In this document: one piece after another, positions 1 through 64,000 of the stretch
Layout of the letters: every line of letters begins with the position of its first letter
How positions within the stretch are numbered: position 1 is the stretch's first letter
Source: an uncultured Methanomassiliicoccaceae archaeon
GTDB lineage: Archaea; Thermoplasmatota; Thermoplasmata; Methanomassiliicoccales; UBA472
Length of the DNA stretch: 64,000 nt
NCBI GenBank assembly: GCA_964354665.1
Contig: CAYHAO010000001.1
Coordinates: forward strand, 13,520 to 77,519
Direction: 5' to 3'
Program-made: the position numbers and the translations under genes
The notes under the pieces: generated by a model
Database searches by the model: none
The model's input: only the letters and a program-made list of their open reading frames with translations
Told to the model about the DNA's origin: nothing

Positions 1-85
1 ATACCTCTACTAATCCTGATACGAGTCTAAAGAATTGGAAAGAAGATTAGCAGGAGGGGCTCGAGGTCCACCTGCTCCAGGGGGC

Positions 86-652
86 TTAAGCTTGAGTCAA
101 CGTGAACTCAATGCTGAATGCAACCGTGTCACCCTGGATCACGTTGCCGACTGTGGTCGGGATACTCCAGGAGAAGCCGATATAGGTCTCAGCTCCAGGA
201 GCCATGGCCTGGTTGTTCAATGGCAAAGTGGCGTCGTTCATCAAGCCACTGTATAGGACAGTCTCAGACCCATCCACTACCAAGTCGTTATCGGAGTCGA
301 CCCAGAACACGACGTTCATATTCGCGCCGAGCTCACCGTTGTCTGGAAGCGGCTCGGGCTCAGGGGTGGTCCCTGGGCCGTTGACTATGCTTTGGACGAT
401 CACTGAGAGGTTGCCGTTGATGCTGCCTGCATTACGAACCTTGAAGTTGTCAGCGCCGGAGTCACCTGGCTTCACATTGGAGAAGGTCATGCTCTTCGCC
501 ACATTGTCGTTGAGTACGAGGTCCAGCGTTCCGGCGGTCGCGCTGTTGCCAGAACTGGTCTCTATGTCGCTGAAGTATGCATAAACGCCACCGCCCAAGA
601 GGGCTACGGCCAGCATAGCTCCAATCGCCAACATTGCTATCTTTCTCTTCAC
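86..652 (-). CDS. Secreted TasA/camelysin-like protein with SipW-type signal peptide
   Basis: 188-aa ORF. The N-terminus MKRKIAMLAIGAMLAVALLGGGVYAYFSDIETSSGNSATAGTLDL has a basic n-region, a hydrophobic core and the AYFSD-x-E motif typical of SipW-dependent TasA/CalY-family proteins. The mature part is Cys-free and beta-rich. Confidence 0.7.
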   Translation of the reverse strand: MKRKIAMLAIGAMLAVALLGGGVYAYFSDIETSSGNSATAGTLDLVLNDNVAKSMTFSNVKPGDSGADNFKVRNAGSINGNLSVIVQSIVNGPGTTPEPEPLPDNGELGANMNVVFWVDSDNDLVVDGSETVLYSGLMNDATLPLNNQAMAPGAETYIGFSWSIPTTVGNVIQGDTVAFSIEFTLTQA

Positions 653-936
653 CTGTCTACCTCCTGAATATTTTTGTGATTCTATGATTTTCCGAGGAGG
701 CTTTTAAGCGGTGTTACCTAGTTATCATAAGTGATTCTACTGCTCAAAATATACTGGCGCTCATTTTTATCAATCAAGATTCCCTCCAATTGAGCGCAAT
801 ATTGCCTACTGAGATCGAAGCGGGAAGGTCGAAGGCTTTGTCAAGCCCTTGATAAGAGGCCGCATTACTTTTTTTGTGATCTTCAATGGCCATAATAGTA
901 AAGGATTAAGAACACCTGAGCTCGTCCCCACATTGC

Positions 937-1797
937 ATGGGACGGATGACCCCGCTCTATTCGAGGCTCATCAAACGGAGCTTTCATCGCAGGTTCATGA
1001 TGGCCAAGATGACCAAGCTGCCAATAGTGGGACAAGCGATGGAATTCGCCTTCTTCGAGGATGACGACATCATCATTTTGCCAAAGGAGGAGGTGGCCAA
1101 GGAATCCTTAACGAAGTCAAGGACCATCAACATCAATATTGAAGCCCGGCCAGAGAACGTGGTCCTTCCATCCCAGGTGGTGGAGCACTTCGTTCGCAAG
1201 TCCAGGTACGCATATATCATGAATAAATGCATGTGCCGGGACTCGAACCGTTGTGACAAGTATCCAGCCACCTTGGGATGCATCTTCCTCGGAAGGGGCG
1301 TGCTCAAGATACCCCAAGGCATGGGTAGGATGGTAAGTGCCGATGAGGCCGTTGAGCATTTGCGAAAATGTCGCGAGGCTGGCCTCGTCCACCTCATAGG
1401 AAGGGACAAGATCGATGCGGTTTGGTTGGGAACCGGGGCCAAGGAGAACCTTCTCTCTATTTGCTCCTGCTGCGAATGCTGTTGCCTTTGGAAGATGGTT
1501 CCTGAGCTCAATTCGAGCATCAACGCCACCATCAATCGTATGCCTGGCGTGTCGATTGCCGTTGATACTAAGAAATGCCGTGGTTGCGAGACATGCGTCA
1601 AGAAGAACGTATGTTATGTGCAAGCCATTTCCATTCGGGATGGCAAAGCTAGCATCGATGATGCCCTTTGCAAAGGCTGTGGTCGATGCGTGCAATTCTG
1701 CCCTGAGAAGGCCTTCGAGCTTAGGATCGATGATTCTGAGTTCATGCGTCGAACTATCGAGCGCATAGAGCCATTGGTCGACGTGGTCTCCGAATAA
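937..1797 (+). CDS. Cys-rich Fe-S protein with C-terminal 2x[4Fe-4S] ferredoxin-type domain
   Basis: 286-aa ORF with a dense Cys cluster ICSCCECCC, then CRGCETC...C and CKGCGRCVQFCP ferredoxin motifs. The start is uncertain (ATG 937, or MMAKM at 997). Confidence 0.6.
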   Translation: MGRMTPLYSRLIKRSFHRRFMMAKMTKLPIVGQAMEFAFFEDDDIIILPKEEVAKESLTKSRTININIEARPENVVLPSQVVEHFVRKSRYAYIMNKCMCRDSNRCDKYPATLGCIFLGRGVLKIPQGMGRMVSADEAVEHLRKCREAGLVHLIGRDKIDAVWLGTGAKENLLSICSCCECCCLWKMVPELNSSINATINRMPGVSIAVDTKKCRGCETCVKKNVCYVQAISIRDGKASIDDALCKGCGRCVQFCPEKAFELRIDDSEFMRRTIERIEPLVDVVSE

Positions 1798-1954
1798 CGT
1801 CCTCATCGGGCTTGTGCTCATGGTACCCATGCAGACCAAGAGCATAGGCAGGTTGGAGAAGCTCCAGGCTGAGATAGATCTTCGGGGTCATAGCACGAAC
1901 AAAATCAAAATCTTTAAGAGATTTATTTGGTGTTTATGCTAGACCAAAGGTTGT

Positions 1955-2007
1955 GGGGGTTGGCAGGGTATCCCAGCCTTGGGAGAATCCCAGGCATACC
2001 AACCCCC
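1955..2007. terminator. GC-rich inverted repeat between convergent genes (possible bidirectional terminator or structured RNA)
   Basis: Perfect 9-bp arms GGGGGTTGG (1955-1963) and CCAACCCCC (1999-2007). The 35-nt interior contains mutually exclusive TCCCA/TGGGA pairings. It lies 18 nt after the hdeD-like stop and 158 nt after the Fe-S gene stop. Confidence 0.3.
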
Positions 2008-2024
2008 GGTGTTCTTCGGTCTTC

Positions 2025-2603
2025 TTAAGCCTTTGACGACCTCGTTCCGAACGAGTTGATGGCCATCAATGCGCCGACCGCGATGACCAAGAACCCGACC
2101 AGGTATATGATGATGGTCAAGGTCGCTTCGGGGTAGACCGCTATCACTATTCCGAATGCGATGGCGATCAATCCTATCAAAACCCCGACCCACTTCCCAC
2201 CCGTCCCATAGACTGCATGGCTTTGCTCTTTCGGGACCATGAATGTGGCAACCAGTTCGAATATGCCCCAGACGATTGCCCATGCGGCCACTATGTAGAC
2301 GAATATCGTCAGAGTGATGTCCGGGTAGACCAATAGCACAATACCGAGGATCAAATCGATGAGGCCCTTCAGTATGAATAACCACCTGCCACCTTTGGCA
2401 TCTGCGGAGAACCCGAAGATCAGTTCGAAGAGACCTGTTACAATAAGCATTATACCAACGAGCAGGACGATAATCGCCAAAGTCACATCCGGGTAGACCA
2501 AAATGGCGATACCCAGTATGATCAGGATTATGCCGCCTAGCAACCTCCATATCCAACTACTCTTCTTTTTATCTGCCATAGTATTCCCTCTATTTTCTCC
2601 CAA
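2025..2603 (-). CDS. HdeD/DUF308-family membrane protein
   Basis: 192-aa ORF made of repeated hydrophobic units (ILGIAILVYPDVTLAIIVLLVG, LILGIVLLVYPDITLTIFVYIV, AFGIVIAVYPEATLTIIIYLVG) typical of HdeD/DUF308. Confidence 0.7.
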   Translation of the reverse strand: MGENRGNTMADKKKSSWIWRLLGGIILIILGIAILVYPDVTLAIIVLLVGIMLIVTGLFELIFGFSADAKGGRWLFILKGLIDLILGIVLLVYPDITLTIFVYIVAAWAIVWGIFELVATFMVPKEQSHAVYGTGGKWVGVLIGLIAIAFGIVIAVYPEATLTIIIYLVGFLVIAVGALMAINSFGTRSSKA

Positions 2604-2785
2604 GGCTTAACAGGCTTACGCCTGTGCCCTATGTGAACATAGATGACGCATACCTTTATAAAAAAGCTTCGAGCACTACCCAGTTGTGATTATTATAATT
2701 TCTTAGTAGCCGGACTACGTGTTATAACGAACGACAAGGCTTAAGTATTGGAATTAATGTGAGCATCTAGGAGCCTCAGATAAAT

Positions 2786-3118
2786 TTGGGCGAGATAAAT
2801 CACGTAAATCGAAGGTCAGGTAGCAAGAGAAGGAATTTTGAGGAGAAGTTCGTCCAAAAGGACTATGTCCGCGTGCCGATGCTCAACCTCAATCGCCTGG
2901 GGGGTTTCAAGTACGATATCCGGGAGGTCTTCTCGGAATCGAAGATGGACCCTACCTACTCCTCCGCGCTGCTGGCCAACATAATCGCCAAGGCCTCTAG
3001 GGTCTCCACACAAGAGGCGAAGGGTTATGTCCGAGCAGAACAGGAGAAGGGTCTGTTCGAGAAGGCGGTCTCGGATGACATCTGTGCTCTCCTGGACAGA
3101 TATTCTAAGTGGCGTTGA
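2786..3118 (+). CDS. Hypothetical protein
   Basis: 110-aa ORF with a TTG start after an AT-rich promoter-like tract. No recognisable motif, but the composition is protein-like. Confidence 0.3.
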   Translation: MGEINHVNRRSGSKRRNFEEKFVQKDYVRVPMLNLNRLGGFKYDIREVFSESKMDPTYSSALLANIIAKASRVSTQEAKGYVRAEQEKGLFEKAVSDDICALLDRYSKWR

Positions 3119-3164
3119 TCCATTCTTCTAGGCAATAGGATGCGCATCCGACTTGGTCCATCCT

Positions 3165-4565
3165 TCACTTCTTGACCGGCTCGAAGGTTAGCTTCTTGCC
3201 CCTGTGGTCGGCGCCCCTTATGGCGTTGATGGCTTTCAGGGCGACGTCCTTGTGCACCTCGATCACCGAGTTCTGCTCTCCGACTTCAATGTGGCCGATC
3301 GCGAAATCGCTGATGCGCGCCCTCTTGGCCAACAGGTTGGAGAGGTCGGCGCTCGCCATCTTGTCCGCGCGTCCCAGGTTGATCCGGAACTTGATCATGC
3401 CGAAGATGTCCGCCATCTCGTCGAAGTCCCAGACCTTGCGCACCGTGTCCCTTCCTTCGGTATGGGGGACGTCGGCCTGCGCTACGCCCGCCCCGCTGAA
3501 CTCCTTGATGTCCTTGAGGAGGTGCTCCTCCTCGGAGGTGACGAAGGTTATGGCCTTTCCTTCCTTTCCTGCGCGTCCAGTACGGCCAATGCGATGCACA
3601 TATACCTCTGGATTGTCTGGAATGTCATAGTTGATGACGTGGGTGACCCCTTCTATGTCCAAGCCCCTGGCCGCGACATCTGTGGCTATGAGCACCATTA
3701 TCTTCCCCGCGCGGAAATCTTCCAGAACCTTCTCCCGACGCGCCTGGGTCAAATCCCCATGGATGGCCGCTACCGGGTAACCATAGGAGGTCAATGTCCT
3801 CGCAAGGATGTCGACCATCCTCTTGGTGTGGCAGAACACTATGGCCTTGGGTTTCTCCGTATCGAGTATCCGGCAAAGGGCCCAGATCTTGTTCTTCCGG
3901 CCGACGTTGATGTAGGCCTGCTCGGTGCTTGGTAGCACCAGCTTCTCCTCGGAGATGTTGATCTGCTTGGGGTCCTTCATATGCTCGATGGCCAGGTCCC
4001 TGATCTCACCTGGCAACGTGGCCGAGAAGAGATAGGTGTTGCGCTGCTTGGGCAGTTTGGAGATGATGTAGCGGATATCGTCTATGAACCCCATGTCCAG
4101 CATGCGGTCGGCCTCGTCCAGCACTAGGAATTTTATGTTCTTGAGGTCCAAGGTGCCACGCCTGATGTGGTCTATCACCCGACCAGGCGTCCCAACAACG
4201 ATGTCCACGCCCTTCCGCAACTGGTCGAACTGGACTTCTATCGAAGCGCCACCATAGACCGGGATGGTCACCAGCTCCATGAACTCACCAAGCCTGGTGA
4301 TCTCCTCGGAGACCTGGACACCTAGCTCTCGTGTAGGTACAAGAATTAGGGCGCTTGGCGTCTTGCCTTTGCTAATCTTCTGCAACAGTGGAATGCCGAA
4401 GGCAGCCGTCTTTCCCGTGCCAGTTTGCGCCTGGGCCATGACGTCCTTGCCTTCCATCATGACTGGGATTGTGGCATCTTGCACGGGTGTGGGCTCGCTC
4501 CACCCCATCTTCTCGATCGACTGCATTATCCTGGGGTCGATCTGCAATGTCTCGAAACTCGACAT
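3165..4565 (-). CDS. DEAD-box ATP-dependent RNA helicase with DbpA-like C-terminal RNA-binding domain
   Basis: Motifs AQTGTGKT, PTRELGVQ, VLDEADRML, SAT and HRIGRTGRAG, plus a C-terminal FRINLGRADKM...IGHIEV domain. The start is placed at ATG 4565 (MSSFETLQ); the ORF extends to a GTG at 4589. Confidence 0.9.
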   Translation of the reverse strand: MSSFETLQIDPRIMQSIEKMGWSEPTPVQDATIPVMMEGKDVMAQAQTGTGKTAAFGIPLLQKISKGKTPSALILVPTRELGVQVSEEITRLGEFMELVTIPVYGGASIEVQFDQLRKGVDIVVGTPGRVIDHIRRGTLDLKNIKFLVLDEADRMLDMGFIDDIRYIISKLPKQRNTYLFSATLPGEIRDLAIEHMKDPKQINISEEKLVLPSTEQAYINVGRKNKIWALCRILDTEKPKAIVFCHTKRMVDILARTLTSYGYPVAAIHGDLTQARREKVLEDFRAGKIMVLIATDVAARGLDIEGVTHVINYDIPDNPEVYVHRIGRTGRAGKEGKAITFVTSEEEHLLKDIKEFSGAGVAQADVPHTEGRDTVRKVWDFDEMADIFGMIKFRINLGRADKMASADLSNLLAKRARISDFAIGHIEVGEQNSVIEVHKDVALKAINAIRGADHRGKKLTFEPVKK

Positions 4566-4659
4566 TTCACTCACGCTGAACGGACCCACGATTAGGTAGC
4601 TTACCTATATGATTTGCCCCTCGTGGGTGAGCGATCGTGGGGGTGAGAGGCCTTAGAAA

Positions 4660-5139
4660 TCAACGGATCATCTTCACTTGGCCTACCAAGGAGCGCACAG
4701 CATCACGATGGTGGGTCTCGTCTGAGATGAGGTCGTCCAATATCTTCAGCATCCTTTCCAGGTCTCCTTCCTTAATCTTCCCCTTGAGGTCGGACCTCTT
4801 CAACGCGCTTTTGATGGCAGAGTAAAGGTCCAGGGTCAATTGCTCGTACCTCTCCAAATCCAGCAAGGTATCGAATTCGGACTTGCCCCGGAAATCGAAG
4901 GAAGCGGGCGGAAGCTCCGGGGCCTTATAGCCCGCGGGCAGAACGATCATGCCCCGCATCTCCTTGACCCAAACCGCGTGCTTCTCCGAGTCGGAGATCA
5001 GCTCGAAGAGCAGGTCACGATACTTGGGATTGTCCAAAGAGATGTATCCCTCCCACTCCGCCAGCGTCTCGTACTCCGACTCGATCTGCAGGGCTTTGCT
5101 CAGCAGTTTATGCAGCTCTTCCGCATCGCGTATCTGCAT
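4660..5139 (-). CDS. Ferritin-like/rubrerythrin-like four-helix-bundle protein
   Basis: 159-aa all-alpha ORF with acidic/His pairs (ESEYE, DSEKH, DETHH) resembling di-iron ligand motifs. Confidence 0.55.
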   Translation of the reverse strand: MQIRDAEELHKLLSKALQIESEYETLAEWEGYISLDNPKYRDLLFELISDSEKHAVWVKEMRGMIVLPAGYKAPELPPASFDFRGKSEFDTLLDLERYEQLTLDLYSAIKSALKRSDLKGKIKEGDLERMLKILDDLISDETHHRDAVRSLVGQVKMIR

Positions 5140-5262
5140 CAGGGCACCGGAAGGATGGATGAGGGGCGGTTGTATTTAGCAGCTGTGCCCTGGCCCCTCC
5201 ACGTCGATAGAATCGAAATTGGATGAATGGAAGGGATTGGGTATGGGATCTGCTGAGGATGC

Positions 5263-5721
5263 TCACTTTCTTTTGACGGGCTTCTTTCCTTCCTTAAGGC
5301 TAGTGAAGAAGTCGTGGTGCTCCTCCTCGTCCTCCAGGATCTCGCGGAAGATGAAGGCAGTGGTGGTATCGCCCTCGTTCTCAGCATCGCAGATGATCTT
5401 CTTGTACATCTCAATGGCTTCCATCTCGGCCTTGATGTTGTTGTCCACCATCTCCCATAGCTCGCCGCCGACAAGTATGGGCGCGGGCTTGGTGGTCGGT
5501 ACCCCTCCCAGATACCAAAGCCTCTCCGCTATCTTCTCCGCATGCTTCATCTCCGCGATGGCGACGCTCTTGAACTCGTCCGATACGGCGTAATGCTCGA
5601 CCCCCGCCCATTGGACATGCTGCCACATATACTGGACAGAGACCTGCATTTCGCGAGCTATGGCTTTATTTAGCCATTCTAGTAACTTCTGAGACGCCAA
5701 ATCATTACCTCCCTCGGGCAA
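5263..5721 (-). CDS. Bacterioferritin/Dps-like ferritin
   Basis: 152-aa ORF. LNKAIAREMQVSVQYMWQH...AEMKHAEKIAERL...EMEAIEMY...LEDEEEHHDFF matches the ferritin-like di-iron ligand pattern. Confidence 0.7.
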   Translation of the reverse strand: MPEGGNDLASQKLLEWLNKAIAREMQVSVQYMWQHVQWAGVEHYAVSDEFKSVAIAEMKHAEKIAERLWYLGGVPTTKPAPILVGGELWEMVDNNIKAEMEAIEMYKKIICDAENEGDTTTAFIFREILEDEEEHHDFFTSLKEGKKPVKRK

Positions 5722-5806
5722 ATGGCCCAGATGTGGTACTATTCCAAGGGTCCATTAATAAAGCTTATGGAGATTCAGATGAAGGATCCCCCTGACCAGT
5801 GGAGGA

Positions 5807-6967
5807 TTATTTCTTCTCCTCTTTGTCCAAGACTTTGGTGTCCACTGCCGTCCTTGGCATGATGACCTTCCTGCCCACCCACCAAAAGGCCAAGATGGTT
5901 GCGTTCACGGTGGCGAGGATGGTTATCCCGGTGTACCAAAGAAGGGTCTTGGCGTCAAGGCCTTGAATGGAACCGAAGAACGTGGCGATGGTGTTGGGGA
6001 CAAGAAGCGCCGTTCCCAGGATGGTAAGCCAGGCTACGGCCAAGGTCATGCGGTTGTTTAAGGTCTGCAGCTGGTTGTTGTAAATGGACTGGAGGACCTC
6101 GAGGCCGGAAGCGAGCACATCGGACATGTGCTCCGCCAAGGAGATCTGACGATTGACATCCTCGATGAGCAAGCCGACCTTGGTGAGGACCTTGGGATTA
6201 TCGGTGATCACGTCAGCGTCCCCGTAGCGCAACGAGTTGAGCACGTCATTGGTTCGCCACATCGAGTTGAGATATTCGATGAGAGCGTGCTTCATCTCGT
6301 AGATGTTGCGGCCGATCTTTTCCCTGGGGGTGCTGGGGTTGGATAGAATCTCGCTCATCTTGTCCCCTTGATCCTGGATCTCCCTGAGCTGTTCGAAGTT
6401 GCGGTTGTTGTTCTCATCCAAGATTCGGACGAGCATGTTGGTGAGCTTGTCCTCGGACGGCATGTTGTCCGGCAATTTGCGAAGGAAAGTGTCCGCATAT
6501 CGGGAGAATTGTATGAACCTGGTCACGGCCTCGTTGTGCATGGTGAGGATGAGGTTCTTGCGGATGAGCACGATGAGGTTATAGGTACGGATCTCAAGGC
6601 CATGGATGCGGACCGCGGGAATCATGAGGCCTAGCTCCACCTCCCTGTCCTCATAGTTCGAATAGTAACCTTTCAGCAAGGAGGAGACCAGGGTATCACT
6701 GAACCCCAGCCTAGCGGCGACCTCAGTACCATCCTTCTCCAGGTCGGCCACCGCGAAGTTGATCCAAGCGATGTTGCAGGTCTGCACGATTTCCCTGAAC
6801 TCGGACGGGGATTCGCCATAGACCTTGACCGGTTTCTGACCAGAGGCCAGGGCGACGCATACGGCTCGGGGGGTCTGCGAGGGCAGTGGGCCACCGGGTA
6901 GGCTGGCAGCTGCCGGTTCCGTTGCTGATGGCGCGCCCTGTTCCCCATTAGAAGGCTTGCCCTCCAT
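5807..6967 (-). CDS. CorA-like divalent cation channel lacking the GMN motif
   Basis: 386-aa ORF with a CorA-type cytoplasmic alpha/beta and coiled-coil region and two C-terminal TM helices. The position of YGMNF reads TFFGSIQG. The N-terminal 45 aa are Pro/Ala-rich. Confidence 0.65.
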   Translation of the reverse strand: MEGKPSNGEQGAPSATEPAAASLPGGPLPSQTPRAVCVALASGQKPVKVYGESPSEFREIVQTCNIAWINFAVADLEKDGTEVAARLGFSDTLVSSLLKGYYSNYEDREVELGLMIPAVRIHGLEIRTYNLIVLIRKNLILTMHNEAVTRFIQFSRYADTFLRKLPDNMPSEDKLTNMLVRILDENNNRNFEQLREIQDQGDKMSEILSNPSTPREKIGRNIYEMKHALIEYLNSMWRTNDVLNSLRYGDADVITDNPKVLTKVGLLIEDVNRQISLAEHMSDVLASGLEVLQSIYNNQLQTLNNRMTLAVAWLTILGTALLVPNTIATFFGSIQGLDAKTLLWYTGITILATVNATILAFWWVGRKVIMPRTAVDTKVLDKEEKK

Positions 6968-7090
6968 AGACCGATCCCCCTGTCTGAGCCGAGGGTATGA
7001 ATTAGGTTGCTTGAATACTTCGCCCCCGTCTTCCGGAAATCGCGTCTAAAAAAAGTTGATGCCTTGGCGTTGGGAGGTTGAGCTGACCGA

Positions 7091-8161
7091 TCATTTCCTC
7101 GAGTAACGATAGGCGATGTTGCACGAGCCTTCGCGGCTGACCATGCAAGGCCCCATCGGCCTTTTCGGGCTGCATCCCTTTCCGAAGACCGGGCACTGCA
7201 GCGAAGTTATTATTCCCCGCAGCACCTCCCCGCAGCGGCATCCGCCCATCTCCTCCTTGACCGTCGGAGCGGACCTCAGGACGTCGTGGAACTTCACTCG
7301 GGCGTTGTGCGCGTCGAACGCCTTTCGGAGCTCGTAGGCGCTCTTGGGTATCACTGGGAATCCTCTCCAGTTCCGGTCCACCGGCTCGAACACCTTCTCG
7401 AGCATGGCCCGCGCCTTCGGGTTGCCCTCGGCCTTGACCACCCTTGAATATTCGTTCTCGACCTCGTGCCTGCCCTCGGCGATCTGCTTGCACATCATGA
7501 AGACGGCCACAAGCAGGTCCAACGGCTCGAAACCGGCGACCACCTGAGGTATCTTTCGTTCCACGGAGAAGCGGTCGAAGGGCTTGGTCCCAATGATGGT
7601 GGCCACGTGGCCTGGCTGAATCAATCCATCGATCCTGACCTCCCCCAGGCTGAACAGCGCATCCAATGCGGGAGGGAGGAGCCGGTGGCAGCTCACGACC
7701 GAGAAGTTCTCTGGAAGGGGATTGAGCATCACTGCCGCGGTGGTCGGGCTCGTGGTCTCAAATCCGATAGACATGAAGGTCATCTCTATAGCAGTGGGCG
7801 AGAGCTTTATGGCGTCCTCCACGGAGTACACGACCCTGACGTCGGCACCCTTGGCCTTGGCGTCGGCCAAGGAGCCGATGGGGGTGGGGACGGTCATCAT
7901 GTCCCCGAAAACGGCGATGGTGACTCCTGACTCTGCCAGAACGATGGCCTCGACGATCTCCTTGGTCGTGGTCACGCATACGGGGCATCCCGGTCCTTGG
8001 CGGATCTCCACGCCCGTGTCCTTGAGCATGTCCTCGAGGCCGAATCGGACCAGGGTGTCCTGATGGGTGCCGCAGACGTGCATGAATCGTACATTGAGAT
8101 GATACCTGGAAATGGACTCTATGACCTTCTTGGCCGTGGCCTCGTCCCTGAATCTGAACAT
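7091..8161 (-). CDS. hypD: [NiFe]-hydrogenase maturation protein HypD
   Basis: 356 aa with GPGCPVCV, GFETT and PGHVATIIG motifs, and a C-terminal Cys cluster CRCGEVL...C. Confidence 0.9.
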   Translation of the reverse strand: MFRFRDEATAKKVIESISRYHLNVRFMHVCGTHQDTLVRFGLEDMLKDTGVEIRQGPGCPVCVTTTKEIVEAIVLAESGVTIAVFGDMMTVPTPIGSLADAKAKGADVRVVYSVEDAIKLSPTAIEMTFMSIGFETTSPTTAAVMLNPLPENFSVVSCHRLLPPALDALFSLGEVRIDGLIQPGHVATIIGTKPFDRFSVERKIPQVVAGFEPLDLLVAVFMMCKQIAEGRHEVENEYSRVVKAEGNPKARAMLEKVFEPVDRNWRGFPVIPKSAYELRKAFDAHNARVKFHDVLRSAPTVKEEMGGCRCGEVLRGIITSLQCPVFGKGCSPKRPMGPCMVSREGSCNIAYRYSRK

Positions 8162-8536
8162 CTACCTTTCCACCACCTTGAGCGAGGTCACAGCGCAGCC
8201 TTTGCCTTTCGTGACCTCCACCCCAGCACCGCAGCGAGGGCAGGACAGGTTGGGGATGATATGATCTTGACCAACGCCGCTCAAATAATCGACGCCACCA
8301 GCATATCCGCACGAGTGACAGAGCACCTGCACCTTCTCCTCGTCAATGACGAGCTTCGACCCCTCCAATATGGTATCCCTGGTGACGATCTCGTAGGCGA
8401 ACTCAAGCTGGTCCCGGCCGAGGAAGGTTATCTCGCCGATGACCATGTGCACCTCCTCGACCTTCTCGACGTCGTGCCGCTTTAGTTCCTCCAGCACCGC
8501 CTCTACGATGCTAGCCATCACCGATACCTCGTGCAC
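8162..8536 (-). CDS. hypA: Hydrogenase nickel-insertion protein HypA
   Basis: (M)HEVSVMASIVEAV N-terminus and zinc-site CHSCG...CPRCG. The GTG start at 8536 is preferred (the ORF extends to a GTG at 8548). It abuts the hypD start. Confidence 0.85.
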   Translation of the reverse strand: MHEVSVMASIVEAVLEELKRHDVEKVEEVHMVIGEITFLGRDQLEFAYEIVTRDTILEGSKLVIDEEKVQVLCHSCGYAGGVDYLSGVGQDHIIPNLSCPRCGAGVEVTKGKGCAVTSLKVVER

Positions 8537-8561
8537 GCGTCTGGACACGCACCCAGCATTA

Positions 8562-9275
8562 TTATGCTTTAGGGTCCCGCCCCGCGCTCCTACGAAGCTT
8601 CTTCTCGGGCGAGGGTGGACCTTTCAAGCGCGATAAGTAATCGCAATGGAGGGCGACGGGACAGGAGGCGCACCTCGGGTTCCGAGGAAGGCAGATGGTC
8701 TGGCCGAATCGCACGAGCAAGGAGTTGACATCTATCCAAAGGTCCCTTGGCACCGTGCGCATAAGGGCCATCTCCGTTCCCTCGGGATCCTTCGTGCCCA
8801 CTAGGCCGATGCGGTTGGAGATCCTGTGGACGTGGGTATCGACGCAAATCGCTGGTTCATGGAAGGCATATGCCAGGACGCAGTTTGCCGTCTTCCTCCC
8901 GACCATGGGGAGCGATAGCAGCACCTCAATGTCGTCTGGCACCTCGTCCCCCATCTCCTCGTGCACCCGGCGCCCTATCTCCTTTATCGCCCTCGCCTTG
9001 GTCTCCGGGAATCCAGCTGGGCGTATGAGCGGGATAATCTCAGCAAGTGGAGCTTGTGCAATCTCCTTCGGGTTGTTGAACCGCCGGAATAGGGCAGCGG
9101 AGGCCGCGTAGGTATTGGCGTCCTTGGTGCGTTGCGAAAGCACGGTGGATATTAGGACATGGAATGGGTCGGGTGGCCATTCGGACACCTCCTCCCCGTT
9201 CCTACCTGGGAAGACTCCCTCGGGGCACACCTTCTTGACGAGGTTCAAGATGGCTCTAGCATCCTTCATGCGCAT
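8562..9275 (-). CDS. nth: Endonuclease III (HhH-GPD DNA glycosylase/AP lyase)
   Basis: HhH-GPD region LPMVGRKTANCVL and FeS cluster loop CLPRNPRCASCPVALHC. It overlaps the folC 3' end by 20 nt. Confidence 0.9.
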   Translation of the reverse strand: MRMKDARAILNLVKKVCPEGVFPGRNGEEVSEWPPDPFHVLISTVLSQRTKDANTYAASAALFRRFNNPKEIAQAPLAEIIPLIRPAGFPETKARAIKEIGRRVHEEMGDEVPDDIEVLLSLPMVGRKTANCVLAYAFHEPAICVDTHVHRISNRIGLVGTKDPEGTEMALMRTVPRDLWIDVNSLLVRFGQTICLPRNPRCASCPVALHCDYLSRLKGPPSPEKKLRRSAGRDPKA

Positions 9276-10548
9276 CCCACCAGGCCTTCGCCTCTCCGAG
9301 GGTGTATATGGAGCCCGTCACGATGATGGCGTCCTCTGGCCCTGCTTCCTTGAGCGCCATGCAAAGGCCGCCGACCACCGAATCGACCACCTCCACCTTT
9401 TGCAGGTAATGGGACATGACCTCGCGGACCCTTTCGCAAGGGTAAGCTCTCCTGGTAAGGGGAGCGACGGCGACCCCTATATCCGATATACGGGCGAAGG
9501 GGGCGACCACGCCATCGAGGTCCTTGTCGTCGAGGACGCCCATGACCAGGATTATCCTTCCTTTTGCGAGCCTGCGCAGATCCTCAGCAACCACCATTGC
9601 TCCTTGGGGGGTGTGGGTGGCGTCGAATATCACATCGGGCCGGTGGCGGACGAGCTCCATCCTTCCAGGCCAGGCAACGGTCTCAAGACCTTTGCGCACG
9701 GCCCCGTCGCTCACAACCATCCCCCTCGACCTCAAGCTCTCCACCACCTCGAAGGCGAGGCAAGCGTTCGAGGCTTGGTAGGTGCCGATGAGCGGTAAGG
9801 TAACCTCCATCCCCTTGCGAAGGAACAGGAGCTTGGTCCCAGCGAAGGACGATTCAAGCAGCTTGAAGTCCACGCCTTCGGCGACGATGCGCAGGGGCGA
9901 GCCCAGCTCCAACGCGCGAGATCGAATCACATCGAGAGCCTCGGGGTTCTGCTCCACCGTCACCACAGGAATGCCTGGCTTGATGATGCCTGCCTTCTCG
10001 AAGGCTATCTTCTCCAGAGTATCGCCAAGGTAACGCGTGTGCTCCAGGCCGATCCTGGCGATCGCCGAACACTCGGGGAGGATGACGTTGGTGGCATCGA
10101 GCCGCCCGCCCATTCCCACCTCCACCACAGCCACTTCGGCCCCGAGTTCTGCGAAATGAAGGAAGGCGAGGGCGGTGGTCACCTCGAAGAACGTGGGGCA
10201 GGTATCGGACCTTGCCAGGCACATGTCCTCTACCTGGCCCTTCACCTCATGGACCAGGCGGCAGAGCTGCTTTCGGGAGATGGGTGTCCCATCCACCTGT
10301 ATGCGCTCGCGGAAATCGACCATGTGGGGGGAGGTGTATAAAGCGGTGCGATACCCCTGCGCCCTCAGGATGGAGGCGGTCATGGCGCTGACCGAGCCCT
10401 TGCCATTGGTCCCGGCCACGTGCACGCTCTTGAACTGGCGCTGAGGGTCATCCAGCCTTGAAAGGAGCTCCTTGATGTTGCTGAGCCCAAGCTTGATGCC
10501 CATGACCTCCAGGTCTAGAAGCCAGTCCAGCGCCTCTTGATACTCCAT
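9256..10548 (-). CDS. folC: Folylpolyglutamate synthase/dihydrofolate synthase (Mur-ligase family)
   Basis: 430 aa with P-loop HVAGTNGKGS and Mur-ligase middle and C-terminal domain architecture. Confidence 0.85.
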   Translation of the reverse strand: MEYQEALDWLLDLEVMGIKLGLSNIKELLSRLDDPQRQFKSVHVAGTNGKGSVSAMTASILRAQGYRTALYTSPHMVDFRERIQVDGTPISRKQLCRLVHEVKGQVEDMCLARSDTCPTFFEVTTALAFLHFAELGAEVAVVEVGMGGRLDATNVILPECSAIARIGLEHTRYLGDTLEKIAFEKAGIIKPGIPVVTVEQNPEALDVIRSRALELGSPLRIVAEGVDFKLLESSFAGTKLLFLRKGMEVTLPLIGTYQASNACLAFEVVESLRSRGMVVSDGAVRKGLETVAWPGRMELVRHRPDVIFDATHTPQGAMVVAEDLRRLAKGRIILVMGVLDDKDLDGVVAPFARISDIGVAVAPLTRRAYPCERVREVMSHYLQKVEVVDSVVGGLCMALKEAGPEDAIIVTGSIYTLGEAKAWWDAHEGC

Positions 10549-10573
10549 GCGTCCAGAGGATGACGGCCGCGCC

Positions 10574-11410
10574 TTAAAGGGTTTCGCCCTGGCGCAGGGA
10601 GCCGACTAATCCAGCGAGCGGGACCCCCCTGCGCTTGGCCTCCGCCCTCATCTCCTTCATCACCCCTGATCCATATTGCGCCGCCTTCTTGGGGCGGGAG
10701 ATGACCGGCCCGAGCTCGAGCAAGGAAGCCACGTCCCTAAGGACCTTCTTTCTCTCCCCCTGATGTATGCGTTCGGACATGGGCAGGAGTTGGGCAAAGT
10801 TGACCACCTCGCGATGGAGATAGGGATGACGAATGACCTTGCCGAAATGCCCAGCCAATCTTCTCTCCCTTTCCGCTCCGACCGTCAACAAGCCTTGGAG
10901 GTCCTGGTCGAGGCTCGCTCTCAATTCCTCCTCGCTCATCCTCGCGTACCTGGCGTATCCCCCGAACAGCTCATCCGCTCCCTGACCTGAGATCAGGAGG
11001 TGCTCGTTGGCCTTGCTTGCGACCACGTAAAGGGGCATCTCGAAGGAGAGTACCAAAGGGCTCTCGGAATCCAAGATCGCAGATAGGTGGGGAAGCGCTT
11101 CCATGACCTGCCCGCGGTCAAGCACGATGCCCTCCCACTCCAGTCCAAGGTGGCTCGCGGTCTCCTCCGCGATGACCAGGTCATGGCTTCCAGGCAGTCC
11201 AATGGTGTAAAGGCGGACGTGGCTCAGGTCAGAGGCCAGCCTAGCCAGGACCGTGCTGTCCAGCCCTCCGGAGAAGAGCACCCCGACCTCGGCCTGGTCA
11301 CAATCCTCCCGGACCGCCCTCCTAAGAGCGGTCAAGAGTCCTTCAGCATCGGGCACGGATGACCAATCCGGGCCCTGGTATATGCAGATTTCCTCGGGCG
11401 GGTCGGTCAA
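10574..11410 (-). CDS. Asparagine-synthase-like PP-loop ATPase (synthetase domain only, no glutaminase domain)
   Basis: 278 aa with the PP-loop LFSGGLDSTV and an AsnB-type SGQGADELFGGY motif. It lacks the N-terminal Ntn amidotransferase domain. Confidence 0.7.
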   Translation of the reverse strand: MTDPPEEICIYQGPDWSSVPDAEGLLTALRRAVREDCDQAEVGVLFSGGLDSTVLARLASDLSHVRLYTIGLPGSHDLVIAEETASHLGLEWEGIVLDRGQVMEALPHLSAILDSESPLVLSFEMPLYVVASKANEHLLISGQGADELFGGYARYARMSEEELRASLDQDLQGLLTVGAERERRLAGHFGKVIRHPYLHREVVNFAQLLPMSERIHQGERKKVLRDVASLLELGPVISRPKKAAQYGSGVMKEMRAEAKRRGVPLAGLVGSLRQGETL

Positions 11411-11462
11411 TGGCTAGCACGGGCCACTCAACCATTATAAATCGCCATGCCAATGATTCGCC

Positions 11463-12872
11463 GTGCCCGGGAGCTTGGAGAGGCTGTTCAACCCCAGGAG
11501 TGTGGCGGTGGTAGGAGCATCCTCGCAGCCTGAGAAGGCGGGGAACGTGATACTCAGACAGCTTATCGGCGGCAGCTTCCGCATCTATCCCGTCAATCCC
11601 AACCGCCATGACATATTGGGCTTGCTCTGCTATCCCTCTACGAGCGCTCTCCCGGAGAGGGTGGACGTGGCCATCCTGAGCGTGACCGCCGCGGCCACCT
11701 TGCAGGCGGTGGAGGAATGTGTCCAGGCCAAGATTCCTTTCGTCATCTCGGTGGCCGGCGGCTTCTCGGAGATGGGCGAGGAGGGAAGCGTCGTCCAGAA
11801 ACGCATCGCTGAGGCGGTGCGAGGATCGGAAACCAGGCTCCTTGGACCTAACACCATGGGGGTCATGGTACCGGGGCGCAAATTCGATACTTTCTTCCTA
11901 CCTCGGGAAAGGAGCCCTCGGCCCAAGGATGGCTCGATCTCCATCATCTCCCAGAGCGGGTCGGTTCTGGTTGGCCTGTACGAGATGGCGGAGGACCATG
12001 GCGTCGGCCTCCGCTCTTGCGTCGGGGTGGGGAACAAGGCGGACCTGGACGAGAACGACTTCCTCGAATATCTGGCGCATGAGCACGGCACCAAGTGCAT
12101 CGGCATGTACATAGAGTCCTTCGCGGACGGTGCCGCCTTCTTCGACCTGGCTAAGAAAGTGTCCAAGAAGAAACCGATCGTCGCGGTGAAGGTCGGGACC
12201 ACACCGAGCGGGGCGAGGGCCGCCGCCTCCCATACTGGCGCGATCGCCACCTCCTCGGACGCGCTGGTGAGCGGCGTATTCAAGCAGGCGGGGGTGCTGC
12301 GCGTGGCCGACGACTTCGAACTCCTGGACGCCGCGAAGGCCTTGGCCCACATCGGTCAGGTGAATGGTGACCGCATTGCCATCGTCGGAAGCGCAGGCGG
12401 GTTCGGGGTCATCGCCACGGACTACATCGCCTCGAAGTCCAAAGGCTTCGGGCTGCGCATGGCCAGCCTGGGGGACGATACCAAGGCCAGGCTGAGGGAT
12501 AAGGTCCCTCCCTTCGCATCGGTGGAGAACCCGGTCGACCTCACGGGAGTGGTCAACGACCAGATGTACCATGAGGTGATCGAGCTGGTGCAGAGCGCGG
12601 AGAACGTGGACGCCATCCTCCTCAACCTGCTATTCCAGCCACCAGGCATGACGGTGGGGGTGGTGGATGTGGTGGAGAGGTGGGCAAGGAAGGGAAAGAA
12701 GCCCATGGTGGTATGCTGCGTTGGTGGTACCTTCCCCAGGTCCATCCTCCGCAGGCTGGAGGAGAAGGGCGTCCCCACCTATGGAACGATGAGGAGGGCG
12801 GTGTTCGCCCTTAGATGCCTCTATGATAGGGGGCAATACCTGCGCCGCATCAAGGAGGAAGGGGCGGCCTAG
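11463..12872 (+). CDS. ADP-forming acetyl-CoA synthetase alpha subunit / CoA-binding succinyl-CoA-ligase-like protein
   Basis: 469 aa with a GTG start, LFNPRSVAVVGAS CoA-binding N-terminus and an ASHTGA phosphohistidine-type segment. No adjacent beta (ATP-grasp) subunit. Confidence 0.75.
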   Translation: MPGSLERLFNPRSVAVVGASSQPEKAGNVILRQLIGGSFRIYPVNPNRHDILGLLCYPSTSALPERVDVAILSVTAAATLQAVEECVQAKIPFVISVAGGFSEMGEEGSVVQKRIAEAVRGSETRLLGPNTMGVMVPGRKFDTFFLPRERSPRPKDGSISIISQSGSVLVGLYEMAEDHGVGLRSCVGVGNKADLDENDFLEYLAHEHGTKCIGMYIESFADGAAFFDLAKKVSKKKPIVAVKVGTTPSGARAAASHTGAIATSSDALVSGVFKQAGVLRVADDFELLDAAKALAHIGQVNGDRIAIVGSAGGFGVIATDYIASKSKGFGLRMASLGDDTKARLRDKVPPFASVENPVDLTGVVNDQMYHEVIELVQSAENVDAILLNLLFQPPGMTVGVVDVVERWARKGKKPMVVCCVGGTFPRSILRRLEEKGVPTYGTMRRAVFALRCLYDRGQYLRRIKEEGAA

Positions 12873-12914
12873 GAAGCAAAGATATTTCTTTTGGCAGATA
12901 GTAGCTGGGATGTA

Positions 12915-13343
12915 ATGGACAACGTCACTCGCATCGGAGTCTCATTGGAGCCAGAGCTGCTGAAGAGCTTCGACCTCCTGGTGGCGCAGAAGGGCTTCGC
13001 CACCCGGTCCGAGGCCATCCGCGACCTCATACGCAACGCACTAGTCCACGAGTCCCTCTCCCATGACGAGTCCCACGCCGTGGGAACGATCACCCTCGTC
13101 TATGACCATCGCCATGGCGGGGTGAAGGAGAACATGATGGAGGTGCAGCACCTTCATCATCAGGTGATCTCGTCCTCCATCCACGTTCACCTCGACGAGG
13201 AGAAATGCCTCGAGGTCCTGGTCGTCCACGGCACGGTCGAGGGCATTCAGGGCTTGGTCAAGGCCCTCACCAATGTCAAGGGCGTGACCCATGGCCAGCC
13301 TGTCCTCATTGCCGGAGAGCTGAGCGAACATCACATCCATTGA
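12915..13343 (+). CDS. nikR: Nickel-responsive regulator NikR
   Basis: Ribbon-helix-helix N-terminus VTRIGVSLEPELLKSFDLLVAQKGFATRSEAIRDLIR and a C-terminal metal site pattern HHQVISSSIHVHLDEEKC. ATG at 12915 (the ORF opens at a TTG at 12891). Confidence 0.85.
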   Translation: MDNVTRIGVSLEPELLKSFDLLVAQKGFATRSEAIRDLIRNALVHESLSHDESHAVGTITLVYDHRHGGVKENMMEVQHLHHQVISSSIHVHLDEEKCLEVLVVHGTVEGIQGLVKALTNVKGVTHGQPVLIAGELSEHHIH

Positions 13344-13426
13344 AATCGTGTCCAGATCGGGTAAGCGCGTAAGCCGTGATTGCCAAGCCTATTTTTTTAT
13401 AGTCCCTTGTGCTTGGTCGAGACCCG

Positions 13427-15868
13427 ATGAAGAGGCTGGTCATCTCGGAGAAGTCCAACGCCGCGGCGCGCATCGCCACCATTCTGTCCAATGGCAACAA
13501 GAGGTACGTTAGGGATAGGGGAGTCCAGGTCTTCTCTTTCGAGCGGGGGGGCGACGAATGGTACGTCGTCGGTCTCCGCGGTCATGTCATCGAGCTCGAC
13601 TATCCGAAGGAGATGAACGACTGGCAGAAGACCACGGCCAAGGAGTTGGTCTATGCCGCCCCGGTCAAGAGCGTACGCGCCCACAACATCATCAACGTCC
13701 TGCAGGAACAAGCTCGGGACGCGGACATGGTCATCATCGCCACCGACTTCGATCGCGAAGGGGAGCTCATCGGCATGGAGACCGTGGACATGCTCGATGT
13801 GGACCCTGCCAAGATCATGAGGGCGCGATTCTCCGCATTGACCAAGATGGAGATCGAACGCGCCTTCCAAGAGCTTACCAAGCCCGATGAAAGACTGGCC
13901 GAGGCCGCAGAGTGCCGGCAGATCATCGATCTGGCCTGGGGGGCTGTCCTGACCAGATTCATTTCCCTCGCTTCTGGGCAGGTTGGCTCCAACTTCCTTT
14001 CCGTGGGAAGGGTACAAAGCCCGACCCTTTCGTTGATAGTCGACAAGCACAACTCCGTTCTCACCTTCGTCCCCAAGCCCTATTGGAACGTCCAGGCCAA
14101 GTTCAGGAAGGGCTTCGATTTCAATGGGCACCATGAGAAGAACCCCTTCTGGGAGGAGGTCGAGGCTAAGCGGGCGTTGGTCGGATGCGAAAGCTCCTCG
14201 CTCGCTGAGGTCAAGGAGTACCAGATGGAGAGCAAGGACGAGTATCCCCCGCCCCCGTTCAACACCACGATGATGCTGGCCGAGGCGGTGAAGATGGGCA
14301 TGTCCGCCTCCTTAGCAATGAAGGTAGCGGAGGACCTGTACACCGCTGGATACATTTCATACCCGAGGACCGACAACACCGTCTACCCGCGCTCATTGGG
14401 GCTAAGGACGATATTGGAGAAGCTCCGAGAGTCCGATTTCAAGGTGGAGGTCGAGGAGGTCCTGTCCCAGGGGTCGATCCGGCCTTCGCGAGGCAGGGTG
14501 GAGACGACTGACCACCCGCCGATATACCCGACCGAGGCCGCCACCAAGAAGGAGCTGAAGGGCGAGAAGTGGAAGATTTACGAGCTAGTGGTGCGAAGGT
14601 TCTTGGCGACCGTCGCCCCAGCCTGCAAGGCCGAGCACCGCCATGCCAAGCTGGCAATCAAGGAGGAGGTCTTCGAGGCCAAGGGCTACAAGATACTCTC
14701 GCCCGGATGGCGGAAGTACTATCCCTATTTCCGCGTGACGGAGGTGGACCTGCCATCCCTGAGCACTGGGGAGAAGGTCGAGGTTTTGGGTTTGGACCTG
14801 GAACGGTTGGAGACCCAGCCCCCTAGACGCTTCACCCAGGGCACCTTGATCCAGGAGATGGAGAGACTCGGCCTCGGCACCAAGAGCACCAGGCATGAGA
14901 TTGTCCAGAAGCTCTATGACAGGAAGTACGTCGTGGGCAATGACCTGGTCCCCACCGAGAGCGGGATCGCCGTGGCCATGTCCTTGGAGAAGCACGCCAG
15001 GACCATCACCGAGAGCAAGATGACGGCGCACCTGGAGAAGGACATGGAGGAGATCGCGGACGGGAAGGCCCTCCTGCCCGAGGTGGTCAAGGAGTCCCAG
15101 GACATGCTCTCTGACGTCATCGACGTGATGGAGAAGCATCGCGAGGACATCGGCAACGACATCCGCTCAGCGCTGAACGAGCAGAGCTACGTCGGTAAGT
15201 GCCCCGATTGCCAGGGGGAGCTTCGCGTCAAGCGGTCTCGCAAGGGCGAGTTCATCTCCTGCTCCAATTACCCGGAGTGCAAGAGGGCGTACCCCAAGCC
15301 CCGCGGGGCCAAGCTGGAGGCGACGGAGGAAGCCTGCGAGACCTGCAGGTCCCCGGTGGTCCGCCTCATTCGTAGGGGAAGCCCTCCCCAGAAGCATTGC
15401 ATCAATCCAGATTGCGAGAGCAACAAGCAGGCCACGTCCGTTGGCACCTGCCCTGAGTGCGGATCGACTCTCCGACTGCTATACTCGCGTGCGGGGAAGC
15501 GCTTCATAGGCTGCTCTGGATATCCCAACTGCAAGCGCACCTATCCCCTTCCGCAGTTCGGCTCGCTGAGGATGACCGGCGAGATTTGCGACGCCTGCCG
15601 CGCCCCGATCGCCCTGGTGATTAACAAAGGCAGGCCTTGGAAGTTCTGCGTCAACATGGATTGCCCCAAGCGGGAGAAGCGGACGGAAAAGAAGTCCAAG
15701 AAGACAGCAGAGGCCGAGGTCAAGCCCGAGAAGGCCAAGAAGCCGGCGAGCAAGCCGAAGAAGAAGCCTGCGACGAAATCGAAGACGGCGAAGAAGAAGG
15801 CCTCCTCAGAGCCAAAATCAAAGAAGCCCAGCACGGCAAAGACCATAAAAAGCAAGAAGAAGCAATGA
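13427..15868 (+). CDS. topA: Type IA DNA topoisomerase with four Zn-ribbons and a Lys-rich tail
   Basis: TOPRIM domain (LVISEKSNAA, DFDREGE), active-site ISYPRTDN, Zn ribbons CPDCQG..CSNYPEC, CETCRSP, CPECGS..CSGYPNC and CDACRAP, and a C-terminal KKxK-rich tail of about 66 aa. Confidence 0.9.
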   Translation: MKRLVISEKSNAAARIATILSNGNKRYVRDRGVQVFSFERGGDEWYVVGLRGHVIELDYPKEMNDWQKTTAKELVYAAPVKSVRAHNIINVLQEQARDADMVIIATDFDREGELIGMETVDMLDVDPAKIMRARFSALTKMEIERAFQELTKPDERLAEAAECRQIIDLAWGAVLTRFISLASGQVGSNFLSVGRVQSPTLSLIVDKHNSVLTFVPKPYWNVQAKFRKGFDFNGHHEKNPFWEEVEAKRALVGCESSSLAEVKEYQMESKDEYPPPPFNTTMMLAEAVKMGMSASLAMKVAEDLYTAGYISYPRTDNTVYPRSLGLRTILEKLRESDFKVEVEEVLSQGSIRPSRGRVETTDHPPIYPTEAATKKELKGEKWKIYELVVRRFLATVAPACKAEHRHAKLAIKEEVFEAKGYKILSPGWRKYYPYFRVTEVDLPSLSTGEKVEVLGLDLERLETQPPRRFTQGTLIQEMERLGLGTKSTRHEIVQKLYDRKYVVGNDLVPTESGIAVAMSLEKHARTITESKMTAHLEKDMEEIADGKALLPEVVKESQDMLSDVIDVMEKHREDIGNDIRSALNEQSYVGKCPDCQGELRVKRSRKGEFISCSNYPECKRAYPKPRGAKLEATEEACETCRSPVVRLIRRGSPPQKHCINPDCESNKQATSVGTCPECGSTLRLLYSRAGKRFIGCSGYPNCKRTYPLPQFGSLRMTGEICDACRAPIALVINKGRPWKFCVNMDCPKREKRTEKKSKKTAEAEVKPEKAKKPASKPKKKPATKSKTAKKKASSEPKSKKPSTAKTIKSKKKQ

Positions 15869-15874
15869 GCCGAC

Positions 15875-16309
15875 TCAATGGTCGTGCCCGTGGTCATCTT
15901 CGCAATGATCATGCCCCTGGAACTCCATGTCCTCGAAATCGATGTGCATGCCCTTGCCATTGAAGACCGATCTCGCGCAACGGACGACGATCGCCTCCAC
16001 CTTGGGCTTGTCCAGGCCGTAGATGAGCACGTTGAGGATGAGATTCAGGCTCTTCGAGCTTCCATCCAGCTCGCCCCGGCACATGGCTTCGTTCTCTGCC
16101 GAGACCACGCTGCAGGCGATGTACTTGCCCGAGTCGACCTCGGCGATGCACTTGATGTGACCTATCAACCGAGCACCATCGCTCATGCACTCCTTGGCCA
16201 CCTTGGATATCGTGTTGGACACCAAGGACTTGAGCTCGTCGGGACCCTTGGCCCGGTCGAAGTGCGCATGCACCTTGCCTGCGTAGGCGACGAAGTCATC
16301 GGTGATCAT
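15875..16309 (-). CDS. His-tailed protein translationally coupled to the COG0523 GTPase (possible separate CobW_C-like module)
   Basis: 144-aa ORF whose ATG (16309) directly follows the GTPase stop (16310-16312). The C-terminus is FQGHDHCEDDHGHDH, and the central segment ARLIGHIKCIAEVDSGKYIACSV is reminiscent of CobW C-terminal domains. Confidence 0.55.
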   Translation of the reverse strand: MITDDFVAYAGKVHAHFDRAKGPDELKSLVSNTISKVAKECMSDGARLIGHIKCIAEVDSGKYIACSVVSAENEAMCRGELDGSSKSLNLILNVLIYGLDKPKVEAIVVRCARSVFNGKGMHIDFEDMEFQGHDHCEDDHGHDH

Positions 16310-16906
16310 TCAGCCCACCATCGCTTCCAATACCTTGTCCAGGTTGGTCCCTTCCGTGGCAGAGGCGGGTATTATCTCGGCCTTGACCCCCGACTCCCTG
16401 ATCTTGGACTCGATGCCCGAGAGGACCTCTGGCTTGACCCGGTCCATTTTATTGATGATGATGACGTGGGCCGCCTTCAATTGATTCTTAAACGGCCTCT
16501 CCAGGGCCTTGGCGATAATTTCGTATCTTTCGGCATCCACTATTATGACGATCTTGGTGGATTCGATGGGCGGACCGATGTACAGCTTCAAGGTGCCGTA
16601 GATCGCCTCTGGGTCTGCCACCCCCGTTGGCTCGATGACCACGAGGTCTGGCTTGAAGGCCTCCGCGACATCGCGCAAGGTGGTCAATAGGTCCGAGCCT
16701 AGGGTGCAGCAGATGCAGCCACTGGGCATTTCCCTGACCTTCAATCCATATTTCTCCATGACCTTGCCATCTATGCCAATCTTACCGAAGTCGTTCACGA
16801 TCACGACCACCTTCTTGTGCTTCCGCTTGGTTATCTCATCGATGGTGGATAGCACCATGGTTGTTTTACCAGAACCTAGGAAACCGGAAATCAGCAGCAG
16901 GTCCAT
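16310..16906 (-). CDS. COG0523/CobW-family G3E metallochaperone GTPase (G-domain only)
   Basis: 198 aa with Walker A GFLGSGKTT, metal-binding GCICC, switch EPTGVADP and NKMD. No fused C-terminal domain. Confidence 0.8.
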   Translation of the reverse strand: MDLLLISGFLGSGKTTMVLSTIDEITKRKHKKVVVIVNDFGKIGIDGKVMEKYGLKVREMPSGCICCTLGSDLLTTLRDVAEAFKPDLVVIEPTGVADPEAIYGTLKLYIGPPIESTKIVIIVDAERYEIIAKALERPFKNQLKAAHVIIINKMDRVKPEVLSGIESKIRESGVKAEIIPASATEGTNLDKVLEAMVG

Positions 16907-16917
16907 AGACGCACCTT

Positions 16918-16936
16918 TGGCATTTGAGCAATGCCA
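16918..16936. promoter_or_regulatory. Perfect inverted repeat TGGCATT-N5-AATGCCA between TATA-like box and start codon of the COG0523 gene (candidate operator)
   Basis: On the minus strand, TTTTAAATA (16949-16957) is followed after 12 nt by the palindrome, then AAGGTGCGTCT and the ATG at 16906. Confidence 0.4.
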
Positions 16937-17009
16937 TCAGGACGACTCTATTTAAAAGTGAGCAGTTACAGACCCTGAAATTCGAAGTTCTTTTGAGCGA
17001 GGAGAGTCT

Positions 17010-17225
17010 TCACCACTCCTCTTCCTCGTCCCCTTGGCCAGAGAAATGGCGCTCGAGCTCGTCCCTTTCGAGAGCGATCCTCTCGTTGCGGCAGGCCCGG
17101 CACTCCATTATCTTGCCCAATGACACCTTCTTGCTGGCGATGCTCTGGTCCACCTCGGCTATGGCCCCGCAGGAGCACAGAACCTTGCGCTTGGGAGGGT
17201 CCCCGAATAGCATCAGCACCTGCAT
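17010..17225 (-). CDS. Small zinc-ribbon protein with acidic tail (hypothetical)
   Basis: 71-aa version starting at ATG 17225 (MQVLMLFGD...) with CSC...CRAC Cys pairs and a C-terminal GDEEEEW. The 173-aa ORF in the track extends implausibly upstream. Confidence 0.35.
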   Translation of the reverse strand: MQVLMLFGDPPKRKVLCSCGAIAEVDQSIASKKVSLGKIMECRACRNERIALERDELERHFSGQGDEEEEW

Positions 17226-17700
17226 CGAGCGTCCTGATTTGCTTACCCTAGGATAGGCCAGATCACCCTTGTAGGCCCTAGCTCCGCTCAATGAGTCGTT
17301 TGTCAGCCGGGCTTCGCGGCTCATCAAGGCCTCCGCTGATTGCCTTGTGCTATGCAATTTATCTCCCCCACTACGGTAAAACGCGCATCCCAGTCTATCT
17401 GCCCCATCCCTCTCCTTTTTAACTGGCGGATTAGGCTTTGCTGTGCATTCCTCCGAGCAAAAAAAGATAATCAGAAGTGCGGACTTAAACGTTTCGCAAG
17501 CGCTCTGCTCCCATATCCAGATGTCCGACATTTAGTGTCAGACGGACGTCATGCGATGCATGAATTAGTGCATCGTCGAAAATACAATTCGATAAGTGCA
17601 CAATGGATAATAATCTGGCTCCTGGCCAATCAGTCATCATATCTGTGCTTTACCATGCTGGAAGGTCCTCCTTCGTTGTCTGCCAGCTTACCTGACCGAA

Positions 17701-18156
17701 TCAATGGTCCTGCTCTTTGACCTGTGCGAAGGACGTGCACGTAAGGGTGCGGCCCACCCCTTCCACCTCGCGGATGCGGTCGATGACCAGGGCTCCGATG
17801 TCCTCCATGGACTTCCCCCGGACCTTGACCAGCATGTCATATTCGCCAGAGATGAGATGAACCTCGTACACGCCTTCCAGATCGGAGATTCGCTGGGCCA
17901 CCTCGCGCTGCGATACCTTGGCATTAGGAAGAAATGATACCAGGATGAAGGCGATGATCGGCTCTCCCAGCGCCGAGTGGTCCAGAGTGATGGTGAAGCG
18001 CTTGATTATGCCCTTCTCCACCATGCGCTTTATCCGCTCGTGCACCGTGGCCCGCGGGATCCCTAGATCCTCGGAGATGGCCTTGGTGGTGCGCCTGGAG
18101 TCTTCTTCAAGGGCCTTGAGGATGGCGAGATCCTTCTCATCGAGCATGCCCTCCAT
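17701..18156 (-). CDS. lrp: Lrp/AsnC-family transcriptional regulator
   Basis: LDEKDLAILKALEEDSRRTTKAISEDLGIPRATVHERIKRM HTH followed by a RAM/AsnC_trans_reg domain. The ATG at 18156 or 18147 is the likely start; the upstream part of the track ORF was rejected. Confidence 0.85.
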   Translation of the reverse strand: MEGMLDEKDLAILKALEEDSRRTTKAISEDLGIPRATVHERIKRMVEKGIIKRFTITLDHSALGEPIIAFILVSFLPNAKVSQREVAQRISDLEGVYEVHLISGEYDMLVKVRGKSMEDIGALVIDRIREVEGVGRTLTCTSFAQVKEQDH

Positions 18157-18232
18157 ATCCCTGCTTGTTGGGATAAATGTTGAGCAGTTCGAAAGGCAAT
18201 CATTATCTAACCACAACTCCCAATCCTGGGGC

Positions 18233-18466
18233 ATGAAGGAGTTCACCAAGGAGGAGCTGGCCAAGTGCAACGGCAAGGGCGGAATGCCCATGTATGTAGC
18301 CCACAAGGGGAAGGTCTTTGACGTTTCAAAAAGCTCCCTCTGGGAAGGGGGAGAGCACCAAGGTATGCACGTCGCCGGTGGCGACCTGACGAAGGAGCTT
18401 GCCGATGCTCCCCATGAAAGCGATGTGCTGGAGAGGTTTCCAGTGGTGGGCACGGTCAAAGGCTAG
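18233..18466 (+). CDS. Cytochrome b5-like heme/steroid-binding domain protein
   Basis: 77 aa, MKEFTKEELAKCNGKGGMPMYVAHKGKVFDVS..LWEGGEHQGMHVAG, with the typical Cyt-b5-like fold signature. It is divergent from lrp. Confidence 0.7.
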   Translation: MKEFTKEELAKCNGKGGMPMYVAHKGKVFDVSKSSLWEGGEHQGMHVAGGDLTKELADAPHESDVLERFPVVGTVKG

Positions 18467-18533
18467 ATGATTTAGGGGTTCTGATGGCCGGGATGGAAAG
18501 TTACTTCTCCTTTGACCGACAGATGATTACCGT

Positions 18534-19130
18534 ATGCCTCGGGGGAAGGGATTGCTCTTCCTGAGCAAGAGGAGGCGCTGGCTCTACAAGAAGCTCGTGC
18601 GCGTCATGGACAAGGTCGACCAGGGGCACCTTCCCATGGTGATCAAGGAGGTGTACCTCTTTGGGGGCTTCCTGCGCAACAAGGAGCGGCCCAAGGACCT
18701 CGATCTCCTGTTGATATATGACTCGGACCAGACCCTCAGGATGTACGAGGCGGTCGGCAGAAAGGGGGACGTGCACTGGCGGCTATGGGAGCTGAGGAGG
18801 TCGCCCCCCCACCTTCGCCATGCGCTCAAGGCGAATGCTGAGCGCAGCGTGGACATCAACATCTGCCCCTCATTGGAGGAATACCAGAAGGACCTGCTCT
18901 TCCCCATGGACCCGGTCCTCCTCATCTGGACGCCGGAGCGCCAGGATTGGAGATCGGCCCTCGCTACTTATTTCCTGGAGCACCAGCTGGTGTCTCGACC
19001 TCTACTTGCACGGGGATCCCCTCTCGGACGCTCTGCGTCACGATGCAGAAGTCCTCGAATATCTCCCGGCATCGTTCTAACTTCCTCGGGTCGTCCAGGT
19101 CAGGGCGCAATTGGATACGAATGGACTTGA
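18534..19130 (+). CDS. Nucleotidyltransferase-fold (MNT-like) protein, 3' end uncertain
   Basis: LFGGFLRNKERPKDLDLLLIY resembles the G[SG]-x9-13-DxD minimal NTase motif. The ORF runs 167 nt into the convergent osmC gene with an R/S/P/G-rich tail. Confidence 0.4.
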   Translation: MPRGKGLLFLSKRRRWLYKKLVRVMDKVDQGHLPMVIKEVYLFGGFLRNKERPKDLDLLLIYDSDQTLRMYEAVGRKGDVHWRLWELRRSPPHLRHALKANAERSVDINICPSLEEYQKDLLFPMDPVLLIWTPERQDWRSALATYFLEHQLVSRPLLARGSPLGRSASRCRSPRISPGIVLTSSGRPGQGAIGYEWT

Positions 19131-19410
19131 TGCGCAGGCGGCCGCGCTCGTTCCTTTCCAATGTGGTGAACACATCCGCCGATACGCCTTTGACATCCGC
19201 CCTGGCCCGGCTCAGGCAATAGGTCAGCGATGCGCATAGGCAATTGCCCACCGCGGCTGCCAGCAGCAGTCCGGCGTTGGGATGCTCGCCCTTCCCCAGG
19301 GGATAGGGCTCGTCCAGGAGAAGCTCGGGGAGATTCTCCCTGCTGAACTTCACCTTGAACTCGTACCCCCCGATCGGCTCGATGTGCACCTTGAACTCCC
19401 CCTCCTCCAT
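18964..19410 (-). CDS. OsmC/Ohr-family peroxiredoxin-like protein
   Basis: 148 aa. NAGLLLAAAVGNCLCASLTYCL and FEDFCIVTQSV carry the two conserved Cys regions of the OsmC family. Confidence 0.8.
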   Translation of the reverse strand: MEEGEFKVHIEPIGGYEFKVKFSRENLPELLLDEPYPLGKGEHPNAGLLLAAAVGNCLCASLTYCLSRARADVKGVSADVFTTLERNERGRLRIKSIRIQLRPDLDDPRKLERCREIFEDFCIVTQSVREGIPVQVEVETPAGAPGNK

Positions 19411-19419
19411 GCGCTCACC

Positions 19420-19638
19420 TCACGCCCCTAGCTTGGCCAGCTGCTCCAGGGCCATCTCGCGGATGCTCTTGGGGGACATAGCTTCCATCGAGCGCTTCCC
19501 CCCAACCATTAGCTCCCCCTCGGCCAACTCCATGCGGCTGCCGCCCGTCGGGCAGACCGGTTCGTGCTTTTCCGAAGTGAATACCTCCCCGTCGCTGGCG
19601 GAGAAGAATCTCTTCCCTGGTGGAAGGGGATTCGACAT
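19420..19638 (-). CDS. Hypothetical small protein wedged between eno and osmC
   Basis: 72-aa ORF with 9-nt gaps to both the upstream eno stop and the downstream osmC start. No motif recognised. Confidence 0.4.
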   Translation of the reverse strand: MSNPLPPGKRFFSASDGEVFTSEKHEPVCPTGGSRMELAEGELMVGGKRSMEAMSPKSIREMALEQLAKLGA

Positions 19639-19647
19639 TCTCGCGCT

Positions 19648-20940
19648 TCACCCCTTGCTCTTCTTGGCGTAGAAAGCGGCCCCGGGGAACTTGGCCTTGG
19701 AGCCCAGCTCCTCCTCGATGCGCAGCAAGCGGTTGTACTTGGCCGTGCGCTCGCCCCTGGCCGGCGCACCGGTCTTGATCTGGCCACACTCGAGGGCCAC
19801 GGCGAGGTCGGCGATGGAGGTATCCTCAGTCTCACCGGACCGGTGACTGACCACGACGCGATAATCATTGTCGAAGGAAAGCCGGGCCGCAGCGATGGCC
19901 TCGCTGACGCTCCCGATCTGGTTGACCTTGATGAGGGTCGCGTTCCCCGCCTTCTTCTCGATCGCCATCTTGATCCGCTCCACGTTGGTCACGAACATGT
20001 CATCGCCGACCAGCTGCACCTTGTGGCCCAGCCTGAGGGTGATGAGGGACATCATGTCCAGCGATTCCTCGTGGAACGGGTCTTCGATGCTCACGATGGG
20101 GAAGCGCTTGACCCAGGAGAAATATGTCTCCATTAGGTCCACCGGGCCGAGACGACGCTTATCGATGCTGTATACGCCCTGGTTGCAGAACTCGGAGGCC
20201 GCGCAGTCGAGGGCGAGGAACACGTCCTTACCAGGGGTGTAGCCGGCCTTCTCGATGGCCTTGACGATGGTATCCATGGCCTGCTGCGAGGTCTCGAAGG
20301 GCGGCGCGAAGCCCCCCTCGTCCCCGATGTTGATGGCGCTTGGGCCGTAAGCCTCCTTGAGGATGCCCTTGAGGTTATGATAGACCTCCGCCCCCATGCG
20401 CAGGGCGTCCGCGAAGCTCTTCGCCCCTGCTGGCACCACCATGAACTCCTGTATGCTCAGACCAGTGCCGGCATGCTTTCCCCCGTTGATGATGTTCATC
20501 ATGGGCACGGGCAGCGTCCGGCTCCCTGGACCCAGATGCTCGTAGAGCTCCACGCCCTTGGCCAGAGCGCCCGCCTTCGCGATCGCCAAGGAGACGGCGA
20601 CGATGGCGTTGCCACCCAGCTTCGCCTTGTTCGGCGTACCGTCCAGCTTGATCATCACCTCGTCGATAGCCCTTAGGTCCTCCACCTCCATGCCTTTGAG
20701 CTTCGGGGAGATCTTCTTGTTCACGTTGTCCACGGCCTTTAGCACCCCCTTGCCCAAGTACCGTGCCCCGCCATCCCTCAGCTCAAGGACCTCGTGAGTG
20801 CCAGTCGACGCACCGGAGGGGGCTATCGCCGTCACCTTGAAGGAGGCGGTTCGGACCTCCGCCTCCACGGTTGGGTTTCCCCTTGAATCGAGAACCTCTC
20901 TTGCCTTGACCTCGACGATCTTCGAATTCGCCAAAAACAT
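19648..20940 (-). CDS. eno: Enolase
   Basis: 430 aa with a typical enolase sequence throughout, e.g. VSHRSGETEDTSIADLAVA and IKVNQIGSVSEA. Confidence 0.95.
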   Translation of the reverse strand: MFLANSKIVEVKAREVLDSRGNPTVEAEVRTASFKVTAIAPSGASTGTHEVLELRDGGARYLGKGVLKAVDNVNKKISPKLKGMEVEDLRAIDEVMIKLDGTPNKAKLGGNAIVAVSLAIAKAGALAKGVELYEHLGPGSRTLPVPMMNIINGGKHAGTGLSIQEFMVVPAGAKSFADALRMGAEVYHNLKGILKEAYGPSAINIGDEGGFAPPFETSQQAMDTIVKAIEKAGYTPGKDVFLALDCAASEFCNQGVYSIDKRRLGPVDLMETYFSWVKRFPIVSIEDPFHEESLDMMSLITLRLGHKVQLVGDDMFVTNVERIKMAIEKKAGNATLIKVNQIGSVSEAIAAARLSFDNDYRVVVSHRSGETEDTSIADLAVALECGQIKTGAPARGERTAKYNRLLRIEEELGSKAKFPGAAFYAKKSKG

Positions 20941-20979
20941 CCTCTCCTTTAACTATTGGACGTAGAGGAATCCGATTTC

Positions 20980-21972
20980 CTACCTAATAGGTTTCGCTGC
21001 TGTCTGGGAGGACATGACGTCGATTATCTCCATATTCCTCTCCAACAACGCCATCTGCCTTATGTCCAAGGTCCTTGGGTCAACGGAGATGATGAGCCGG
21101 CACTTGTACTCCATGGTCGCCTCAGCGATGTGGTGCACCATGCGCAGCACCTTCTCGAAGTCGTTGTTCACGATCAGGAACTCGATGCCATCGATCATGA
21201 CCACGCTGTCGCCGGACTTCTCGATGAAGCGGATGATTGTATCCGAGAGGATGCCGATGTTCGTCGGGTTGACGTACACGCGCCCGAGCTGGTTGGACAG
21301 CCAGATTATGGGGGTCTTCTCCAGCGCCCACTTCTTGCGGATGATGCCAGGATGCTCGCGGGTTATGCAGAGCCCTTGGATGTTGTGGGTGACCTGATCG
21401 ACGAAGATCTCGAAGGACCTCTCCGGCTTGGTCTCCTTTATTATGTAGCCGTAGCCCTTGCGCAGCTCGAACTTCATGGCGGTCTTCTGCGCCTTCTCCA
21501 TCCCGCCTGGGGTCTCCTTCTTCTTGACGAAGAGCTTGTCCAGGAAGCCTTTCTTCTTGACCTCCGGCGTCGAAGGCTGGATGATGACCTCCTCGGTCTC
21601 CAGGAGCTCCTTTATCTTTTCTGAGAGCTCGGTGTTGGAGAAGGGCTTGCGGACATAACCGGAGACGACGTCCTGCAGCCCGAAGATGTCGGTGCCTATG
21701 TCCGTATAGGCGGTGAGCATCATCACCTTGATCTTGTTGGTGAGCCCCTCCTCCTTGAGGTTGCGCAGCACGCTCCACCCATCGATGTCGGGCATGTTGA
21801 TGTCAAGTAGGATTAGGTTGGGGAGCTCGGACTTGGCCTTCTCGATGGCTTCCTTGCCTCCGCTGGCCGTGACCGCCTGGTATCCTGAGGCGGCCACCAA
21901 CTCGGAAACGATGGCTAGAACGTCGGGGTTATCATCGACAACCAAGACCTTCTTTATCTGAACGACCCCCAT
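20980..21972 (-). CDS. Response regulator receiver fused to DUF835-like domain
   Basis: The CheY-like N-terminus (VVDDNPD, LLDINMPDIDG, MMLTA) is joined by a linker to a C-terminal domain (GLCITREHP...IIWLSNQ...VVMIDGIEFL) typical of archaeal DUF835. Confidence 0.8.
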   Translation of the reverse strand: MGVVQIKKVLVVDDNPDVLAIVSELVAASGYQAVTASGGKEAIEKAKSELPNLILLDINMPDIDGWSVLRNLKEEGLTNKIKVMMLTAYTDIGTDIFGLQDVVSGYVRKPFSNTELSEKIKELLETEEVIIQPSTPEVKKKGFLDKLFVKKKETPGGMEKAQKTAMKFELRKGYGYIIKETKPERSFEIFVDQVTHNIQGLCITREHPGIIRKKWALEKTPIIWLSNQLGRVYVNPTNIGILSDTIIRFIEKSGDSVVMIDGIEFLIVNNDFEKVLRMVHHIAEATMEYKCRLIISVDPRTLDIRQMALLERNMEIIDVMSSQTAAKPIR

Positions 21973-22109
21973 TCCTGCATTAGGACGCCACTAGATTAAA
22001 TGATGGCATAAAAAACATATCCATACGAGTCGCGGGATTGATATCAGCCCTGATGGGACCTCGTTATCAGAAGCGAGAGGGATATGGATGGAAAGAATCG
22101 ATCGAAGGC

Positions 22110-22259
22110 TTACGTCTTCCTGCTCTCCTTCGCCTTTGCGCGGAGGTTTGTGTACCCGCACTTCCTGCAGCGGGTCGCCTTAGGCGCGTTCCTCGCATAG
22201 CAGTTCATGCAGATCATCTTGTTGAGGAGCCTTGCGTCGGCCTCCTTGAATCGTGCCAT
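22110..22259 (-). CDS. rpl40e: Ribosomal protein L40e
   Basis: 49 aa, [49 protein letters not shown], with a C4 zinc ribbon. The track ORF (22110-22340) is over-extended. Confidence 0.85.
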
Positions 22260-22329
22260 AATAAATCCTCTGCCGTGGGAATAAGGAGGGAATATAAAAA
22301 TGTTGGCAGAGCAAGCGCCCTCTGGTTCC

Positions 22330-23559
22330 TCATTCCACAATCAACCTGCGCAGGCGGAGGTAGTCCTCCTCGCTGATCTCCCCCTTCGCCAGCCTGGCCT
22401 TCAGGGAGGCCAGGGCCTCGTTCGACTCCACCGCCTCCCCTGCACAGACGGAGGACCCGTTCTTCATAATATGGTATTGGCAGCTGGCGTGGCCCTCCGT
22501 CATCCTCTTGTCGTGATAGAATACCAGGGTCGAGTTCATGCTGCAGCATAGCCCTCGAAACATGGCCTCGAGCTGTTCGCAGACCTCCTTTGGGTAGTCG
22601 GAGAACGGGCATTCGGTTATTTCCCGGGTCCAGTCGCTTCCCTGGACCCATTCCTCGTGGCCTTCCTGCATGAGCAGAGAGGAGATGAAGTCGACCACCA
22701 TCCCCACCGATGCCAGGTCCGTTCCGGTCAGACGGGTGGCCCCGGTGATGCGTTGGTTCATGGTGACCCCATAGTGCTCCGCGGCGGGGATGAGGACGCT
22801 CCGCCAATCCTCCCCCAGGGCCTGCTTCGCCGCCATGGTGGTCCCGGCCACGTATTCACCTAGGTATTCGACACCGAATTTGGAAAGGACGTCGAGTGGA
22901 ACGGTCTCCCTGACCTGCTCGGTGGTCAGCTCCATCACCGGCTCGCCCTGCATGGGGGTTTTGCTTCCTTTTGTGACGGTGAGGATGCAATTGGTGGAAT
23001 CGTCCTCCACATCGTGCTCGAAATAGGGCTCTAGGTCCGGGGAGAAGGAGTTGAGGAATGCCTTGTAGGCGACGTGGTCCCTCAGCCAGCAAAGCTCCCA
23101 TGGCGCGCCCCTGAAGGGGCATGGCTCCAAGTCAACGATCTGGAGGCCGTTGCGATAGACCTTCACCAAGTTGCCCTCGTCATGGAAGGCCAAGACGAAA
23201 GCGCTGGCCTTGCCCACGTCAACGAAATCGTTGCCTTCGATGCCCAATGTCTTGCGGACGTTGACTGCGCCGCGAGAACCGGTGCCGCTGAGGAACGGCC
23301 CGAGGCTAGATAGGGTCCTATCGCCGCCGATGGCACTCACTAACGCCCTGACCTGCGATATCCAAAGTCCTCCGAGGACGTCCTGTCCGTTCACGCAGCC
23401 CCTGCGCCGCATGCCATGAAAATTCCATTCGGGCATATCTCTTCCCCAATCCCCATAAAAATAGAGGAGGCAGCAACGTAGATAAGCATTATCATGGGTG
23501 GATGGGACATCGAGGACAATGCCTAGCAGATTCTCTACTATGCGCTCAGCGATCCTCAA
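22330..23559 (-). CDS. Protein with two tandem Cys-rich domains and a C-terminal SHOCT motif
   Basis: Two internally similar modules ([11 protein letters not shown]...NCILTV and [26 protein letters not shown]...GHASCQYHI), the latter resembling ATC-hydrolase-like Cys patterns. The C-terminus [24 protein letters not shown] is a SHOCT motif. The start is uncertain (TTG 23559 or ATG 23436). Confidence 0.6.
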
Positions 23560-23689
23560 GAATGAGCTTCTTTAGCCGGAAGTAGTCCGTCTCCCTTATC
23601 TCCCCCTTATCCAGACGAAGCTTCAGAGCGGCGAGACGGTCTTCATATAGGTAGGTCGGCGATTCGGATGATTGAGAATCGGACGCCAT
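23546..23689 (-). CDS. Stand-alone SHOCT-domain mini-protein (47 aa, absent from ORF track)
   Basis: Hand translation gives [53 protein letters not shown] sits just upstream of the ATG at 23689. The motif is near-identical to the C-terminus of the next gene. Confidence 0.45.
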   Translation of the reverse strand: MASDSQSSESPTYLYEDRLAALKLRLDKGEIRETDYFRLKKLILEDR

Positions 23690-23768
23690 TCTCCCGTTCG
23701 AAGAGATGCGAGAGGATAGATAAGCCTCACCACAGAGTTGGGCGCGATTGGAATAGTCTTGGACGGGT

Positions 23769-24743
23769 CTACCTCTTCACACTGGTCGATCCGACTAGCA
23801 CCAGGTAGGCGAGCAACGCTTCGAGCTGGATGCGCTCGTTGCTCCCCTCGACTATCCGGAACTCGACCTCCCCGGTCTTGTCTATCAGACGCACCTTCTC
23901 GATGTCCGGGATGTTCAGCTCGAAGAACTGCTTGTGGATCTGCCGGATGACATCCTCGCCCGAGAGCCCATAGGTTATCATCAGCTCGTCCAGCTGGCTC
24001 CTGGCCTCGAGGAAGTCGCCTTTTAGGGCCGTCTCCAGGAGCTTCTTGACCTCTTCAGGGTGGGCGGTCCCAGTGGTCTGGTATACCACCTCTATTGTAA
24101 CCTTTTCCGATAATGATGCCGCGACCTGAAGGGAGTTCACCCCTTTGCGCATGTCCCCATTGGCCACGTGCACCAGGGCGTCCATGGCGTCATCGGTGAT
24201 GTCCACCTTCTCCACCTTGGCGATCAGCTGCAGGTACCTCTTGATGTCCTCCGCCCGCAACAAACGGAAGCGGAAGACCGCGCACCTGGACTGGATGGGC
24301 TCGATTATCTTGGAGGAGTAGTTGCAGGAGATGATGAAGCGACAGATGGCAGAGTACCTCTCCATGGTTCGCCTCAGCGCCGACTGCGCATCGTTGGTCA
24401 GAGCGTCCGCCTCGTCCAAGAAGATGATCTTGAAGTTCGCGCCACTGATGGGCGAGGTCCTGGCGAACTCCTTTATCTTGCCGCGGACGACGTCGATCCC
24501 CCTCTCGTCCGAGGCGTTCATCTCCACGAAGTTGTTCTTCCAGCCCTCCCCGAAGAGCTCCTTGGCCAAGGCCAGGGCGCAGGTCGTCTTCCCCGTCCCA
24601 GGCGAGCCGGCGAACATCAGGTGGGGCAGGTTGTTCGACCGGACATAGGACTGAAGGCGATCGGTGATCTCTTTCTGCCCCACGACCTCCTTGAGGGACT
24701 TGGGGCGATACTTCTCTATCCAAATCTCCTTCATTTCCTTCAT
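23769..24743 (-). CDS. rfcS: Replication factor C small subunit
   Basis: 324 aa with Walker A GSPGTGKTT, FLDEADALT, the SRC motif QSRCAVFRF, and no intein. Confidence 0.95.
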   Translation of the reverse strand: MKEMKEIWIEKYRPKSLKEVVGQKEITDRLQSYVRSNNLPHLMFAGSPGTGKTTCALALAKELFGEGWKNNFVEMNASDERGIDVVRGKIKEFARTSPISGANFKIIFLDEADALTNDAQSALRRTMERYSAICRFIISCNYSSKIIEPIQSRCAVFRFRLLRAEDIKRYLQLIAKVEKVDITDDAMDALVHVANGDMRKGVNSLQVAASLSEKVTIEVVYQTTGTAHPEEVKKLLETALKGDFLEARSQLDELMITYGLSGEDVIRQIHKQFFELNIPDIEKVRLIDKTGEVEFRIVEGSNERIQLEALLAYLVLVGSTSVKR

Positions 24744-24841
24744 CGTTCGCTGAAAAAGCGCTGGTACGAATTAACACTTTGCATATGGTACCCGAAACGC
24801 CCTCAGCAAGGTTATAATCAAGGCATATCCTGAGGTCCTGC

Positions 24842-25756
24842 GTGCAATGCATCAAGTGCTCCAAGGAGGCGGTCGAGTACATCCGCTACAACGGATCGCA
24901 CCTCTGCGAGGAGCACTTCCTCGAGTACGTGGAGCGCCGGGTGAAGAAAGAGATCCGCCAGCAAGTCGACCTCGATGGCAAGAGCAAGGTCGCAGTGGCC
25001 TTGTCTGGAGGCAAGGACAGCTCCGTCGCCCTGTACATCGTGCATCAGGCCCTCAAGCAACGCCGTGATTTGGGTGTGGTCGCGATAACCGTGGACGAGG
25101 GGATAGCGGGTTACCGCCCCCGGACCATGGAGAAGGCTCGGGAGCTGACCGATATGCTAGGCGTCGAGCACCACTTCATATCCTTCCAGGACGAAGTGGG
25201 GAAGACGATGGATGACATCGCCAAGGCCACCGGGCGAAAAGGGCCTTGCACCTACTGCGGCGTAATACGTCGCAGATGCATGAACAAGGTCGCCAGGGAC
25301 GTGGGCGCTGACGTTCTGGCCACCGGGCTTAACCTCGATGATACCGCCCAGTCCATCCTCATGGACTTCACCCGGGGGGACGTGGAGCGCCTGGCAAGGC
25401 TCGGGCCCCATCAGAAAGTGCAGCCTGGGTTGATCCCCCGGATCCAACCGCTCCGCTCCATCCCGGAGAAGGAGTCTTACCTGTACGCAATGCTCCGCCA
25501 TCTTCCCTTCTCGGACGACGAATGCCCTTACTCTGACCTGGCGCTGCGGAACGAGTACCGGTCGATCGTGGACGGCCTGGAGGCGAAGCACACCGGAACC
25601 AAGTTCGCCATCGTGGCCAGCTACGACGCGATCCGGCCGGCCCTGGCCGAGATATACCCTCAGGCCAAACTTCAGTTATGCGAGTGCGGCGAGCCGACCT
25701 GCAACCAGAGGTGCATGGCCTGCGAGCTGTTGGAAGAAGTGAGGAAAATGGTTTGA
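24842..25756 (+). CDS. TtuA/Ncs6-like PP-loop tRNA 2-thiolation ATPase
   Basis: N-terminal Zn finger CIKC...CEEH, PP-loop ALSGGKDSSV, CTYCG cluster Cys residues, and a C-terminal CECG..C..C finger. GTG start. Confidence 0.8.
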   Translation: MQCIKCSKEAVEYIRYNGSHLCEEHFLEYVERRVKKEIRQQVDLDGKSKVAVALSGGKDSSVALYIVHQALKQRRDLGVVAITVDEGIAGYRPRTMEKARELTDMLGVEHHFISFQDEVGKTMDDIAKATGRKGPCTYCGVIRRRCMNKVARDVGADVLATGLNLDDTAQSILMDFTRGDVERLARLGPHQKVQPGLIPRIQPLRSIPEKESYLYAMLRHLPFSDDECPYSDLALRNEYRSIVDGLEAKHTGTKFAIVASYDAIRPALAEIYPQAKLQLCECGEPTCNQRCMACELLEEVRKMV

Positions 25757-25762
25757 GCTGGC

Positions 25763-27040
25763 TCACACCAGCTCGTGGAATTTGTAGGCAGGGGTTCCGG
25801 CGTGGTAGCAGTATTGCACCTTGTTGAAGTGCCGCTTCAGCTCCTTCACGTCCTCCTTGACCTTCGCGGGCGATTCCTTCTTCACGGCCACGCGGTGGAT
25901 CAATGAGGCGACCTGCTTCATCTCGCTCTCCTTCATCCCCAGCCTGGTCATCTCCTGGCTCCCGATGCGGATGCCCGAGGGCCTGATGCTGCTCTCGTCC
26001 CCGGGTAGCATGTTCTTGTTGGTGATTATGTTGGCCGCCTCCAGGTCCTTGGCCACCTGATCGCCGCCACCGTGCTTGGAGACGTTGACCGCGATGGTGT
26101 GCGACTTGGTGAATCCCAGATTGGGACAGAGCACCTCCATGCCCAGCTCGTAAATCGCCTGACCAAGGGCCTGGGAGTTCTTGACGATCTGCCTAGCATA
26201 GTCCTTGCCGAACTCCTCCATCTCCGCCAAAGTCACCGCCAGCGCGGCCATGGCGTGCAGGTGGTGGGAGCTTGTGACCCCTGGGAATACCGACCTGCGC
26301 AGGCGCTTCTCGATGTCCTCGGTCATCTGGTTGCCGAGGAGGATGCCGTGGTTCGGGCCAGGGAAGGTTTTATGCGTGGAGCCGGACACTATGTTCGCCC
26401 CTTCGTGCAATGGGTCCTGGAACTGGCCGCCAGCGATCAGACCAAGGACGTGGGCCGCGTCGTACCAGACGATGCAGCCGACCTCCTGGAAGGTGGGCTC
26501 AAGCTCCTTGAGCGGCACCGGGAAGAGGAAGAGGGAGAGGCCGAACTGCGCCACCTTGGGCTTGTCCCTGAGCAGCATCTTGCGGGCGCCGTCCACATCG
26601 ATGGTCATGCGCTCCTCGTCCCATGGGTAGTTGATGGTCTTGACGCCTCTCAGGCCAACCGCGCCGAACTGGGCCGTGGAGATGTGCGCCCCATTGGCGA
26701 GCGCGGTGGTGGCGATGGTGTCGCCCGGCTCGCACAGGGCGAAGAGGACGGCCATGTTGGCCACCGTGCCCGAGGTGAGGCGGACGTCCACGAAGGGGAC
26801 GTTGAACACCCTTTGCGCCAGCTCGTTGCACTTGTTCTCCACCTTGTCCACATAGATGTTGCCTTGGTAGTAGCGCTTGCCTGGCATCCCCTCGGCATAG
26901 CGGTCGTGGAAGTCGGAGATCATCATCTCCTTGGCCAGCGGTGACATTAGGTTCTCGGAGGCTATGGTCGGGATGGACTCCTCGAACCATTTGGTGTGAG
27001 CCTTTACCTGATCGCGAATCCAGTCGGCGTCCTGCTTCAT
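25763..27040 (-). CDS. glyA: Serine hydroxymethyltransferase
   Basis: 425 aa with the PLP site GSTHKTFPGP and a typical SHMT N-terminus ASENLMSP. Confidence 0.95.
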   Translation of the reverse strand: MKQDADWIRDQVKAHTKWFEESIPTIASENLMSPLAKEMMISDFHDRYAEGMPGKRYYQGNIYVDKVENKCNELAQRVFNVPFVDVRLTSGTVANMAVLFALCEPGDTIATTALANGAHISTAQFGAVGLRGVKTINYPWDEERMTIDVDGARKMLLRDKPKVAQFGLSLFLFPVPLKELEPTFQEVGCIVWYDAAHVLGLIAGGQFQDPLHEGANIVSGSTHKTFPGPNHGILLGNQMTEDIEKRLRRSVFPGVTSSHHLHAMAALAVTLAEMEEFGKDYARQIVKNSQALGQAIYELGMEVLCPNLGFTKSHTIAVNVSKHGGGDQVAKDLEAANIITNKNMLPGDESSIRPSGIRIGSQEMTRLGMKESEMKQVASLIHRVAVKKESPAKVKEDVKELKRHFNKVQYCYHAGTPAYKFHELV

Positions 27041-27131
27041 GGTCTATCGCCCAAGTGAATATTGAACGCTCTATTATACTTTGGTGCCAGATGATTCCTT
27101 TGGCAATCGGTGGGAGATAGGCTATGGAACG

Positions 27132-28211
27132 CTAGCATATCCTCTTCTTGAGTTCCCCGATGCAGGTAACCGGGCTCGGGTCGACGCCCTTCAGGACAGC
27201 AAGATAGAAGGACGTGAAGTCACCAAGCATGATGCCCATTAGCGATGACTCCAGTGGCGTCCTGCCAGAAAGCTCGATGGAGAGGGGGCGCAGTTTCGCC
27301 TCACGCATCAGCTGTATGGCGACCTCCATCTTCTCCCCCAGGTTGCCCTTAGAGCTGGCAGGCTTGAGGAAGACCGGGAGCATTTCCATGCTTGGATGCC
27401 CTTCCACCCAGCCCACGATCTGGTTGTGGTTCATCTCCGGGAACTCGCCAGAGAAGGCCATCATCTTGGCGTTCTCGTTTATCTGCGTCTGCCAGCGATA
27501 GGCCACGGTCCTAAAGGTCCTAGGCGCGTATATCACCGGGACCTTTCCCTTGAGCTTGAGCGCGGTCTTCTTGGCCATGTTCGCATCCGTCGGCACACCG
27601 GGGGAAAGGTTCTCCCTTAGGTCGGCCATGGCCAGCTGCGCCAAGGCCAGGTCCTTCTTCACTGGAGCTATGCCCGCGGCATCCAAAACCGCCGCCTCCG
27701 CCCCAAGGAGGTATCCGAGCGCGGCCCGGGGCTGAAGGCCGGCTGGGACCCTTACCAAGGGCACCCCGTCCGCCTCCGCCGACCTCGATAGCTCTCCCCC
27801 TGACGCGATGGCCACCATGGCGCAACCGCGCTCCCTGGACCTCTTGTAAAGCTCCATGACCTCCCAGGTGTTGCCGGAGTAGCTTACCATGACGACTAAA
27901 GTGTTCTTGCAGACCCAACGAGGGAGCTCGACCCCCCTGACCACGCTGATCGGTCTGTCGGAGATAGAGGATGCATAATCGACCAGGACGTCCCCACCCA
28001 CCGCCGACCCTCCCATCCCGATGATGGCCACGCCGTTGGGGATACTGGCCAGTTGCACGTCCCATTGGAGCGCGGCCTTGAGCTGATCGGGAAGCCCGGT
28101 GATCTGCTCCAGCATCGAGCTCTTGTCCAATGAGCGCATCGCGGCCAGGTCATCCAAAGGGCCAGACATCATCCGCGCATCGGCGTGCTTGAATATAATC
28201 ATGTGAGTCAT
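27132..28211 (-). CDS. Bifunctional phosphoglucose/phosphomannose isomerase (SIS domains)
   Basis: SIS motif IIGMGGSAVGGD and the archaeal PGI/PMI family pattern. The start is set at ATG 28211 (MTHMIIF); the longer track ORF would overlap the ribB promoter. Confidence 0.8.
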   Translation of the reverse strand: MTHMIIFKHADARMMSGPLDDLAAMRSLDKSSMLEQITGLPDQLKAALQWDVQLASIPNGVAIIGMGGSAVGGDVLVDYASSISDRPISVVRGVELPRWVCKNTLVVMVSYSGNTWEVMELYKRSRERGCAMVAIASGGELSRSAEADGVPLVRVPAGLQPRAALGYLLGAEAAVLDAAGIAPVKKDLALAQLAMADLRENLSPGVPTDANMAKKTALKLKGKVPVIYAPRTFRTVAYRWQTQINENAKMMAFSGEFPEMNHNQIVGWVEGHPSMEMLPVFLKPASSKGNLGEKMEVAIQLMREAKLRPLSIELSGRTPLESSLMGIMLGDFTSFYLAVLKGVDPSPVTCIGELKKRIC

Positions 28212-28238
28212 CAAATGCCGTTCTGGGAAAGAAGCAAC

Positions 28239-28254
28239 TACCATTGGAATGGTA
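28239..28254. promoter_or_regulatory. 16-bp perfect palindrome TACCATTGGAATGGTA in the pgi/ribB divergent promoter (candidate rib operator)
   Basis: The arms TACCATT and AATGGTA are separated by GG. It lies 52 nt upstream of the ribB ATG (28306) and 28 nt upstream of the pgi ATG (28211). Confidence 0.35.
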
Positions 28255-28305
28255 ACTACAAAGCGATTAATATCGTCACCAATGATTCGAGCTGAAAGTG
28301 GCAGA

Positions 28306-29009
28306 ATGGACGACAACGTGGATAGGGCCGTTGAGTGCCTGAGGCACGGGCGCTTCGTCTTGGTCTACGACTTCGATGACCGGGAGCGGGAGACGGACAT
28401 GGTGGTGGCTTCGGAGTTCGTCAGGCCGGAGACCATCCGCACCATGCGCAAGGACGCGGGCGGGCTCATATGTACGACCGCCAGCCATGAGATCTCGGAG
28501 AAGCTACAATTGCCCTTCCTGGTCGATGTCCTGGCCTGCAACTACGGCAGCTATCCCATGTTAAGGAAGCTGGCCCCCAACGACATACCCTATGACACCA
28601 AGTCCGCTTTCTCCATAACCATCAACCATCGAAAGACTTTCACGGGCATAACCGACCGGGACCGGGCTATGACCACCTCGGAGTTCGCCAAGCTGGCCAA
28701 GTATGCGCTTAGCAATGGGTTCGAGGAGGCGAGGGAGGAGTTCGGCCGCAACTTCCGCTCCCCTGGTCACGTTCATCTGCTGAATGCCAGCAAGCAGCTC
28801 CTTGTTGCGAGGAAGGGGCACACCGAGCTGTGCACCGCTCTCATCACCATGTCCGGGCTGACCGCGTCGGCCACCATCTGCGAGATGATGGGGGATGACG
28901 GGAACGCCCTGGGCAAGGAAAAGGCCAAAGAATATGCCAAGAGGCACGACCTGTGCTTCTTGGAAGGCAGCGAGATCATCGAGGCCTGGACCGAATCGAG
29001 GAAGGCGAG

Positions 29010-29013
<4 letters not shown>
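28306..29013 (+). CDS. ribB: 3,4-dihydroxy-2-butanone 4-phosphate synthase
   Basis: MDDNVDRAVECLRHGRFVLVYDFDDRERETDMVV matches a typical DHBPS N-terminus. The stop overlaps the ribL start (ATGA). Confidence 0.9.
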
Positions 29014-29929
<916 letters not shown>

Positions 29930-29933
29930 GGAG

Positions 29934-30344
29934 ATGAAGAGATACAACCTGGGATTCGTGGTTTCGGAATATAACTTCGACATAACTTCCATGATGCTCG
30001 AGCGGGCCAAGGCGCACGCCGAGTTCCTGGAGGCGAACGTGGCCAAGGTGGTAATGGTGCCGGGCGTGTTCGACATGCCCTTGGCGGTGAAGAGGCTCGT
30101 CCAAAGCAAGGACATCGATGGCGTGGTGACCCTCGGTTGCGTGATCGAGGGCGAGACCGACCACGACCAGATCGTGATTCAGAACGCCGCGAGGAAGATG
30201 GCGGACCTCTCCGTGGAGTTCGGGAAGCCGGTGTCGTTGGGCGTAAGCGGGCCGGGAATGACCAGGCTCCAGGCGCAGGACCGTGTGGAGAACGCCAAGC
30301 AGGCGGTCGAGTCCTGCGTCAAGATGCTGAAGCGCCTCGAGTGA
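29934..30344 (+). CDS. ribH: 6,7-dimethyl-8-ribityllumazine synthase
   Basis: 136 aa. VPGVFDMPLAVKRL and LGCVIEGETDHD are typical RibH segments. GGAG precedes the ATG. Confidence 0.9.
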   Translation: MKRYNLGFVVSEYNFDITSMMLERAKAHAEFLEANVAKVVMVPGVFDMPLAVKRLVQSKDIDGVVTLGCVIEGETDHDQIVIQNAARKMADLSVEFGKPVSLGVSGPGMTRLQAQDRVENAKQAVESCVKMLKRLE

Positions 30345-30375
30345 TCGGTCGCCTTCGATCCAGCTTTCCTTCGCC

Positions 30376-30642
30376 CTAGCCCAGGCCCGAGAAGAAGAGG
30401 GAGATGCGGTAGACAGCGGCTGCTATCATGGACGTGGAGACATCGAACCAAGCGGTGTCCTTGTACTCGAGGTACTTGAGAAAGGTTATGAGGGCGCCGT
30501 TTTGCGTCACTATCCAGGCATAGGCGGACCAAATTAGCATGCGCTCCTTGCGTGTCAGCACTGGTGACCATGATTCCCTCACCAATGTCGGGCTATGCAA
30601 GCGCAACTCTGCTCCCCCTATGGCCCCGCCTATTAAGGCCAA
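30376..30642 (-). CDS. Possible small membrane protein (weak)
   Basis: 88-aa ORF with a TTG start about 26 nt downstream of an AT-rich TTAATAT box. The C-terminal 54 aa are hydrophobic. It is otherwise unsupported. Confidence 0.25.
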   Translation of the reverse strand: MALIGGAIGGAELRLHSPTLVRESWSPVLTRKERMLIWSAYAWIVTQNGALITFLKYLEYKDTAWFDVSTSMIAAAVYRISLFFSGLG

Positions 30643-30829
30643 ATAAAAAAGCGCTGCTCTGATATTAATCTTTTTACCCTGACGCGGAACACGACCAGAG
30701 ACTGGCTTTCGAAGGGAAGCCTTGGTTTCCTCAAGGCCATGAACCTGGACGCGTTGATACTGACCTGGTCCGAGCTGGTCGGTTATGGGAGCCGGTTCGC
30801 TGGTTCTAGCAGGGCTTCGATGTCTGATG

Positions 30830-32020
30830 TCAATGCTTGCCCTTCATGAATTTGTCCAACCTGTCAAAGGCATCGGACAGCACTTCGACCGGCGGCAGGA
30901 AGACGCAGCGGAAGTGCCCGGACCCATAGGTCGGATCGAATCCCGAGCCGTGGACGAAGAGCACGTGGGTGTTGTACAGCACGTCCAGAACGAACTCCTT
31001 GTCCGTCCTCCATTTCTTGGAGAGGATCTTGGGGAAGATGTAGAACGCCCCCTTGGGCTTGGTGGTGGATATGCCATCGATCTCATTGAGGCGCTTGTAG
31101 GCGAAGTCCCCTCTCGCGCGTAGCTTCTCCCTGGTTGTATCCCAATGCTCCTGAGGGCCCTTCAGAGCTTCCAGGACGGCAAGCTGGCACGGATGGTTGG
31201 CGCAGAGGCGCAGGCGCAATTGCTTGACGAAGCCCTCCTTTATCTCCTCCAGCTCGCCCTTCGGGTCACGGAAGACGCTGTATCCCAATCTCCATCCGGG
31301 CAGGAGGTCGACCTTGGAGAAGCCGTTGAAGAGTATGACCGGCAGGTCCGGGGCCAATGTCGCGGGGGAATAATGCTCCCCTTCGAAGGTCATCATGTCA
31401 TAGATCTCGTCGGACATGATGAACAGGTCGTGCTCCCCGGCCACGTCCGTCATTTCCTTCAATACCTTTTTAGAGTAGAGCGCCCCGGTGGGATTGTTGG
31501 GGTTGATTATCACCAGGGCCTTGGTCTTCTTGGTTATCTTCTTGCGGATGTCATCGACGTCCGGCTGCCAGTCATTGGCCTCGTCCGTCTTGTACGCGAC
31601 CGGCACACCGCCGAAGTATTTGATGTACTCGATGTAGGAGGGATACGATGGGCCAGGGACCAGGACCTCCTCGCCCGGGTCCACGGAAGCGGCAATGATG
31701 TTGTTGATGCTCTCGCTCACCCCGTTGGTGATGAAGATGTCGTCCTCGGTGACGTCGATGTTGTTCTTCCTCTTCTCCTTCTCGGCCAAGGCCCTCCTGA
31801 GCTCGGGCACGCCCTCCTCGGCCGTGTATCCATTGTCGCATTCCTCGACCGCGCGGCAGAGCGCCTTACGAACGTGTTCGGGGGTCTCGAAGTCCCACTT
31901 GTTCGGGTCTCCGATGTTCAGCTTCACCACCTTCACACCGCTCTTCTCCAGCTCTCTGGCAGGAACGGTGACCTCACGTATGGCGTAATCTATGTTCATT
32001 GCCCGCTTGGTCGCGTGCAT
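30830..32020 (-). CDS. Class I aminotransferase, alanine aminotransferase-like
   Basis: MHATKRAMNIDYAIREVTVPARELEKSG resembles archaeal AlaAT N-termini. The PLP-Lys region is FNGFSKVDLLPGWRLGY. Confidence 0.85.
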   Translation of the reverse strand: MHATKRAMNIDYAIREVTVPARELEKSGVKVVKLNIGDPNKWDFETPEHVRKALCRAVEECDNGYTAEEGVPELRRALAEKEKRKNNIDVTEDDIFITNGVSESINNIIAASVDPGEEVLVPGPSYPSYIEYIKYFGGVPVAYKTDEANDWQPDVDDIRKKITKKTKALVIINPNNPTGALYSKKVLKEMTDVAGEHDLFIMSDEIYDMMTFEGEHYSPATLAPDLPVILFNGFSKVDLLPGWRLGYSVFRDPKGELEEIKEGFVKQLRLRLCANHPCQLAVLEALKGPQEHWDTTREKLRARGDFAYKRLNEIDGISTTKPKGAFYIFPKILSKKWRTDKEFVLDVLYNTHVLFVHGSGFDPTYGSGHFRCVFLPPVEVLSDAFDRLDKFMKGKH

Positions 32021-32147
32021 GTTACTCAGACTCACGCCCCTATCCATATTCTTATATTTCTACTTCTGGAACCTTGCTGCTAGGCGATTTGCGACGGCCC
32101 GAGTCTTTTTCGAAGGCTTTAATATCGAAGCGGCGCTCGCTGGTTGC

Positions 32148-34067
32148 ATGCCCTTGGTCAGGCTGGGCAAGATGCAATTGCGCTGGTGCCGCCGATGCAA
32201 CCTTCCTGTCCTCGAGGACGAGGGCTGCGGACTTTGCGGAGGTTCCACCCGAGAGGTCCAGCTCACGCCTCCAGGCGATATGAGGCCGGCGTTCGCCCAC
32301 GACCTTGAGTCGATCAAAGAGGTAGTCGATGGCCAGTTCGGGGAAGGATGCGGCGCGACCCTGCTCCCCGAGGGCAAGCTCGCCCTCATGAACAAGATAC
32401 CGGGGTTGGACCGCATGGACGAGGTCATCCTCGATGGAGAGGTGGTGGGCACCATGCGCTACGACCTCGGGAGAGGGTTCACGTTCGTTGGGCGCATGGC
32501 AGCGGCGAGGGCGATACAGTCCCGCATCACTAAGGGATTCGTCATCGCCTCCGACGACGCGGTCCCTTTCATCCTCCAAGGGCTGAACCTGCTCGCCCCT
32601 GGGGTGAAGGATGCGGACCCTTCCATCATTGCCGGGGACGAAGTGGTCGTGCTTACCGAGGACCGGAGGGCGATCTGCACGGGGATGGCGCGCATGACCG
32701 GCAAGGAGATGCTGATCGTCGAGAGGGGGATGGCGGTCAAGGCACGCTGGCATGCTGCGCCCGAGGGCGTTCCGCCGCCAACCGAGCCCAGGGTCTGGCA
32801 GGATGCCGTGGACGCCAACGCCAACGTCCTTGGTAGAAGGGTGGGGGAGGCGGTGGAGTTCATCCATCGCACCAGGGAGAGGTTCGGCCTCCCCAACATG
32901 ATATCGTTTTCCGGAGGCAAGGACAGCCTGGTGTGCCTTCTGCTCACCCTAGATGCGGGGCTGAGGTTGCCCGTCTTCTTCGTCGACACCGGTTTGGAGT
33001 TCCCCGAGACGGTCGAGCACGTGCATCGGGTGGCAGCCAAGCACCATCTCCCCCTCATCGTCGAAACCGCGCCTCCCGACGCCTTCTTCGGAAATTTGGA
33101 TTATTTCGGGCCTCCTGGAAGGGACTTCCGCTGGTGCTGCAAGACCAACAAGCTCGGTCCAACGGTCCGAGCAATAATAAAGCATTATCCCGAGGGCGTG
33201 CTCTCCTTCATCGGCCAGAGGAGGTACGAGTCGGAGCAACGTTCGGAGAAGCCGAGGGTGTGGAGGAACCCCTGGACACCGGGCCAGGTGGGCGCCTCGC
33301 CCATCCAGGAATGGACCGCCCTTCACGTCTGGCTATACATATTCTCCAAGAAGGAGGAGTACAACCCCTGGTACGACTGGGGGCTAGACCGGATCGGTTG
33401 CTTTCTCTGCCCCGCCTCGGACCTGGCCGAGCTGGAGCTGGTCATGGACCGCTCCTCCCGCTCCGAAGAATGGAAAGCCTATCTGCAACGGAGAGCGGAG
33501 ATAGAAGGTTGGTCTGAGGATTGGCTCAGATACGCGCTATGGCGGTGGCGCAGGCTTCCTGATGCCATCCGCAAAGACCTCGAGGACAAGGGGGCTTCGC
33601 TTCAGAGGATCGTCACCGAACGAAGCGGGACGAAGGAACCGATCCGCCTGCGGATGCAGGAGGGCATGTCCCCCTGCATAATGGGCTTCAGCATAGAGGG
33701 GGCGTTCAACCGCGAACTCGACCTCAAACGAGTGGCGAACGTCCTGTGCCAGCTAGGAGACGTGGAGGTGGACGAGCAGGAAGGCTGGTGCAAGGTGCTA
33801 GAGGTCAGGATATTCGATAGCGGGGCCTTGGTCGCCAAGGGCCGCGACCCCGATCAGATTAGGAAAAATGTGGAAAAGGTGCGCCGAGTCGTGGTTAAGG
33901 CCGAGGAATGCGTTGGCTGCGGGGTTTGCATCGCCAGATGCCATGAGGGTGCACTCACTTTGGAACGGAACAAGGTCCTTGTCGTGACAGCGGAGTGCAT
34001 TCATTGCGGTAGATGCACCGAACCTTGCCCGGCCATTAGCTTTGGCGATACCTCCTTCGAGCTCTGA
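32148..34067 (+). CDS. Zn-ribbon + PUA + PAPS-reductase-like PP-loop ATPase + 2x[4Fe-4S] ferredoxin fusion protein
   Basis: CRRCNLPVLEDEGCGLCGG; a PUA-like segment ending AICTGMARMTGKEM; the PP-loop SFSGGKDSLV; and C-terminal CVGCGVCIARC and CIHCGRCTEPCP. The start is set at ATG 32148. Confidence 0.8.
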   Translation: MPLVRLGKMQLRWCRRCNLPVLEDEGCGLCGGSTREVQLTPPGDMRPAFAHDLESIKEVVDGQFGEGCGATLLPEGKLALMNKIPGLDRMDEVILDGEVVGTMRYDLGRGFTFVGRMAAARAIQSRITKGFVIASDDAVPFILQGLNLLAPGVKDADPSIIAGDEVVVLTEDRRAICTGMARMTGKEMLIVERGMAVKARWHAAPEGVPPPTEPRVWQDAVDANANVLGRRVGEAVEFIHRTRERFGLPNMISFSGGKDSLVCLLLTLDAGLRLPVFFVDTGLEFPETVEHVHRVAAKHHLPLIVETAPPDAFFGNLDYFGPPGRDFRWCCKTNKLGPTVRAIIKHYPEGVLSFIGQRRYESEQRSEKPRVWRNPWTPGQVGASPIQEWTALHVWLYIFSKKEEYNPWYDWGLDRIGCFLCPASDLAELELVMDRSSRSEEWKAYLQRRAEIEGWSEDWLRYALWRWRRLPDAIRKDLEDKGASLQRIVTERSGTKEPIRLRMQEGMSPCIMGFSIEGAFNRELDLKRVANVLCQLGDVEVDEQEGWCKVLEVRIFDSGALVAKGRDPDQIRKNVEKVRRVVVKAEECVGCGVCIARCHEGALTLERNKVLVVTAECIHCGRCTEPCPAISFGDTSFEL

Positions 34068-34139
34068 CCCCTCTGAGGGTTAAGGTCAGAGGGGGCAGAG
34101 GACGTTCCTCGTATGCCCCCTCGTCCGGCGCGATTTCGC

Positions 34140-35396
34140 TCAGCGTACGAAGTCTATGCCGTCCTCGTCCTCCTGAGAGCGACCCCTCGCGGCGGGGGCG
34201 GGTGCCCCACCCATCTTCTGAGGTGCCTGCTGGCCGTAATTGGCGCCTAGCTTCTGGGTTGTGCTCTGCGCGTCCTTGCCCAGCACGTACTTGGACTGCG
34301 CTCCGGTCAGTATGAGCAGCACCTTGATGGTCCCTTCGATCTCGGGATCGATGGAGCACCCCCAGATGATGCGCGCGCGGTCGGCGATGGAGTTCATGAC
34401 CAGTTCCGAAGCCTTCTGAGCCTCGCTCACGGTCATGTCTGGACCTCCGACTACGCGGATGAGTGCGCCCTGGGCATGCTTGAGCTGGATTTCCCCTAGC
34501 AAAGGAGAATGCAGCGCCTCGTTCACTGCCGCCTTGACGCGGTCGTCCTCATCGGTGTTGGCCTCCCCGATGCCCACGAAGGCCACGCCACCCTCGTTCA
34601 TGACAGTCATGATGTCAGCATAGTCCAGGTTGACCAGGCCGGGCTTGGTTATGATCTCGGTCAGACCCTTGATGGTCTGCATCAGAACCTCATCGGCGAC
34701 CTTGAAGGCGGCATCCACTGGCAGCTTCGGAACCAGCTCTATGAGCTTGTCGTTCGGTATCACAATGGTGGTGTCACAGATAAGGCGCAGCTTGTTGAGC
34801 CCTTCCAGGGCGTTCTCCATTCGAACGGTGCCCTCGGCCTTGAAAGGCAAGGTCACCACGCCGATGGTCAAGGCGCGGACCTGTTCCTTGGATATCCTCG
34901 CCACGTAATGAGCGGCGCCAGTTCCGGTTCCGCCCCCCATTCCTGCTGTCACGAAGACGATGTTCGCCCCGCTCAGGAACTCGCGAATCTCCATGTCGCT
35001 CTCGCGAGCCGCCGCCTCCCCAACCTGGGGGATAGCCCCTGCGCCGAGGCCGCGGGTGGCCGTCTTGCCGATCAGGATCTTCTTAGGAGCCCTGACGGTC
35101 AATAGGTGCTTGGCGTCCGTGTTGATGGCGCATAATTGGGCGCCGCTGATTCCGGCGTCCACGCAGCGGTTGATGGTGTTGCAGCCGCCGCCTCCGCAAC
35201 CGATTATCTTGATACAGACATCGAGCTGCTCGGCGATCCTCCTCAGCTCCTCATCCGCAGCGCTCACAGGCGCGGGCGCTGGGGCGGGAGCCGCTTGAAC
35301 CGCCGGTGCATTCTTTTCCTTTTCCTGGCCCTCTTTATAGTTGGCTAGAGCATTCTTTACCAAAGAACTTGGCATAAGTGCATCCCTCTGCTCCAT
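34140..35396 (-). CDS. ftsZ: Cell division GTPase FtsZ (with about 55-aa Ala/Pro-rich N-terminal extension)
   Basis: [16 protein letters not shown] and the tubulin signature [12 protein letters not shown]. 418 aa. Confidence 0.9.
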
Positions 35397-35503
35397 AATC
35401 CAAAACCCTGGATATAAATATTCCTAGTACCCAGCATCCTTAGGAGAATATTCAGGACCTTCGCTCGACCGGCAAAGCTTTATTTTATATAAATATATAT
35501 AAA

Positions 35504-36667
35504 TTATGTTATAATCTTCAAGACGGGCTCGGGCCAAGGGAGCACGTGCACCGATAGTTCAGGCTCCAATCCTCGGAAGTACCGCTGATATATGTCCTCG
35601 GCGGTCTGGGACATCAGGTAGGAAGCGAGCTTCAGGATAACCAAGCCCATGATATAGAGGGATATCAGAGCGCTTCGATCCTTCCCCTCCAGGCGCTGCT
35701 TGGACTCATCCATGTACTGTCTGTAGTCCACGCTCATGTAGGACGTGAGCATCCTCAAACCCTCCTCGCGCTTGCCCGCGATCGCCTTGGAAGTCACTGA
35801 ATCGATGAAGCCTCTCATCCTAGCGATGACGAACACGTCCGTGCCAGACATGTGCCCATAATCCAGATTTGGCTTTTCGTCAAATGAGCCCATAACCATA
35901 CGCCCCAAGCGGTTGAGGTCCCTCCTGATGAAGGATTCCAGCGTCCTCAACTCGATTATTTCTTTTGTCTCGTCCACTGTCCTATTCTTGCTGGCATGTA
36001 TCGCCCGCTTCAGGGGTTCTGCAATCTGGCCGTCATAGGCTCCCATCCGTGTGAGGTCCGGGGCCATCTTCAGCATCTCGGTAACATAGCCTTTGAGCGT
36101 GTCCGCAGTCCGATGACGTTGCTTGATGAAATCCAGACATGCAGCGATGTCTTGGAGCGCCTGGATGGTCTCACCCTCGAGATAACTGTCTTTGGAGACC
36201 TCAACCAAAGCCTCGATGTCACTCACAGGCATCTCCTTGTTACGGGCCATGGCGATGAGAAGGTAGGTGTGCTCATAGAACGAGGCATAGGTTGTGGCAT
36301 GGAATCCTCGCTTAGCGCTTAGATAAATCACAGCATTGCGACGTATCACCTGGTTCGGATAAACGATGCTTTCCAGGACAGCTCTCATCCCTTTTTTGCT
36401 CCTGGTGCTTTTTTCCAAGAGGCTATGGACAAAATCCACGACCTTTTCATTCTCATGGTCAAGATTCTTCAGAAGGATAGCCACGGCGGTGTTCGGGTCC
36501 TCCTCGACCATTTTCAACAAACGGCGTTCAATCCTTTTCTTCTCCCCAGGGAAATGGATAGATCGAACTAAGCCTGATTCGATTTTGGCAGCTCTTTGTT
36601 GTCTAAGAGCTGGGCTATTCGTCACCCCGTTTTCCCCCTCGCCCAGAGATGAAGAGGTATTTGTCAT
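35504..36667 (-). CDS. Hypothetical all-alpha protein, compositionally atypical (lower GC)
   Basis: 387-aa ORF bracketed by AT-rich tracts. Hand-counted lines are 42-50% GC. There is one hydrophobic segment near the C-terminus (ALISLYIMGLVILKLASYLM). No motif recognised. Confidence 0.6.
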   Translation of the reverse strand: MTNTSSSLGEGENGVTNSPALRQQRAAKIESGLVRSIHFPGEKKRIERRLLKMVEEDPNTAVAILLKNLDHENEKVVDFVHSLLEKSTRSKKGMRAVLESIVYPNQVIRRNAVIYLSAKRGFHATTYASFYEHTYLLIAMARNKEMPVSDIEALVEVSKDSYLEGETIQALQDIAACLDFIKQRHRTADTLKGYVTEMLKMAPDLTRMGAYDGQIAEPLKRAIHASKNRTVDETKEIIELRTLESFIRRDLNRLGRMVMGSFDEKPNLDYGHMSGTDVFVIARMRGFIDSVTSKAIAGKREEGLRMLTSYMSVDYRQYMDESKQRLEGKDRSALISLYIMGLVILKLASYLMSQTAEDIYQRYFRGLEPELSVHVLPWPEPVLKIIT

Positions 36668-36727
36668 TATTAATATTGTCCCAGAATATGAATTGATAAT
36701 AAATAATATTATTAAATAAATAAATTT

Positions 36728-36741
36728 TATATTATAATATA
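36728..36741. promoter_or_regulatory. AT-only palindrome TATATTATAATATA in divergent promoter (bidirectional TATA/operator candidate)
   Basis: Perfect 14-nt palindrome. The same core recurs at 40244-40259. Confidence 0.3.
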
Positions 36742-36858
36742 TTTTTTAGCTGCAAACAAGGAAATCTGGAACTTGTTCAACGACTTGATGGCGATGAGAA
36801 AAGGTTTTTATGTGGGCTTCATAATTATTGACCGCAGCCTCGGAGGTCGTGGGGACAA

Positions 36859-37218
36859 ATGGGTGAACTTGCTCATATCAGGAACGTCTTGGAAGAGATT
36901 AAGCGCCTAGAGCATGTCATCGGGGTCTGCTTGATATCGAGAGGTGGGCTGTTCATTTTGGGTGAGACTCCAAAGGGCGTTCATCAAGAGACGTTCGCCG
37001 CCATGGCCGCCATAATGCTAGGTGCAGCAGAGACCTCCTCAGCAGAACTGAAGGATACCCTGAGCCAAGTTCAGATAAACCTAAAGGAGAAAGATATCAT
37101 CCTTATTGGTGCTGGAGCCCGATACCTACTGGCCATAGTGATGGATGGAAAAGGGGATAACGACAAGGTCGCGAAGCACGCCAGCCAGATAATAGGTCGC
37201 GTCGAAATCACGATCTAA
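36859..37218 (+). CDS. Roadblock/LC7 (MglB-like) domain protein
   Basis: 119 aa. LEEIKRLEHVIGVCLISRGGLFILGE...AAMAAIMLGAAETSSAEL is the typical Robl_LC7 pattern. GGAGGT lies 12 nt upstream of the ATG. Confidence 0.75.
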   Translation: MGELAHIRNVLEEIKRLEHVIGVCLISRGGLFILGETPKGVHQETFAAMAAIMLGAAETSSAELKDTLSQVQINLKEKDIILIGAGARYLLAIVMDGKGDNDKVAKHASQIIGRVEITI

Positions 37219-37220
37219 GG

Positions 37221-37883
37221 TCAGAGCCTCTTCATGCCTCGGCCTAGCCATTGCGATATGGACCTGCTTCCGTAACGGAAAGTCTCCCCCGTCCCTCTTC
37301 CTGCGCCTTCGACGTGGGTTCGCCCCTCCAATATCGCCTTCATCAGCTCCTCGATGGTATGGCAATCATCAGGGAATATGGTCAATGCCTCTCCAATCTT
37401 GTCGGCGCGATGGGCATCGGACCCGCCCGTGACGGGAAGATGCGCCCTCTCTGCGAGCATCATTGCCTTTCTGTTCCCCTCCCGGGTATTCCTGCCGTTC
37501 ATCACCTCTATGGCATCGAAGCTGCTGCGAAGGATGACCGTGCTACCGAGCCCTGACCACATGCGATAGGGATGGGCGGCGACGGCTATACCACCGAGTT
37601 GATGTATGATATCGATGGTCTCGGCCGCGGTTCGCCCTCGAGGGACGTCCTCAGAGACGTTGTAGGCGAGGATGTGGCCTTCTTCTGAGGTCACCTCCAC
37701 TGCCGGAATTACTAATAGATCTGGAGGAGCGGCTGCTTTCGCCTCTAAACCGCCTTTCAAGGTGTTATGGTCGGTGACCCCGATGGCACCAAGGCCCAAA
37801 CGCTTTGCCATGAGAAATATCTCTTCAAGCTTCTGCTCGTTGTCCCCCGAGTGATGGGTGTGGATGTGGAGGTCCGCCTTCAT
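37221..37883 (-). CDS. PHP-domain metal-dependent phosphoesterase
   Basis: MKADLHIHTHHSGD..., 220 aa. The start overlaps the metG stop (ATGA). Confidence 0.8.
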   Translation of the reverse strand: MKADLHIHTHHSGDNEQKLEEIFLMAKRLGLGAIGVTDHNTLKGGLEAKAAAPPDLLVIPAVEVTSEEGHILAYNVSEDVPRGRTAAETIDIIHQLGGIAVAAHPYRMWSGLGSTVILRSSFDAIEVMNGRNTREGNRKAMMLAERAHLPVTGGSDAHRADKIGEALTIFPDDCHTIEELMKAILEGRTHVEGAGRGTGETFRYGSRSISQWLGRGMKRL

Positions 37884-40093
37884 CTTACCTGTGCACCATC
37901 CTCGATCTCGCCGCCATCAACGGTAATAGCGACGCCATTAATGGTATAGAGGGGGAGTGCTTCCTGGGATTCGTTGGTCGGAAGGAACACCGCGACTTTC
38001 TCGGCGACGACCGCTTTCTCAGGATATTTCACCTTGACCTCTCTTCCCAAGTTGACCTGCCCACCCCTCAGGGTCCCAACGCGCATCACCAATTTCTGGA
38101 AATCCCCGAAGGATATCTCCTTCTCGCCTTGAGCCAGCCCGCTATTCACCGGGTCTCCAAGCGAGGTCTTGCCTGCAGGGATGAGCACCTTGACCTTGCC
38201 GCCAGCCTCTGCAGCTAGCAACATGCCTTGTGACTCCACTCCTCTCAACTTGGCATGCTGTAGATTGGTGACAACCACTATCCTCTTCCCCTTGAGAGCT
38301 TCCTCGGAATAATAGTGCCGCAGGCCAGCCACGAGCTGTATCTTCTTGCCAATGTCGACCTCCAGGACGAGGAGCTTCTCGGCGTTAGGATGCGGTTTCA
38401 CGTCCAGAATCTCGCCCACCTTCAAATTAAGAGCTTCGAAGGCCTTGAAGCGCTCATCGCCCTTCTGGATGGCCATCTTGCTAAAGAGCGGCTTCGGTTC
38501 GACCAGCGGCTGGTTTGGGACCAGCGGCTCATCCAGCCAACTCAAGCCCCTTGATGGCAAGGAACCTTGCATACCCAGATACCACCATGCTCGTTCCGCA
38601 CTGTTAGGTAGATAGGCATAACTTAGAACGGCCAACGCCTTAACGATCTCTAGATTCAGATTCAAGACCGCCCCGCATTTGACCTTGTCGTTTTTGAGAA
38701 GAGCCCAGGGGGCAACCTTGTCGAAGAACTGGTTCCCGAACTGGGCTAGGTCCATTATGGATTTGAGCGCGCGTTTGAACTGACAGGTGGTCACAAACTC
38801 TTCCACCTGGCGCCTGGTCAAGGAGATAGCCTCCTCCACCTCAGCTCTTTCCTGGTCCACACTTGCCAGATCTGGTATGCAACCAAAGTTCTTGAAGGTA
38901 AAGGAGAGGACGCGATGGTAATAATTGCCTAGAGTGGCGACCAGTTCGTTGTTCACCTTTGCCTCGAAATCATCCAAGGAGAAATCGCTGTCGCGGTTCT
39001 CTGGCATGTTTGCGGCTATGTAGTACCTAACAACGTCCGGCTCGAACCTCTCCAGTAGAGAGGGCACATCCACTCCGACACCACGACTCTTGGAAAAGGT
39101 CTCCCCTTTGAAGGTGAGGAATTCGTTGGCCGGTACGTCGTAAGGCAGATTTAGCCCACCATACCCCATGAGGATCGAGGGCCAAATGATGGTGTGGAAG
39201 GGTATGTTATCCTTTCCAAGGAAGTAATAGCTCTTCGTGACTGGATTCAACCAAAAGTCTTTCCACTTGTCAGGATGGCCGAAAAGCATCGCCCATTCCT
39301 TGGAGGCTGAGAGGTAACCGATTACCGCCTCGAACCAAACGTAAATTACCTTGCCATCATATCCAGGCAGGGGCACTGGCACCCCCCAATTCATGTCCCT
39401 GGTAATGGCTCGGTCCTTCAGGCCTGCTTCGAGCCAGTTCTTGGTGAACAGCTGGACGTTGGGACGCCAGTAATCCTTGCTCTTCACATAATCGAGAAGG
39501 GGCTCTTGAAAAGCGGAGAGTTTGAAGAAGAAATGCTCGGTCTCACGCAGTTCTGGCTCCGTGCCACACGTGGTGCACCTCGCCCGATCGAGCTCCCCGG
39601 CCTCATAGGTGGATCCGCATCTCTCGCATTGGTCACCTCTGGCCCGCTCATTGCTGCATTTCCGACAGACGCCCTCCACGTACCGATCTGGTAGGAACTT
39701 ATCGCATTTAGGGCAGAAGTATTGCAGTGTCCCTTTCTTATAGAGATAGCCGTTTTCCAGCAACTTCAGGAACACGTCATGGACGACCTCGAAGTGATGA
39801 GGGTTGTGGGTCTTGGTAAACAGCTCGAACTTAATTCCCAGGTCCTCGATGGCTTTGACATTGATCCTGTGATACCGCTCAGCTATCTCCTCTGGGCTAA
39901 TGCCTTCCTTCTCTGCCTTCACTGTCACAGGCGTGCCATGCTGGTCCGATCCGGAGACCATTAGCACTTCATCGCCCTTGAGGCGATGATATCTTGCGAA
40001 GATGTCAGGGGGTAGGAGTGACCCTGCCACGTGACCCAAGTGGATTGCACCGTTGGAATAAGGCCAAGCCACGCATACCAAAACCCTTGCCAT
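37880..40093 (-). CDS. metG: Methionyl-tRNA synthetase with C-terminal tRNA-binding domain and extra tail
   Basis: HLGH (NGAIHLGHVAG), a KMSKS-like ETFSKSRG, Zn knuckles CPKC/CRKC/CERC/CTTC, and a Trbp111-like LKVGEILDVKPHPNAEKL. The start is ATG 40093 or 40105. Confidence 0.9.
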   Translation of the reverse strand: MARVLVCVAWPYSNGAIHLGHVAGSLLPPDIFARYHRLKGDEVLMVSGSDQHGTPVTVKAEKEGISPEEIAERYHRINVKAIEDLGIKFELFTKTHNPHHFEVVHDVFLKLLENGYLYKKGTLQYFCPKCDKFLPDRYVEGVCRKCSNERARGDQCERCGSTYEAGELDRARCTTCGTEPELRETEHFFFKLSAFQEPLLDYVKSKDYWRPNVQLFTKNWLEAGLKDRAITRDMNWGVPVPLPGYDGKVIYVWFEAVIGYLSASKEWAMLFGHPDKWKDFWLNPVTKSYYFLGKDNIPFHTIIWPSILMGYGGLNLPYDVPANEFLTFKGETFSKSRGVGVDVPSLLERFEPDVVRYYIAANMPENRDSDFSLDDFEAKVNNELVATLGNYYHRVLSFTFKNFGCIPDLASVDQERAEVEEAISLTRRQVEEFVTTCQFKRALKSIMDLAQFGNQFFDKVAPWALLKNDKVKCGAVLNLNLEIVKALAVLSYAYLPNSAERAWWYLGMQGSLPSRGLSWLDEPLVPNQPLVEPKPLFSKMAIQKGDERFKAFEALNLKVGEILDVKPHPNAEKLLVLEVDIGKKIQLVAGLRHYYSEEALKGKRIVVVTNLQHAKLRGVESQGMLLAAEAGGKVKVLIPAGKTSLGDPVNSGLAQGEKEISFGDFQKLVMRVGTLRGGQVNLGREVKVKYPEKAVVAEKVAVFLPTNESQEALPLYTINGVAITVDGGEIEDGAQVR

Positions 40094-40243
40094 GTCTATC
40101 GGCATCGAATGGAGCAAGAGGGATTTAAGGCTTGACGACCTAAGGCCTCGAACCAATCGAGAATAATGCCCAATCGAAGGCTTATGGCTCATAGTCGCTA
40201 AATCGGAAAGAGCCATCCTATCTTCGAATTGGATGATGTTTTC

Positions 40244-40259
40244 ATATATTATAATATAT
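40244..40259. promoter_or_regulatory. AT-only 16-nt perfect palindrome ATATATTATAATATAT in metG divergent promoter
   Basis: It shares the core TATATTATAATATA with 36728-36741. Confidence 0.3.
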
Positions 40260-40410
40260 AATAATATTACATAATTATGATTCTGGATGTAAACAATCGT
40301 GATTATGGATGGATTGCTTATCCATTGTTAAAACCCGTTAAGTATTAAAGCTGATAAACCGATGAGCGCACACTTGGGACCATGGAACGTCCTGAGGGGA
40401 GGAATGAAAA

Positions 40411-40650
40411 ATGGTCGACGTGGAAGTGACCTTCGGTGTCCCAGATGGCGTTGTGGCCGAGGTTAAAAAGAAATATGGGAATGAGAAAGACAATAATATC
40501 CGTGTAACAAAAGCCAACCCATTGAACCCGCCATACTATGCATGGGGAGACCCTCGCTCGAAGTACGAGGTCATGAAGTTCGAGGGCAAGGACTACTGGA
40601 TCTGGAAGGTCTCCAAGGGAAAGCCAATGAATTGGGTCTACGACCACTAA
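40411..40650 (+). CDS. Hypothetical small protein
   Basis: 79-aa ORF preceded by GGGAGGAATGAAAA (strong SD). Trp/Tyr/Lys-rich. No motif recognised. Confidence 0.5.
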   Translation: MVDVEVTFGVPDGVVAEVKKKYGNEKDNNIRVTKANPLNPPYYAWGDPRSKYEVMKFEGKDYWIWKVSKGKPMNWVYDH

Positions 40651-40741
40651 ATCGCCAGCGCAAACCCCTTTTTTAAATTCCTTTTCTCCTAAATATCACA
40701 CAATCATCTTTTTATCACTCCTGCTTATTGCTGGGTTCATC

Positions 40742-42511
40742 ATGCGAATCGCCGCGCTGCTGAAGGACCGCTGTCAACCGAAGAAATGCAACACCGAATG
40801 CATCAAGTACTGTCCCAAGGTGAGGACTGGAGTGCAGACGGTGGTCATCGGGGAAAAGGGGAAGCCAGAGATTGCTGAGCCCCTTTGTGCTGGATGCGGG
40901 ATATGCGTCCACAAATGCCCCTTCGAGGCGATCAAGATCATCGGCCTTCCTGACGAGCTCGAGGGAGAGATAATCCATCAATATGGATTGAATGGCTTCA
41001 GACTCTACCGATTGCCCGTGCCTAAGAAGGGCTTGGTAACTGGCATACTGGGCCCTAACGGGATAGGGAAGACCACGGCTTTCCGGCTCATGTCCGGCGC
41101 AGAGATTCCCAACCTCGGCAACTACGACAAGCCCCCGACCAAAGAGGATGTGCTACAGCACTTCGCTGGCTCAGAGCTCAAGGAATTCCTGGAGAAGGTC
41201 TATCAGGGGAGGACGCGCACCTCCCTGAAACCACAATATGTGGACAAGCTACCGACGGCGCACAAGGGGATCGTCCGGGAGTTGCTCGACAAGGTCGCGG
41301 AACGCATGCCCACCCAGGAAGCGGTCGACCTGTTGGAGCTAGAGGGGGTTGTGGACAGGCCTTTGGGAAAGCTCTCTGGAGGTGAGTTGCAGAGGACGGC
41401 GATCGCGGCCACCATCCTGAAGGACAGCGACGTCTATTTCTTCGATGAACCGTCCTCCTATCTAGATATCTACCAGCGCATCAAGGTGGCTAGGATCATC
41501 CAAGGTCTGAGCGAGGAGAAGCAGGTGGTGGTCATCGAGCATGACCTGGCCATTTTGGACTTCCTCGCCGACAACGTATACCTCGTATACGGCTCGGAGG
41601 GCGCATTCGGAGTATTCGCCCAGCCTCGTCAGGTCAGAATCTCCATCAACACCTATCTCGATGGGTACCTCAGGGAAGAGAATATTCGTTTCCGCGATTA
41701 TCCCATAGTCTTCGAGGATCGTCCTCCGAGGGACTCTTGGCAGACTGTCCCCTTGCTTGAGTTCAACGAGATGGAGTACCATTATCCAAGCTTCAAGCTG
41801 AAGGTGGAGGCGGGCGCCATCAAGGTCGGGGAGTCGGTCGGGGTGGTCGGTCCCAATGCCATCGGAAAGACGACTTTCGTGAAGGTGCTGGCAGGGGTCA
41901 TCCCTCCGACTGTAGGTGGAGTGATGAATCCTATCAGGGTGAGCTACAAGCCCCAGTATATCAATCCAGAGTTCGAGGGCACGGTGCACGAGCTCTTCCT
42001 TGTCAACGTGAAAGACTTCTTCGAGTCAGGATTCTTCGAGTCCGAGATTGCGCACCCTCTCAGCCTGAAGACGCTCTATGAGAAGCAGGTGCAGAACCTC
42101 TCCGGAGGGGAGCTCCAGCGCGCGGCCATCGGCCTCTGCCTTTCCCGGGAGGCCGATATTTACCTACTGGACGAGCCCTCAGCCTACCTCGACTCGAACC
42201 AGAGGATGGAGACGGCCAAGACCATCCGGAGGGTGATGGAGAAGCGCGGGCGCTCTGCACTGGTGGTGGACCATGACATCTACTTCCTGGACATGGTTTC
42301 GGATTCGATGATGGTGTTCTCAGGCAGGCCGGGCAGGGACGGTCTGGGGCAGGGGCCGTTCGACATGCGCAAGGGCATGAACCAGTTCCTCAGGATGGTG
42401 GACGTAACCTTCCGTCGGGACAACGACACGCACCGACCCAGGATCAACAAGCCAGGCTCAAGATTGGACCAGGAACAGAAAGAGAGGGGCGAGTATTACT
42501 ACCAGATGTGA
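40742..42511 (+). CDS. abcE1: ABCE1 (RNase L inhibitor-type ribosome recycling ATPase)
   Basis: N-terminal FeS motifs CQPKKCNTECIKYCP and CAGCGICVHKCP, two Walker A sites (GPNGIGKTT, GPNAIGKTT) and two LSGGELQR signatures. Confidence 0.95.
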   Translation: MRIAALLKDRCQPKKCNTECIKYCPKVRTGVQTVVIGEKGKPEIAEPLCAGCGICVHKCPFEAIKIIGLPDELEGEIIHQYGLNGFRLYRLPVPKKGLVTGILGPNGIGKTTAFRLMSGAEIPNLGNYDKPPTKEDVLQHFAGSELKEFLEKVYQGRTRTSLKPQYVDKLPTAHKGIVRELLDKVAERMPTQEAVDLLELEGVVDRPLGKLSGGELQRTAIAATILKDSDVYFFDEPSSYLDIYQRIKVARIIQGLSEEKQVVVIEHDLAILDFLADNVYLVYGSEGAFGVFAQPRQVRISINTYLDGYLREENIRFRDYPIVFEDRPPRDSWQTVPLLEFNEMEYHYPSFKLKVEAGAIKVGESVGVVGPNAIGKTTFVKVLAGVIPPTVGGVMNPIRVSYKPQYINPEFEGTVHELFLVNVKDFFESGFFESEIAHPLSLKTLYEKQVQNLSGGELQRAAIGLCLSREADIYLLDEPSAYLDSNQRMETAKTIRRVMEKRGRSALVVDHDIYFLDMVSDSMMVFSGRPGRDGLGQGPFDMRKGMNQFLRMVDVTFRRDNDTHRPRINKPGSRLDQEQKERGEYYYQM

Positions 42512-42525
42512 GCAACTCTTGATGC

Positions 42526-43143
42526 TTAATGAGTTGACGAGGACTTCTTCCTCTGCCAAAGGAAATACGCGATGAGCCCGAGCACGGCCAAGCCGAGGAT
42601 GATGATGTCCCACCCCTCTACGGCCTTCCAGAATTCGATATAGTACTCTCCTAGCAGATAACCGGCTGACGCCAGGACCGTGTTCCATATGAGAGCACCT
42701 AAAAAGGTGAAAAAAATGAATCGCTTCACGTCCATCTTGAAAAGGCCAGCTGGGAAGGAGATCACCGATCTGATCCCCGGGATGGCATGGCCGATCAGTA
42801 TTCCCCAGCCTCCCCATCTCTTGAACCAGGCATCAGCCTTGTCCACCTTCTTCTGATCCAAGAATATGTATCGCCCATACTTGTCCACTATAGGCCTTCC
42901 TACGATCCAAGCAATCCCATAGGCGACGGTCGAACCCATTGTGGCCCCGAGCGTGCCCGCAAGGATGACAAAAGGAAGATAGAACGTCCCAGTGGAGGCG
43001 AGATACCCTGCGAAGGGCATGATGAGCTCACTGGGGATTGGCGTTATGATGCCCTCGATAAACATCGCAAAGAAGATGCCCAGGTAACCTGAGGAGGATA
43101 TGAAGTCGATGATTAACTGGTTCAGGGTATCGATTAAGCCCAT
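42526..43143 (-). CDS. DedA-family membrane protein
   Basis: 205 aa. FIEGIITPIPSELIMPFAGYL and RFIFFTFLGALIWNTVL are typical of the DedA/SNARE_assoc family. Confidence 0.85.
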   Translation of the reverse strand: MGLIDTLNQLIIDFISSSGYLGIFFAMFIEGIITPIPSELIMPFAGYLASTGTFYLPFVILAGTLGATMGSTVAYGIAWIVGRPIVDKYGRYIFLDQKKVDKADAWFKRWGGWGILIGHAIPGIRSVISFPAGLFKMDVKRFIFFTFLGALIWNTVLASAGYLLGEYYIEFWKAVEGWDIIILGLAVLGLIAYFLWQRKKSSSTH

Positions 43144-43368
43144 GGATCGGCTTCACTCCACGACGCCCGATTGGCAGGGGGTTCATTCCTTAAGTATTAC
43201 TTATCGGTTCGCCTGGAGGCTCACAATCCAAGTAGGGACCCTTTGCTGCATTCATTTGGTAAGAGTACAGATTAATCCCTTTTTTGCTCAATGTATAGTC
43301 CTGAGAGGGCTTCGGGCGCGATAGTCCTCCCGAATCCTTTATAATGCCATCAACCTTACATCATCCAG

Positions 43369-44283
43369 ATGGTGAGTAGGGCAGACATTCATGTTCATTC
43401 GAAATATTCAGGCCTTGCCCGGCTTTGGTTCCTAAGGTTCCCTGAATCGGTAAACGAACCTGAAGATATCGTAAAAAGGGCCAAGGCTGTCGGCTTGGAC
43501 ACCGTTTGTGTCACCGACCACAACACCATCCGCGGCGGGCTGCTCGCCAAGAAGTTCGCCAAGGATTATGACGGCGTCAGCGTCGTAGTGGGTGAGGAGA
43601 TCAGCACCCGGGAGGGAGAGATCCTCGGGCTCTTCTTGAGCGCGGACATCCCTGCAGGACTTCCTGCGGCCGAAGCCGTTGACCACGTCCGTTCCCAAGG
43701 CGGATTGGTGGTGGCCCCACATCCATTCAGCATGCACGTGCCTGCGCTTGGTTTCGCGGTGGATAGACTGGACATCGATGGACTGGAAGTATTCAACGCT
43801 GGTCATGTCGATGGATACGCAAACAACCGCGCTTTGGAGCACTCCCATTCTGGAAAATGGGCATTGTTGGCTGGAAGCGATTCGCACTCCCTAGCGACCC
43901 TGGGCTGCGCTTTCACAGAATTCGAGGGCAGCGGGGAGGAGGACTTGCGCAAGGCCATCATCAACAAGACCACCGTCCCCCAAGGTAATCCCATGTCCGT
44001 GGAGACGGGGGTGAAATGGACCTTGGAGGTGGTCCTAGAATCGGACCGCCAGATTCTTAGATCGATGTTGAAGCGTCGGAGCAAGGACGATGACGATGAC
44101 CCCTTTTTGAAAAAGGTCAGCGAGCTCCCAGGACACAAGAAATTGGCTGCGCTTGGCGCCTCATTCTTCTACATAACGCCACCGATCCCTTACCTGGTAG
44201 TGATGCTGGGGGCGCGCCGTATGCGTCGTGTCAACTCTGTCCCGATTCACGACCCCAACGGCCAAAGGCCGGAGTGGTTCTGA
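43369..44283 (+). CDS. PHP-domain phosphoesterase with C-terminal membrane anchor
   Basis: ADIHVHSKYS..VCVTDHNT..APHP PHP motifs, and a C-terminal hydrophobic helix LAALGASFFYITPPIPYLVVMLG. Confidence 0.75.
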   Translation: MVSRADIHVHSKYSGLARLWFLRFPESVNEPEDIVKRAKAVGLDTVCVTDHNTIRGGLLAKKFAKDYDGVSVVVGEEISTREGEILGLFLSADIPAGLPAAEAVDHVRSQGGLVVAPHPFSMHVPALGFAVDRLDIDGLEVFNAGHVDGYANNRALEHSHSGKWALLAGSDSHSLATLGCAFTEFEGSGEEDLRKAIINKTTVPQGNPMSVETGVKWTLEVVLESDRQILRSMLKRRSKDDDDDPFLKKVSELPGHKKLAALGASFFYITPPIPYLVVMLGARRMRRVNSVPIHDPNGQRPEWF

Positions 44284-45675
44284 TCAATGCTCGTGATGAT
44301 GCTCTGGATCGGATAGGTTGGCGAAGGCGTTCACCATGACTTCGCTCAGCGCTGGATGGATGGTCTGGCTCTTTGCTATGGGATTGAACGTGCCATCGCC
44401 AGCGTTCATCAGATATACGATGGGCTGCACCAGCAGCGAGGCGTGCGGACCGACGGCGTGTGCGCCGAGTATGCGCATGGTTTCCGCATCCACAATGACC
44501 TTGCAGAATGCGTCCTCCTCCGCCATGGCATATCCTTTGGCGGTGTCGATGTACTCGGCCCTGCCGACGAAGTACCGTCGTCCGCGCTTCTTTGCCTCCG
44601 CCTCCGTCACGCCCACGCCAGCCACTTCGGGATAGGCGAAAACGGCATGAGGGACCGCATGCTCAAGCAACTTGACCTTCTGTTTGCCGAAGGCGTTGAC
44701 CCAGGCCACGTCGCTCTCGTAGTTGGCCGTGTGACGGTACATGTTCCGGCCGATGACGTCCCCGAAAGCCCAGATGCCAGGTACGTTGGTCTCGAGGTAC
44801 TCGTTGACCATTACATACCCCTTCTCGTCGACCTGAACTCCCGAACTCGAGACCTGGAGCATGTCCGCGTTGGATCGGACCCCGGTGGCCACGAGTATTT
44901 CGTCCACCAGGACCTCTGATGATGCGCCCGAAGACCTGTCCTTGTGAATCAGCAGTTTCCCTTCGGATGTGCTCTTTGCCTCCACCGCCTCATGGTTGAC
45001 ATGGACCTCGCACAGCTCCGACATCTTCCTGAGGACGAGCGCGCTCACCTCCGGTTCCTCACGAGGGAGCAGAACCGGATTCCTTCCGATGATGGTGACC
45101 ACTGTGCCAAATGCAGTGAAGAAGTGGGCGAACTCACATGCCTTGTAACCACCGCCGAGGATTGCCAGACGTGGTGGGATATGTTGGATGTCGAACACCG
45201 TCTCCGACGTCAGATAACCCACCTCCTCCAAGCCCTTAACCTGAGGCACCGAGGTCCGTACCCCGCAAGCGATCATCACCTTTGGGCCGGTGATCTGCTC
45301 CGTCCCGACCTGAAGCCTTCGGGTGCCGACGAACTCGGCTCTAACGTGGAAGAAGTCGAGCCCTTGGTCGGCGGCCACCCCCTTCTCCATTCCACCTCTG
45401 TCGCTCAAGACCAGGTCCCACATCCTCTTGCGTACCACTTGGAAGTCCATGCCCTCGACCTTGGCGGTAACGCCAATTCGCTTAGCGTCCTCTGCCTGTC
45501 TCACGGCATTGGCTGGCTCTATGAGTATCTTGCTTGGAATGCAGCCCCGGTTCAGACAAGTGCCTCCTAGCGGACCGTCCTCCACCAGCGCCACCTTTAG
45601 GTTTTGATCCCTGGCCTTCGAAGCAACATTGAGACCTGCCCCAGTTCCGATCACGATAAGGTCATATTCTCTCAT
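44284..45675 (-). CDS. Class I pyridine nucleotide-disulfide oxidoreductase (dihydrolipoamide dehydrogenase/glutathione reductase-like)
   Basis: YDLIVIGTGAG FAD site, redox-active GGTCLNRGCIPSK, a C-terminal HPALSE dimerisation-domain motif and a His-rich end EHHHEH. The start is ATG 45675. Confidence 0.85.
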   Translation of the reverse strand: MREYDLIVIGTGAGLNVASKARDQNLKVALVEDGPLGGTCLNRGCIPSKILIEPANAVRQAEDAKRIGVTAKVEGMDFQVVRKRMWDLVLSDRGGMEKGVAADQGLDFFHVRAEFVGTRRLQVGTEQITGPKVMIACGVRTSVPQVKGLEEVGYLTSETVFDIQHIPPRLAILGGGYKACEFAHFFTAFGTVVTIIGRNPVLLPREEPEVSALVLRKMSELCEVHVNHEAVEAKSTSEGKLLIHKDRSSGASSEVLVDEILVATGVRSNADMLQVSSSGVQVDEKGYVMVNEYLETNVPGIWAFGDVIGRNMYRHTANYESDVAWVNAFGKQKVKLLEHAVPHAVFAYPEVAGVGVTEAEAKKRGRRYFVGRAEYIDTAKGYAMAEEDAFCKVIVDAETMRILGAHAVGPHASLLVQPIVYLMNAGDGTFNPIAKSQTIHPALSEVMVNAFANLSDPEHHHEH

Positions 45676-45750
45676 CCATCCACCTTCCCAGGAACATTCG
45701 ATATGCGGCTCCTTAAAACATTGGTTCCGCCGCAATTTCCAGCCAAGAAA

Positions 45751-46083
45751 TCAGTCCTTAGGGTAGAGGATGCATTTTGAACCGCAGGACTGGGCCCTGT
45801 TCTTGGAGAGCATCCCTGCTTCCATCCATGCCGCATCCATCACGGCAGCTGGGACCAAGCAGTTGGCCGACATCCTGACGTTCTTGAAGATTTCCCAGAC
45901 CTTGCTAGCTTTCTTGTCCGAGAGGTCCGTGATGCTCAGTTTCCCCAACGCATCGATGAACTCCCTAACGTTCTCGCAGTCGGTCTCAGCCACAACCACG
46001 AACTCCAGCTCAGGGGTCATCTCCACCGTGATGACATGGGTTTTGTCGCACACGGTCATGTTGACCTTGACCTTGGATGTCAT
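45751..46083 (-). CDS. Small Cys-containing hypothetical protein upstream of the disulfide oxidoreductase
   Basis: 110 aa from the first ATG (46083), MTSKVKVNMTVCDKTHVITVEM..., with 5 Cys. It is on the same strand, 75 nt upstream of the oxidoreductase. Confidence 0.5.
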   Translation of the reverse strand: MTSKVKVNMTVCDKTHVITVEMTPELEFVVVAETDCENVREFIDALGKLSITDLSDKKASKVWEIFKNVRMSANCLVPAAVMDAAWMEAGMLSKNRAQSCGSKCILYPKD

Positions 46084-46341
46084 GCTTTCAAGAGATGTAT
46101 GGTTGGCGTCATACTTAACCAATGCCTGGCTTTCAAAGTTCAAGCTGCTTCCATAAGCACGGTGAAAATCGAGATATTAGCGCTAGTTGCGTCAAATGCT
46201 GCCCCTTATTGCGTCAAATTTGATTCTTATCATACTCTTTAGATTCCGTTAATCATTTTTCTAATGTATTTGTATAAAATATTCATTTGTTGCGTTAGAA
46301 ACCTATTTATTATACTTTTATCTACTGAAAATAAGATATAG

Positions 46342-46358
46342 CATACAAATGTTGTATG
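46342..46358. promoter_or_regulatory. Inverted repeat CATACAA-ATG-TTGTATG upstream of amt-glnK (candidate nitrogen operator)
   Basis: Perfect 7-bp arms with a 3-nt spacer, 88 nt upstream of the amt start, inside a 360-bp AT-rich divergent region. Confidence 0.35.
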
Positions 46359-46445
46359 AGATATCCAAAACGCTTACGCCTTCCACAGTTCCCTTTGGAC
46401 AGCGGGGCTCTTAAAAAACGATATTACTGATAGCGAGGTGTAAGA

Positions 46446-47672
46446 TTGGCAGTGGATGCAGGAAACACGGCATGGGTGCTGATTTCGACCGCCCTTGTCT
46501 TCATAATGACGCCCGCGGTAGGATTCTTCTACGGTGGGATGCTAGGCAAGAAGAACGTTCTCTCCATCTTGGGACAGTGCATAATCATCATCGGGATGGT
46601 GACCTTGATATGGGTGACGGTAGGCTTCACCCTGGCCTTCAGCGGATTCGGCAATGAATTCATAGGTGACTTCGACTGGGTGATGCTAGATGGTGTGGGC
46701 ATCGAACCTTTGACACCCTACGATCTCACCGGCATCCCTGGCATTCTGTTCATGATGTTCCAGGGGATGTTTGCCATTATCACCGTTGCCTTGATCGTTG
46801 GAGGGGTCGCGGAGCGCATGAGGCTTAGGGCATTGATCATATTCCTGTTCGCTTGGACGCTACTCGTATACATACCCGTGGCCCACTGGGTCTGGGGCGG
46901 TGGTTGGCTTTCTCAACTAGGTGCCTTGGATTTCGCAGGCGGCACGGTCGTCCACATCACCGCAGGAGTATCTGTCCTGGCTGCCGTTATCGTACTGGGA
47001 AAGAGGACGTCCTTGAGCAATGGTGGGAATGAGCAGCCGCACAACATCCCATTCGTTGTCCTTGGCGGTGCGCTGCTATGGATAGGCTGGTTCGGCTTCA
47101 ACGGCGGAAGCGCCCTGGCCGCCGATGGCATCGCGGCCAACGCCTTCGTGGTCACCATGGTGGCGGGGGCCACCGCGGCGGTGGTATGGGGCTTGGTCAA
47201 TTGGCTCCATCTCGGACGCCCGGGCGTCCTAGGGATGATTTCGGGGGCCATCGCAGGCTTGGTAGCTATCACCCCCGCATGCGGTTATGTCAATGTGACC
47301 GGAGCAATCCTGATTGGCCTAGGAGCGGGCGTGTTCTGCTATGGTGGCATCTTGCTAAAAAGGCGTTTCAACTACGACGACGCTCTGGATGTGTTCGGGG
47401 TGCATGGTGTGGGGGGGACATGGGGCGCCATCGCCACGGGCCTATTCGCCACAGGGAAGTTGGCATCCACTTCGAAAGGGCTGTTCTACGGTGGCGGCCT
47501 GACCCTGCTTGGCGCACAGTTGACCGCCGTGGTGGTGGTCTACGCATTTGCCTTTGCCGTGACGTTCGCTGCTCTGTTTGTCATGAATAAGGTCATGGCC
47601 ATCCGCATGAGCAAGGAGGAAGAACGCATTGGTGCCGACATCATCCAGCACGGCGAGAATGCCTATTCGTGA
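46446..47672 (+). CDS. amt: Ammonium transporter
   Basis: 408 aa. AWVLISTALVFIMTPAVGFFYGG, DFAGGTVVHITAG and FGVHGVGGTWGA are typical Amt segments. TTG start. Confidence 0.95.
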   Translation: MAVDAGNTAWVLISTALVFIMTPAVGFFYGGMLGKKNVLSILGQCIIIIGMVTLIWVTVGFTLAFSGFGNEFIGDFDWVMLDGVGIEPLTPYDLTGIPGILFMMFQGMFAIITVALIVGGVAERMRLRALIIFLFAWTLLVYIPVAHWVWGGGWLSQLGALDFAGGTVVHITAGVSVLAAVIVLGKRTSLSNGGNEQPHNIPFVVLGGALLWIGWFGFNGGSALAADGIAANAFVVTMVAGATAAVVWGLVNWLHLGRPGVLGMISGAIAGLVAITPACGYVNVTGAILIGLGAGVFCYGGILLKRRFNYDDALDVFGVHGVGGTWGAIATGLFATGKLASTSKGLFYGGGLTLLGAQLTAVVVVYAFAFAVTFAALFVMNKVMAIRMSKEEERIGADIIQHGENAYS

Positions 47673-47681
47673 GGTGATAAA

Positions 47682-48011
47682 ATGAAGAAGATCGAGGCCA
47701 TAATCCGCCCTGAGAGGCTCGGGGCGGTGAAGCATGCCCTGGAGGAATTGGGGGTGCATGCCATGACCGCATACGAGGTCCAAGGACGTGGAGAACAGAA
47801 AGGCCTGGAGTTCACGCACCGTGCAGGCAAGTTCCGGGTCGACATGCTCCCCAAGACCAAGGTGGAAATAGTGATCAGGGAAGACAAGTTAGAGGGTGCG
47901 GTGAACGCCATCTGCTGTTCGGCCAGGACTGGAGAGGTTGGCGATGGTAAGATCTTCATCCTACCGGTGGAGAGAGTGATCAAGGTCCGTACTGGTGAGA
48001 TCGAGCCCTGA
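47682..48011 (+). CDS. glnK: PII nitrogen regulatory protein
   Basis: MKKIEAIIRPERLGAVKHALEELGVHAMTAYEVQGRGEQKG... and DGKIFILPVERVIKVRTGE. It starts 10 nt after the amt stop. Confidence 0.9.
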   Translation: MKKIEAIIRPERLGAVKHALEELGVHAMTAYEVQGRGEQKGLEFTHRAGKFRVDMLPKTKVEIVIREDKLEGAVNAICCSARTGEVGDGKIFILPVERVIKVRTGEIEP

Positions 48012-48251
48012 GGACGAGCATCACGGATGGGCCAACGCCCACCCAAACCTTTTTCCTACCTGGCTTACCCACCGTCGACTTTGCCTAGATACTTGCGCGT
48101 TCAATCAAGGACTTAACCCTTCAAAGCTTTTCTCGGGGTCGCTGTTATGAGCCTTCACAAATTCCCCGAGTTTTCGCAATCCATACATTAGCCAGATGAT
48201 AAAATATGGTATGTTAGCACCGTCTATTCCGACCTTATCAAATCCACGGCA

Positions 48252-48635
48252 TCAAGGCCAATTCTCGTCCCTGATGAAGTTGAGAAGCTGCCTACCTCCG
48301 GCGTCAAAAATCTTTAGAGAATCCCCAAGAAGCTCAAACCTAGAGCTTCTCTCCAGGCAGCTGAAGAAATCGCCTTCCATGTCCATCAACCAAGGTGGGT
48401 CATGGCAATACATGCGCGTCGAACCAATGAGCCCAAACTTGAGCGAAGTCCCGGAAGTCTCATAGGAGGCGAAGAAGCGGTTGCATCCTCCACTTCCGGT
48501 TACTTTACCGTCGGGCATGAAGATTAGGAATGGCATGTTCTCAGGTCCTGTGATGCTTAACCTATCTTTAGAATCGCTGTACCGGACCAGAAGCCATCTC
48601 TTGGATTGATCTGTCAACTGCTGGGTCATTTGCAT
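48252..48635 (-). CDS. META-domain (HslJ-like) protein
   Basis: GKVTGSGGCNRFFASYETSGTSLKFGLIGSTRMYC is the META domain signature. 127 aa, with no signal peptide evident. Confidence 0.75.
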   Translation of the reverse strand: MQMTQQLTDQSKRWLLVRYSDSKDRLSITGPENMPFLIFMPDGKVTGSGGCNRFFASYETSGTSLKFGLIGSTRMYCHDPPWLMDMEGDFFSCLERSSRFELLGDSLKIFDAGGRQLLNFIRDENWP

Positions 48636-48646
48636 TACCTACCCAT

Positions 48647-48802
48647 TCATTTGACATCCTTGTTTGGTTTCCCGCATTTCCAACAATTCACATTCTTGGA
48701 AATGTTCATGGCGTCGCATTCGCACTTCCACATTCCATTGAAGTTATAAGTATCACATACAGCGCACTTTGAAGGTTCTTTCGAAAGGGCTCGCTCGCTC
48801 AC
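48647..48802 (-). CDS. Unannotated 51-aa Cys6 zinc-ribbon mini-protein (RanBP2-like finger), coupled to the META gene
   Basis: Hand translation gives (V)SERALSKEPSKCAVCDTYNFNGMWKCECDAMNISKNVNCWKCGKPNKDVK*. It has CxxC, WxCxC and CWKC knuckles. The stop is 11 nt before the META gene ATG. The GTG start is weakly supported. Confidence 0.4.
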   Translation of the reverse strand: MSERALSKEPSKCAVCDTYNFNGMWKCECDAMNISKNVNCWKCGKPNKDVK

Positions 48803-49014
48803 GGATGAGCATTTCCATCAACACCTACTAAAATGGTTGCCAAAAAACCTCGGTTAAGTGCAATAATCCTCATATCCGAAGAGGAGTTCGAGAGAAAGGC
48901 ACCCCTCCTTTCCAAGTATTTAGCAGAGAAGCGGAGACCACTACTCCAGTACCACGATATTAATACTAATCCCGCAAATCTGATTCCTAATCCATTCAAC
49001 CATCAAAGCCTTAG

Positions 49015-49698
49015 GTGCAATCTATGTCCAACCCAATCGCGGCTTTCCAGAAACGATACATGTCCTATGGTTCCTGGCTTTCTGAATGGCTCTACGGTTT
49101 CATCATGGTCGCTGTCGTGACCGGGATGCTCAACGGATTTAGTGGCATCGACCCCCAACTATACCGTTGGGAGTTGACATTATGGCTGGTCGTGGTTACC
49201 TTCGGAGTGAATATTTCCTGGGGTCTGATTGATGGGCTTACTGTCATCTACGGAGGCTTGACAGACAAAGCAGATCAAGAGAAGCTCATCGGAAGACTCA
49301 AGAAGGATAAGAACAACCCGGAATTAAGGGACAAGTTATGGGACATCATAGGAAGTGATTATCCCTCCGATGAGACCAAGGAGATGTACATAGACCGCAT
49401 CATTGATGAAGGCCCGGAGCACAAGAAGAGATACACTTTGACGAAGGAGGACCGTAAGGTTCTACTCGCCACCGCCTCCTGCGACATCCTCGCCGTCGTC
49501 CCAGTCATTCTCCCGTTCATTGTTCTAGGGTTTGTCCCGATTGCCCTTACGCTTTCCCGGCTGATCGCTGCAATCGCCATCGGGTTTATCGTGTACCGCT
49601 TTGCAGAGCATACTGGCCGTCGGAAATGGATAGCGGCCGGTATCTTCTTCGTGTTGACAATCATCATGATGGTGGTCACATTCTACTTCGGCTGGTGA
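49015..49698 (+). CDS. Membrane protein, possibly VIT1/CCC1-like
   Basis: 227 aa with two N-terminal and three C-terminal hydrophobic helices around a charged loop. ISWGLIDGLTVIYGG is weakly reminiscent of VIT-family TM1. Confidence 0.5.
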   Translation: MQSMSNPIAAFQKRYMSYGSWLSEWLYGFIMVAVVTGMLNGFSGIDPQLYRWELTLWLVVVTFGVNISWGLIDGLTVIYGGLTDKADQEKLIGRLKKDKNNPELRDKLWDIIGSDYPSDETKEMYIDRIIDEGPEHKKRYTLTKEDRKVLLATASCDILAVVPVILPFIVLGFVPIALTLSRLIAAIAIGFIVYRFAEHTGRRKWIAAGIFFVLTIIMMVVTFYFGW

Positions 49699-49830
49699 GA
49701 ACGCTCCATTAAAGACTGGTCGAGAAAGGCAAAGGCCTTAGCTCATCTCGCTGCCCGGACCTCATGGCATCCAGATAGCTCCTGGACCTCCGCCACAAAC
49801 CTTGATGTGAAGGCGTGTGATGGAAGTAAT

Positions 49831-50085
49831 ATGAATCTGACCAATGAGAGCTATGTCATCTTGATCAGCACCAAGACCTCTACTGAGTTCTATTACAAAG
49901 ATAAGAGCGGCTGGATTAAGGTGAGCGCGCGTGGCCGTAAGTTCCGGGCGACTTCCGAGCAAGTCTTGAATCACGTCCTACCTGCACTCGCCGGCATCAA
50001 GCCAAATGTAACCATTAAGGTGGACCATTACCAGGACCCGGGGACGCGGATCCTAGTAGGCCCGAAGCTCTGCAGGTCAGATTAA
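49831..50085 (+). CDS. Hypothetical protein (weak)
   Basis: 84 aa from ATG 49831 (the ORF opens at a GTG at 49807). Low-GC region. No motif. Confidence 0.3.
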   Translation: MNLTNESYVILISTKTSTEFYYKDKSGWIKVSARGRKFRATSEQVLNHVLPALAGIKPNVTIKVDHYQDPGTRILVGPKLCRSD

Positions 50086-50167
50086 GGAGCAAGCAAGGGG
50101 TTTATACACCAGGTGCAATTTATTTTTAATTATAACCATAAATAATAATTCTGGCTAAAGAGGGGAG

Positions 50168-50242
50168 CGGGCAAGCGGGGATTCGAACCCCGGACCTGCA
50201 GCTTAGGAGGCTGCTGCCATATCCAGTCTAGGCCACTTGCCC
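50168..50242 (-). tRNA. tRNA-Arg (anticodon CCU)
   Basis: Manual cloverleaf: acceptor GGGCAAG/CUUGCCC, anticodon arm GCAGC-CUCCUAA-GCUGC, T arm CGGGG-UUCGAAU-CCCCG, discriminator G. 75 nt, with no intron and no encoded CCA. Confidence 0.9.
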
Positions 50243-50273
50243 TTGAATTAAGATTGATAAAGGAGAGAAAAGG

Positions 50274-51032
50274 TTACTGGGGAAGCTCCTCGGGCTCGCG
50301 ATCCTCGGGCTTCTCCTCCTTCTTCTCCTCTTCCTTCTTGATGTATTCCTCGACGAAGCGGACGATCTTAGCCATCAGGCCCTCGCGCAGGTCCGCGACC
50401 ACCTTGTACTTGGCCAAGATCCACTTCTGGTCGTACTTGCAGACGTCAGGGAGGGTGATGGTGAAGATGTCTCCCTCGACAGAAACGGAGAAGTTCTCCA
50501 GGGTACCGTAGTCCATCTCGACAATGGCCAAGACCTTGTCCACTGGCTCCTCGACCTTCATGGTGACCCTGAACTTGTACTTCAGGCTTCGACCTGCGAA
50601 TCGGCGGTTGAAGTCCACCCTGACCACCCTAGGGGTGATCGCGGTCACGAGGCCGACGCGGTTCTTGATGTTGACCTCCATGCCAATCTTGGGCTCGATG
50701 TCCTGCTTGAGGAAGTCGCGCACGGGTATGTTCTCCACCAACTTGGGGTCACGGGCTCCTGCGGCCTTCTCCGGAGGGATGATGACCTCCTGCTCCGTGG
50801 CCACCTGGGCGCCGACAAGCGCCTCCTCCAGGCCCTCGAAGAGGCGACCGGATCCGACCAGCACCGGTATTGGGGCGTAGGTCGCGTTCTCGTTGAATAA
50901 GTTGGCTTCCTTGGCGACCTCGGCATTGGTGGTGTCGAAGAGCTCGTTGGAGTCAGCTAGGTAACCGTTAAACTCAAGTCGGACGATGTCTCCCTTGTTG
51001 ATCTTGGCCTCATCAGCAGACATTATCTTCAC
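50274..51032 (-). CDS. Long-type archaeal FKBP peptidyl-prolyl isomerase with acidic tail
   Basis: GDIVRLEFNGYL...PIPVLVGSGRLFEGLEEALVG is the FKBP core with an IF insert. The C-terminal domain ends in a KKEEEKKEEKPEDREPEE tail. Confidence 0.85.
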   Translation of the reverse strand: MKIMSADEAKINKGDIVRLEFNGYLADSNELFDTTNAEVAKEANLFNENATYAPIPVLVGSGRLFEGLEEALVGAQVATEQEVIIPPEKAAGARDPKLVENIPVRDFLKQDIEPKIGMEVNIKNRVGLVTAITPRVVRVDFNRRFAGRSLKYKFRVTMKVEEPVDKVLAIVEMDYGTLENFSVSVEGDIFTITLPDVCKYDQKWILAKYKVVADLREGLMAKIVRFVEEYIKKEEEKKEEKPEDREPEELPQ

Positions 51033-51102
51033 CAGTGTATCTTTTGAGATGAATGCTCGTCATCGATTCGCCGTTATTATAGTTTTCGACGGCTCGAGGG
51101 AC

Positions 51103-52230
51103 CTAGTTGGAGGTCAGTGCGTCCACCGACTTGCGGTCCAAAGACTTGACCAGTTCGATTACCAGCCTCAGGGTTGAATCTATGTCGGCCGTATCTATCA
51201 CGCCCACGTGGGAATGGATGTGGCGTGTGGGCACCCCCACCGCGATGCTCGGGACCCCGACGTTCGACATATGGATGGGCCCGGCGTCTGTGCCGCCCCC
51301 GATCACATGGGCCAGCTGGTAGGGGATCTTGTTCTTCTCGCAAAGGTTGATCACCAGCTCCTTCAAGGCTTGATTGGGGATCATGCTGGAGTCGAAGACG
51401 GTGATCGCCACCCCCTCGCCCATCTTGGCCGGTGCTTGATGCGGTTCTATGCCTGGCACGTCACCGGCGATGTCGACGTCCAGTACGATGGCCACGTCCG
51501 GCTTGACATATGCCGCTGCCGTCCTAGCTCCCCTGGCGCCGACCTCCTCCTGCACGGTCGAAGCCCCGACCACCCGATTGGGATGGGAGACCTTCGCCAC
51601 CTTCAACTGCCGAATCACCTCGGCGGCCAAGAAGGCGCTGACCCGGTTGTCGAAGGCCTTGCCGAAGATGATCTGGCGCTTGCCAGCCTCCTTGCCATCC
51701 TTATAGGATTTCTTGTTCACGCTGAAGAAGTTGGACTCGGGCACTATCGCGTCCCCGATCCTTACCCCCATGGCCTGGACCTCGTCCTTGTTCGATGCCC
51801 CCACGTCGATGAACATCTTCTCCTTGGTCACGACCTTCTTCCTTTCCTCCAGGTCCATGATGTGCGGGGGCTTGCAGGCGATCACCCCTCTAACCATTCC
51901 ATTTCTCCCCATCACCTGGACGCGCTGGCCGAGCAAAACCTGGTCGAACCACCCTCCCAATGGATTGAAGGTGAGATATCCGAGCGGGTTCACGCTCGTG
52001 ACCATGAATCCGATCTCGTCCACATGCCCGGGTATTAATATGGATGGCCCTCCCTTCCTCCCCACCTTCTCGAAGAATAGATTGCCCATCTTGTCAGCAT
52101 ATATCTCATCGGCGTAGGGCCTGACATAGTCCTTGATCAATTGGACGGGCTTTCCCTCGAAGCCCGAGGGACCGGGGCTGTTGCAAAGCTCTTCCAGGAA
52201 TCCTAACGACCTTTCATCCAAGTGAGCCAC
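51103..52230 (-). CDS. M42-family (TET/FrvX-like) aminopeptidase
   Basis: 375 aa. SILIPGHVDEIGFMVT, VQEEVGARGA and IHSHVGVID are typical M42 metal-ligand segments. Confidence 0.9.
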   Translation of the reverse strand: MAHLDERSLGFLEELCNSPGPSGFEGKPVQLIKDYVRPYADEIYADKMGNLFFEKVGRKGGPSILIPGHVDEIGFMVTSVNPLGYLTFNPLGGWFDQVLLGQRVQVMGRNGMVRGVIACKPPHIMDLEERKKVVTKEKMFIDVGASNKDEVQAMGVRIGDAIVPESNFFSVNKKSYKDGKEAGKRQIIFGKAFDNRVSAFLAAEVIRQLKVAKVSHPNRVVGASTVQEEVGARGARTAAAYVKPDVAIVLDVDIAGDVPGIEPHQAPAKMGEGVAITVFDSSMIPNQALKELVINLCEKNKIPYQLAHVIGGGTDAGPIHMSNVGVPSIAVGVPTRHIHSHVGVIDTADIDSTLRLVIELVKSLDRKSVDALTSN

Positions 52231-52303
52231 TTCCTAAGTTCTTGTGCATCATCGGAAGCTGGATAATAAAGCTTCTCGAATCCTCATCGCCAGTCCAGGG
52301 ATT

Positions 52304-52891
52304 CTAAAGCCTGACCACGAGCCGGCATGGCCCTCCGTCGCAGATGGCGGAGGTCACCAGGACTACGTCCACCTTCCTGCCGAGGACGGTCTCGAAGAGC
52401 TCCTTGTTGAACCCGACGCTGCACATGCAATAGGCATGGGATGGGAAGCGCCTGGGGGTATCCTTGACCTGGCCGCAGAGGCAAGCTGGATATTCGACGA
52501 TGATCGCCCCTTGTTCCGTAATCCTATAATGGGCTCTACCTGCCTCCAGCTCGTTCAACTTTTCCAGGAACTCTTCGAGGCTGTTCGATTCCTGGAATAA
52601 TGCCCTCCTGACCTTTTGATGTGTCGGCCCGCAACAGAGCCTTCCGCATCGCTCCATGATCTTGACCCTTGATTCCTCGTCGAAGACGGCTTCCAAGCGC
52701 TCCATGGTCTGCCTGGTGAGCTCGGCCTTGTCCTCGCCCTTCTTCGCGCTCTCGTAAGCATAGGCTGGAAGCATTACCCTGTGCGCGTCGTCCACGCCAG
52801 ATTGCCTGACGATGGACTTGGTGATCCTTCCCATCCTTCCCTTCGTTGGAGGGTCCCTCTCTCCCTTCATCGATGCATCCCGCTTAGGCAA
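52304..52891 (-). CDS. Cys-rich hypothetical protein
   Basis: 195 aa. CGRLCCGPTH, ACLCG, YCMCSVGF and ICDGGPCRLVV form a pattern resembling small archaeal Cys-rich families. No function assignable. Confidence 0.55.
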   Translation of the reverse strand: MPKRDASMKGERDPPTKGRMGRITKSIVRQSGVDDAHRVMLPAYAYESAKKGEDKAELTRQTMERLEAVFDEESRVKIMERCGRLCCGPTHQKVRRALFQESNSLEEFLEKLNELEAGRAHYRITEQGAIIVEYPACLCGQVKDTPRRFPSHAYCMCSVGFNKELFETVLGRKVDVVLVTSAICDGGPCRLVVRL

Positions 52892-52981
52892 TCGATTTCG
52901 GGGGGAAATAGCTTCCTCTTTTCCCAGATATGCCTCGTAAGGAAAAAGGCATAAATCCTTCCTATGGTTACGAGGGATAGG

Positions 52982-53055
52982 GCCACCATAGCTCAGCCTG
53001 GTTGAGCGGCTGACTTGTAATCAGCAGGTCGGGAGTTCAAATCTCCCTGGTGGCT
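52982..53055 (+). tRNA. tRNA-Thr (anticodon UGU)
   Basis: Manual cloverleaf: acceptor GCCACCA/UGGUGGC, D arm GCUC..GAGC, anticodon arm GCUGA-CUUGUAA-UCAGC, T arm GGGAG-UUCAAAU-CUCCC, discriminator U. 74 nt. Confidence 0.9.
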
Positions 53056-53068
53056 CTTCATTGTCAAT

Positions 53069-53899
53069 ATGGTGGCTGGCATGAGCAGGAAGGAGGTCGA
53101 GTCGAACCGGCGCCGATGGGACGAGCTGGTGCCGATCCATGCTTCCTCGCGATTCTACGACCTGGAGGGCTTCAAGCAAGGCAGGAGCACGCTCTTGCCA
53201 GTGGAGCTGGAGGAGCTGGGGGACCTGCGAGGGAGGAGATTGCTCCACCTGCAATGCCACTTCGGGCTGGACTCGCTCTCATTGGCGAGGAAAGGTGCTT
53301 CGGTGACCGGCGTGGATTTCTCCCATAGGGCCATCTCCCTGGCCAAGGAGATCTCCCATGACATCGGCGTCGAGGCCAGGTTCATCGAGTCCGACGTCTA
53401 CGATCTCCCTAAGGTCCTGGACGAGAAGTTCGACATCGTTTTCACGTCCTATGGCGTGCTCTGCTGGCTTCCTGACCTGCCCGCCTGGGCGTCGGTCATA
53501 AGTGAAATGCTGGAAGAGGGAGGGTTCTTCCTTCTGGTGGAGGACCACCCCTTGGCAAGCACCATCGATGAGAAGGAGGCCGCCCCCATTCGGATCGTCC
53601 ATCCCTATTTCTCCGACGGAAAGCCGACGAGATTCGTTGTCGAGGGCACATACACCGATCGGTCGGCCAAGATCGATAACTCCACCAGCTACGAATGGAC
53701 GCATCCGCTCTCCGATGTCATTGGTTCGCTGGTCGGCGCGGGGCTGAGGATCGAGCATTTGCATGAGTTCGCCTTCAGCTTCTTCCAGAGGCATGCCTCG
53801 ATGCGTATGCGGCCCGACGGCACCTGGCATCTATCAGATGACTTCCCGCCCTTCCCCATGCTGCTCTCGGTGAAAGCCATCAAGCCCCGCCGAGTATGA
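53069..53899 (+). CDS. Class I SAM-dependent methyltransferase
   Basis: 276 aa with a motif I-like RLLHLQCHFGLDS followed by VTGVDFS, and a post-I acidic FIESDV. Confidence 0.75.
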   Translation: MVAGMSRKEVESNRRRWDELVPIHASSRFYDLEGFKQGRSTLLPVELEELGDLRGRRLLHLQCHFGLDSLSLARKGASVTGVDFSHRAISLAKEISHDIGVEARFIESDVYDLPKVLDEKFDIVFTSYGVLCWLPDLPAWASVISEMLEEGGFFLLVEDHPLASTIDEKEAAPIRIVHPYFSDGKPTRFVVEGTYTDRSAKIDNSTSYEWTHPLSDVIGSLVGAGLRIEHLHEFAFSFFQRHASMRMRPDGTWHLSDDFPPFPMLLSVKAIKPRRV

Positions 53900-53922
53900 G
53901 ATGCCCATCCCAGCCGAAAGGA

Positions 53923-55263
53923 CTAACGCCCCATCTCCCGGTTCACGTCCCTGATGGCTCCCTCAAGGACCTCCAGCCCGACGTCGAGCAACTCCGTCGC
54001 TATGTTGAGGGGTGGGATGAGCCGGATCCCTGACTTGCCACAACCGATGGCCACCAGTCCCCGCTTGAAACAAAGCTCCTCGATCGCGTCCCTCTCCTTG
54101 CAGGCTGGCACCTTGGTCCTCCGGTCATTGACGAACTCGACCGCTTGCATCAGGCCGAGGCCTCGCACGTCGCCCATGACCTCGTACTTCTGCTTCATCT
54201 CCAACAAGCGCTTTCGGAGATGCTCGCCCTTAATCTCCGCCTGCTTAACAAGGCCCTCCTTCTCGATCGTGTCGATGGTGGCCAAGGCCGAGGCGCAGGC
54301 TATGGCGTTGCCCCCGTAGGTGTTGGAATGCGAGCCTTTCTTCCCCCAGTCAAGCTCCTTTCGGAAAACGGTGGCGCCTATGGGGATGCCCGAGCCCAGG
54401 GCCTTGGCGCTGCACATCACGTCCGGAACCACGCCATGATGCTCCATGGCCCACATCCGTCCGGTGCGAGCCATGCCTGCCTGTACCTCGTCGTCCACGA
54501 AGAGGATCCCGTGCCTCTTGCAGATCGCTTGCATGATCTGGACGAACTCCTGGGGAGGCACGATGTATCCACCCTCCCCCTGAACCGGCTCCATGAACAT
54601 GGCGGCGACCTCCTCGGGAGGGAGATAGTCCTCGAAGTGCAATTCCTCGAGCACCTTGGCGCACCAGATGCCGCACGAAGGATACTCTAGATGGTAGGGG
54701 CAACGATAGCAATAGGCGAAGGGGAGGTGCGTGACCCCAGGCATGGAGGGGAAGAAGCGCTCCTGCTGCACCCTCTTGCTAGCGGTCAAGGAGAGGGAGC
54801 CCATGGTCCGGCCATGGAACCCTCCGATGAAAGAGATGAACAGCTTCCTCTGCGTCGACCATCGAGCCAGCTTCAAAGCGGCCTCGATGCACTCGGTGCC
54901 CGAGTTGCTCAAGAAAACGCGTTTCTCGCCCGGTACATTGGAGATGGCGCAGATTCGCTCCGCGAGCTTCGATTGGACATCGTAGTAGTAGTCCGTGCCA
55001 GCAAAATGAGCGAACCTTCCCGCCTGCTCCGTTATCGCCTTGACCACCGCGGGATGCGAATGCCCTAGGTTCAGAACTGCCACGCCGCTGGCGAAGTCCA
55101 GGAAAGTGTTCCCGTCGACGTCCCAGACCAGTGCCCCCTCCGCCCTCTCGACCACGAGGGGCGATGCCTTGGTCGAGGTCGCCAGATATTTGGTGTCAAG
55201 CTCCACGATGGCCTTGGCCTTGGGCCCAGGCGGCTCCACCACGATGTTAGGCACTTTCACCAT
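53923..55263 (-). CDS. Class III aminotransferase (4-aminobutyrate/ornithine aminotransferase-like)
   Basis: 446 aa with the PLP-Lys region DVMCSAKALGSG, LFVDDEVQAGMARTG and GGFHGRT. Confidence 0.85.
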   Translation of the reverse strand: MVKVPNIVVEPPGPKAKAIVELDTKYLATSTKASPLVVERAEGALVWDVDGNTFLDFASGVAVLNLGHSHPAVVKAITEQAGRFAHFAGTDYYYDVQSKLAERICAISNVPGEKRVFLSNSGTECIEAALKLARWSTQRKLFISFIGGFHGRTMGSLSLTASKRVQQERFFPSMPGVTHLPFAYCYRCPYHLEYPSCGIWCAKVLEELHFEDYLPPEEVAAMFMEPVQGEGGYIVPPQEFVQIMQAICKRHGILFVDDEVQAGMARTGRMWAMEHHGVVPDVMCSAKALGSGIPIGATVFRKELDWGKKGSHSNTYGGNAIACASALATIDTIEKEGLVKQAEIKGEHLRKRLLEMKQKYEVMGDVRGLGLMQAVEFVNDRRTKVPACKERDAIEELCFKRGLVAIGCGKSGIRLIPPLNIATELLDVGLEVLEGAIRDVNREMGR

Positions 55264-55422
55264 GATCTCCCTCCTTTGCGCTTGAAAGATGCCGGTGATG
55301 CTATTTGATGCTTTTCGGTTCTACGATTTTCAGAGCCATCTGCACGCGATTCCAGAGTGTAGGAATTTTTACTGATATAGAAAAATAATATCGATATTCG
55401 AAGAATATTACGAGATCCGTAC

Positions 55423-56112
55423 CTATTCTTCCACGGTCTCCTCGACCTGCTCCGCCATCTCGATGACCTTGGTGAGTATGGAGTAGGCGTAAATCATGTC
55501 CGCTTCGTTGACGATGAAGATGCTGTCAGTGTAGCAGGAGACCGTCTCCACCACGTTGACATTGTTCTCAGCAAGATTCGAGGCCAAGAAAGCGAAGACG
55601 CCTGAGGTCTCGACTATCCTCTCTGGGGATTTGACGGTGATCTCGACCAGGTCCTGGCGGACCTTAAGGATGTTCTCCCGACCTACGGCGTTGATGACCT
55701 CGTTCTTCAGCTTCTCGTCGGCAATGATGGTAATCGCTTGTGCGCCCTGGATGATCTGCATGATGGCCTTCTCGTTGATCAGCTTCTGGAACACTGCCTC
55801 CAAGCGCTGCAGAACCGTCCAATCGTTCTTGGCCGTGACGATGCAGATCTTGGTCTTGACCTCGAGCCGGGAATTGGCCAGGATGCGCAAGATGTCGCGC
55901 TCGTGGTCACTCTTGGCCAGCTTGACCGCGTAACGCCTGCAGGCGATCATCACCGCCTCCTCGTTCTTGATGCCTAGGTCCTTCATTATCTGCCTGGCGA
56001 GCGAAGAGTAGTTGATCAGGTCCTTTGAGATGCAGTCCTTGACGCTGGGGTGGGCATCGATGTAGGTACGGGTGCGCTCGGCGATGCTCTCCTTCTGAGA
56101 CTGCTCCTTCAT
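55423..56112 (-). CDS. ACT-domain protein (predicted amino-acid-responsive regulator, COG2150-like)
   Basis: 229 aa with an N-terminal HTH-like region (NYSSLARQIMKDLGI) and a C-terminal ACT-like beta-alpha-beta segment. It lies directly downstream of argD on the same strand. Confidence 0.7.
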   Translation of the reverse strand: MKEQSQKESIAERTRTYIDAHPSVKDCISKDLINYSSLARQIMKDLGIKNEEAVMIACRRYAVKLAKSDHERDILRILANSRLEVKTKICIVTAKNDWTVLQRLEAVFQKLINEKAIMQIIQGAQAITIIADEKLKNEVINAVGRENILKVRQDLVEITVKSPERIVETSGVFAFLASNLAENNVNVVETVSCYTDSIFIVNEADMIYAYSILTKVIEMAEQVEETVEE

Positions 56113-56139
56113 AGGATGAGAAAGAAAAGATAGTGAGTA

Positions 56140-57363
56140 TTAAAGGGTTTTCGTCTCAGGTTGCGGCCTGGTCAGGAAAGAGCGCAGCGTCTCGTTGAGA
56201 GCGGCGATGGATTGTTCACCGATGATCAAGGGCGGGACCAGGCGGACCGTCCTACCTCCCGCCACGTTCACCAGCTGCTTCCTCTGGAAGGCGTAGGCCT
56301 TGAACTCGTTGGCCCTCTCCCCCTCCATCTCCACTCCGATCATGAGCCCCTTGCCCCTGACCTCTTTCACCAGCGGGCTGCCCTTCGTGATGGAGCGCAA
56401 CTTCGCCATCCATTCCTCCCCCTTCAGGTTCGCCCTCTCCGCCAGCCTTTCCTTCTTCATGGTCGAGATCACGGCCGTAGCCACGACGCATCCCAGGGGA
56501 TTACCGCCGAAGGTCGTGCCATGAGAGCCAGGGGCGAACGTCTTGGAGATCTCCATGGAGGAGACGATGGCCCCGATGGGGTACCCGCCCCCCAGGGCCT
56601 TGGCCATGGTAAAGATGTCGGGCACGATGCCGAAGTGCTCGAACCCGAACCACCTTCCCGTGCGGCAGAGGCCGGTTTGGACCTCGTCCATTATCAGCAT
56701 GGCGCCTTTGTCCACCGTGATGTCCCTGGCCGTCCGCATGAACTCCTGGCTTGGCACGATGATGCCGCCCTCTCCTTGGATCGGCTCGAGGATAAGCGCG
56801 GCGGTCTCCGAGGTAACGGCGGATTTTAGCTGCTCCACGTTCCCATACTCGATGAAGTCGAAGGCCTTGGAAAGCAGAGGCTCGAAACCAGACTGGTACT
56901 TGGGCTGGCCGGTGGCGGACAGGGCTATCGCAGTCCGACCGTGGAATGAGTTCTTGGCGGCGACGAAGCGTGGGCGTCCCGTCCTCTTGCAGGCGAGCTT
57001 CAATGCCCCCTCGTTCGCTTCGGCGCCGCTGTTGACGAAGAGCGAGACTGCCAGAGGCCAGGGCACTATAGAGGCTATCGCCTCCCCCAGCTCCGCCTGT
57101 TCCTTGATGTAGTAAAGGTTGGAGGTGTGTATCAGCCGGGGTGCCTGCTTGGTTATGGCCTCGACCACCACGGGATGGTTATGGCCCAGGGCATTGACCG
57201 CTATTCCCGCCACGAAGTCCAGGTAGCGGCAGTTGCCGATATCGAAGAGGTATTCCCCTTGCCCATGATCGAAGCACACCTCCTCCCTGCCGTAGTTCTG
57301 GAACAGGTAGGACTTGTGCAGTTGCTTGATCTCTTCCAGGTTCAATCCGTCCATCCTCATCAC
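56140..57363 (-). CDS. argD: Acetylornithine aminotransferase
   Basis: Class III aminotransferase with [12 protein letters not shown] and [13 protein letters not shown], in the arg cluster. Confidence 0.85.
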
Positions 57364-57364
57364 C

Positions 57365-58243
57365 TCAGAGGGTCACCGTCGTCCCCAGGTTCTCCCCGGA
57401 GAGGAGCTGGTTGACTATCGCGTCCTTCTCCCTGCCATCCAGCATATGGACGGCCTTCACGCCCCCCAGCACGGCCAGCTCGCATGCCCGGGCCTTAGGG
57501 ACCATCCCGTCCCTCACCACTCCATCGTTGATCAGTTGCTGCAGCTGAGCCACGGTGACCTCCTTGATGGTGGTCTCCGGCTTCCCGAACTCGCGCATAA
57601 TACCTGGCACGTCGGTGATCAAAATCATATCCTCGGCCTTGATCGTCTTGGCTATGTGCGCTGCCGCCGTATCTGCGTTGACGTTCATCAGCTTGTAGTC
57701 CTTGGTCGAGCAGATGGGGTAGATCACCGGTACGAACCCGTTGTTGATGAGATTGTTCAGGTTAAGCGGGTCAACGGAGCAGACCTCACCCACGTTCCCT
57801 AGGTCCACCAACACCTCTTTGCCGTTCTCGTCCTTCACCTTCACCGGGTCCAATTTCTTGGCCACGAGGGTGTCCCTTTCCGCCCCCTGCAGACCGACGG
57901 CCTTCACCTGGACGCGCTTGAGCGCATAGACTATCAGCTCGTTTATCTTGCCCAGCACCTCGTTGGCCACCTTCAGGGTCTCGTCGTCCGTGACCCGGAG
58001 ACCGGCCACCTTCTGCACCGGCAGCCCCCTTCGCTTCATCTCCTCGTTGATCTCGGGGCCGCCGCCGTGCACCACCACTGGCTTTATCCCCAGAGCGACC
58101 AGCAGAGCGATGTTCTGGGCGAAGGCCTCCAGGGCCTCCTTGCCAGCGATCGAGCTCCCGCCGATCTTTATGAGCACCTTCTTCCCCTTCAGCTTGGCGG
58201 CGCGGGAGGGCGGCTTGGGCGGTTCCTCTTTCATCGATACCAC
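57365..58243 (-). CDS. argB: Acetylglutamate kinase
   Basis: VLIKIGGSSI and PVVVHGGGPEIN motifs. 292 aa. Confidence 0.9.
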   Translation of the reverse strand: MVSMKEEPPKPPSRAAKLKGKKVLIKIGGSSIAGKEALEAFAQNIALLVALGIKPVVVHGGGPEINEEMKRRGLPVQKVAGLRVTDDETLKVANEVLGKINELIVYALKRVQVKAVGLQGAERDTLVAKKLDPVKVKDENGKEVLVDLGNVGEVCSVDPLNLNNLINNGFVPVIYPICSTKDYKLMNVNADTAAAHIAKTIKAEDMILITDVPGIMREFGKPETTIKEVTVAQLQQLINDGVVRDGMVPKARACELAVLGGVKAVHMLDGREKDAIVNQLLSGENLGTTVTL

Positions 58244-59467
58244 CTATGTCGTGTAGGAAGCGTTGATCTTGACGTACTCATAGCTGAGGTCGCAGCCCCA
58301 GGCCTCTCCCCGGCCCATCCCCACCCCTAGATCCAGCTCGATGAGGATGCGCTTCTCCTTGAGGATGTTGCGGGCGACGTTCTCTTCCATCGATCCAGGC
58401 ACGATGAGGGGCGAGCCGTTCTCGAAGAGGGACACGGTCTTGCCATTGCTCAAACGGAGGCGGACCTTGGAGATGTCGAAATCGCTGCCCGAATTGCCCA
58501 AGGCAGCCAATATCCTGCCGAAGTTGGGGTCCGCGCCGAACACCGCGGCCTTGACCAGGTTGGAGGCCACGATGGAGCGGGCCGCAACCCGAGCCTCTTG
58601 CTCGTCCTTGGCGCCAGTGACCAAGACCTCGATGAGCTTGGTCGCCCCCTCGCCGTCGATGGCCACCGCCTTGGCCAGGGACTTAGCCACCCAAAGCACA
58701 GCCTCCCAGAAAGCAGGGTCGTCATCGGCGGGAGCCCCCCCGGCCGCCCCGTTGGCCATGATGACGCTGATGTCGTTGGTGCTCTGGTCCCCGTCCACAT
58801 TGATGACGTTGAAGCTGGAGTCCATAACGCGCTGCCACTGGGCGCTCGGGTCGCGCTCCAGGCGAGCGTCCGCGGTCACGAAGCTGAGGGTCGTGGCATG
58901 CATGATGCGCATGGCAGGTGAGATCATGCCACTGCCTTTGGCGATCCCCGCCACCGTCACCAAAGTCCCATCGCGTAGGTTCACCTGGCAGGCGACGCTT
59001 TTCATTTTGGTGTCAGTGGTCATTATCGCCTTGGCGGTGTCGATGTTCGCCTCCACGGAACGGTCGAGCTCCTTGCAGGCCTGGATGATGCCCTTGGCCA
59101 CGAGGTCCATGGGCAAGAAGCGACCGATCACGCCGGTTGAGGCGACACCCACCTCTTTCTGATCGAGGCCCATCTGCTCGGCCACCAGTTGCTGCATCCT
59201 CCTTGCGTCCGCGATGCCTGTCTCCCCAGTGAGGGCGTTGGCGTTCCCCGAGTTGATGACGAAGGCCCTGAGGACCTTGGAGTTGTCGCGCATCATAACC
59301 TCTATCGGCGCCGCCCTGGCCTTGTTCTGGGTATAGGCCGCCGCGACCTTGGCTGGCAGCTCGGAGTAGATGACCGCCATGTCCAGCTTGTCCTTCTTGA
59401 TCCCCGCCCCGATCCCTGCGGCCTTGAAACCCTTGGGCGACGTTATGCCCCCATCGATGACGATCAT
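58244..59467 (-). CDS. argJ: Bifunctional ornithine acetyltransferase/N-acetylglutamate synthase
   Basis: 407 aa with the autoprocessing-site region MHATTLSFVTAD and the typical ArgJ N-terminus GGITSPKGFKAAG. Confidence 0.9.
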   Translation of the reverse strand: MIVIDGGITSPKGFKAAGIGAGIKKDKLDMAVIYSELPAKVAAAYTQNKARAAPIEVMMRDNSKVLRAFVINSGNANALTGETGIADARRMQQLVAEQMGLDQKEVGVASTGVIGRFLPMDLVAKGIIQACKELDRSVEANIDTAKAIMTTDTKMKSVACQVNLRDGTLVTVAGIAKGSGMISPAMRIMHATTLSFVTADARLERDPSAQWQRVMDSSFNVINVDGDQSTNDISVIMANGAAGGAPADDDPAFWEAVLWVAKSLAKAVAIDGEGATKLIEVLVTGAKDEQEARVAARSIVASNLVKAAVFGADPNFGRILAALGNSGSDFDISKVRLRLSNGKTVSLFENGSPLIVPGSMEENVARNILKEKRILIELDLGVGMGRGEAWGCDLSYEYVKINASYTT

Positions 59468-59471
59468 TCTC

Positions 59472-60491
59472 TTACACCCCCAGCCCTGGGAAATCCAGGC
59501 CGGACGTTTCTTCCAATCCGAACATTATGTTAGCGTTCTGCACCGCCTGACCGCTACCGCCCTTGACCAGGTTGTCGATGGTGCTCATGGCCACGACCGT
59601 GTTCTTCCCGGACATGGCCAAGCCAATCTCGCAGAAATTCGAACCTGTCACTGATGATATGGAGGGCGCTCCCTGCACCACGCGCACGAACCTCTTGCCA
59701 TGATAGTACTCGCGGTAGGCGGCATAAATCGATTCAAGGTCCATGGTCTTCCTCAACCGAGCATAAGAGGTGCAAAGCATCCCCCGCACGATGGGTATGA
59801 GGTGGGGGGTGAACACGACATCCACTTCGCTCGAAGCCATGCGCTCCAGGACCATTTGTATCTCAGGGGAATGGCGATGCGTCCCCACCTTGTAGGGTAT
59901 GACCTGGGGTCCGCAGAAGGGGTGATGGGTAAGGGGCGTGGGCTGTTGCCCAGCACCGGACGTGCCGGATTTGGCATCGATGATGGCGCGGGCCTCGACC
60001 AGCCCCTTGGCAAACAAGGGGGCGAGTCCCAGCGAGGAACAGGTGGGATAGCATCCTGGGTTGGCCAAAAGATGGGCATTGGCAATCCTCTCATGGAATA
60101 GCTCCGGTATGCCATAGACCGAGCTTCCTAGGTTGGCGACGTCCTTATGCTCCATGCCATACCATTTCTGGTAAAGGACAGGGTCGGTCAGGCGATAGTC
60201 GCCCGAGAGGTCGATGACCCGAAGACCTCTCTTGAGCAGATCTGGCACCACCTCCATCGAAGCCCCATGGGGTGCAGCGACGAAGACCAGGTCATACTTA
60301 CCATCCCCAAGCCTTTCCTCGAACTTCAGGTCCACGAACCCATCCAGATACGACATCATCTGCGAAACCTTGACCCCCGCGTTCTGACGCGAGGTCATGG
60401 CCTCCAGGCTTATCTTGGGGTGACGGCACAACAAGCGCGCCAGTTCCCCTCCGGTATAACCCGATCCTCCCACGATCGCTGCTTTGATCAT
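59472..60491 (-). CDS. argC: N-acetyl-gamma-glutamyl-phosphate reductase
   Basis: IVGGSGYTGGEL NAD site and active-site LANPGCYPT. Confidence 0.9.
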   Translation of the reverse strand: MIKAAIVGGSGYTGGELARLLCRHPKISLEAMTSRQNAGVKVSQMMSYLDGFVDLKFEERLGDGKYDLVFVAAPHGASMEVVPDLLKRGLRVIDLSGDYRLTDPVLYQKWYGMEHKDVANLGSSVYGIPELFHERIANAHLLANPGCYPTCSSLGLAPLFAKGLVEARAIIDAKSGTSGAGQQPTPLTHHPFCGPQVIPYKVGTHRHSPEIQMVLERMASSEVDVVFTPHLIPIVRGMLCTSYARLRKTMDLESIYAAYREYYHGKRFVRVVQGAPSISSVTGSNFCEIGLAMSGKNTVVAMSTIDNLVKGGSGQAVQNANIMFGLEETSGLDFPGLGV

Positions 60492-60596
60492 TTCACGTTC
60501 CTCTGCCCCGGCCCGGGAGCCTGATAATGGCTTTCGCTCCTGGATGGGCCAATGGATTCTCGCTGATTAAGAGGTACTATTAAAAGAATGATGACC

Positions 60597-60675
60597 CAAA
60601 AGAGACATTCTCACTTTCCACTCGTTCCCGAGGGGTACAGTGGGCTTGCTGGCCAGGGCATGTCGCAAAAGAGAC
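60597..60675. repeat. Direct repeat CAAAAGAGAC(N1-3)TTCTC x2 in the argC/argG divergent promoter
   Basis: The copies are at 60597-60612 and 60666-60683, with starts 69 nt apart. ATGTCGCA is also duplicated (60660 and 60691). Confidence 0.3.
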
Positions 60676-60749
60676 CCCTTCTCGCACCGAATGTCGCATG
60701 CATGTCAGCAACGCTTAATAAACAGTTCCAGGTAGCACCGGAGATTCCA

Positions 60750-61985
60750 ATGGCATCCAGTAAGACCAGCAAGAAGAGCGGTCGCAAGAAAGTGGTTCTA
60801 GCTTACTCCGGAGGACTGGACACCTCGGTGGCCATCCGCTGGCTCCAAGAGAAGTACGACCTAGAAGTGATCGCGGTTTCAGTGGACGTCGGGCAGCCTG
60901 ACGTGGACATGAAGGACAACATCGACCGTGCGAACAGGATCGGGGCCGTGAACGCTTATGCCCTTGACGCCAAGGAGGAATTCGTCACTGAATACTGCTG
61001 GGCCGCCCTGAAGGCCAACGCGATGTACGAGGGTTCGTACCCGGTGTGCACCTCGATTGCCCGTCCTCTGATCGCCAAGCTCCTGGTGGAAGTGGCCAAG
61101 AAGGAGGGCGCGTCCTTCATCGCCCATGGCTGCACCGCCAAGGGCAACGACCAGGTGCGCTTCGATGTCTCCATCGGCGCCCTTGCGCCCGAGCTGGGCA
61201 TAATCGCGCCCATGCGCGAGTGGGTCATGACCCGCGAGGACGAGATCGATTACGCCAAGGAGCACAACATCCCCATTAGGGTCAAGAAGCAATGCCCATA
61301 TTCCGTGGACGAGAACCTATGGGGCAGGAGCATCGAGTGCGGCATCCTAGAGGATGCCTGGCAAGAGCCTCCTGAAGACGCTTTCGAGTGGACGGTCTTC
61401 CCGGACAAGGCGCCGAACAAGCCTGAGTACGTGGAGATCGGATTCGAGAAGGGCGTGCCTGCCTCCCTCAACGGCAAGAAGATGGGAGGGGTCGCATTGG
61501 TGCAGAGGCTGAACGAGCTTGCTGGCAAGCACGGGGTGGGCCGCATCGACCACATCGAGGACCGCCTGGTAGGCATCAAATCCCGGGAGAGTTACGAGGC
61601 CCCGGCCGCCGTCGTGCTCATCGCCGCCCACAAGGACCTGGAGAAGATGGTCCTGCCCAAGGACGTCCTCAAGTTCAAGGCGGAGGTGGACCAGAAGTAC
61701 GCCGAGCTCGCCTACGACGGCCTTTGGTTCTCCACTCTCAAGGAGTGCTTGGACTCCTTCATCAACAAGACGCAGGAGTTCGTCACGGGCACGGTGCGCG
61801 TGCGCCTGTTCAAGGGCACGGCGCAGATCGTGGGCCGCAAGTCCCCCTACTCCATGTACGACCATGGCCTGGCCACTTATGCCGCTGGAGACCAATTTGA
61901 CCACACCTCAGCCAAGGGATTCATTTATGTGTGGGGATTGCCGTTGAAGACCGTGGCGGCCGTGCACAAGGAGAATAAGAAGTGA
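60750..61985 (+). CDS. argG: Argininosuccinate synthase
   Basis: VVLAYSGGLDTSV PP-loop. The start is set at ATG 60750; the 54-aa upstream extension of the track ORF was rejected. Confidence 0.9.
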   Translation: MASSKTSKKSGRKKVVLAYSGGLDTSVAIRWLQEKYDLEVIAVSVDVGQPDVDMKDNIDRANRIGAVNAYALDAKEEFVTEYCWAALKANAMYEGSYPVCTSIARPLIAKLLVEVAKKEGASFIAHGCTAKGNDQVRFDVSIGALAPELGIIAPMREWVMTREDEIDYAKEHNIPIRVKKQCPYSVDENLWGRSIECGILEDAWQEPPEDAFEWTVFPDKAPNKPEYVEIGFEKGVPASLNGKKMGGVALVQRLNELAGKHGVGRIDHIEDRLVGIKSRESYEAPAAVVLIAAHKDLEKMVLPKDVLKFKAEVDQKYAELAYDGLWFSTLKECLDSFINKTQEFVTGTVRVRLFKGTAQIVGRKSPYSMYDHGLATYAAGDQFDHTSAKGFIYVWGLPLKTVAAVHKENKK

Positions 61986-63430
61986 AGCAGAAGGCGCTCT
62001 GGTCAGGACGCTTCAAGGAGGGCATGAGCCAGGACACGCTGGGCTTCACCTCCTCTTTGGCGATCGATTCCCGCATGGCCTGGTACGACATCGTTGGCTC
62101 CATGGCCCACGCCCGCATGCTGGGCAAGCAGGGGATCCTCCCGCAGGGGGAGGTCGACCTCATCCTCAGGGGGCTGAGGGAGCTTCTGGCCGCCCTAGAG
62201 GATGGGGAGCTGAGTTTCGACGAAGGATTGGAGGACGTGCACACCAACGTGGAGGTCGCCCTCAGCGAGCGCATCGGGGAAGCAGGGGGCTGCCTGCATA
62301 CCGCGCGGAGCCGCAATGACCAGGTGGCCACGGACTTCCGCATGTACGCGAGAGAGCTGCTCCTGGAGGTCTGCGCCTACCTCGTCGAGCTGCAGAAGGC
62401 CCTATTTGCCCAGGCCAATAGGCATCAGGACGTTATCCTGCCGGGGTTCACTCATACCCAGCACGCTCAGTCGGTCACCTTGGCCCATCATCTCCTGGCC
62501 CATGCGCAGCGCTTCGGGCGGGACGTGAGGAGGCTGCTTGATTGCTACGTGCGGGTCAACATCTGCCCGTTAGGCTCGGCGGCGCTGGCAGGGACCACCC
62601 ATGACATCGACCGCGAGTTCGTGGCCAAGGCCTTGGGGTTCAGCGCGCCCTGCGAGAATTCCATGGATGGGGTCAGCGACCGCGACTTCGCCGCAGAGCT
62701 GACCTTCGATTGCGCCCTGGCCATGGTCCACCTGAGCTCGTTGTGCGAGGAGATCGTGCTTTGGTCGTCGCATGAGTTCGGATTCTTGGAGGTGGACGAC
62801 AAGTATGCCACTGGCAGTTCCATCATGCCGCAGAAGAAGAACCCGGACGTGGCGGAGCTGGTCCGGGGCCGCTCCGCGCTGGCGATTGGGGACGTGGCCT
62901 CCATGCTCACCCTGATGCGCTCCCTCCCGCTCGCCTATAACCGCGACCTGCAGGAGGACAAGGGCGTGGCTTTCCATTGCGCGGACACGCTGGCTTCATG
63001 CCTGGCCATCACGGTGCGCATGGTCGCGACCTTGAGGTTCGATACGGCCAAGATGCTCCAAGCCACTCAAAGAGGCCATCTCAACGCCACCGAGCTGGCC
63101 GATTACCTGGTGACCAAGGGCATGCCCTTCCGGGCCGCCCACGAGGTCACGGGCCAGGTTGTCCGCTTCGCCATCGGCAAGGGCAAAGGGATAGAGGAGC
63201 TGGACCTGAAGCAGCTGCGCCGCTTCTCCGATCTTATCGAAAAGGACGTGTTCCCGGTCCTCGCGGTGGAGAGCTGCGTCTCCCGCCGCGATTCCTACGG
63301 CGGGACCTCCAAGAAGATGGTCAAGGTGCAGATGGCCAATCTGAAGCGCGACATCTTAGAGCAGGAGCAAGGCATCGCTGGGCTGCGCTCTTCCCTGCGC
63401 CAGGCCTTCGACGCCCTCCTCTCAGCCTGA
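61982..63430 (+). CDS. argH: Argininosuccinate lyase
   Basis: Fumarate-lyase signature GSSIMPQKKNP. The GTG start overlaps the argG stop (GTGA). Confidence 0.9.
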   Translation: MKQKALWSGRFKEGMSQDTLGFTSSLAIDSRMAWYDIVGSMAHARMLGKQGILPQGEVDLILRGLRELLAALEDGELSFDEGLEDVHTNVEVALSERIGEAGGCLHTARSRNDQVATDFRMYARELLLEVCAYLVELQKALFAQANRHQDVILPGFTHTQHAQSVTLAHHLLAHAQRFGRDVRRLLDCYVRVNICPLGSAALAGTTHDIDREFVAKALGFSAPCENSMDGVSDRDFAAELTFDCALAMVHLSSLCEEIVLWSSHEFGFLEVDDKYATGSSIMPQKKNPDVAELVRGRSALAIGDVASMLTLMRSLPLAYNRDLQEDKGVAFHCADTLASCLAITVRMVATLRFDTAKMLQATQRGHLNATELADYLVTKGMPFRAAHEVTGQVVRFAIGKGKGIEELDLKQLRRFSDLIEKDVFPVLAVESCVSRRDSYGGTSKKMVKVQMANLKRDILEQEQGIAGLRSSLRQAFDALLSA

Positions 63431-64000
63431 GAGCGCCCGCTTGGCCAGCACGACCAGGTCCCATATCTCGATGCTCGATGCTATGGGCTTGCACGAATCC
63501 CGGAGATTCGTCAGGCACCAGGGGCAGCTGGTCACCAGGGCCTTGGCCCCGGTCTCCTCGGCGGCGGCGATGCGCTTGGCGCCGATGGTCGTGGCCAGAT
63601 CGGGGTGAGCGGTCTTGACCCCGCCCCCGGAGCCGCAGCATTGGGACCGGGACTTGTGCTCCCGCATCTCCGTGACCTTCAAATGGGGTATGGACGCCAG
63701 TACCTTCCTGGGCTCCTCGAAGACGCCCCCCAGCCGACCGAGCTCGCAGGGGTCGTGGTAGGTGACCTCGATTTCTAAGGGCTTGAACCTCAAACGCCCC
63801 TCGTCCAGCAATCGCACCAAGGTTTGGGAGACGTGCTCCACCTCCACCTCGAACCCATCCAGATGTTCATGGTACTCGGAGAGGGTGCGATAGCAACCGG
63901 GACAGGAGGTGATTATCCTCTCGGCACCGCTTTCCTTGATGTGCCTGGCGCCCTCCTCGGCGGTGCGGAGGAACTGCTCCTCCTCGCCGATCTTCAGCAG
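63422..64000 (-). CDS. Cysteine-rich CCG-domain Fe-S oxidoreductase (GlpC/HdrD/LutA-like), 5'-truncated by window end
   Basis: The open frame runs to position 64000. Motifs ITSCPGCY, YHDPCELGR, CCGSGGG and VTSCPWC indicate two CCG domains. Confidence 0.75.
   Translation of the reverse strand: MLKIGEEEQFLRTAEEGARHIKESGAERIITSCPGCYRTLSEYHEHLDGFEVEVEHVSQTLVRLLDEGRLRFKPLEIEVTYHDPCELGRLGGVFEEPRKVLASIPHLKVTEMREHKSRSQCCGSGGGVKTAHPDLATTIGAKRIAAAEETGAKALVTSCPWCLTNLRDSCKPIASSIEIWDLVVLAKRALSG

Follow-up and report, generated by a model that had tools for sequence, protein, structure and literature searches.

A probable two-polypeptide COG0523-type GTPase in Methanomassiliicoccales, with corrinoid-dependent methyl transfer as its most likely client area

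The locus described here raises the question whether a COG0523-type metallochaperone GTPase can be divided over two polypeptides, and which client such a pair would serve. In the window (the whole 64,000-nt stretch of DNA that was analysed), a gene for a G3E GTPase, hereafter G, runs directly into a smaller gene, hereafter T. Both ORFs are real genes. With a probability of roughly 0.6, G and T constitute one translationally coupled operon encoding a COG0523-type metallochaperone GTPase in two polypeptides, the client of which is most likely the corrinoid methyl-transfer machinery. The features of the locus are collected in Table 1.

Table 1. Positions of the features of the G-T locus and its surroundings in the window
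Feature	Position	Strand	Remarks
Small zinc-ribbon ORF	17010-17237	minus	C-terminal 75 aa shown; directly upstream of G
TATA-box-like element TTTTAAATA	16949-16957	minus	Likely promoter of the G-T operon (putative function)
Perfect inverted repeat TGGCATT-N5-AATGCCA	16918-16936	.	Between TATA box and Shine-Dalgarno element
G subunit	16310-16906	minus	198 aa; COG0523-type G3E GTPase; G domain alone, without linker or C-terminal domain
CxCC motif, C64-I-C-C67	16706-16717	minus	Read from the sequence; family-defining high-affinity metal site of COG0523
G-T junction	16307-16319	minus	GGTGG Shine-Dalgarno-like element inside the last G codons; TGA (16310-16312) directly abuts ATG (16307-16309); reads ATGGTGGGCTGAATG
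T subunit	15875-16309	minus	144 aa; putative free-standing homologue of the COG0523 C-terminal domain, then an acidic His-rich tail; C-terminus HDHCEDDHGHDH
G50-H-I-K-C54	16148-16162	minus	Strand b2 (residues 48-58); 'HxK' counterpart of the canonical RxKG
His/Asp/Glu/Cys tail of T, QGHDHCEDDHGHDH	15878-15919	minus	Disordered: pLDDT below 50 at residues 130-141
NikR	12891-13343		Pfam-confirmed; 2.5 kb from the pair
HypA	8162-8548		Pfam-confirmed; about 8 kb from the pair
HypD	7091-8161		Pfam-confirmed; about 8 kb from the pair

The translation of G contains a Walker A sequence (GFLGSGKTT) and the motifs GCICC, EPTGVADP and NKMD. Pfam family cobW (PF02492) spans the protein end to end, with residues 4-179 aligned to positions 3-179 of the 180 positions of the profile (E = 1.4e-41; 142.5 bits against a gathering cut-off of 20.7). 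The CxCC motif, to which a role as the high-affinity metal site of COG0523 proteins has been assigned (PMC13001444), is present as C.CC in 48 of 48 related G sequences. G thus combines a PF02492 match above the gathering score with CxCC, a Walker A motif of the form GxxGxGK[ST] and NKxD, as is typical of COG0523 proteins; the C-terminal domain that these proteins carry via a linker in the same polypeptide is, however, absent from G, which stops at residue 198. The best solved relative of the G domain, as judged by a profile taken from the alignment of fused family members, is YjiA (E = 7.6e-29, against 1.7e-07 for HypB), and in a HMMER comparison of the fused-family profile with the PDB it is the G domain alone that aligns with YjiA. 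On the NCBIfam model NF041053 ('CobW-related selenoprotein') G is aligned over positions 1-194 of 195, but at 87.9 bits it lies below the cut-off of 180, as do its relatives at 96-103 bits. GTPases of this family are sometimes mislabelled as Ni-binding hydrogenase/urease GTPases.

T has 38 close homologues, and its family as a whole comprises 374 clusters at 50% identity. In the AlphaFold2 model of T (pLDDT 84.5) the elements follow each other in the order b1-a1-b2-b3-b4-b5-a2, with an additional strand b6. The same order along the chain is found in the model of a fused relative, and it is the published topology of COG0523 C-terminal domains (PMC13001444). Taken by itself, T resembles the known fold only weakly: Foldseek aligns the model with YjiA at E = 0.02-0.04 and TM-scores of 0.34-0.36, and generic alpha/beta sandwiches, such as M20 dimerisation domains, HPPK and MoaC, rank beside it. 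Sequence profiles did not connect T with the canonical domain. T and 52 relatives gave no meaningful match in Pfam or NCBIfam; in particular, CobW_C (PF07683), one of the two families against which the initial annotation had proposed to check both ORFs, matched neither T nor any other of the 53 family members, even at E = 10, and it was not found on the fused relatives. The annotation is likewise missing in most precomputed entries for Escherichia coli YeiR, an accepted COG0523 member. A search of PDB sequences with the T-family profile returned only noise and not the C-terminal domain of YjiA, and hhalign comparisons of the T family with YjiA alone and with 74 YjiA/YeiR C-terminal domains were non-significant (probability 0.4-1.6%), with a canonical profile that is too shallow, consisting only of Enterobacteriaceae proteins at least 88% identical. 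T and its fused counterpart, which no Pfam or NCBIfam model covers, go under the name 'hypothetical protein'.

Canonical C-terminal domains have a single conserved motif, RxKG in strand b2, with an arginine-finger/lysine role (PMC13001444). In T the motif in this strand reads G-H-I-K-C, with His instead of Arg, and the Gly after the Lys is replaced by Cys, Ala or Ser in the family. Lys53 is the sole invariant column among 53 diverse T members, Gly50 and His51 are each at least 90% conserved, and GHIK is present in 47 of 48 loci. The best hhalign path, itself non-significant, pairs H-I-K-C with R-y-K-G. A conserved Cys/His metal site made up of C41, C54, C66 and C77 was also considered and rejected as a family feature; C54, C66 and C77 are replaced by Ala, Ser, Gly, Val or Thr in the wider family. 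The tail of T is probably a low-affinity metal-binding or reservoir segment. At least four His residues occur among the last 25 residues in 31 of the 46 split partners, and the tail is missing in, for example, L030 and L040, so that the His-tailed partner of the initial annotation is present at this locus but is not universal.

The link between the two proteins is provided by fused relatives. The T-family profile (374 clusters) matches the last 100 residues of proteins that are about 330 aa long and have a cobW domain at the N-terminus, and at least 120 such fused G+T proteins exist, in which both domains belong to the same polypeptide, as in COG0523 proteins generally. The three best PDB matches of a fused model are all YjiA, with 352-362 aligned columns that include both domains (E = 5e-12), against only about 205 aligned columns for HypB and UreG. 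A short GTPase gene is located directly upstream of T in all 46 examined loci that retain it, a set that is biased to LIGHIKC-type and mostly archaeal members because the loci were retrieved with a narrow alignment. In 44 of the 46 loci, among them one from a Desulfatibacillum and one from an Anaerolineae genome, the G gene ends between 7 nt inside and 1 nt before the start codon of T. At the junctions the genes overlap by four nt in 26 cases and by one nt in 9, and they abut in 6, with GGTG kept. The initial annotation had read a G-domain-only CobW/COG0523 gene here, the TGA of which abuts the ATG of the 144-aa ORF, and both points agree with the sequence. Adjacent pairs of a short COG0523 gene and a partner, for which it proposed a survey of related genomes, are present in 46 of 46 loci with both genes, and its reading of a split COG0523 GTPase gains support from the fused forms, the topology of the partner, the YjiA match of the fused model and the coupled adjacency.

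Methanogenesis in Methanomassiliicoccales depends on corrinoid-dependent methyl-transfer enzymes. In this order, the pair is located in a housekeeping block beside topA and nikR, with corrinoid genes absent nearby, and the identification of a client therefore rests on distant relatives. Outside the order, in eight of nine loci, members of the family are found beside corrinoid proteins, RACo, URO-D methyltransferases or the corrinoid iron-sulfur protein of CODH/ACS. In L055 the gene order is B12-binding protein, GTPase (fused), DUF1638, B12-binding protein, URO-D, RACo and pterin-binding methyltransferase. Four loci (L046, L048, L050 and L056) contain CODH/ACS, the corrinoid iron-sulfur protein, RACo, DUF3786 and the GTPase. 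The neighbours are DUF3786, URO-D and CdhD in L049, PocR in L040, and an ECF cobalt transporter component, URO-D and MTHFR in L045, which has a split pair. From these gene neighbourhoods of relatives, corrinoid-dependent methyl-transfer machinery emerges as the most likely client area of the G-T pair. Candidates for the client itself are Zn-dependent methyltransferases of the MtaA/MtbA type (URO-D family) or the MtaB type, or the corrinoid proteins. An association of this kind has been described before: the majority of archaeal COG0523 genes ('subfamily 13') were reported to lie together with mtaA, mtaB, mtaC and ramM (Haas et al., 2009).

The same neighbourhoods could also be explained if the pair were responsible not for zinc but for cobalt or the complete cobamide, either as a CobW-like supplier of Co(II) to corrin synthesis or as a MeaB-like gate for the loading of the cofactor into corrinoid proteins. 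The ECF cobalt transporter component adjoining the split pair in L045 and the B12-binding proteins that flank the fused gene in L055 are in line with such a role, and precedents exist in CobW, a COG0523 member that acquires Co(II), and in MeaB, a G3E chaperone with a B12 enzyme as client. Nevertheless, this explanation is unlikely: no cobamide-biosynthesis genes occur in any of the neighbourhoods seen, G scores only 89.6 bits on the CobW equivalog model, far under its cut-off of 332.1, most characterised COG0523 proteins handle Zn, and MtaA and MtaB are Zn enzymes.

Alternatively, the family might serve CODH/ACS, for example by inserting Ni into the A-cluster of ACS, with the corrinoid link being incidental. 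In four of the seven fused-form loci the gene stands at the end of a cluster of CooS, ACS, the corrinoid iron-sulfur protein, RACo and DUF3786, and in the four bacterial contexts that also hold the Ni enzyme ACS a Ni client is possible. As a general explanation, however, it is quite improbable. The methyltransferase operons of L055, L045 and L049 lack ACS, and in the ACS clusters the gene always comes after RACo and DUF3786, i.e., on the side of the corrinoid protein. Moreover, Methanomassiliicoccales are described as being without CODH/ACS, yet the pair is present in all loci retrieved from this order.

The initial annotation favoured another client. It regarded the pair as possibly the Ni (or Zn) delivery GTPase of the organism in a nickel/hydrogenase neighbourhood, which amounts to a HypB substitute that acts with HypA and HypD and is repressed by NikR via a palindrome over the transcription start. 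Several observations agree with such an arrangement. Pfam confirms NikR, HypA and HypD in the window, at the distances from the pair given in Table 1, the same arrangement recurs in relatives, T has a His-rich tail, and no second G3E gene was found by tblastn in the window. The neighbourhood is, however, part of an order-wide synteny block that, next to nikR, hypA and hypD, includes RFC, enolase, topA, a Mur ligase, a DNA glycosylase and other housekeeping genes, with topA placed convergently between nikR and the pair. Since this mostly housekeeping block is kept even where T identity has dropped to 33-37%, the linkage to nikR and the hyp genes represents synteny and not an operon. In addition, G reaches only 38.9 bits on the HypB model TIGR00073, the cut-off of which is 121.2, it has the CxCC motif of COG0523, and hyp, ure or nickel-transport neighbours are found in none of the nine loci outside the order. 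A gene for an Lrp/AsnC protein is also located near the pair.

The regulatory part of the nickel reading fares no better. On the minus strand the region upstream of G consists of TTTTAAATA, a 12-nt spacer, the inverted repeat, AAGGTGCGTCT and the ATG, so that the promoter-palindrome layout of the initial annotation is correct as a sequence feature, with all elements in place. In most loci from Methanomassiliicoccales, a TTTAAATA/TTTATATA-type box precedes the start codon of G by 40-60 nt. The palindrome itself recurs, in partly degenerate form, only in L005, L007 and L008, where G is at least 88% identical and the regions are conserved throughout, and it is missing upstream of the G orthologues of L001-L004, L009 and all more distant loci (G at most 80% identical). 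It has no second copy in the window, and perfect 7-bp inverted repeats with loops of 0-9 nt are not unusual there (54, against a mean of 44 and a range of 34-65 in shuffled sequence). Judged by this distribution, the palindrome is probably lineage-specific. Its half-sites are 5 bp apart, unlike those of known NikR operators, which are separated by about two helical turns. An operator for NikR or another repressor was therefore rejected, on the grounds that the repeat is unconserved upstream of orthologues and has no further copy in the window. Hydrogenase and nickel are unlikely as the client of the pair, and the complete scheme of a NikR-controlled HypB substitute is very improbable.

That T is not the missing domain but a small metal-binding protein of other origin, which happens to be encoded downstream of a truncated GTPase, would fit the absent profile link to CobW_C and the weak fold match of T alone, but is hardly credible in view of fused forms in at least 120 clusters, the full-length match of the fused model to YjiA, the shared order of secondary structure with the conserved motif in the same strand, and the close G-T junctions throughout (44 of 46 loci).

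A coupled G-T operon with a COG0523-type function thus remains the preferred reading, and the following mode of action can be envisaged. The G subunit would bind GTP and hold the metal at CxCC, while the T subunit would correspond to the C-terminal domain of this enzyme in detached form. T would dock on GTP-loaded G and offer strand b2 with GHxK in place of the canonical RxKG, and docking would lead to GTP hydrolysis and release of the metal to the client. In the Methanomassiliicoccales lineage, the His/Asp/Glu tail of T may form an extra site for metal buffering or hand-over. We infer the physical docking of T and G, the GAP-like action of His51 and Lys53 and the role of the tail from the comparisons above. 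GAP-like chemistry of T, with a His for the catalytic Arg, is putative, as are a metal-stimulated GTPase activity and metal transfer to a client of the COG0523 kind.

The small zinc-ribbon ORF may possibly encode a third component of the G-T system. Related ORFs were detected by tblastn in 39 loci, in all of them upstream of G and in most directly so. The protein has no Pfam or NCBIfam match, and similarity to DUF3786 or to the bacterial CPGQD Cys-rich module was undetectable.

It has been proposed that the C-terminal domain of COG0523 proteins is a built-in GTPase-activating domain, able to act in trans via the 'invariant' RxKG (PMC13001444). A widespread natural split would independently support such a trans-acting domain, on evolutionary grounds, and would offer biochemists a two-component system that needs no engineering. 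The occurrence of GHxK where RxKG is expected shows that the motif is not invariant, and raises the question whether His can serve as the finger. The links of the family to corrinoid proteins, RACo, URO-D methyltransferases and the corrinoid iron-sulfur protein point to a possible, unrecognised accessory factor, which would be of importance in acetogenesis and in methylotrophic methanogenesis, a process relevant to methane from the gut and from wetlands. Literature searches on DUF3786, on CobW in Methanomassiliicoccales and on hypB in Methanomassiliicoccus gave nothing useful. A wider proposal, which we regard as speculative and rather doubtful in its full extent, is that G and T are a natural two-subunit COG0523 system in which the diffusible GHxK protein is a dedicated GAP and metal-donor subunit, and that the family in its entirety, with split members in Methanomassiliicoccales and fused ones in many anaerobic bacteria, would represent an unrecognised maturation factor for corrinoid-dependent methyl transfer. 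Such a factor would act alongside RACo/RamA, DUF3786 or DUF1638, both in the methanogenic Mta/Mtm/Mtb/Mtt systems and in the corrinoid iron-sulfur protein branch of the Wood-Ljungdahl pathway.

Among known systems, the canonical two-domain COG0523 proteins (E. coli YjiA and YeiR, Acinetobacter baumannii ZigA and MigC, Bacillus subtilis ZagA and eukaryotic ZNG1) share with the pair a Walker A sequence together with CxCC and NKxD, a C-terminal sandwich of the order b1-a1-b2-b3-b4-b5-a2 in which b2 bears a conserved basic motif, and, frequently, a stretch rich in His close to the C-terminus; in structure, YjiA comes closest. Unlike in these proteins, the C-terminal module is here encoded by a gene of its own, the division falling at the linker; it has GHxK instead of the 'invariant' RxKG and is missed by Pfam CobW_C. 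The genes are surrounded by those of corrinoid methyl transfer or by the housekeeping block, in contrast to the Zur regulon of canonical members. What a natural split would require has been achieved with ZigA and MigC in vitro, where the free C-terminal domain binds the G domain that belongs to it and contributes the activating residues for GTP hydrolysis, and where the isolated domain restores, in trans, the GTPase activity of RxK mutants (Rocchio et al., bioRxiv 2026, PMC13001444). In that case, fused proteins with Arg and Lys were dissected by engineering, whereas the present split is natural, employs His and Lys, and is kept across an archaeal order and some bacteria. The 'subfamily 13' proteins of Methanosarcina, compared by gene context alone, are archaeal COG0523 members with an association to corrinoid methyltransferases, which the bacterial relatives of the present family have as well but which the Methanomassiliicoccales pair, not adjoining methyltransferase genes, does not show. 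The NF041053 selenoproteins, consisting of a G domain alone (195 aa), have the same length as G and align with it end to end, but G scores under the 180-bit cut-off and lacks selenocysteine, and the partner gene is not part of that model. Finally, HypB and UreG are likewise G3E GTPases of about 200 aa that work with separate partners (HypA, or UreE/F/D) and commonly have His-rich segments. G differs from both in its CxCC metal motif, which is not of the HypB/UreG type, and in its score far under the HypB cut-off, and its partner appears to be homologous to the COG0523 C-terminal domain rather than to HypA or UreE.

All sequence features described in the initial annotation are present on the minus strand. 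The ORF of G, a 198-residue COG0523-type GTPase, carries the motifs GFLGSGKTT, GCICC, EPTGVADP and NKMD, and its stop codon TGA (16310-16312) is immediately followed by the start codon ATG of the 144-residue ORF of the partner protein T, which ends in HDHCEDDHGHDH. As anticipated, the Pfam cobW profile (PF02492) matches G over its whole length (E = 1.4e-41; 3-179 of the 180 profile positions), so that neither a linker nor a second domain would fit. G displays those COG0523 characteristics that are open to testing, and no second G3E gene was found in the window by tblastn. The stop codons of T and the convergent topA gene are 6 nt apart, so that any terminator of the G-T operon, e.g. the minus-strand T-run CTTTTTAT, lies within the topA region encoding the Lys-rich C-terminal tail.

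Features of the window and of related loci, with gene neighbourhoods outside Methanomassiliicoccales
Sequence	Feature	Position	Strand	Remark
Window	hypA-hypD unit and following genes	5263-8548		
Window	Ferritin/rubrerythrin-like gene	5263-5721		
Window	CorA-like transporter	5807-6967		
Window	HypD	7091-8161		confirmed
Window	HypA	8162-8548		confirmed
Window	NikR	12891-13343		confirmed
Window	topA	ends 15868		convergent with T
Window	T	15875-16309	-	ends 15875
Window	G	16310-16906	-	
Window	TGGCATT-N5-AATGCCA	16918-16936	-	perfect repeat upstream of G; then AAGGTGCGTCT and ATG
Window	TTTTAAATA	16949-16957	-	upstream of G; 12-nt spacer before the repeat
Window	Zinc-ribbon ORF	17010-17237	-	
L040	Split			PocR-domain protein, G, T, ABC transporter
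L045	Split			ECF cobalt-transporter components, radical-SAM protein, G, T, URO-D, MTHFR
L046, L048, L050, L056	Fused			CooS, ACS, corrinoid iron-sulfur protein, RACo, DUF3786, GTPase
L047	Fused			DUF3786, GTPase, Cys-rich protein
L049	Fused			DUF3786, GTPase, Cys-rich protein, URO-D, second cobW, CdhD/ferredoxin
L055	Fused	7135-14371		complete corrinoid methyltransferase operon: B12-binding protein, GTPase, DUF1638, B12-binding protein, URO-D (MtaA-like), RACo, pterin-binding methyltransferase
L046	Cys-rich module	8992-9186		
L047	Cys-rich module	9001-9195		
L049	Cys-rich module	9010-9204		
L050	Cys-rich module	8998-9192		
L056	Cys-rich module	9042-9236		

Four lines of evidence, i.e. fusion, fold, structure search and motif, agree in identifying T, as judged from sequences and predicted models, as a COG0523 C-terminal domain encoded apart from its GTPase, and bear out the two-polypeptide arrangement proposed initially. 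Several matches of the T profile are proteins of ~330 residues, with a T-like region at residues 200-325 and an N-terminal cobW domain containing GCICC; a search seeded with four fused members yielded at least 120 such proteins (290-377 residues), all annotated in Pfam with PF02492 only. As modelled with AlphaFold2 (pLDDT 84.5), T consists of β1 (6-21), α1 (23-43), β2 (48-58), β3 (63-68), β4 (76-79), β5 (85-97) and α2 (101-115), followed by a short β6 and a disordered tail. The order β1-α1-β2-β3-β4-β5-α2, which is that reported for COG0523 C-terminal domains, recurs after a low-confidence linker in the model of the fused relative P0188 (pLDDT 84, pTM 0.82). The three top PDB matches of the fused model are all E. 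coli YjiA (352-362 aligned columns, E = 5e-12 to 5e-11), and HypB and UreG align with it over only ~205 columns; the large rmsd of 21 Å is in keeping with a differing arrangement of the two domains. According to Rocchio et al. (bioRxiv 2026, PMC13001444), RxKG in β2 is the sole conserved motif of COG0523 C-terminal domains, its arginine is proposed to resemble the arginine finger of a GAP while its lysine aids catalysis, and the GTPase activity of RxK mutants is restored by the isolated C-terminal domain in trans. The β2 motif of T and its fused relatives reads G-H-x-K, and by eye 'LLRYKGMLWIDGEPNRLLFQGV ... STMVFIGIQLPEEEI' of YjiA parallels 'RLIGHIKCIAEVDSGKYIACSVV ... LNVLIYGLDKPKVEAI' of T.

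The CobW_C profile (PF07683), put forward in the initial annotation as a check on T, matches none of the 53 T-family members. The T profile matches no PDB sequence, HMMER aligns the fused family with YjiA in the G domain alone, and the Foldseek match of T alone to YjiA is weak; hhalign returns a probability of 0.4-1.6%, its best path nevertheless aligning H-I-K-C with R-y-K-G. Since COG0523 C-terminal domains are highly variable and E. coli YeiR is usually without PF07683 annotation, the failed Pfam match of T is read as low sensitivity and not as counter-evidence to homology. For most E. coli YeiR entries the precomputed Pfam annotation lists PF02492 only, despite a recognised COG0523 C-terminal domain, which makes the absence of PF07683 a poor criterion for a protein with a G domain only.

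T, for which Pfam and NCBIfam contain no match, represents a real and widespread protein family. It has 38 close homologues, the named ones all from metagenome-assembled Methanomassiliicoccales genomes, and a profile built from 17 close homologues retrieved 374 clusters (50% identity) from 1.84 billion representative proteins, the majority free-standing and 125-160 residues long. The only invariant residue in a 53-member alignment is Lys53, which together with the columns conserved to at least 90% (Cys41, Ile49, Gly50, His51, Ser67, Asn93, Tyr97, Gly98 and Leu99) gives the family signature LIGHIK ... N-V-L-x-Y-G-L. Cys54, Cys66 and Cys77 are invariant among close relatives of T but substituted across the wider family, which rules them out as a general metal site.

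A locus scan with one genome per species gave 40 loci, nearly all from Methanomassiliicoccales, plus one Desulfatibacillum and one Anaerolineae genome. The adjacency of short GTPase and partner genes is maintained throughout: in every locus with upstream DNA, from the scan or from exact-protein look-up, a short G gene directly precedes T. Most junctions at the 46 split loci are overlaps, of 4 nt (26), 1 nt (9) or 7 nt (3); six are abutting, and single gaps of 1 nt and 24 nt account for the rest. A GGTG element is retained 6-10 nt ahead of the T start codon. The split is a conserved trait, with translational coupling of the two genes. G, which contains CxCC in every sequence, is better conserved than T (e.g. 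56% versus 42% identity). In an unsupported neighbour-joining tree of the G domains, the split forms of Methanomassiliicoccales and Desulfatibacillum make up one clade and the fused forms another, and the split Anaerolineae gene is grouped with a fused one, a sign that fission or fusion may have happened more than once. The His-rich tail is found in 31 of the 46 split partners (missing in e.g. L030 and L040), in agreement with the His-rich region reported in ~40% of COG0523 proteins.

Corrinoid-related genes are present at eight of the nine loci outside the order, and hyp, ure and nickel-uptake genes at none. Methanomassiliicoccales are obligate methyl-reducing methanogens, reliant on Mta-type corrinoid methyltransferase enzymes. 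The most economical reading is that the G-T family would supply a metal (Zn or Co) or a cofactor for corrinoid-dependent methyl transfer. Archaeal COG0523 genes had earlier been noted to lie, for the most part, near mtaA, mtaB, mtaC and ramM, and MtaA and MtaB are Zn enzymes (Haas et al. 2009). For the bacterial members, insertion of nickel into ACS, encoded at four of the fused loci, is a conceivable alternative. Some fused members carry the JGI label 'Ni2+-binding GTPase involved in maturation of urease and hydrogenase', which is not supported by the gene contexts.

Other genes recur at these loci. In L055 the fused GTPase and DUF1638 lie between two B12-binding proteins, and DUF1638 recurs in L052, a Methanomassiliicoccales locus, just beyond HypD. 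Six of seven fused loci encode a DUF3786 protein (~190-200 residues), on which the literature search gave nothing relevant, shortly before the fused GTPase (immediately upstream in L046, L049, L050 and L056, one gene away in L048, ~730 nt away in L047); it is usually preceded by RACo. Directly 3' of the fused gene, five bacterial loci encode a Cys-rich module of ~65 residues (CPGQD.RYW..EDI.DV.CP.C..IEF.KDEP..C..C..EVRNP.IDLGCAKWCK....C.G.), which is either free-standing (71 residues) or N-terminal in an HD-domain protein, with weak zinc-finger matches only in Pfam.

The nickel/hydrogenase-maturation role initially suggested for the pair is not supported by its surroundings in the window. The pair is flanked by a conserved small zinc-ribbon ORF and topA, with NikR beyond topA; HypA and HypD are 8 kb away, separated by an ADP-forming acyl-CoA synthetase, an Asn-synthase-like gene, a Mur ligase and a DNA glycosylase. 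The block RFC, L40e, response regulator with DUF835, enolase, OsmC, zinc-ribbon ORF, G, T, topA, nikR, Asn-synthase-like gene, Mur ligase, glycosylase, HypA and HypD is kept even in genomes in which T is just 33-37% identical, and the remaining genes of the window are housekeeping (arginine biosynthesis, MetRS, FtsZ, SHMT, Amt). The linkage to nikR and hyp therefore reflects ancestral gene order and is no evidence of shared function; G scores 38.9 bits against the HypB model, under the cut-off of 121.2, and relatives outside the order lack neighbouring hyp, ure and nickel-uptake genes. hypA and hypD form a two-gene unit, as in L052, followed by CorA-like and ferritin/rubrerythrin-like genes, with hypB, hypC, hypE and hypF not nearby. 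The zinc-ribbon ORF (MFG..K.LC.CG....D......K..LGK.VEC..CRN.RIA.E.E.L..F.G and an acidic end), without match in Pfam or NCBIfam, lies upstream of G, mostly directly, in 39 related loci (L001-L052) and may belong to the G-T system as its third component; its true start is probably downstream of that called in the window (173-residue ORF).

Most Methanomassiliicoccales loci share a TATA-like box at 40-60 nt upstream of G, which makes an independent promoter of the pair plausible. The inverted repeat, interpreted initially as an operator, is found only in L005, L007 and L008, where G is at least 88% identical and conservation extends over the entire promoter region. Even among these three, the copies in L005 and L007 are degenerate, and L001-L004, L009 and all more distant loci have none. 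The window contains 54 perfect 7-bp inverted repeats (loops of 0-9 nt), versus a mean of 44 in shuffles, and no second copy of this motif. Retention in near relatives only, the expected background and the single copy leave the operator function unsupported.

No curated model covering the T partner or the fused family was found, nor were papers describing them in the literature search. The pair deviates from the definition of the COG0523 family in two respects: the C-terminal domain is encoded as a polypeptide of its own, and GHxK takes the place of RxKG, a motif supposed to be invariant. The split G-T pair would be a naturally occurring parallel to the 'self-GAP' mechanism recently proposed to act in trans, and the family may point to a so far uncharacterised factor that assists corrinoid methyl-transfer systems.
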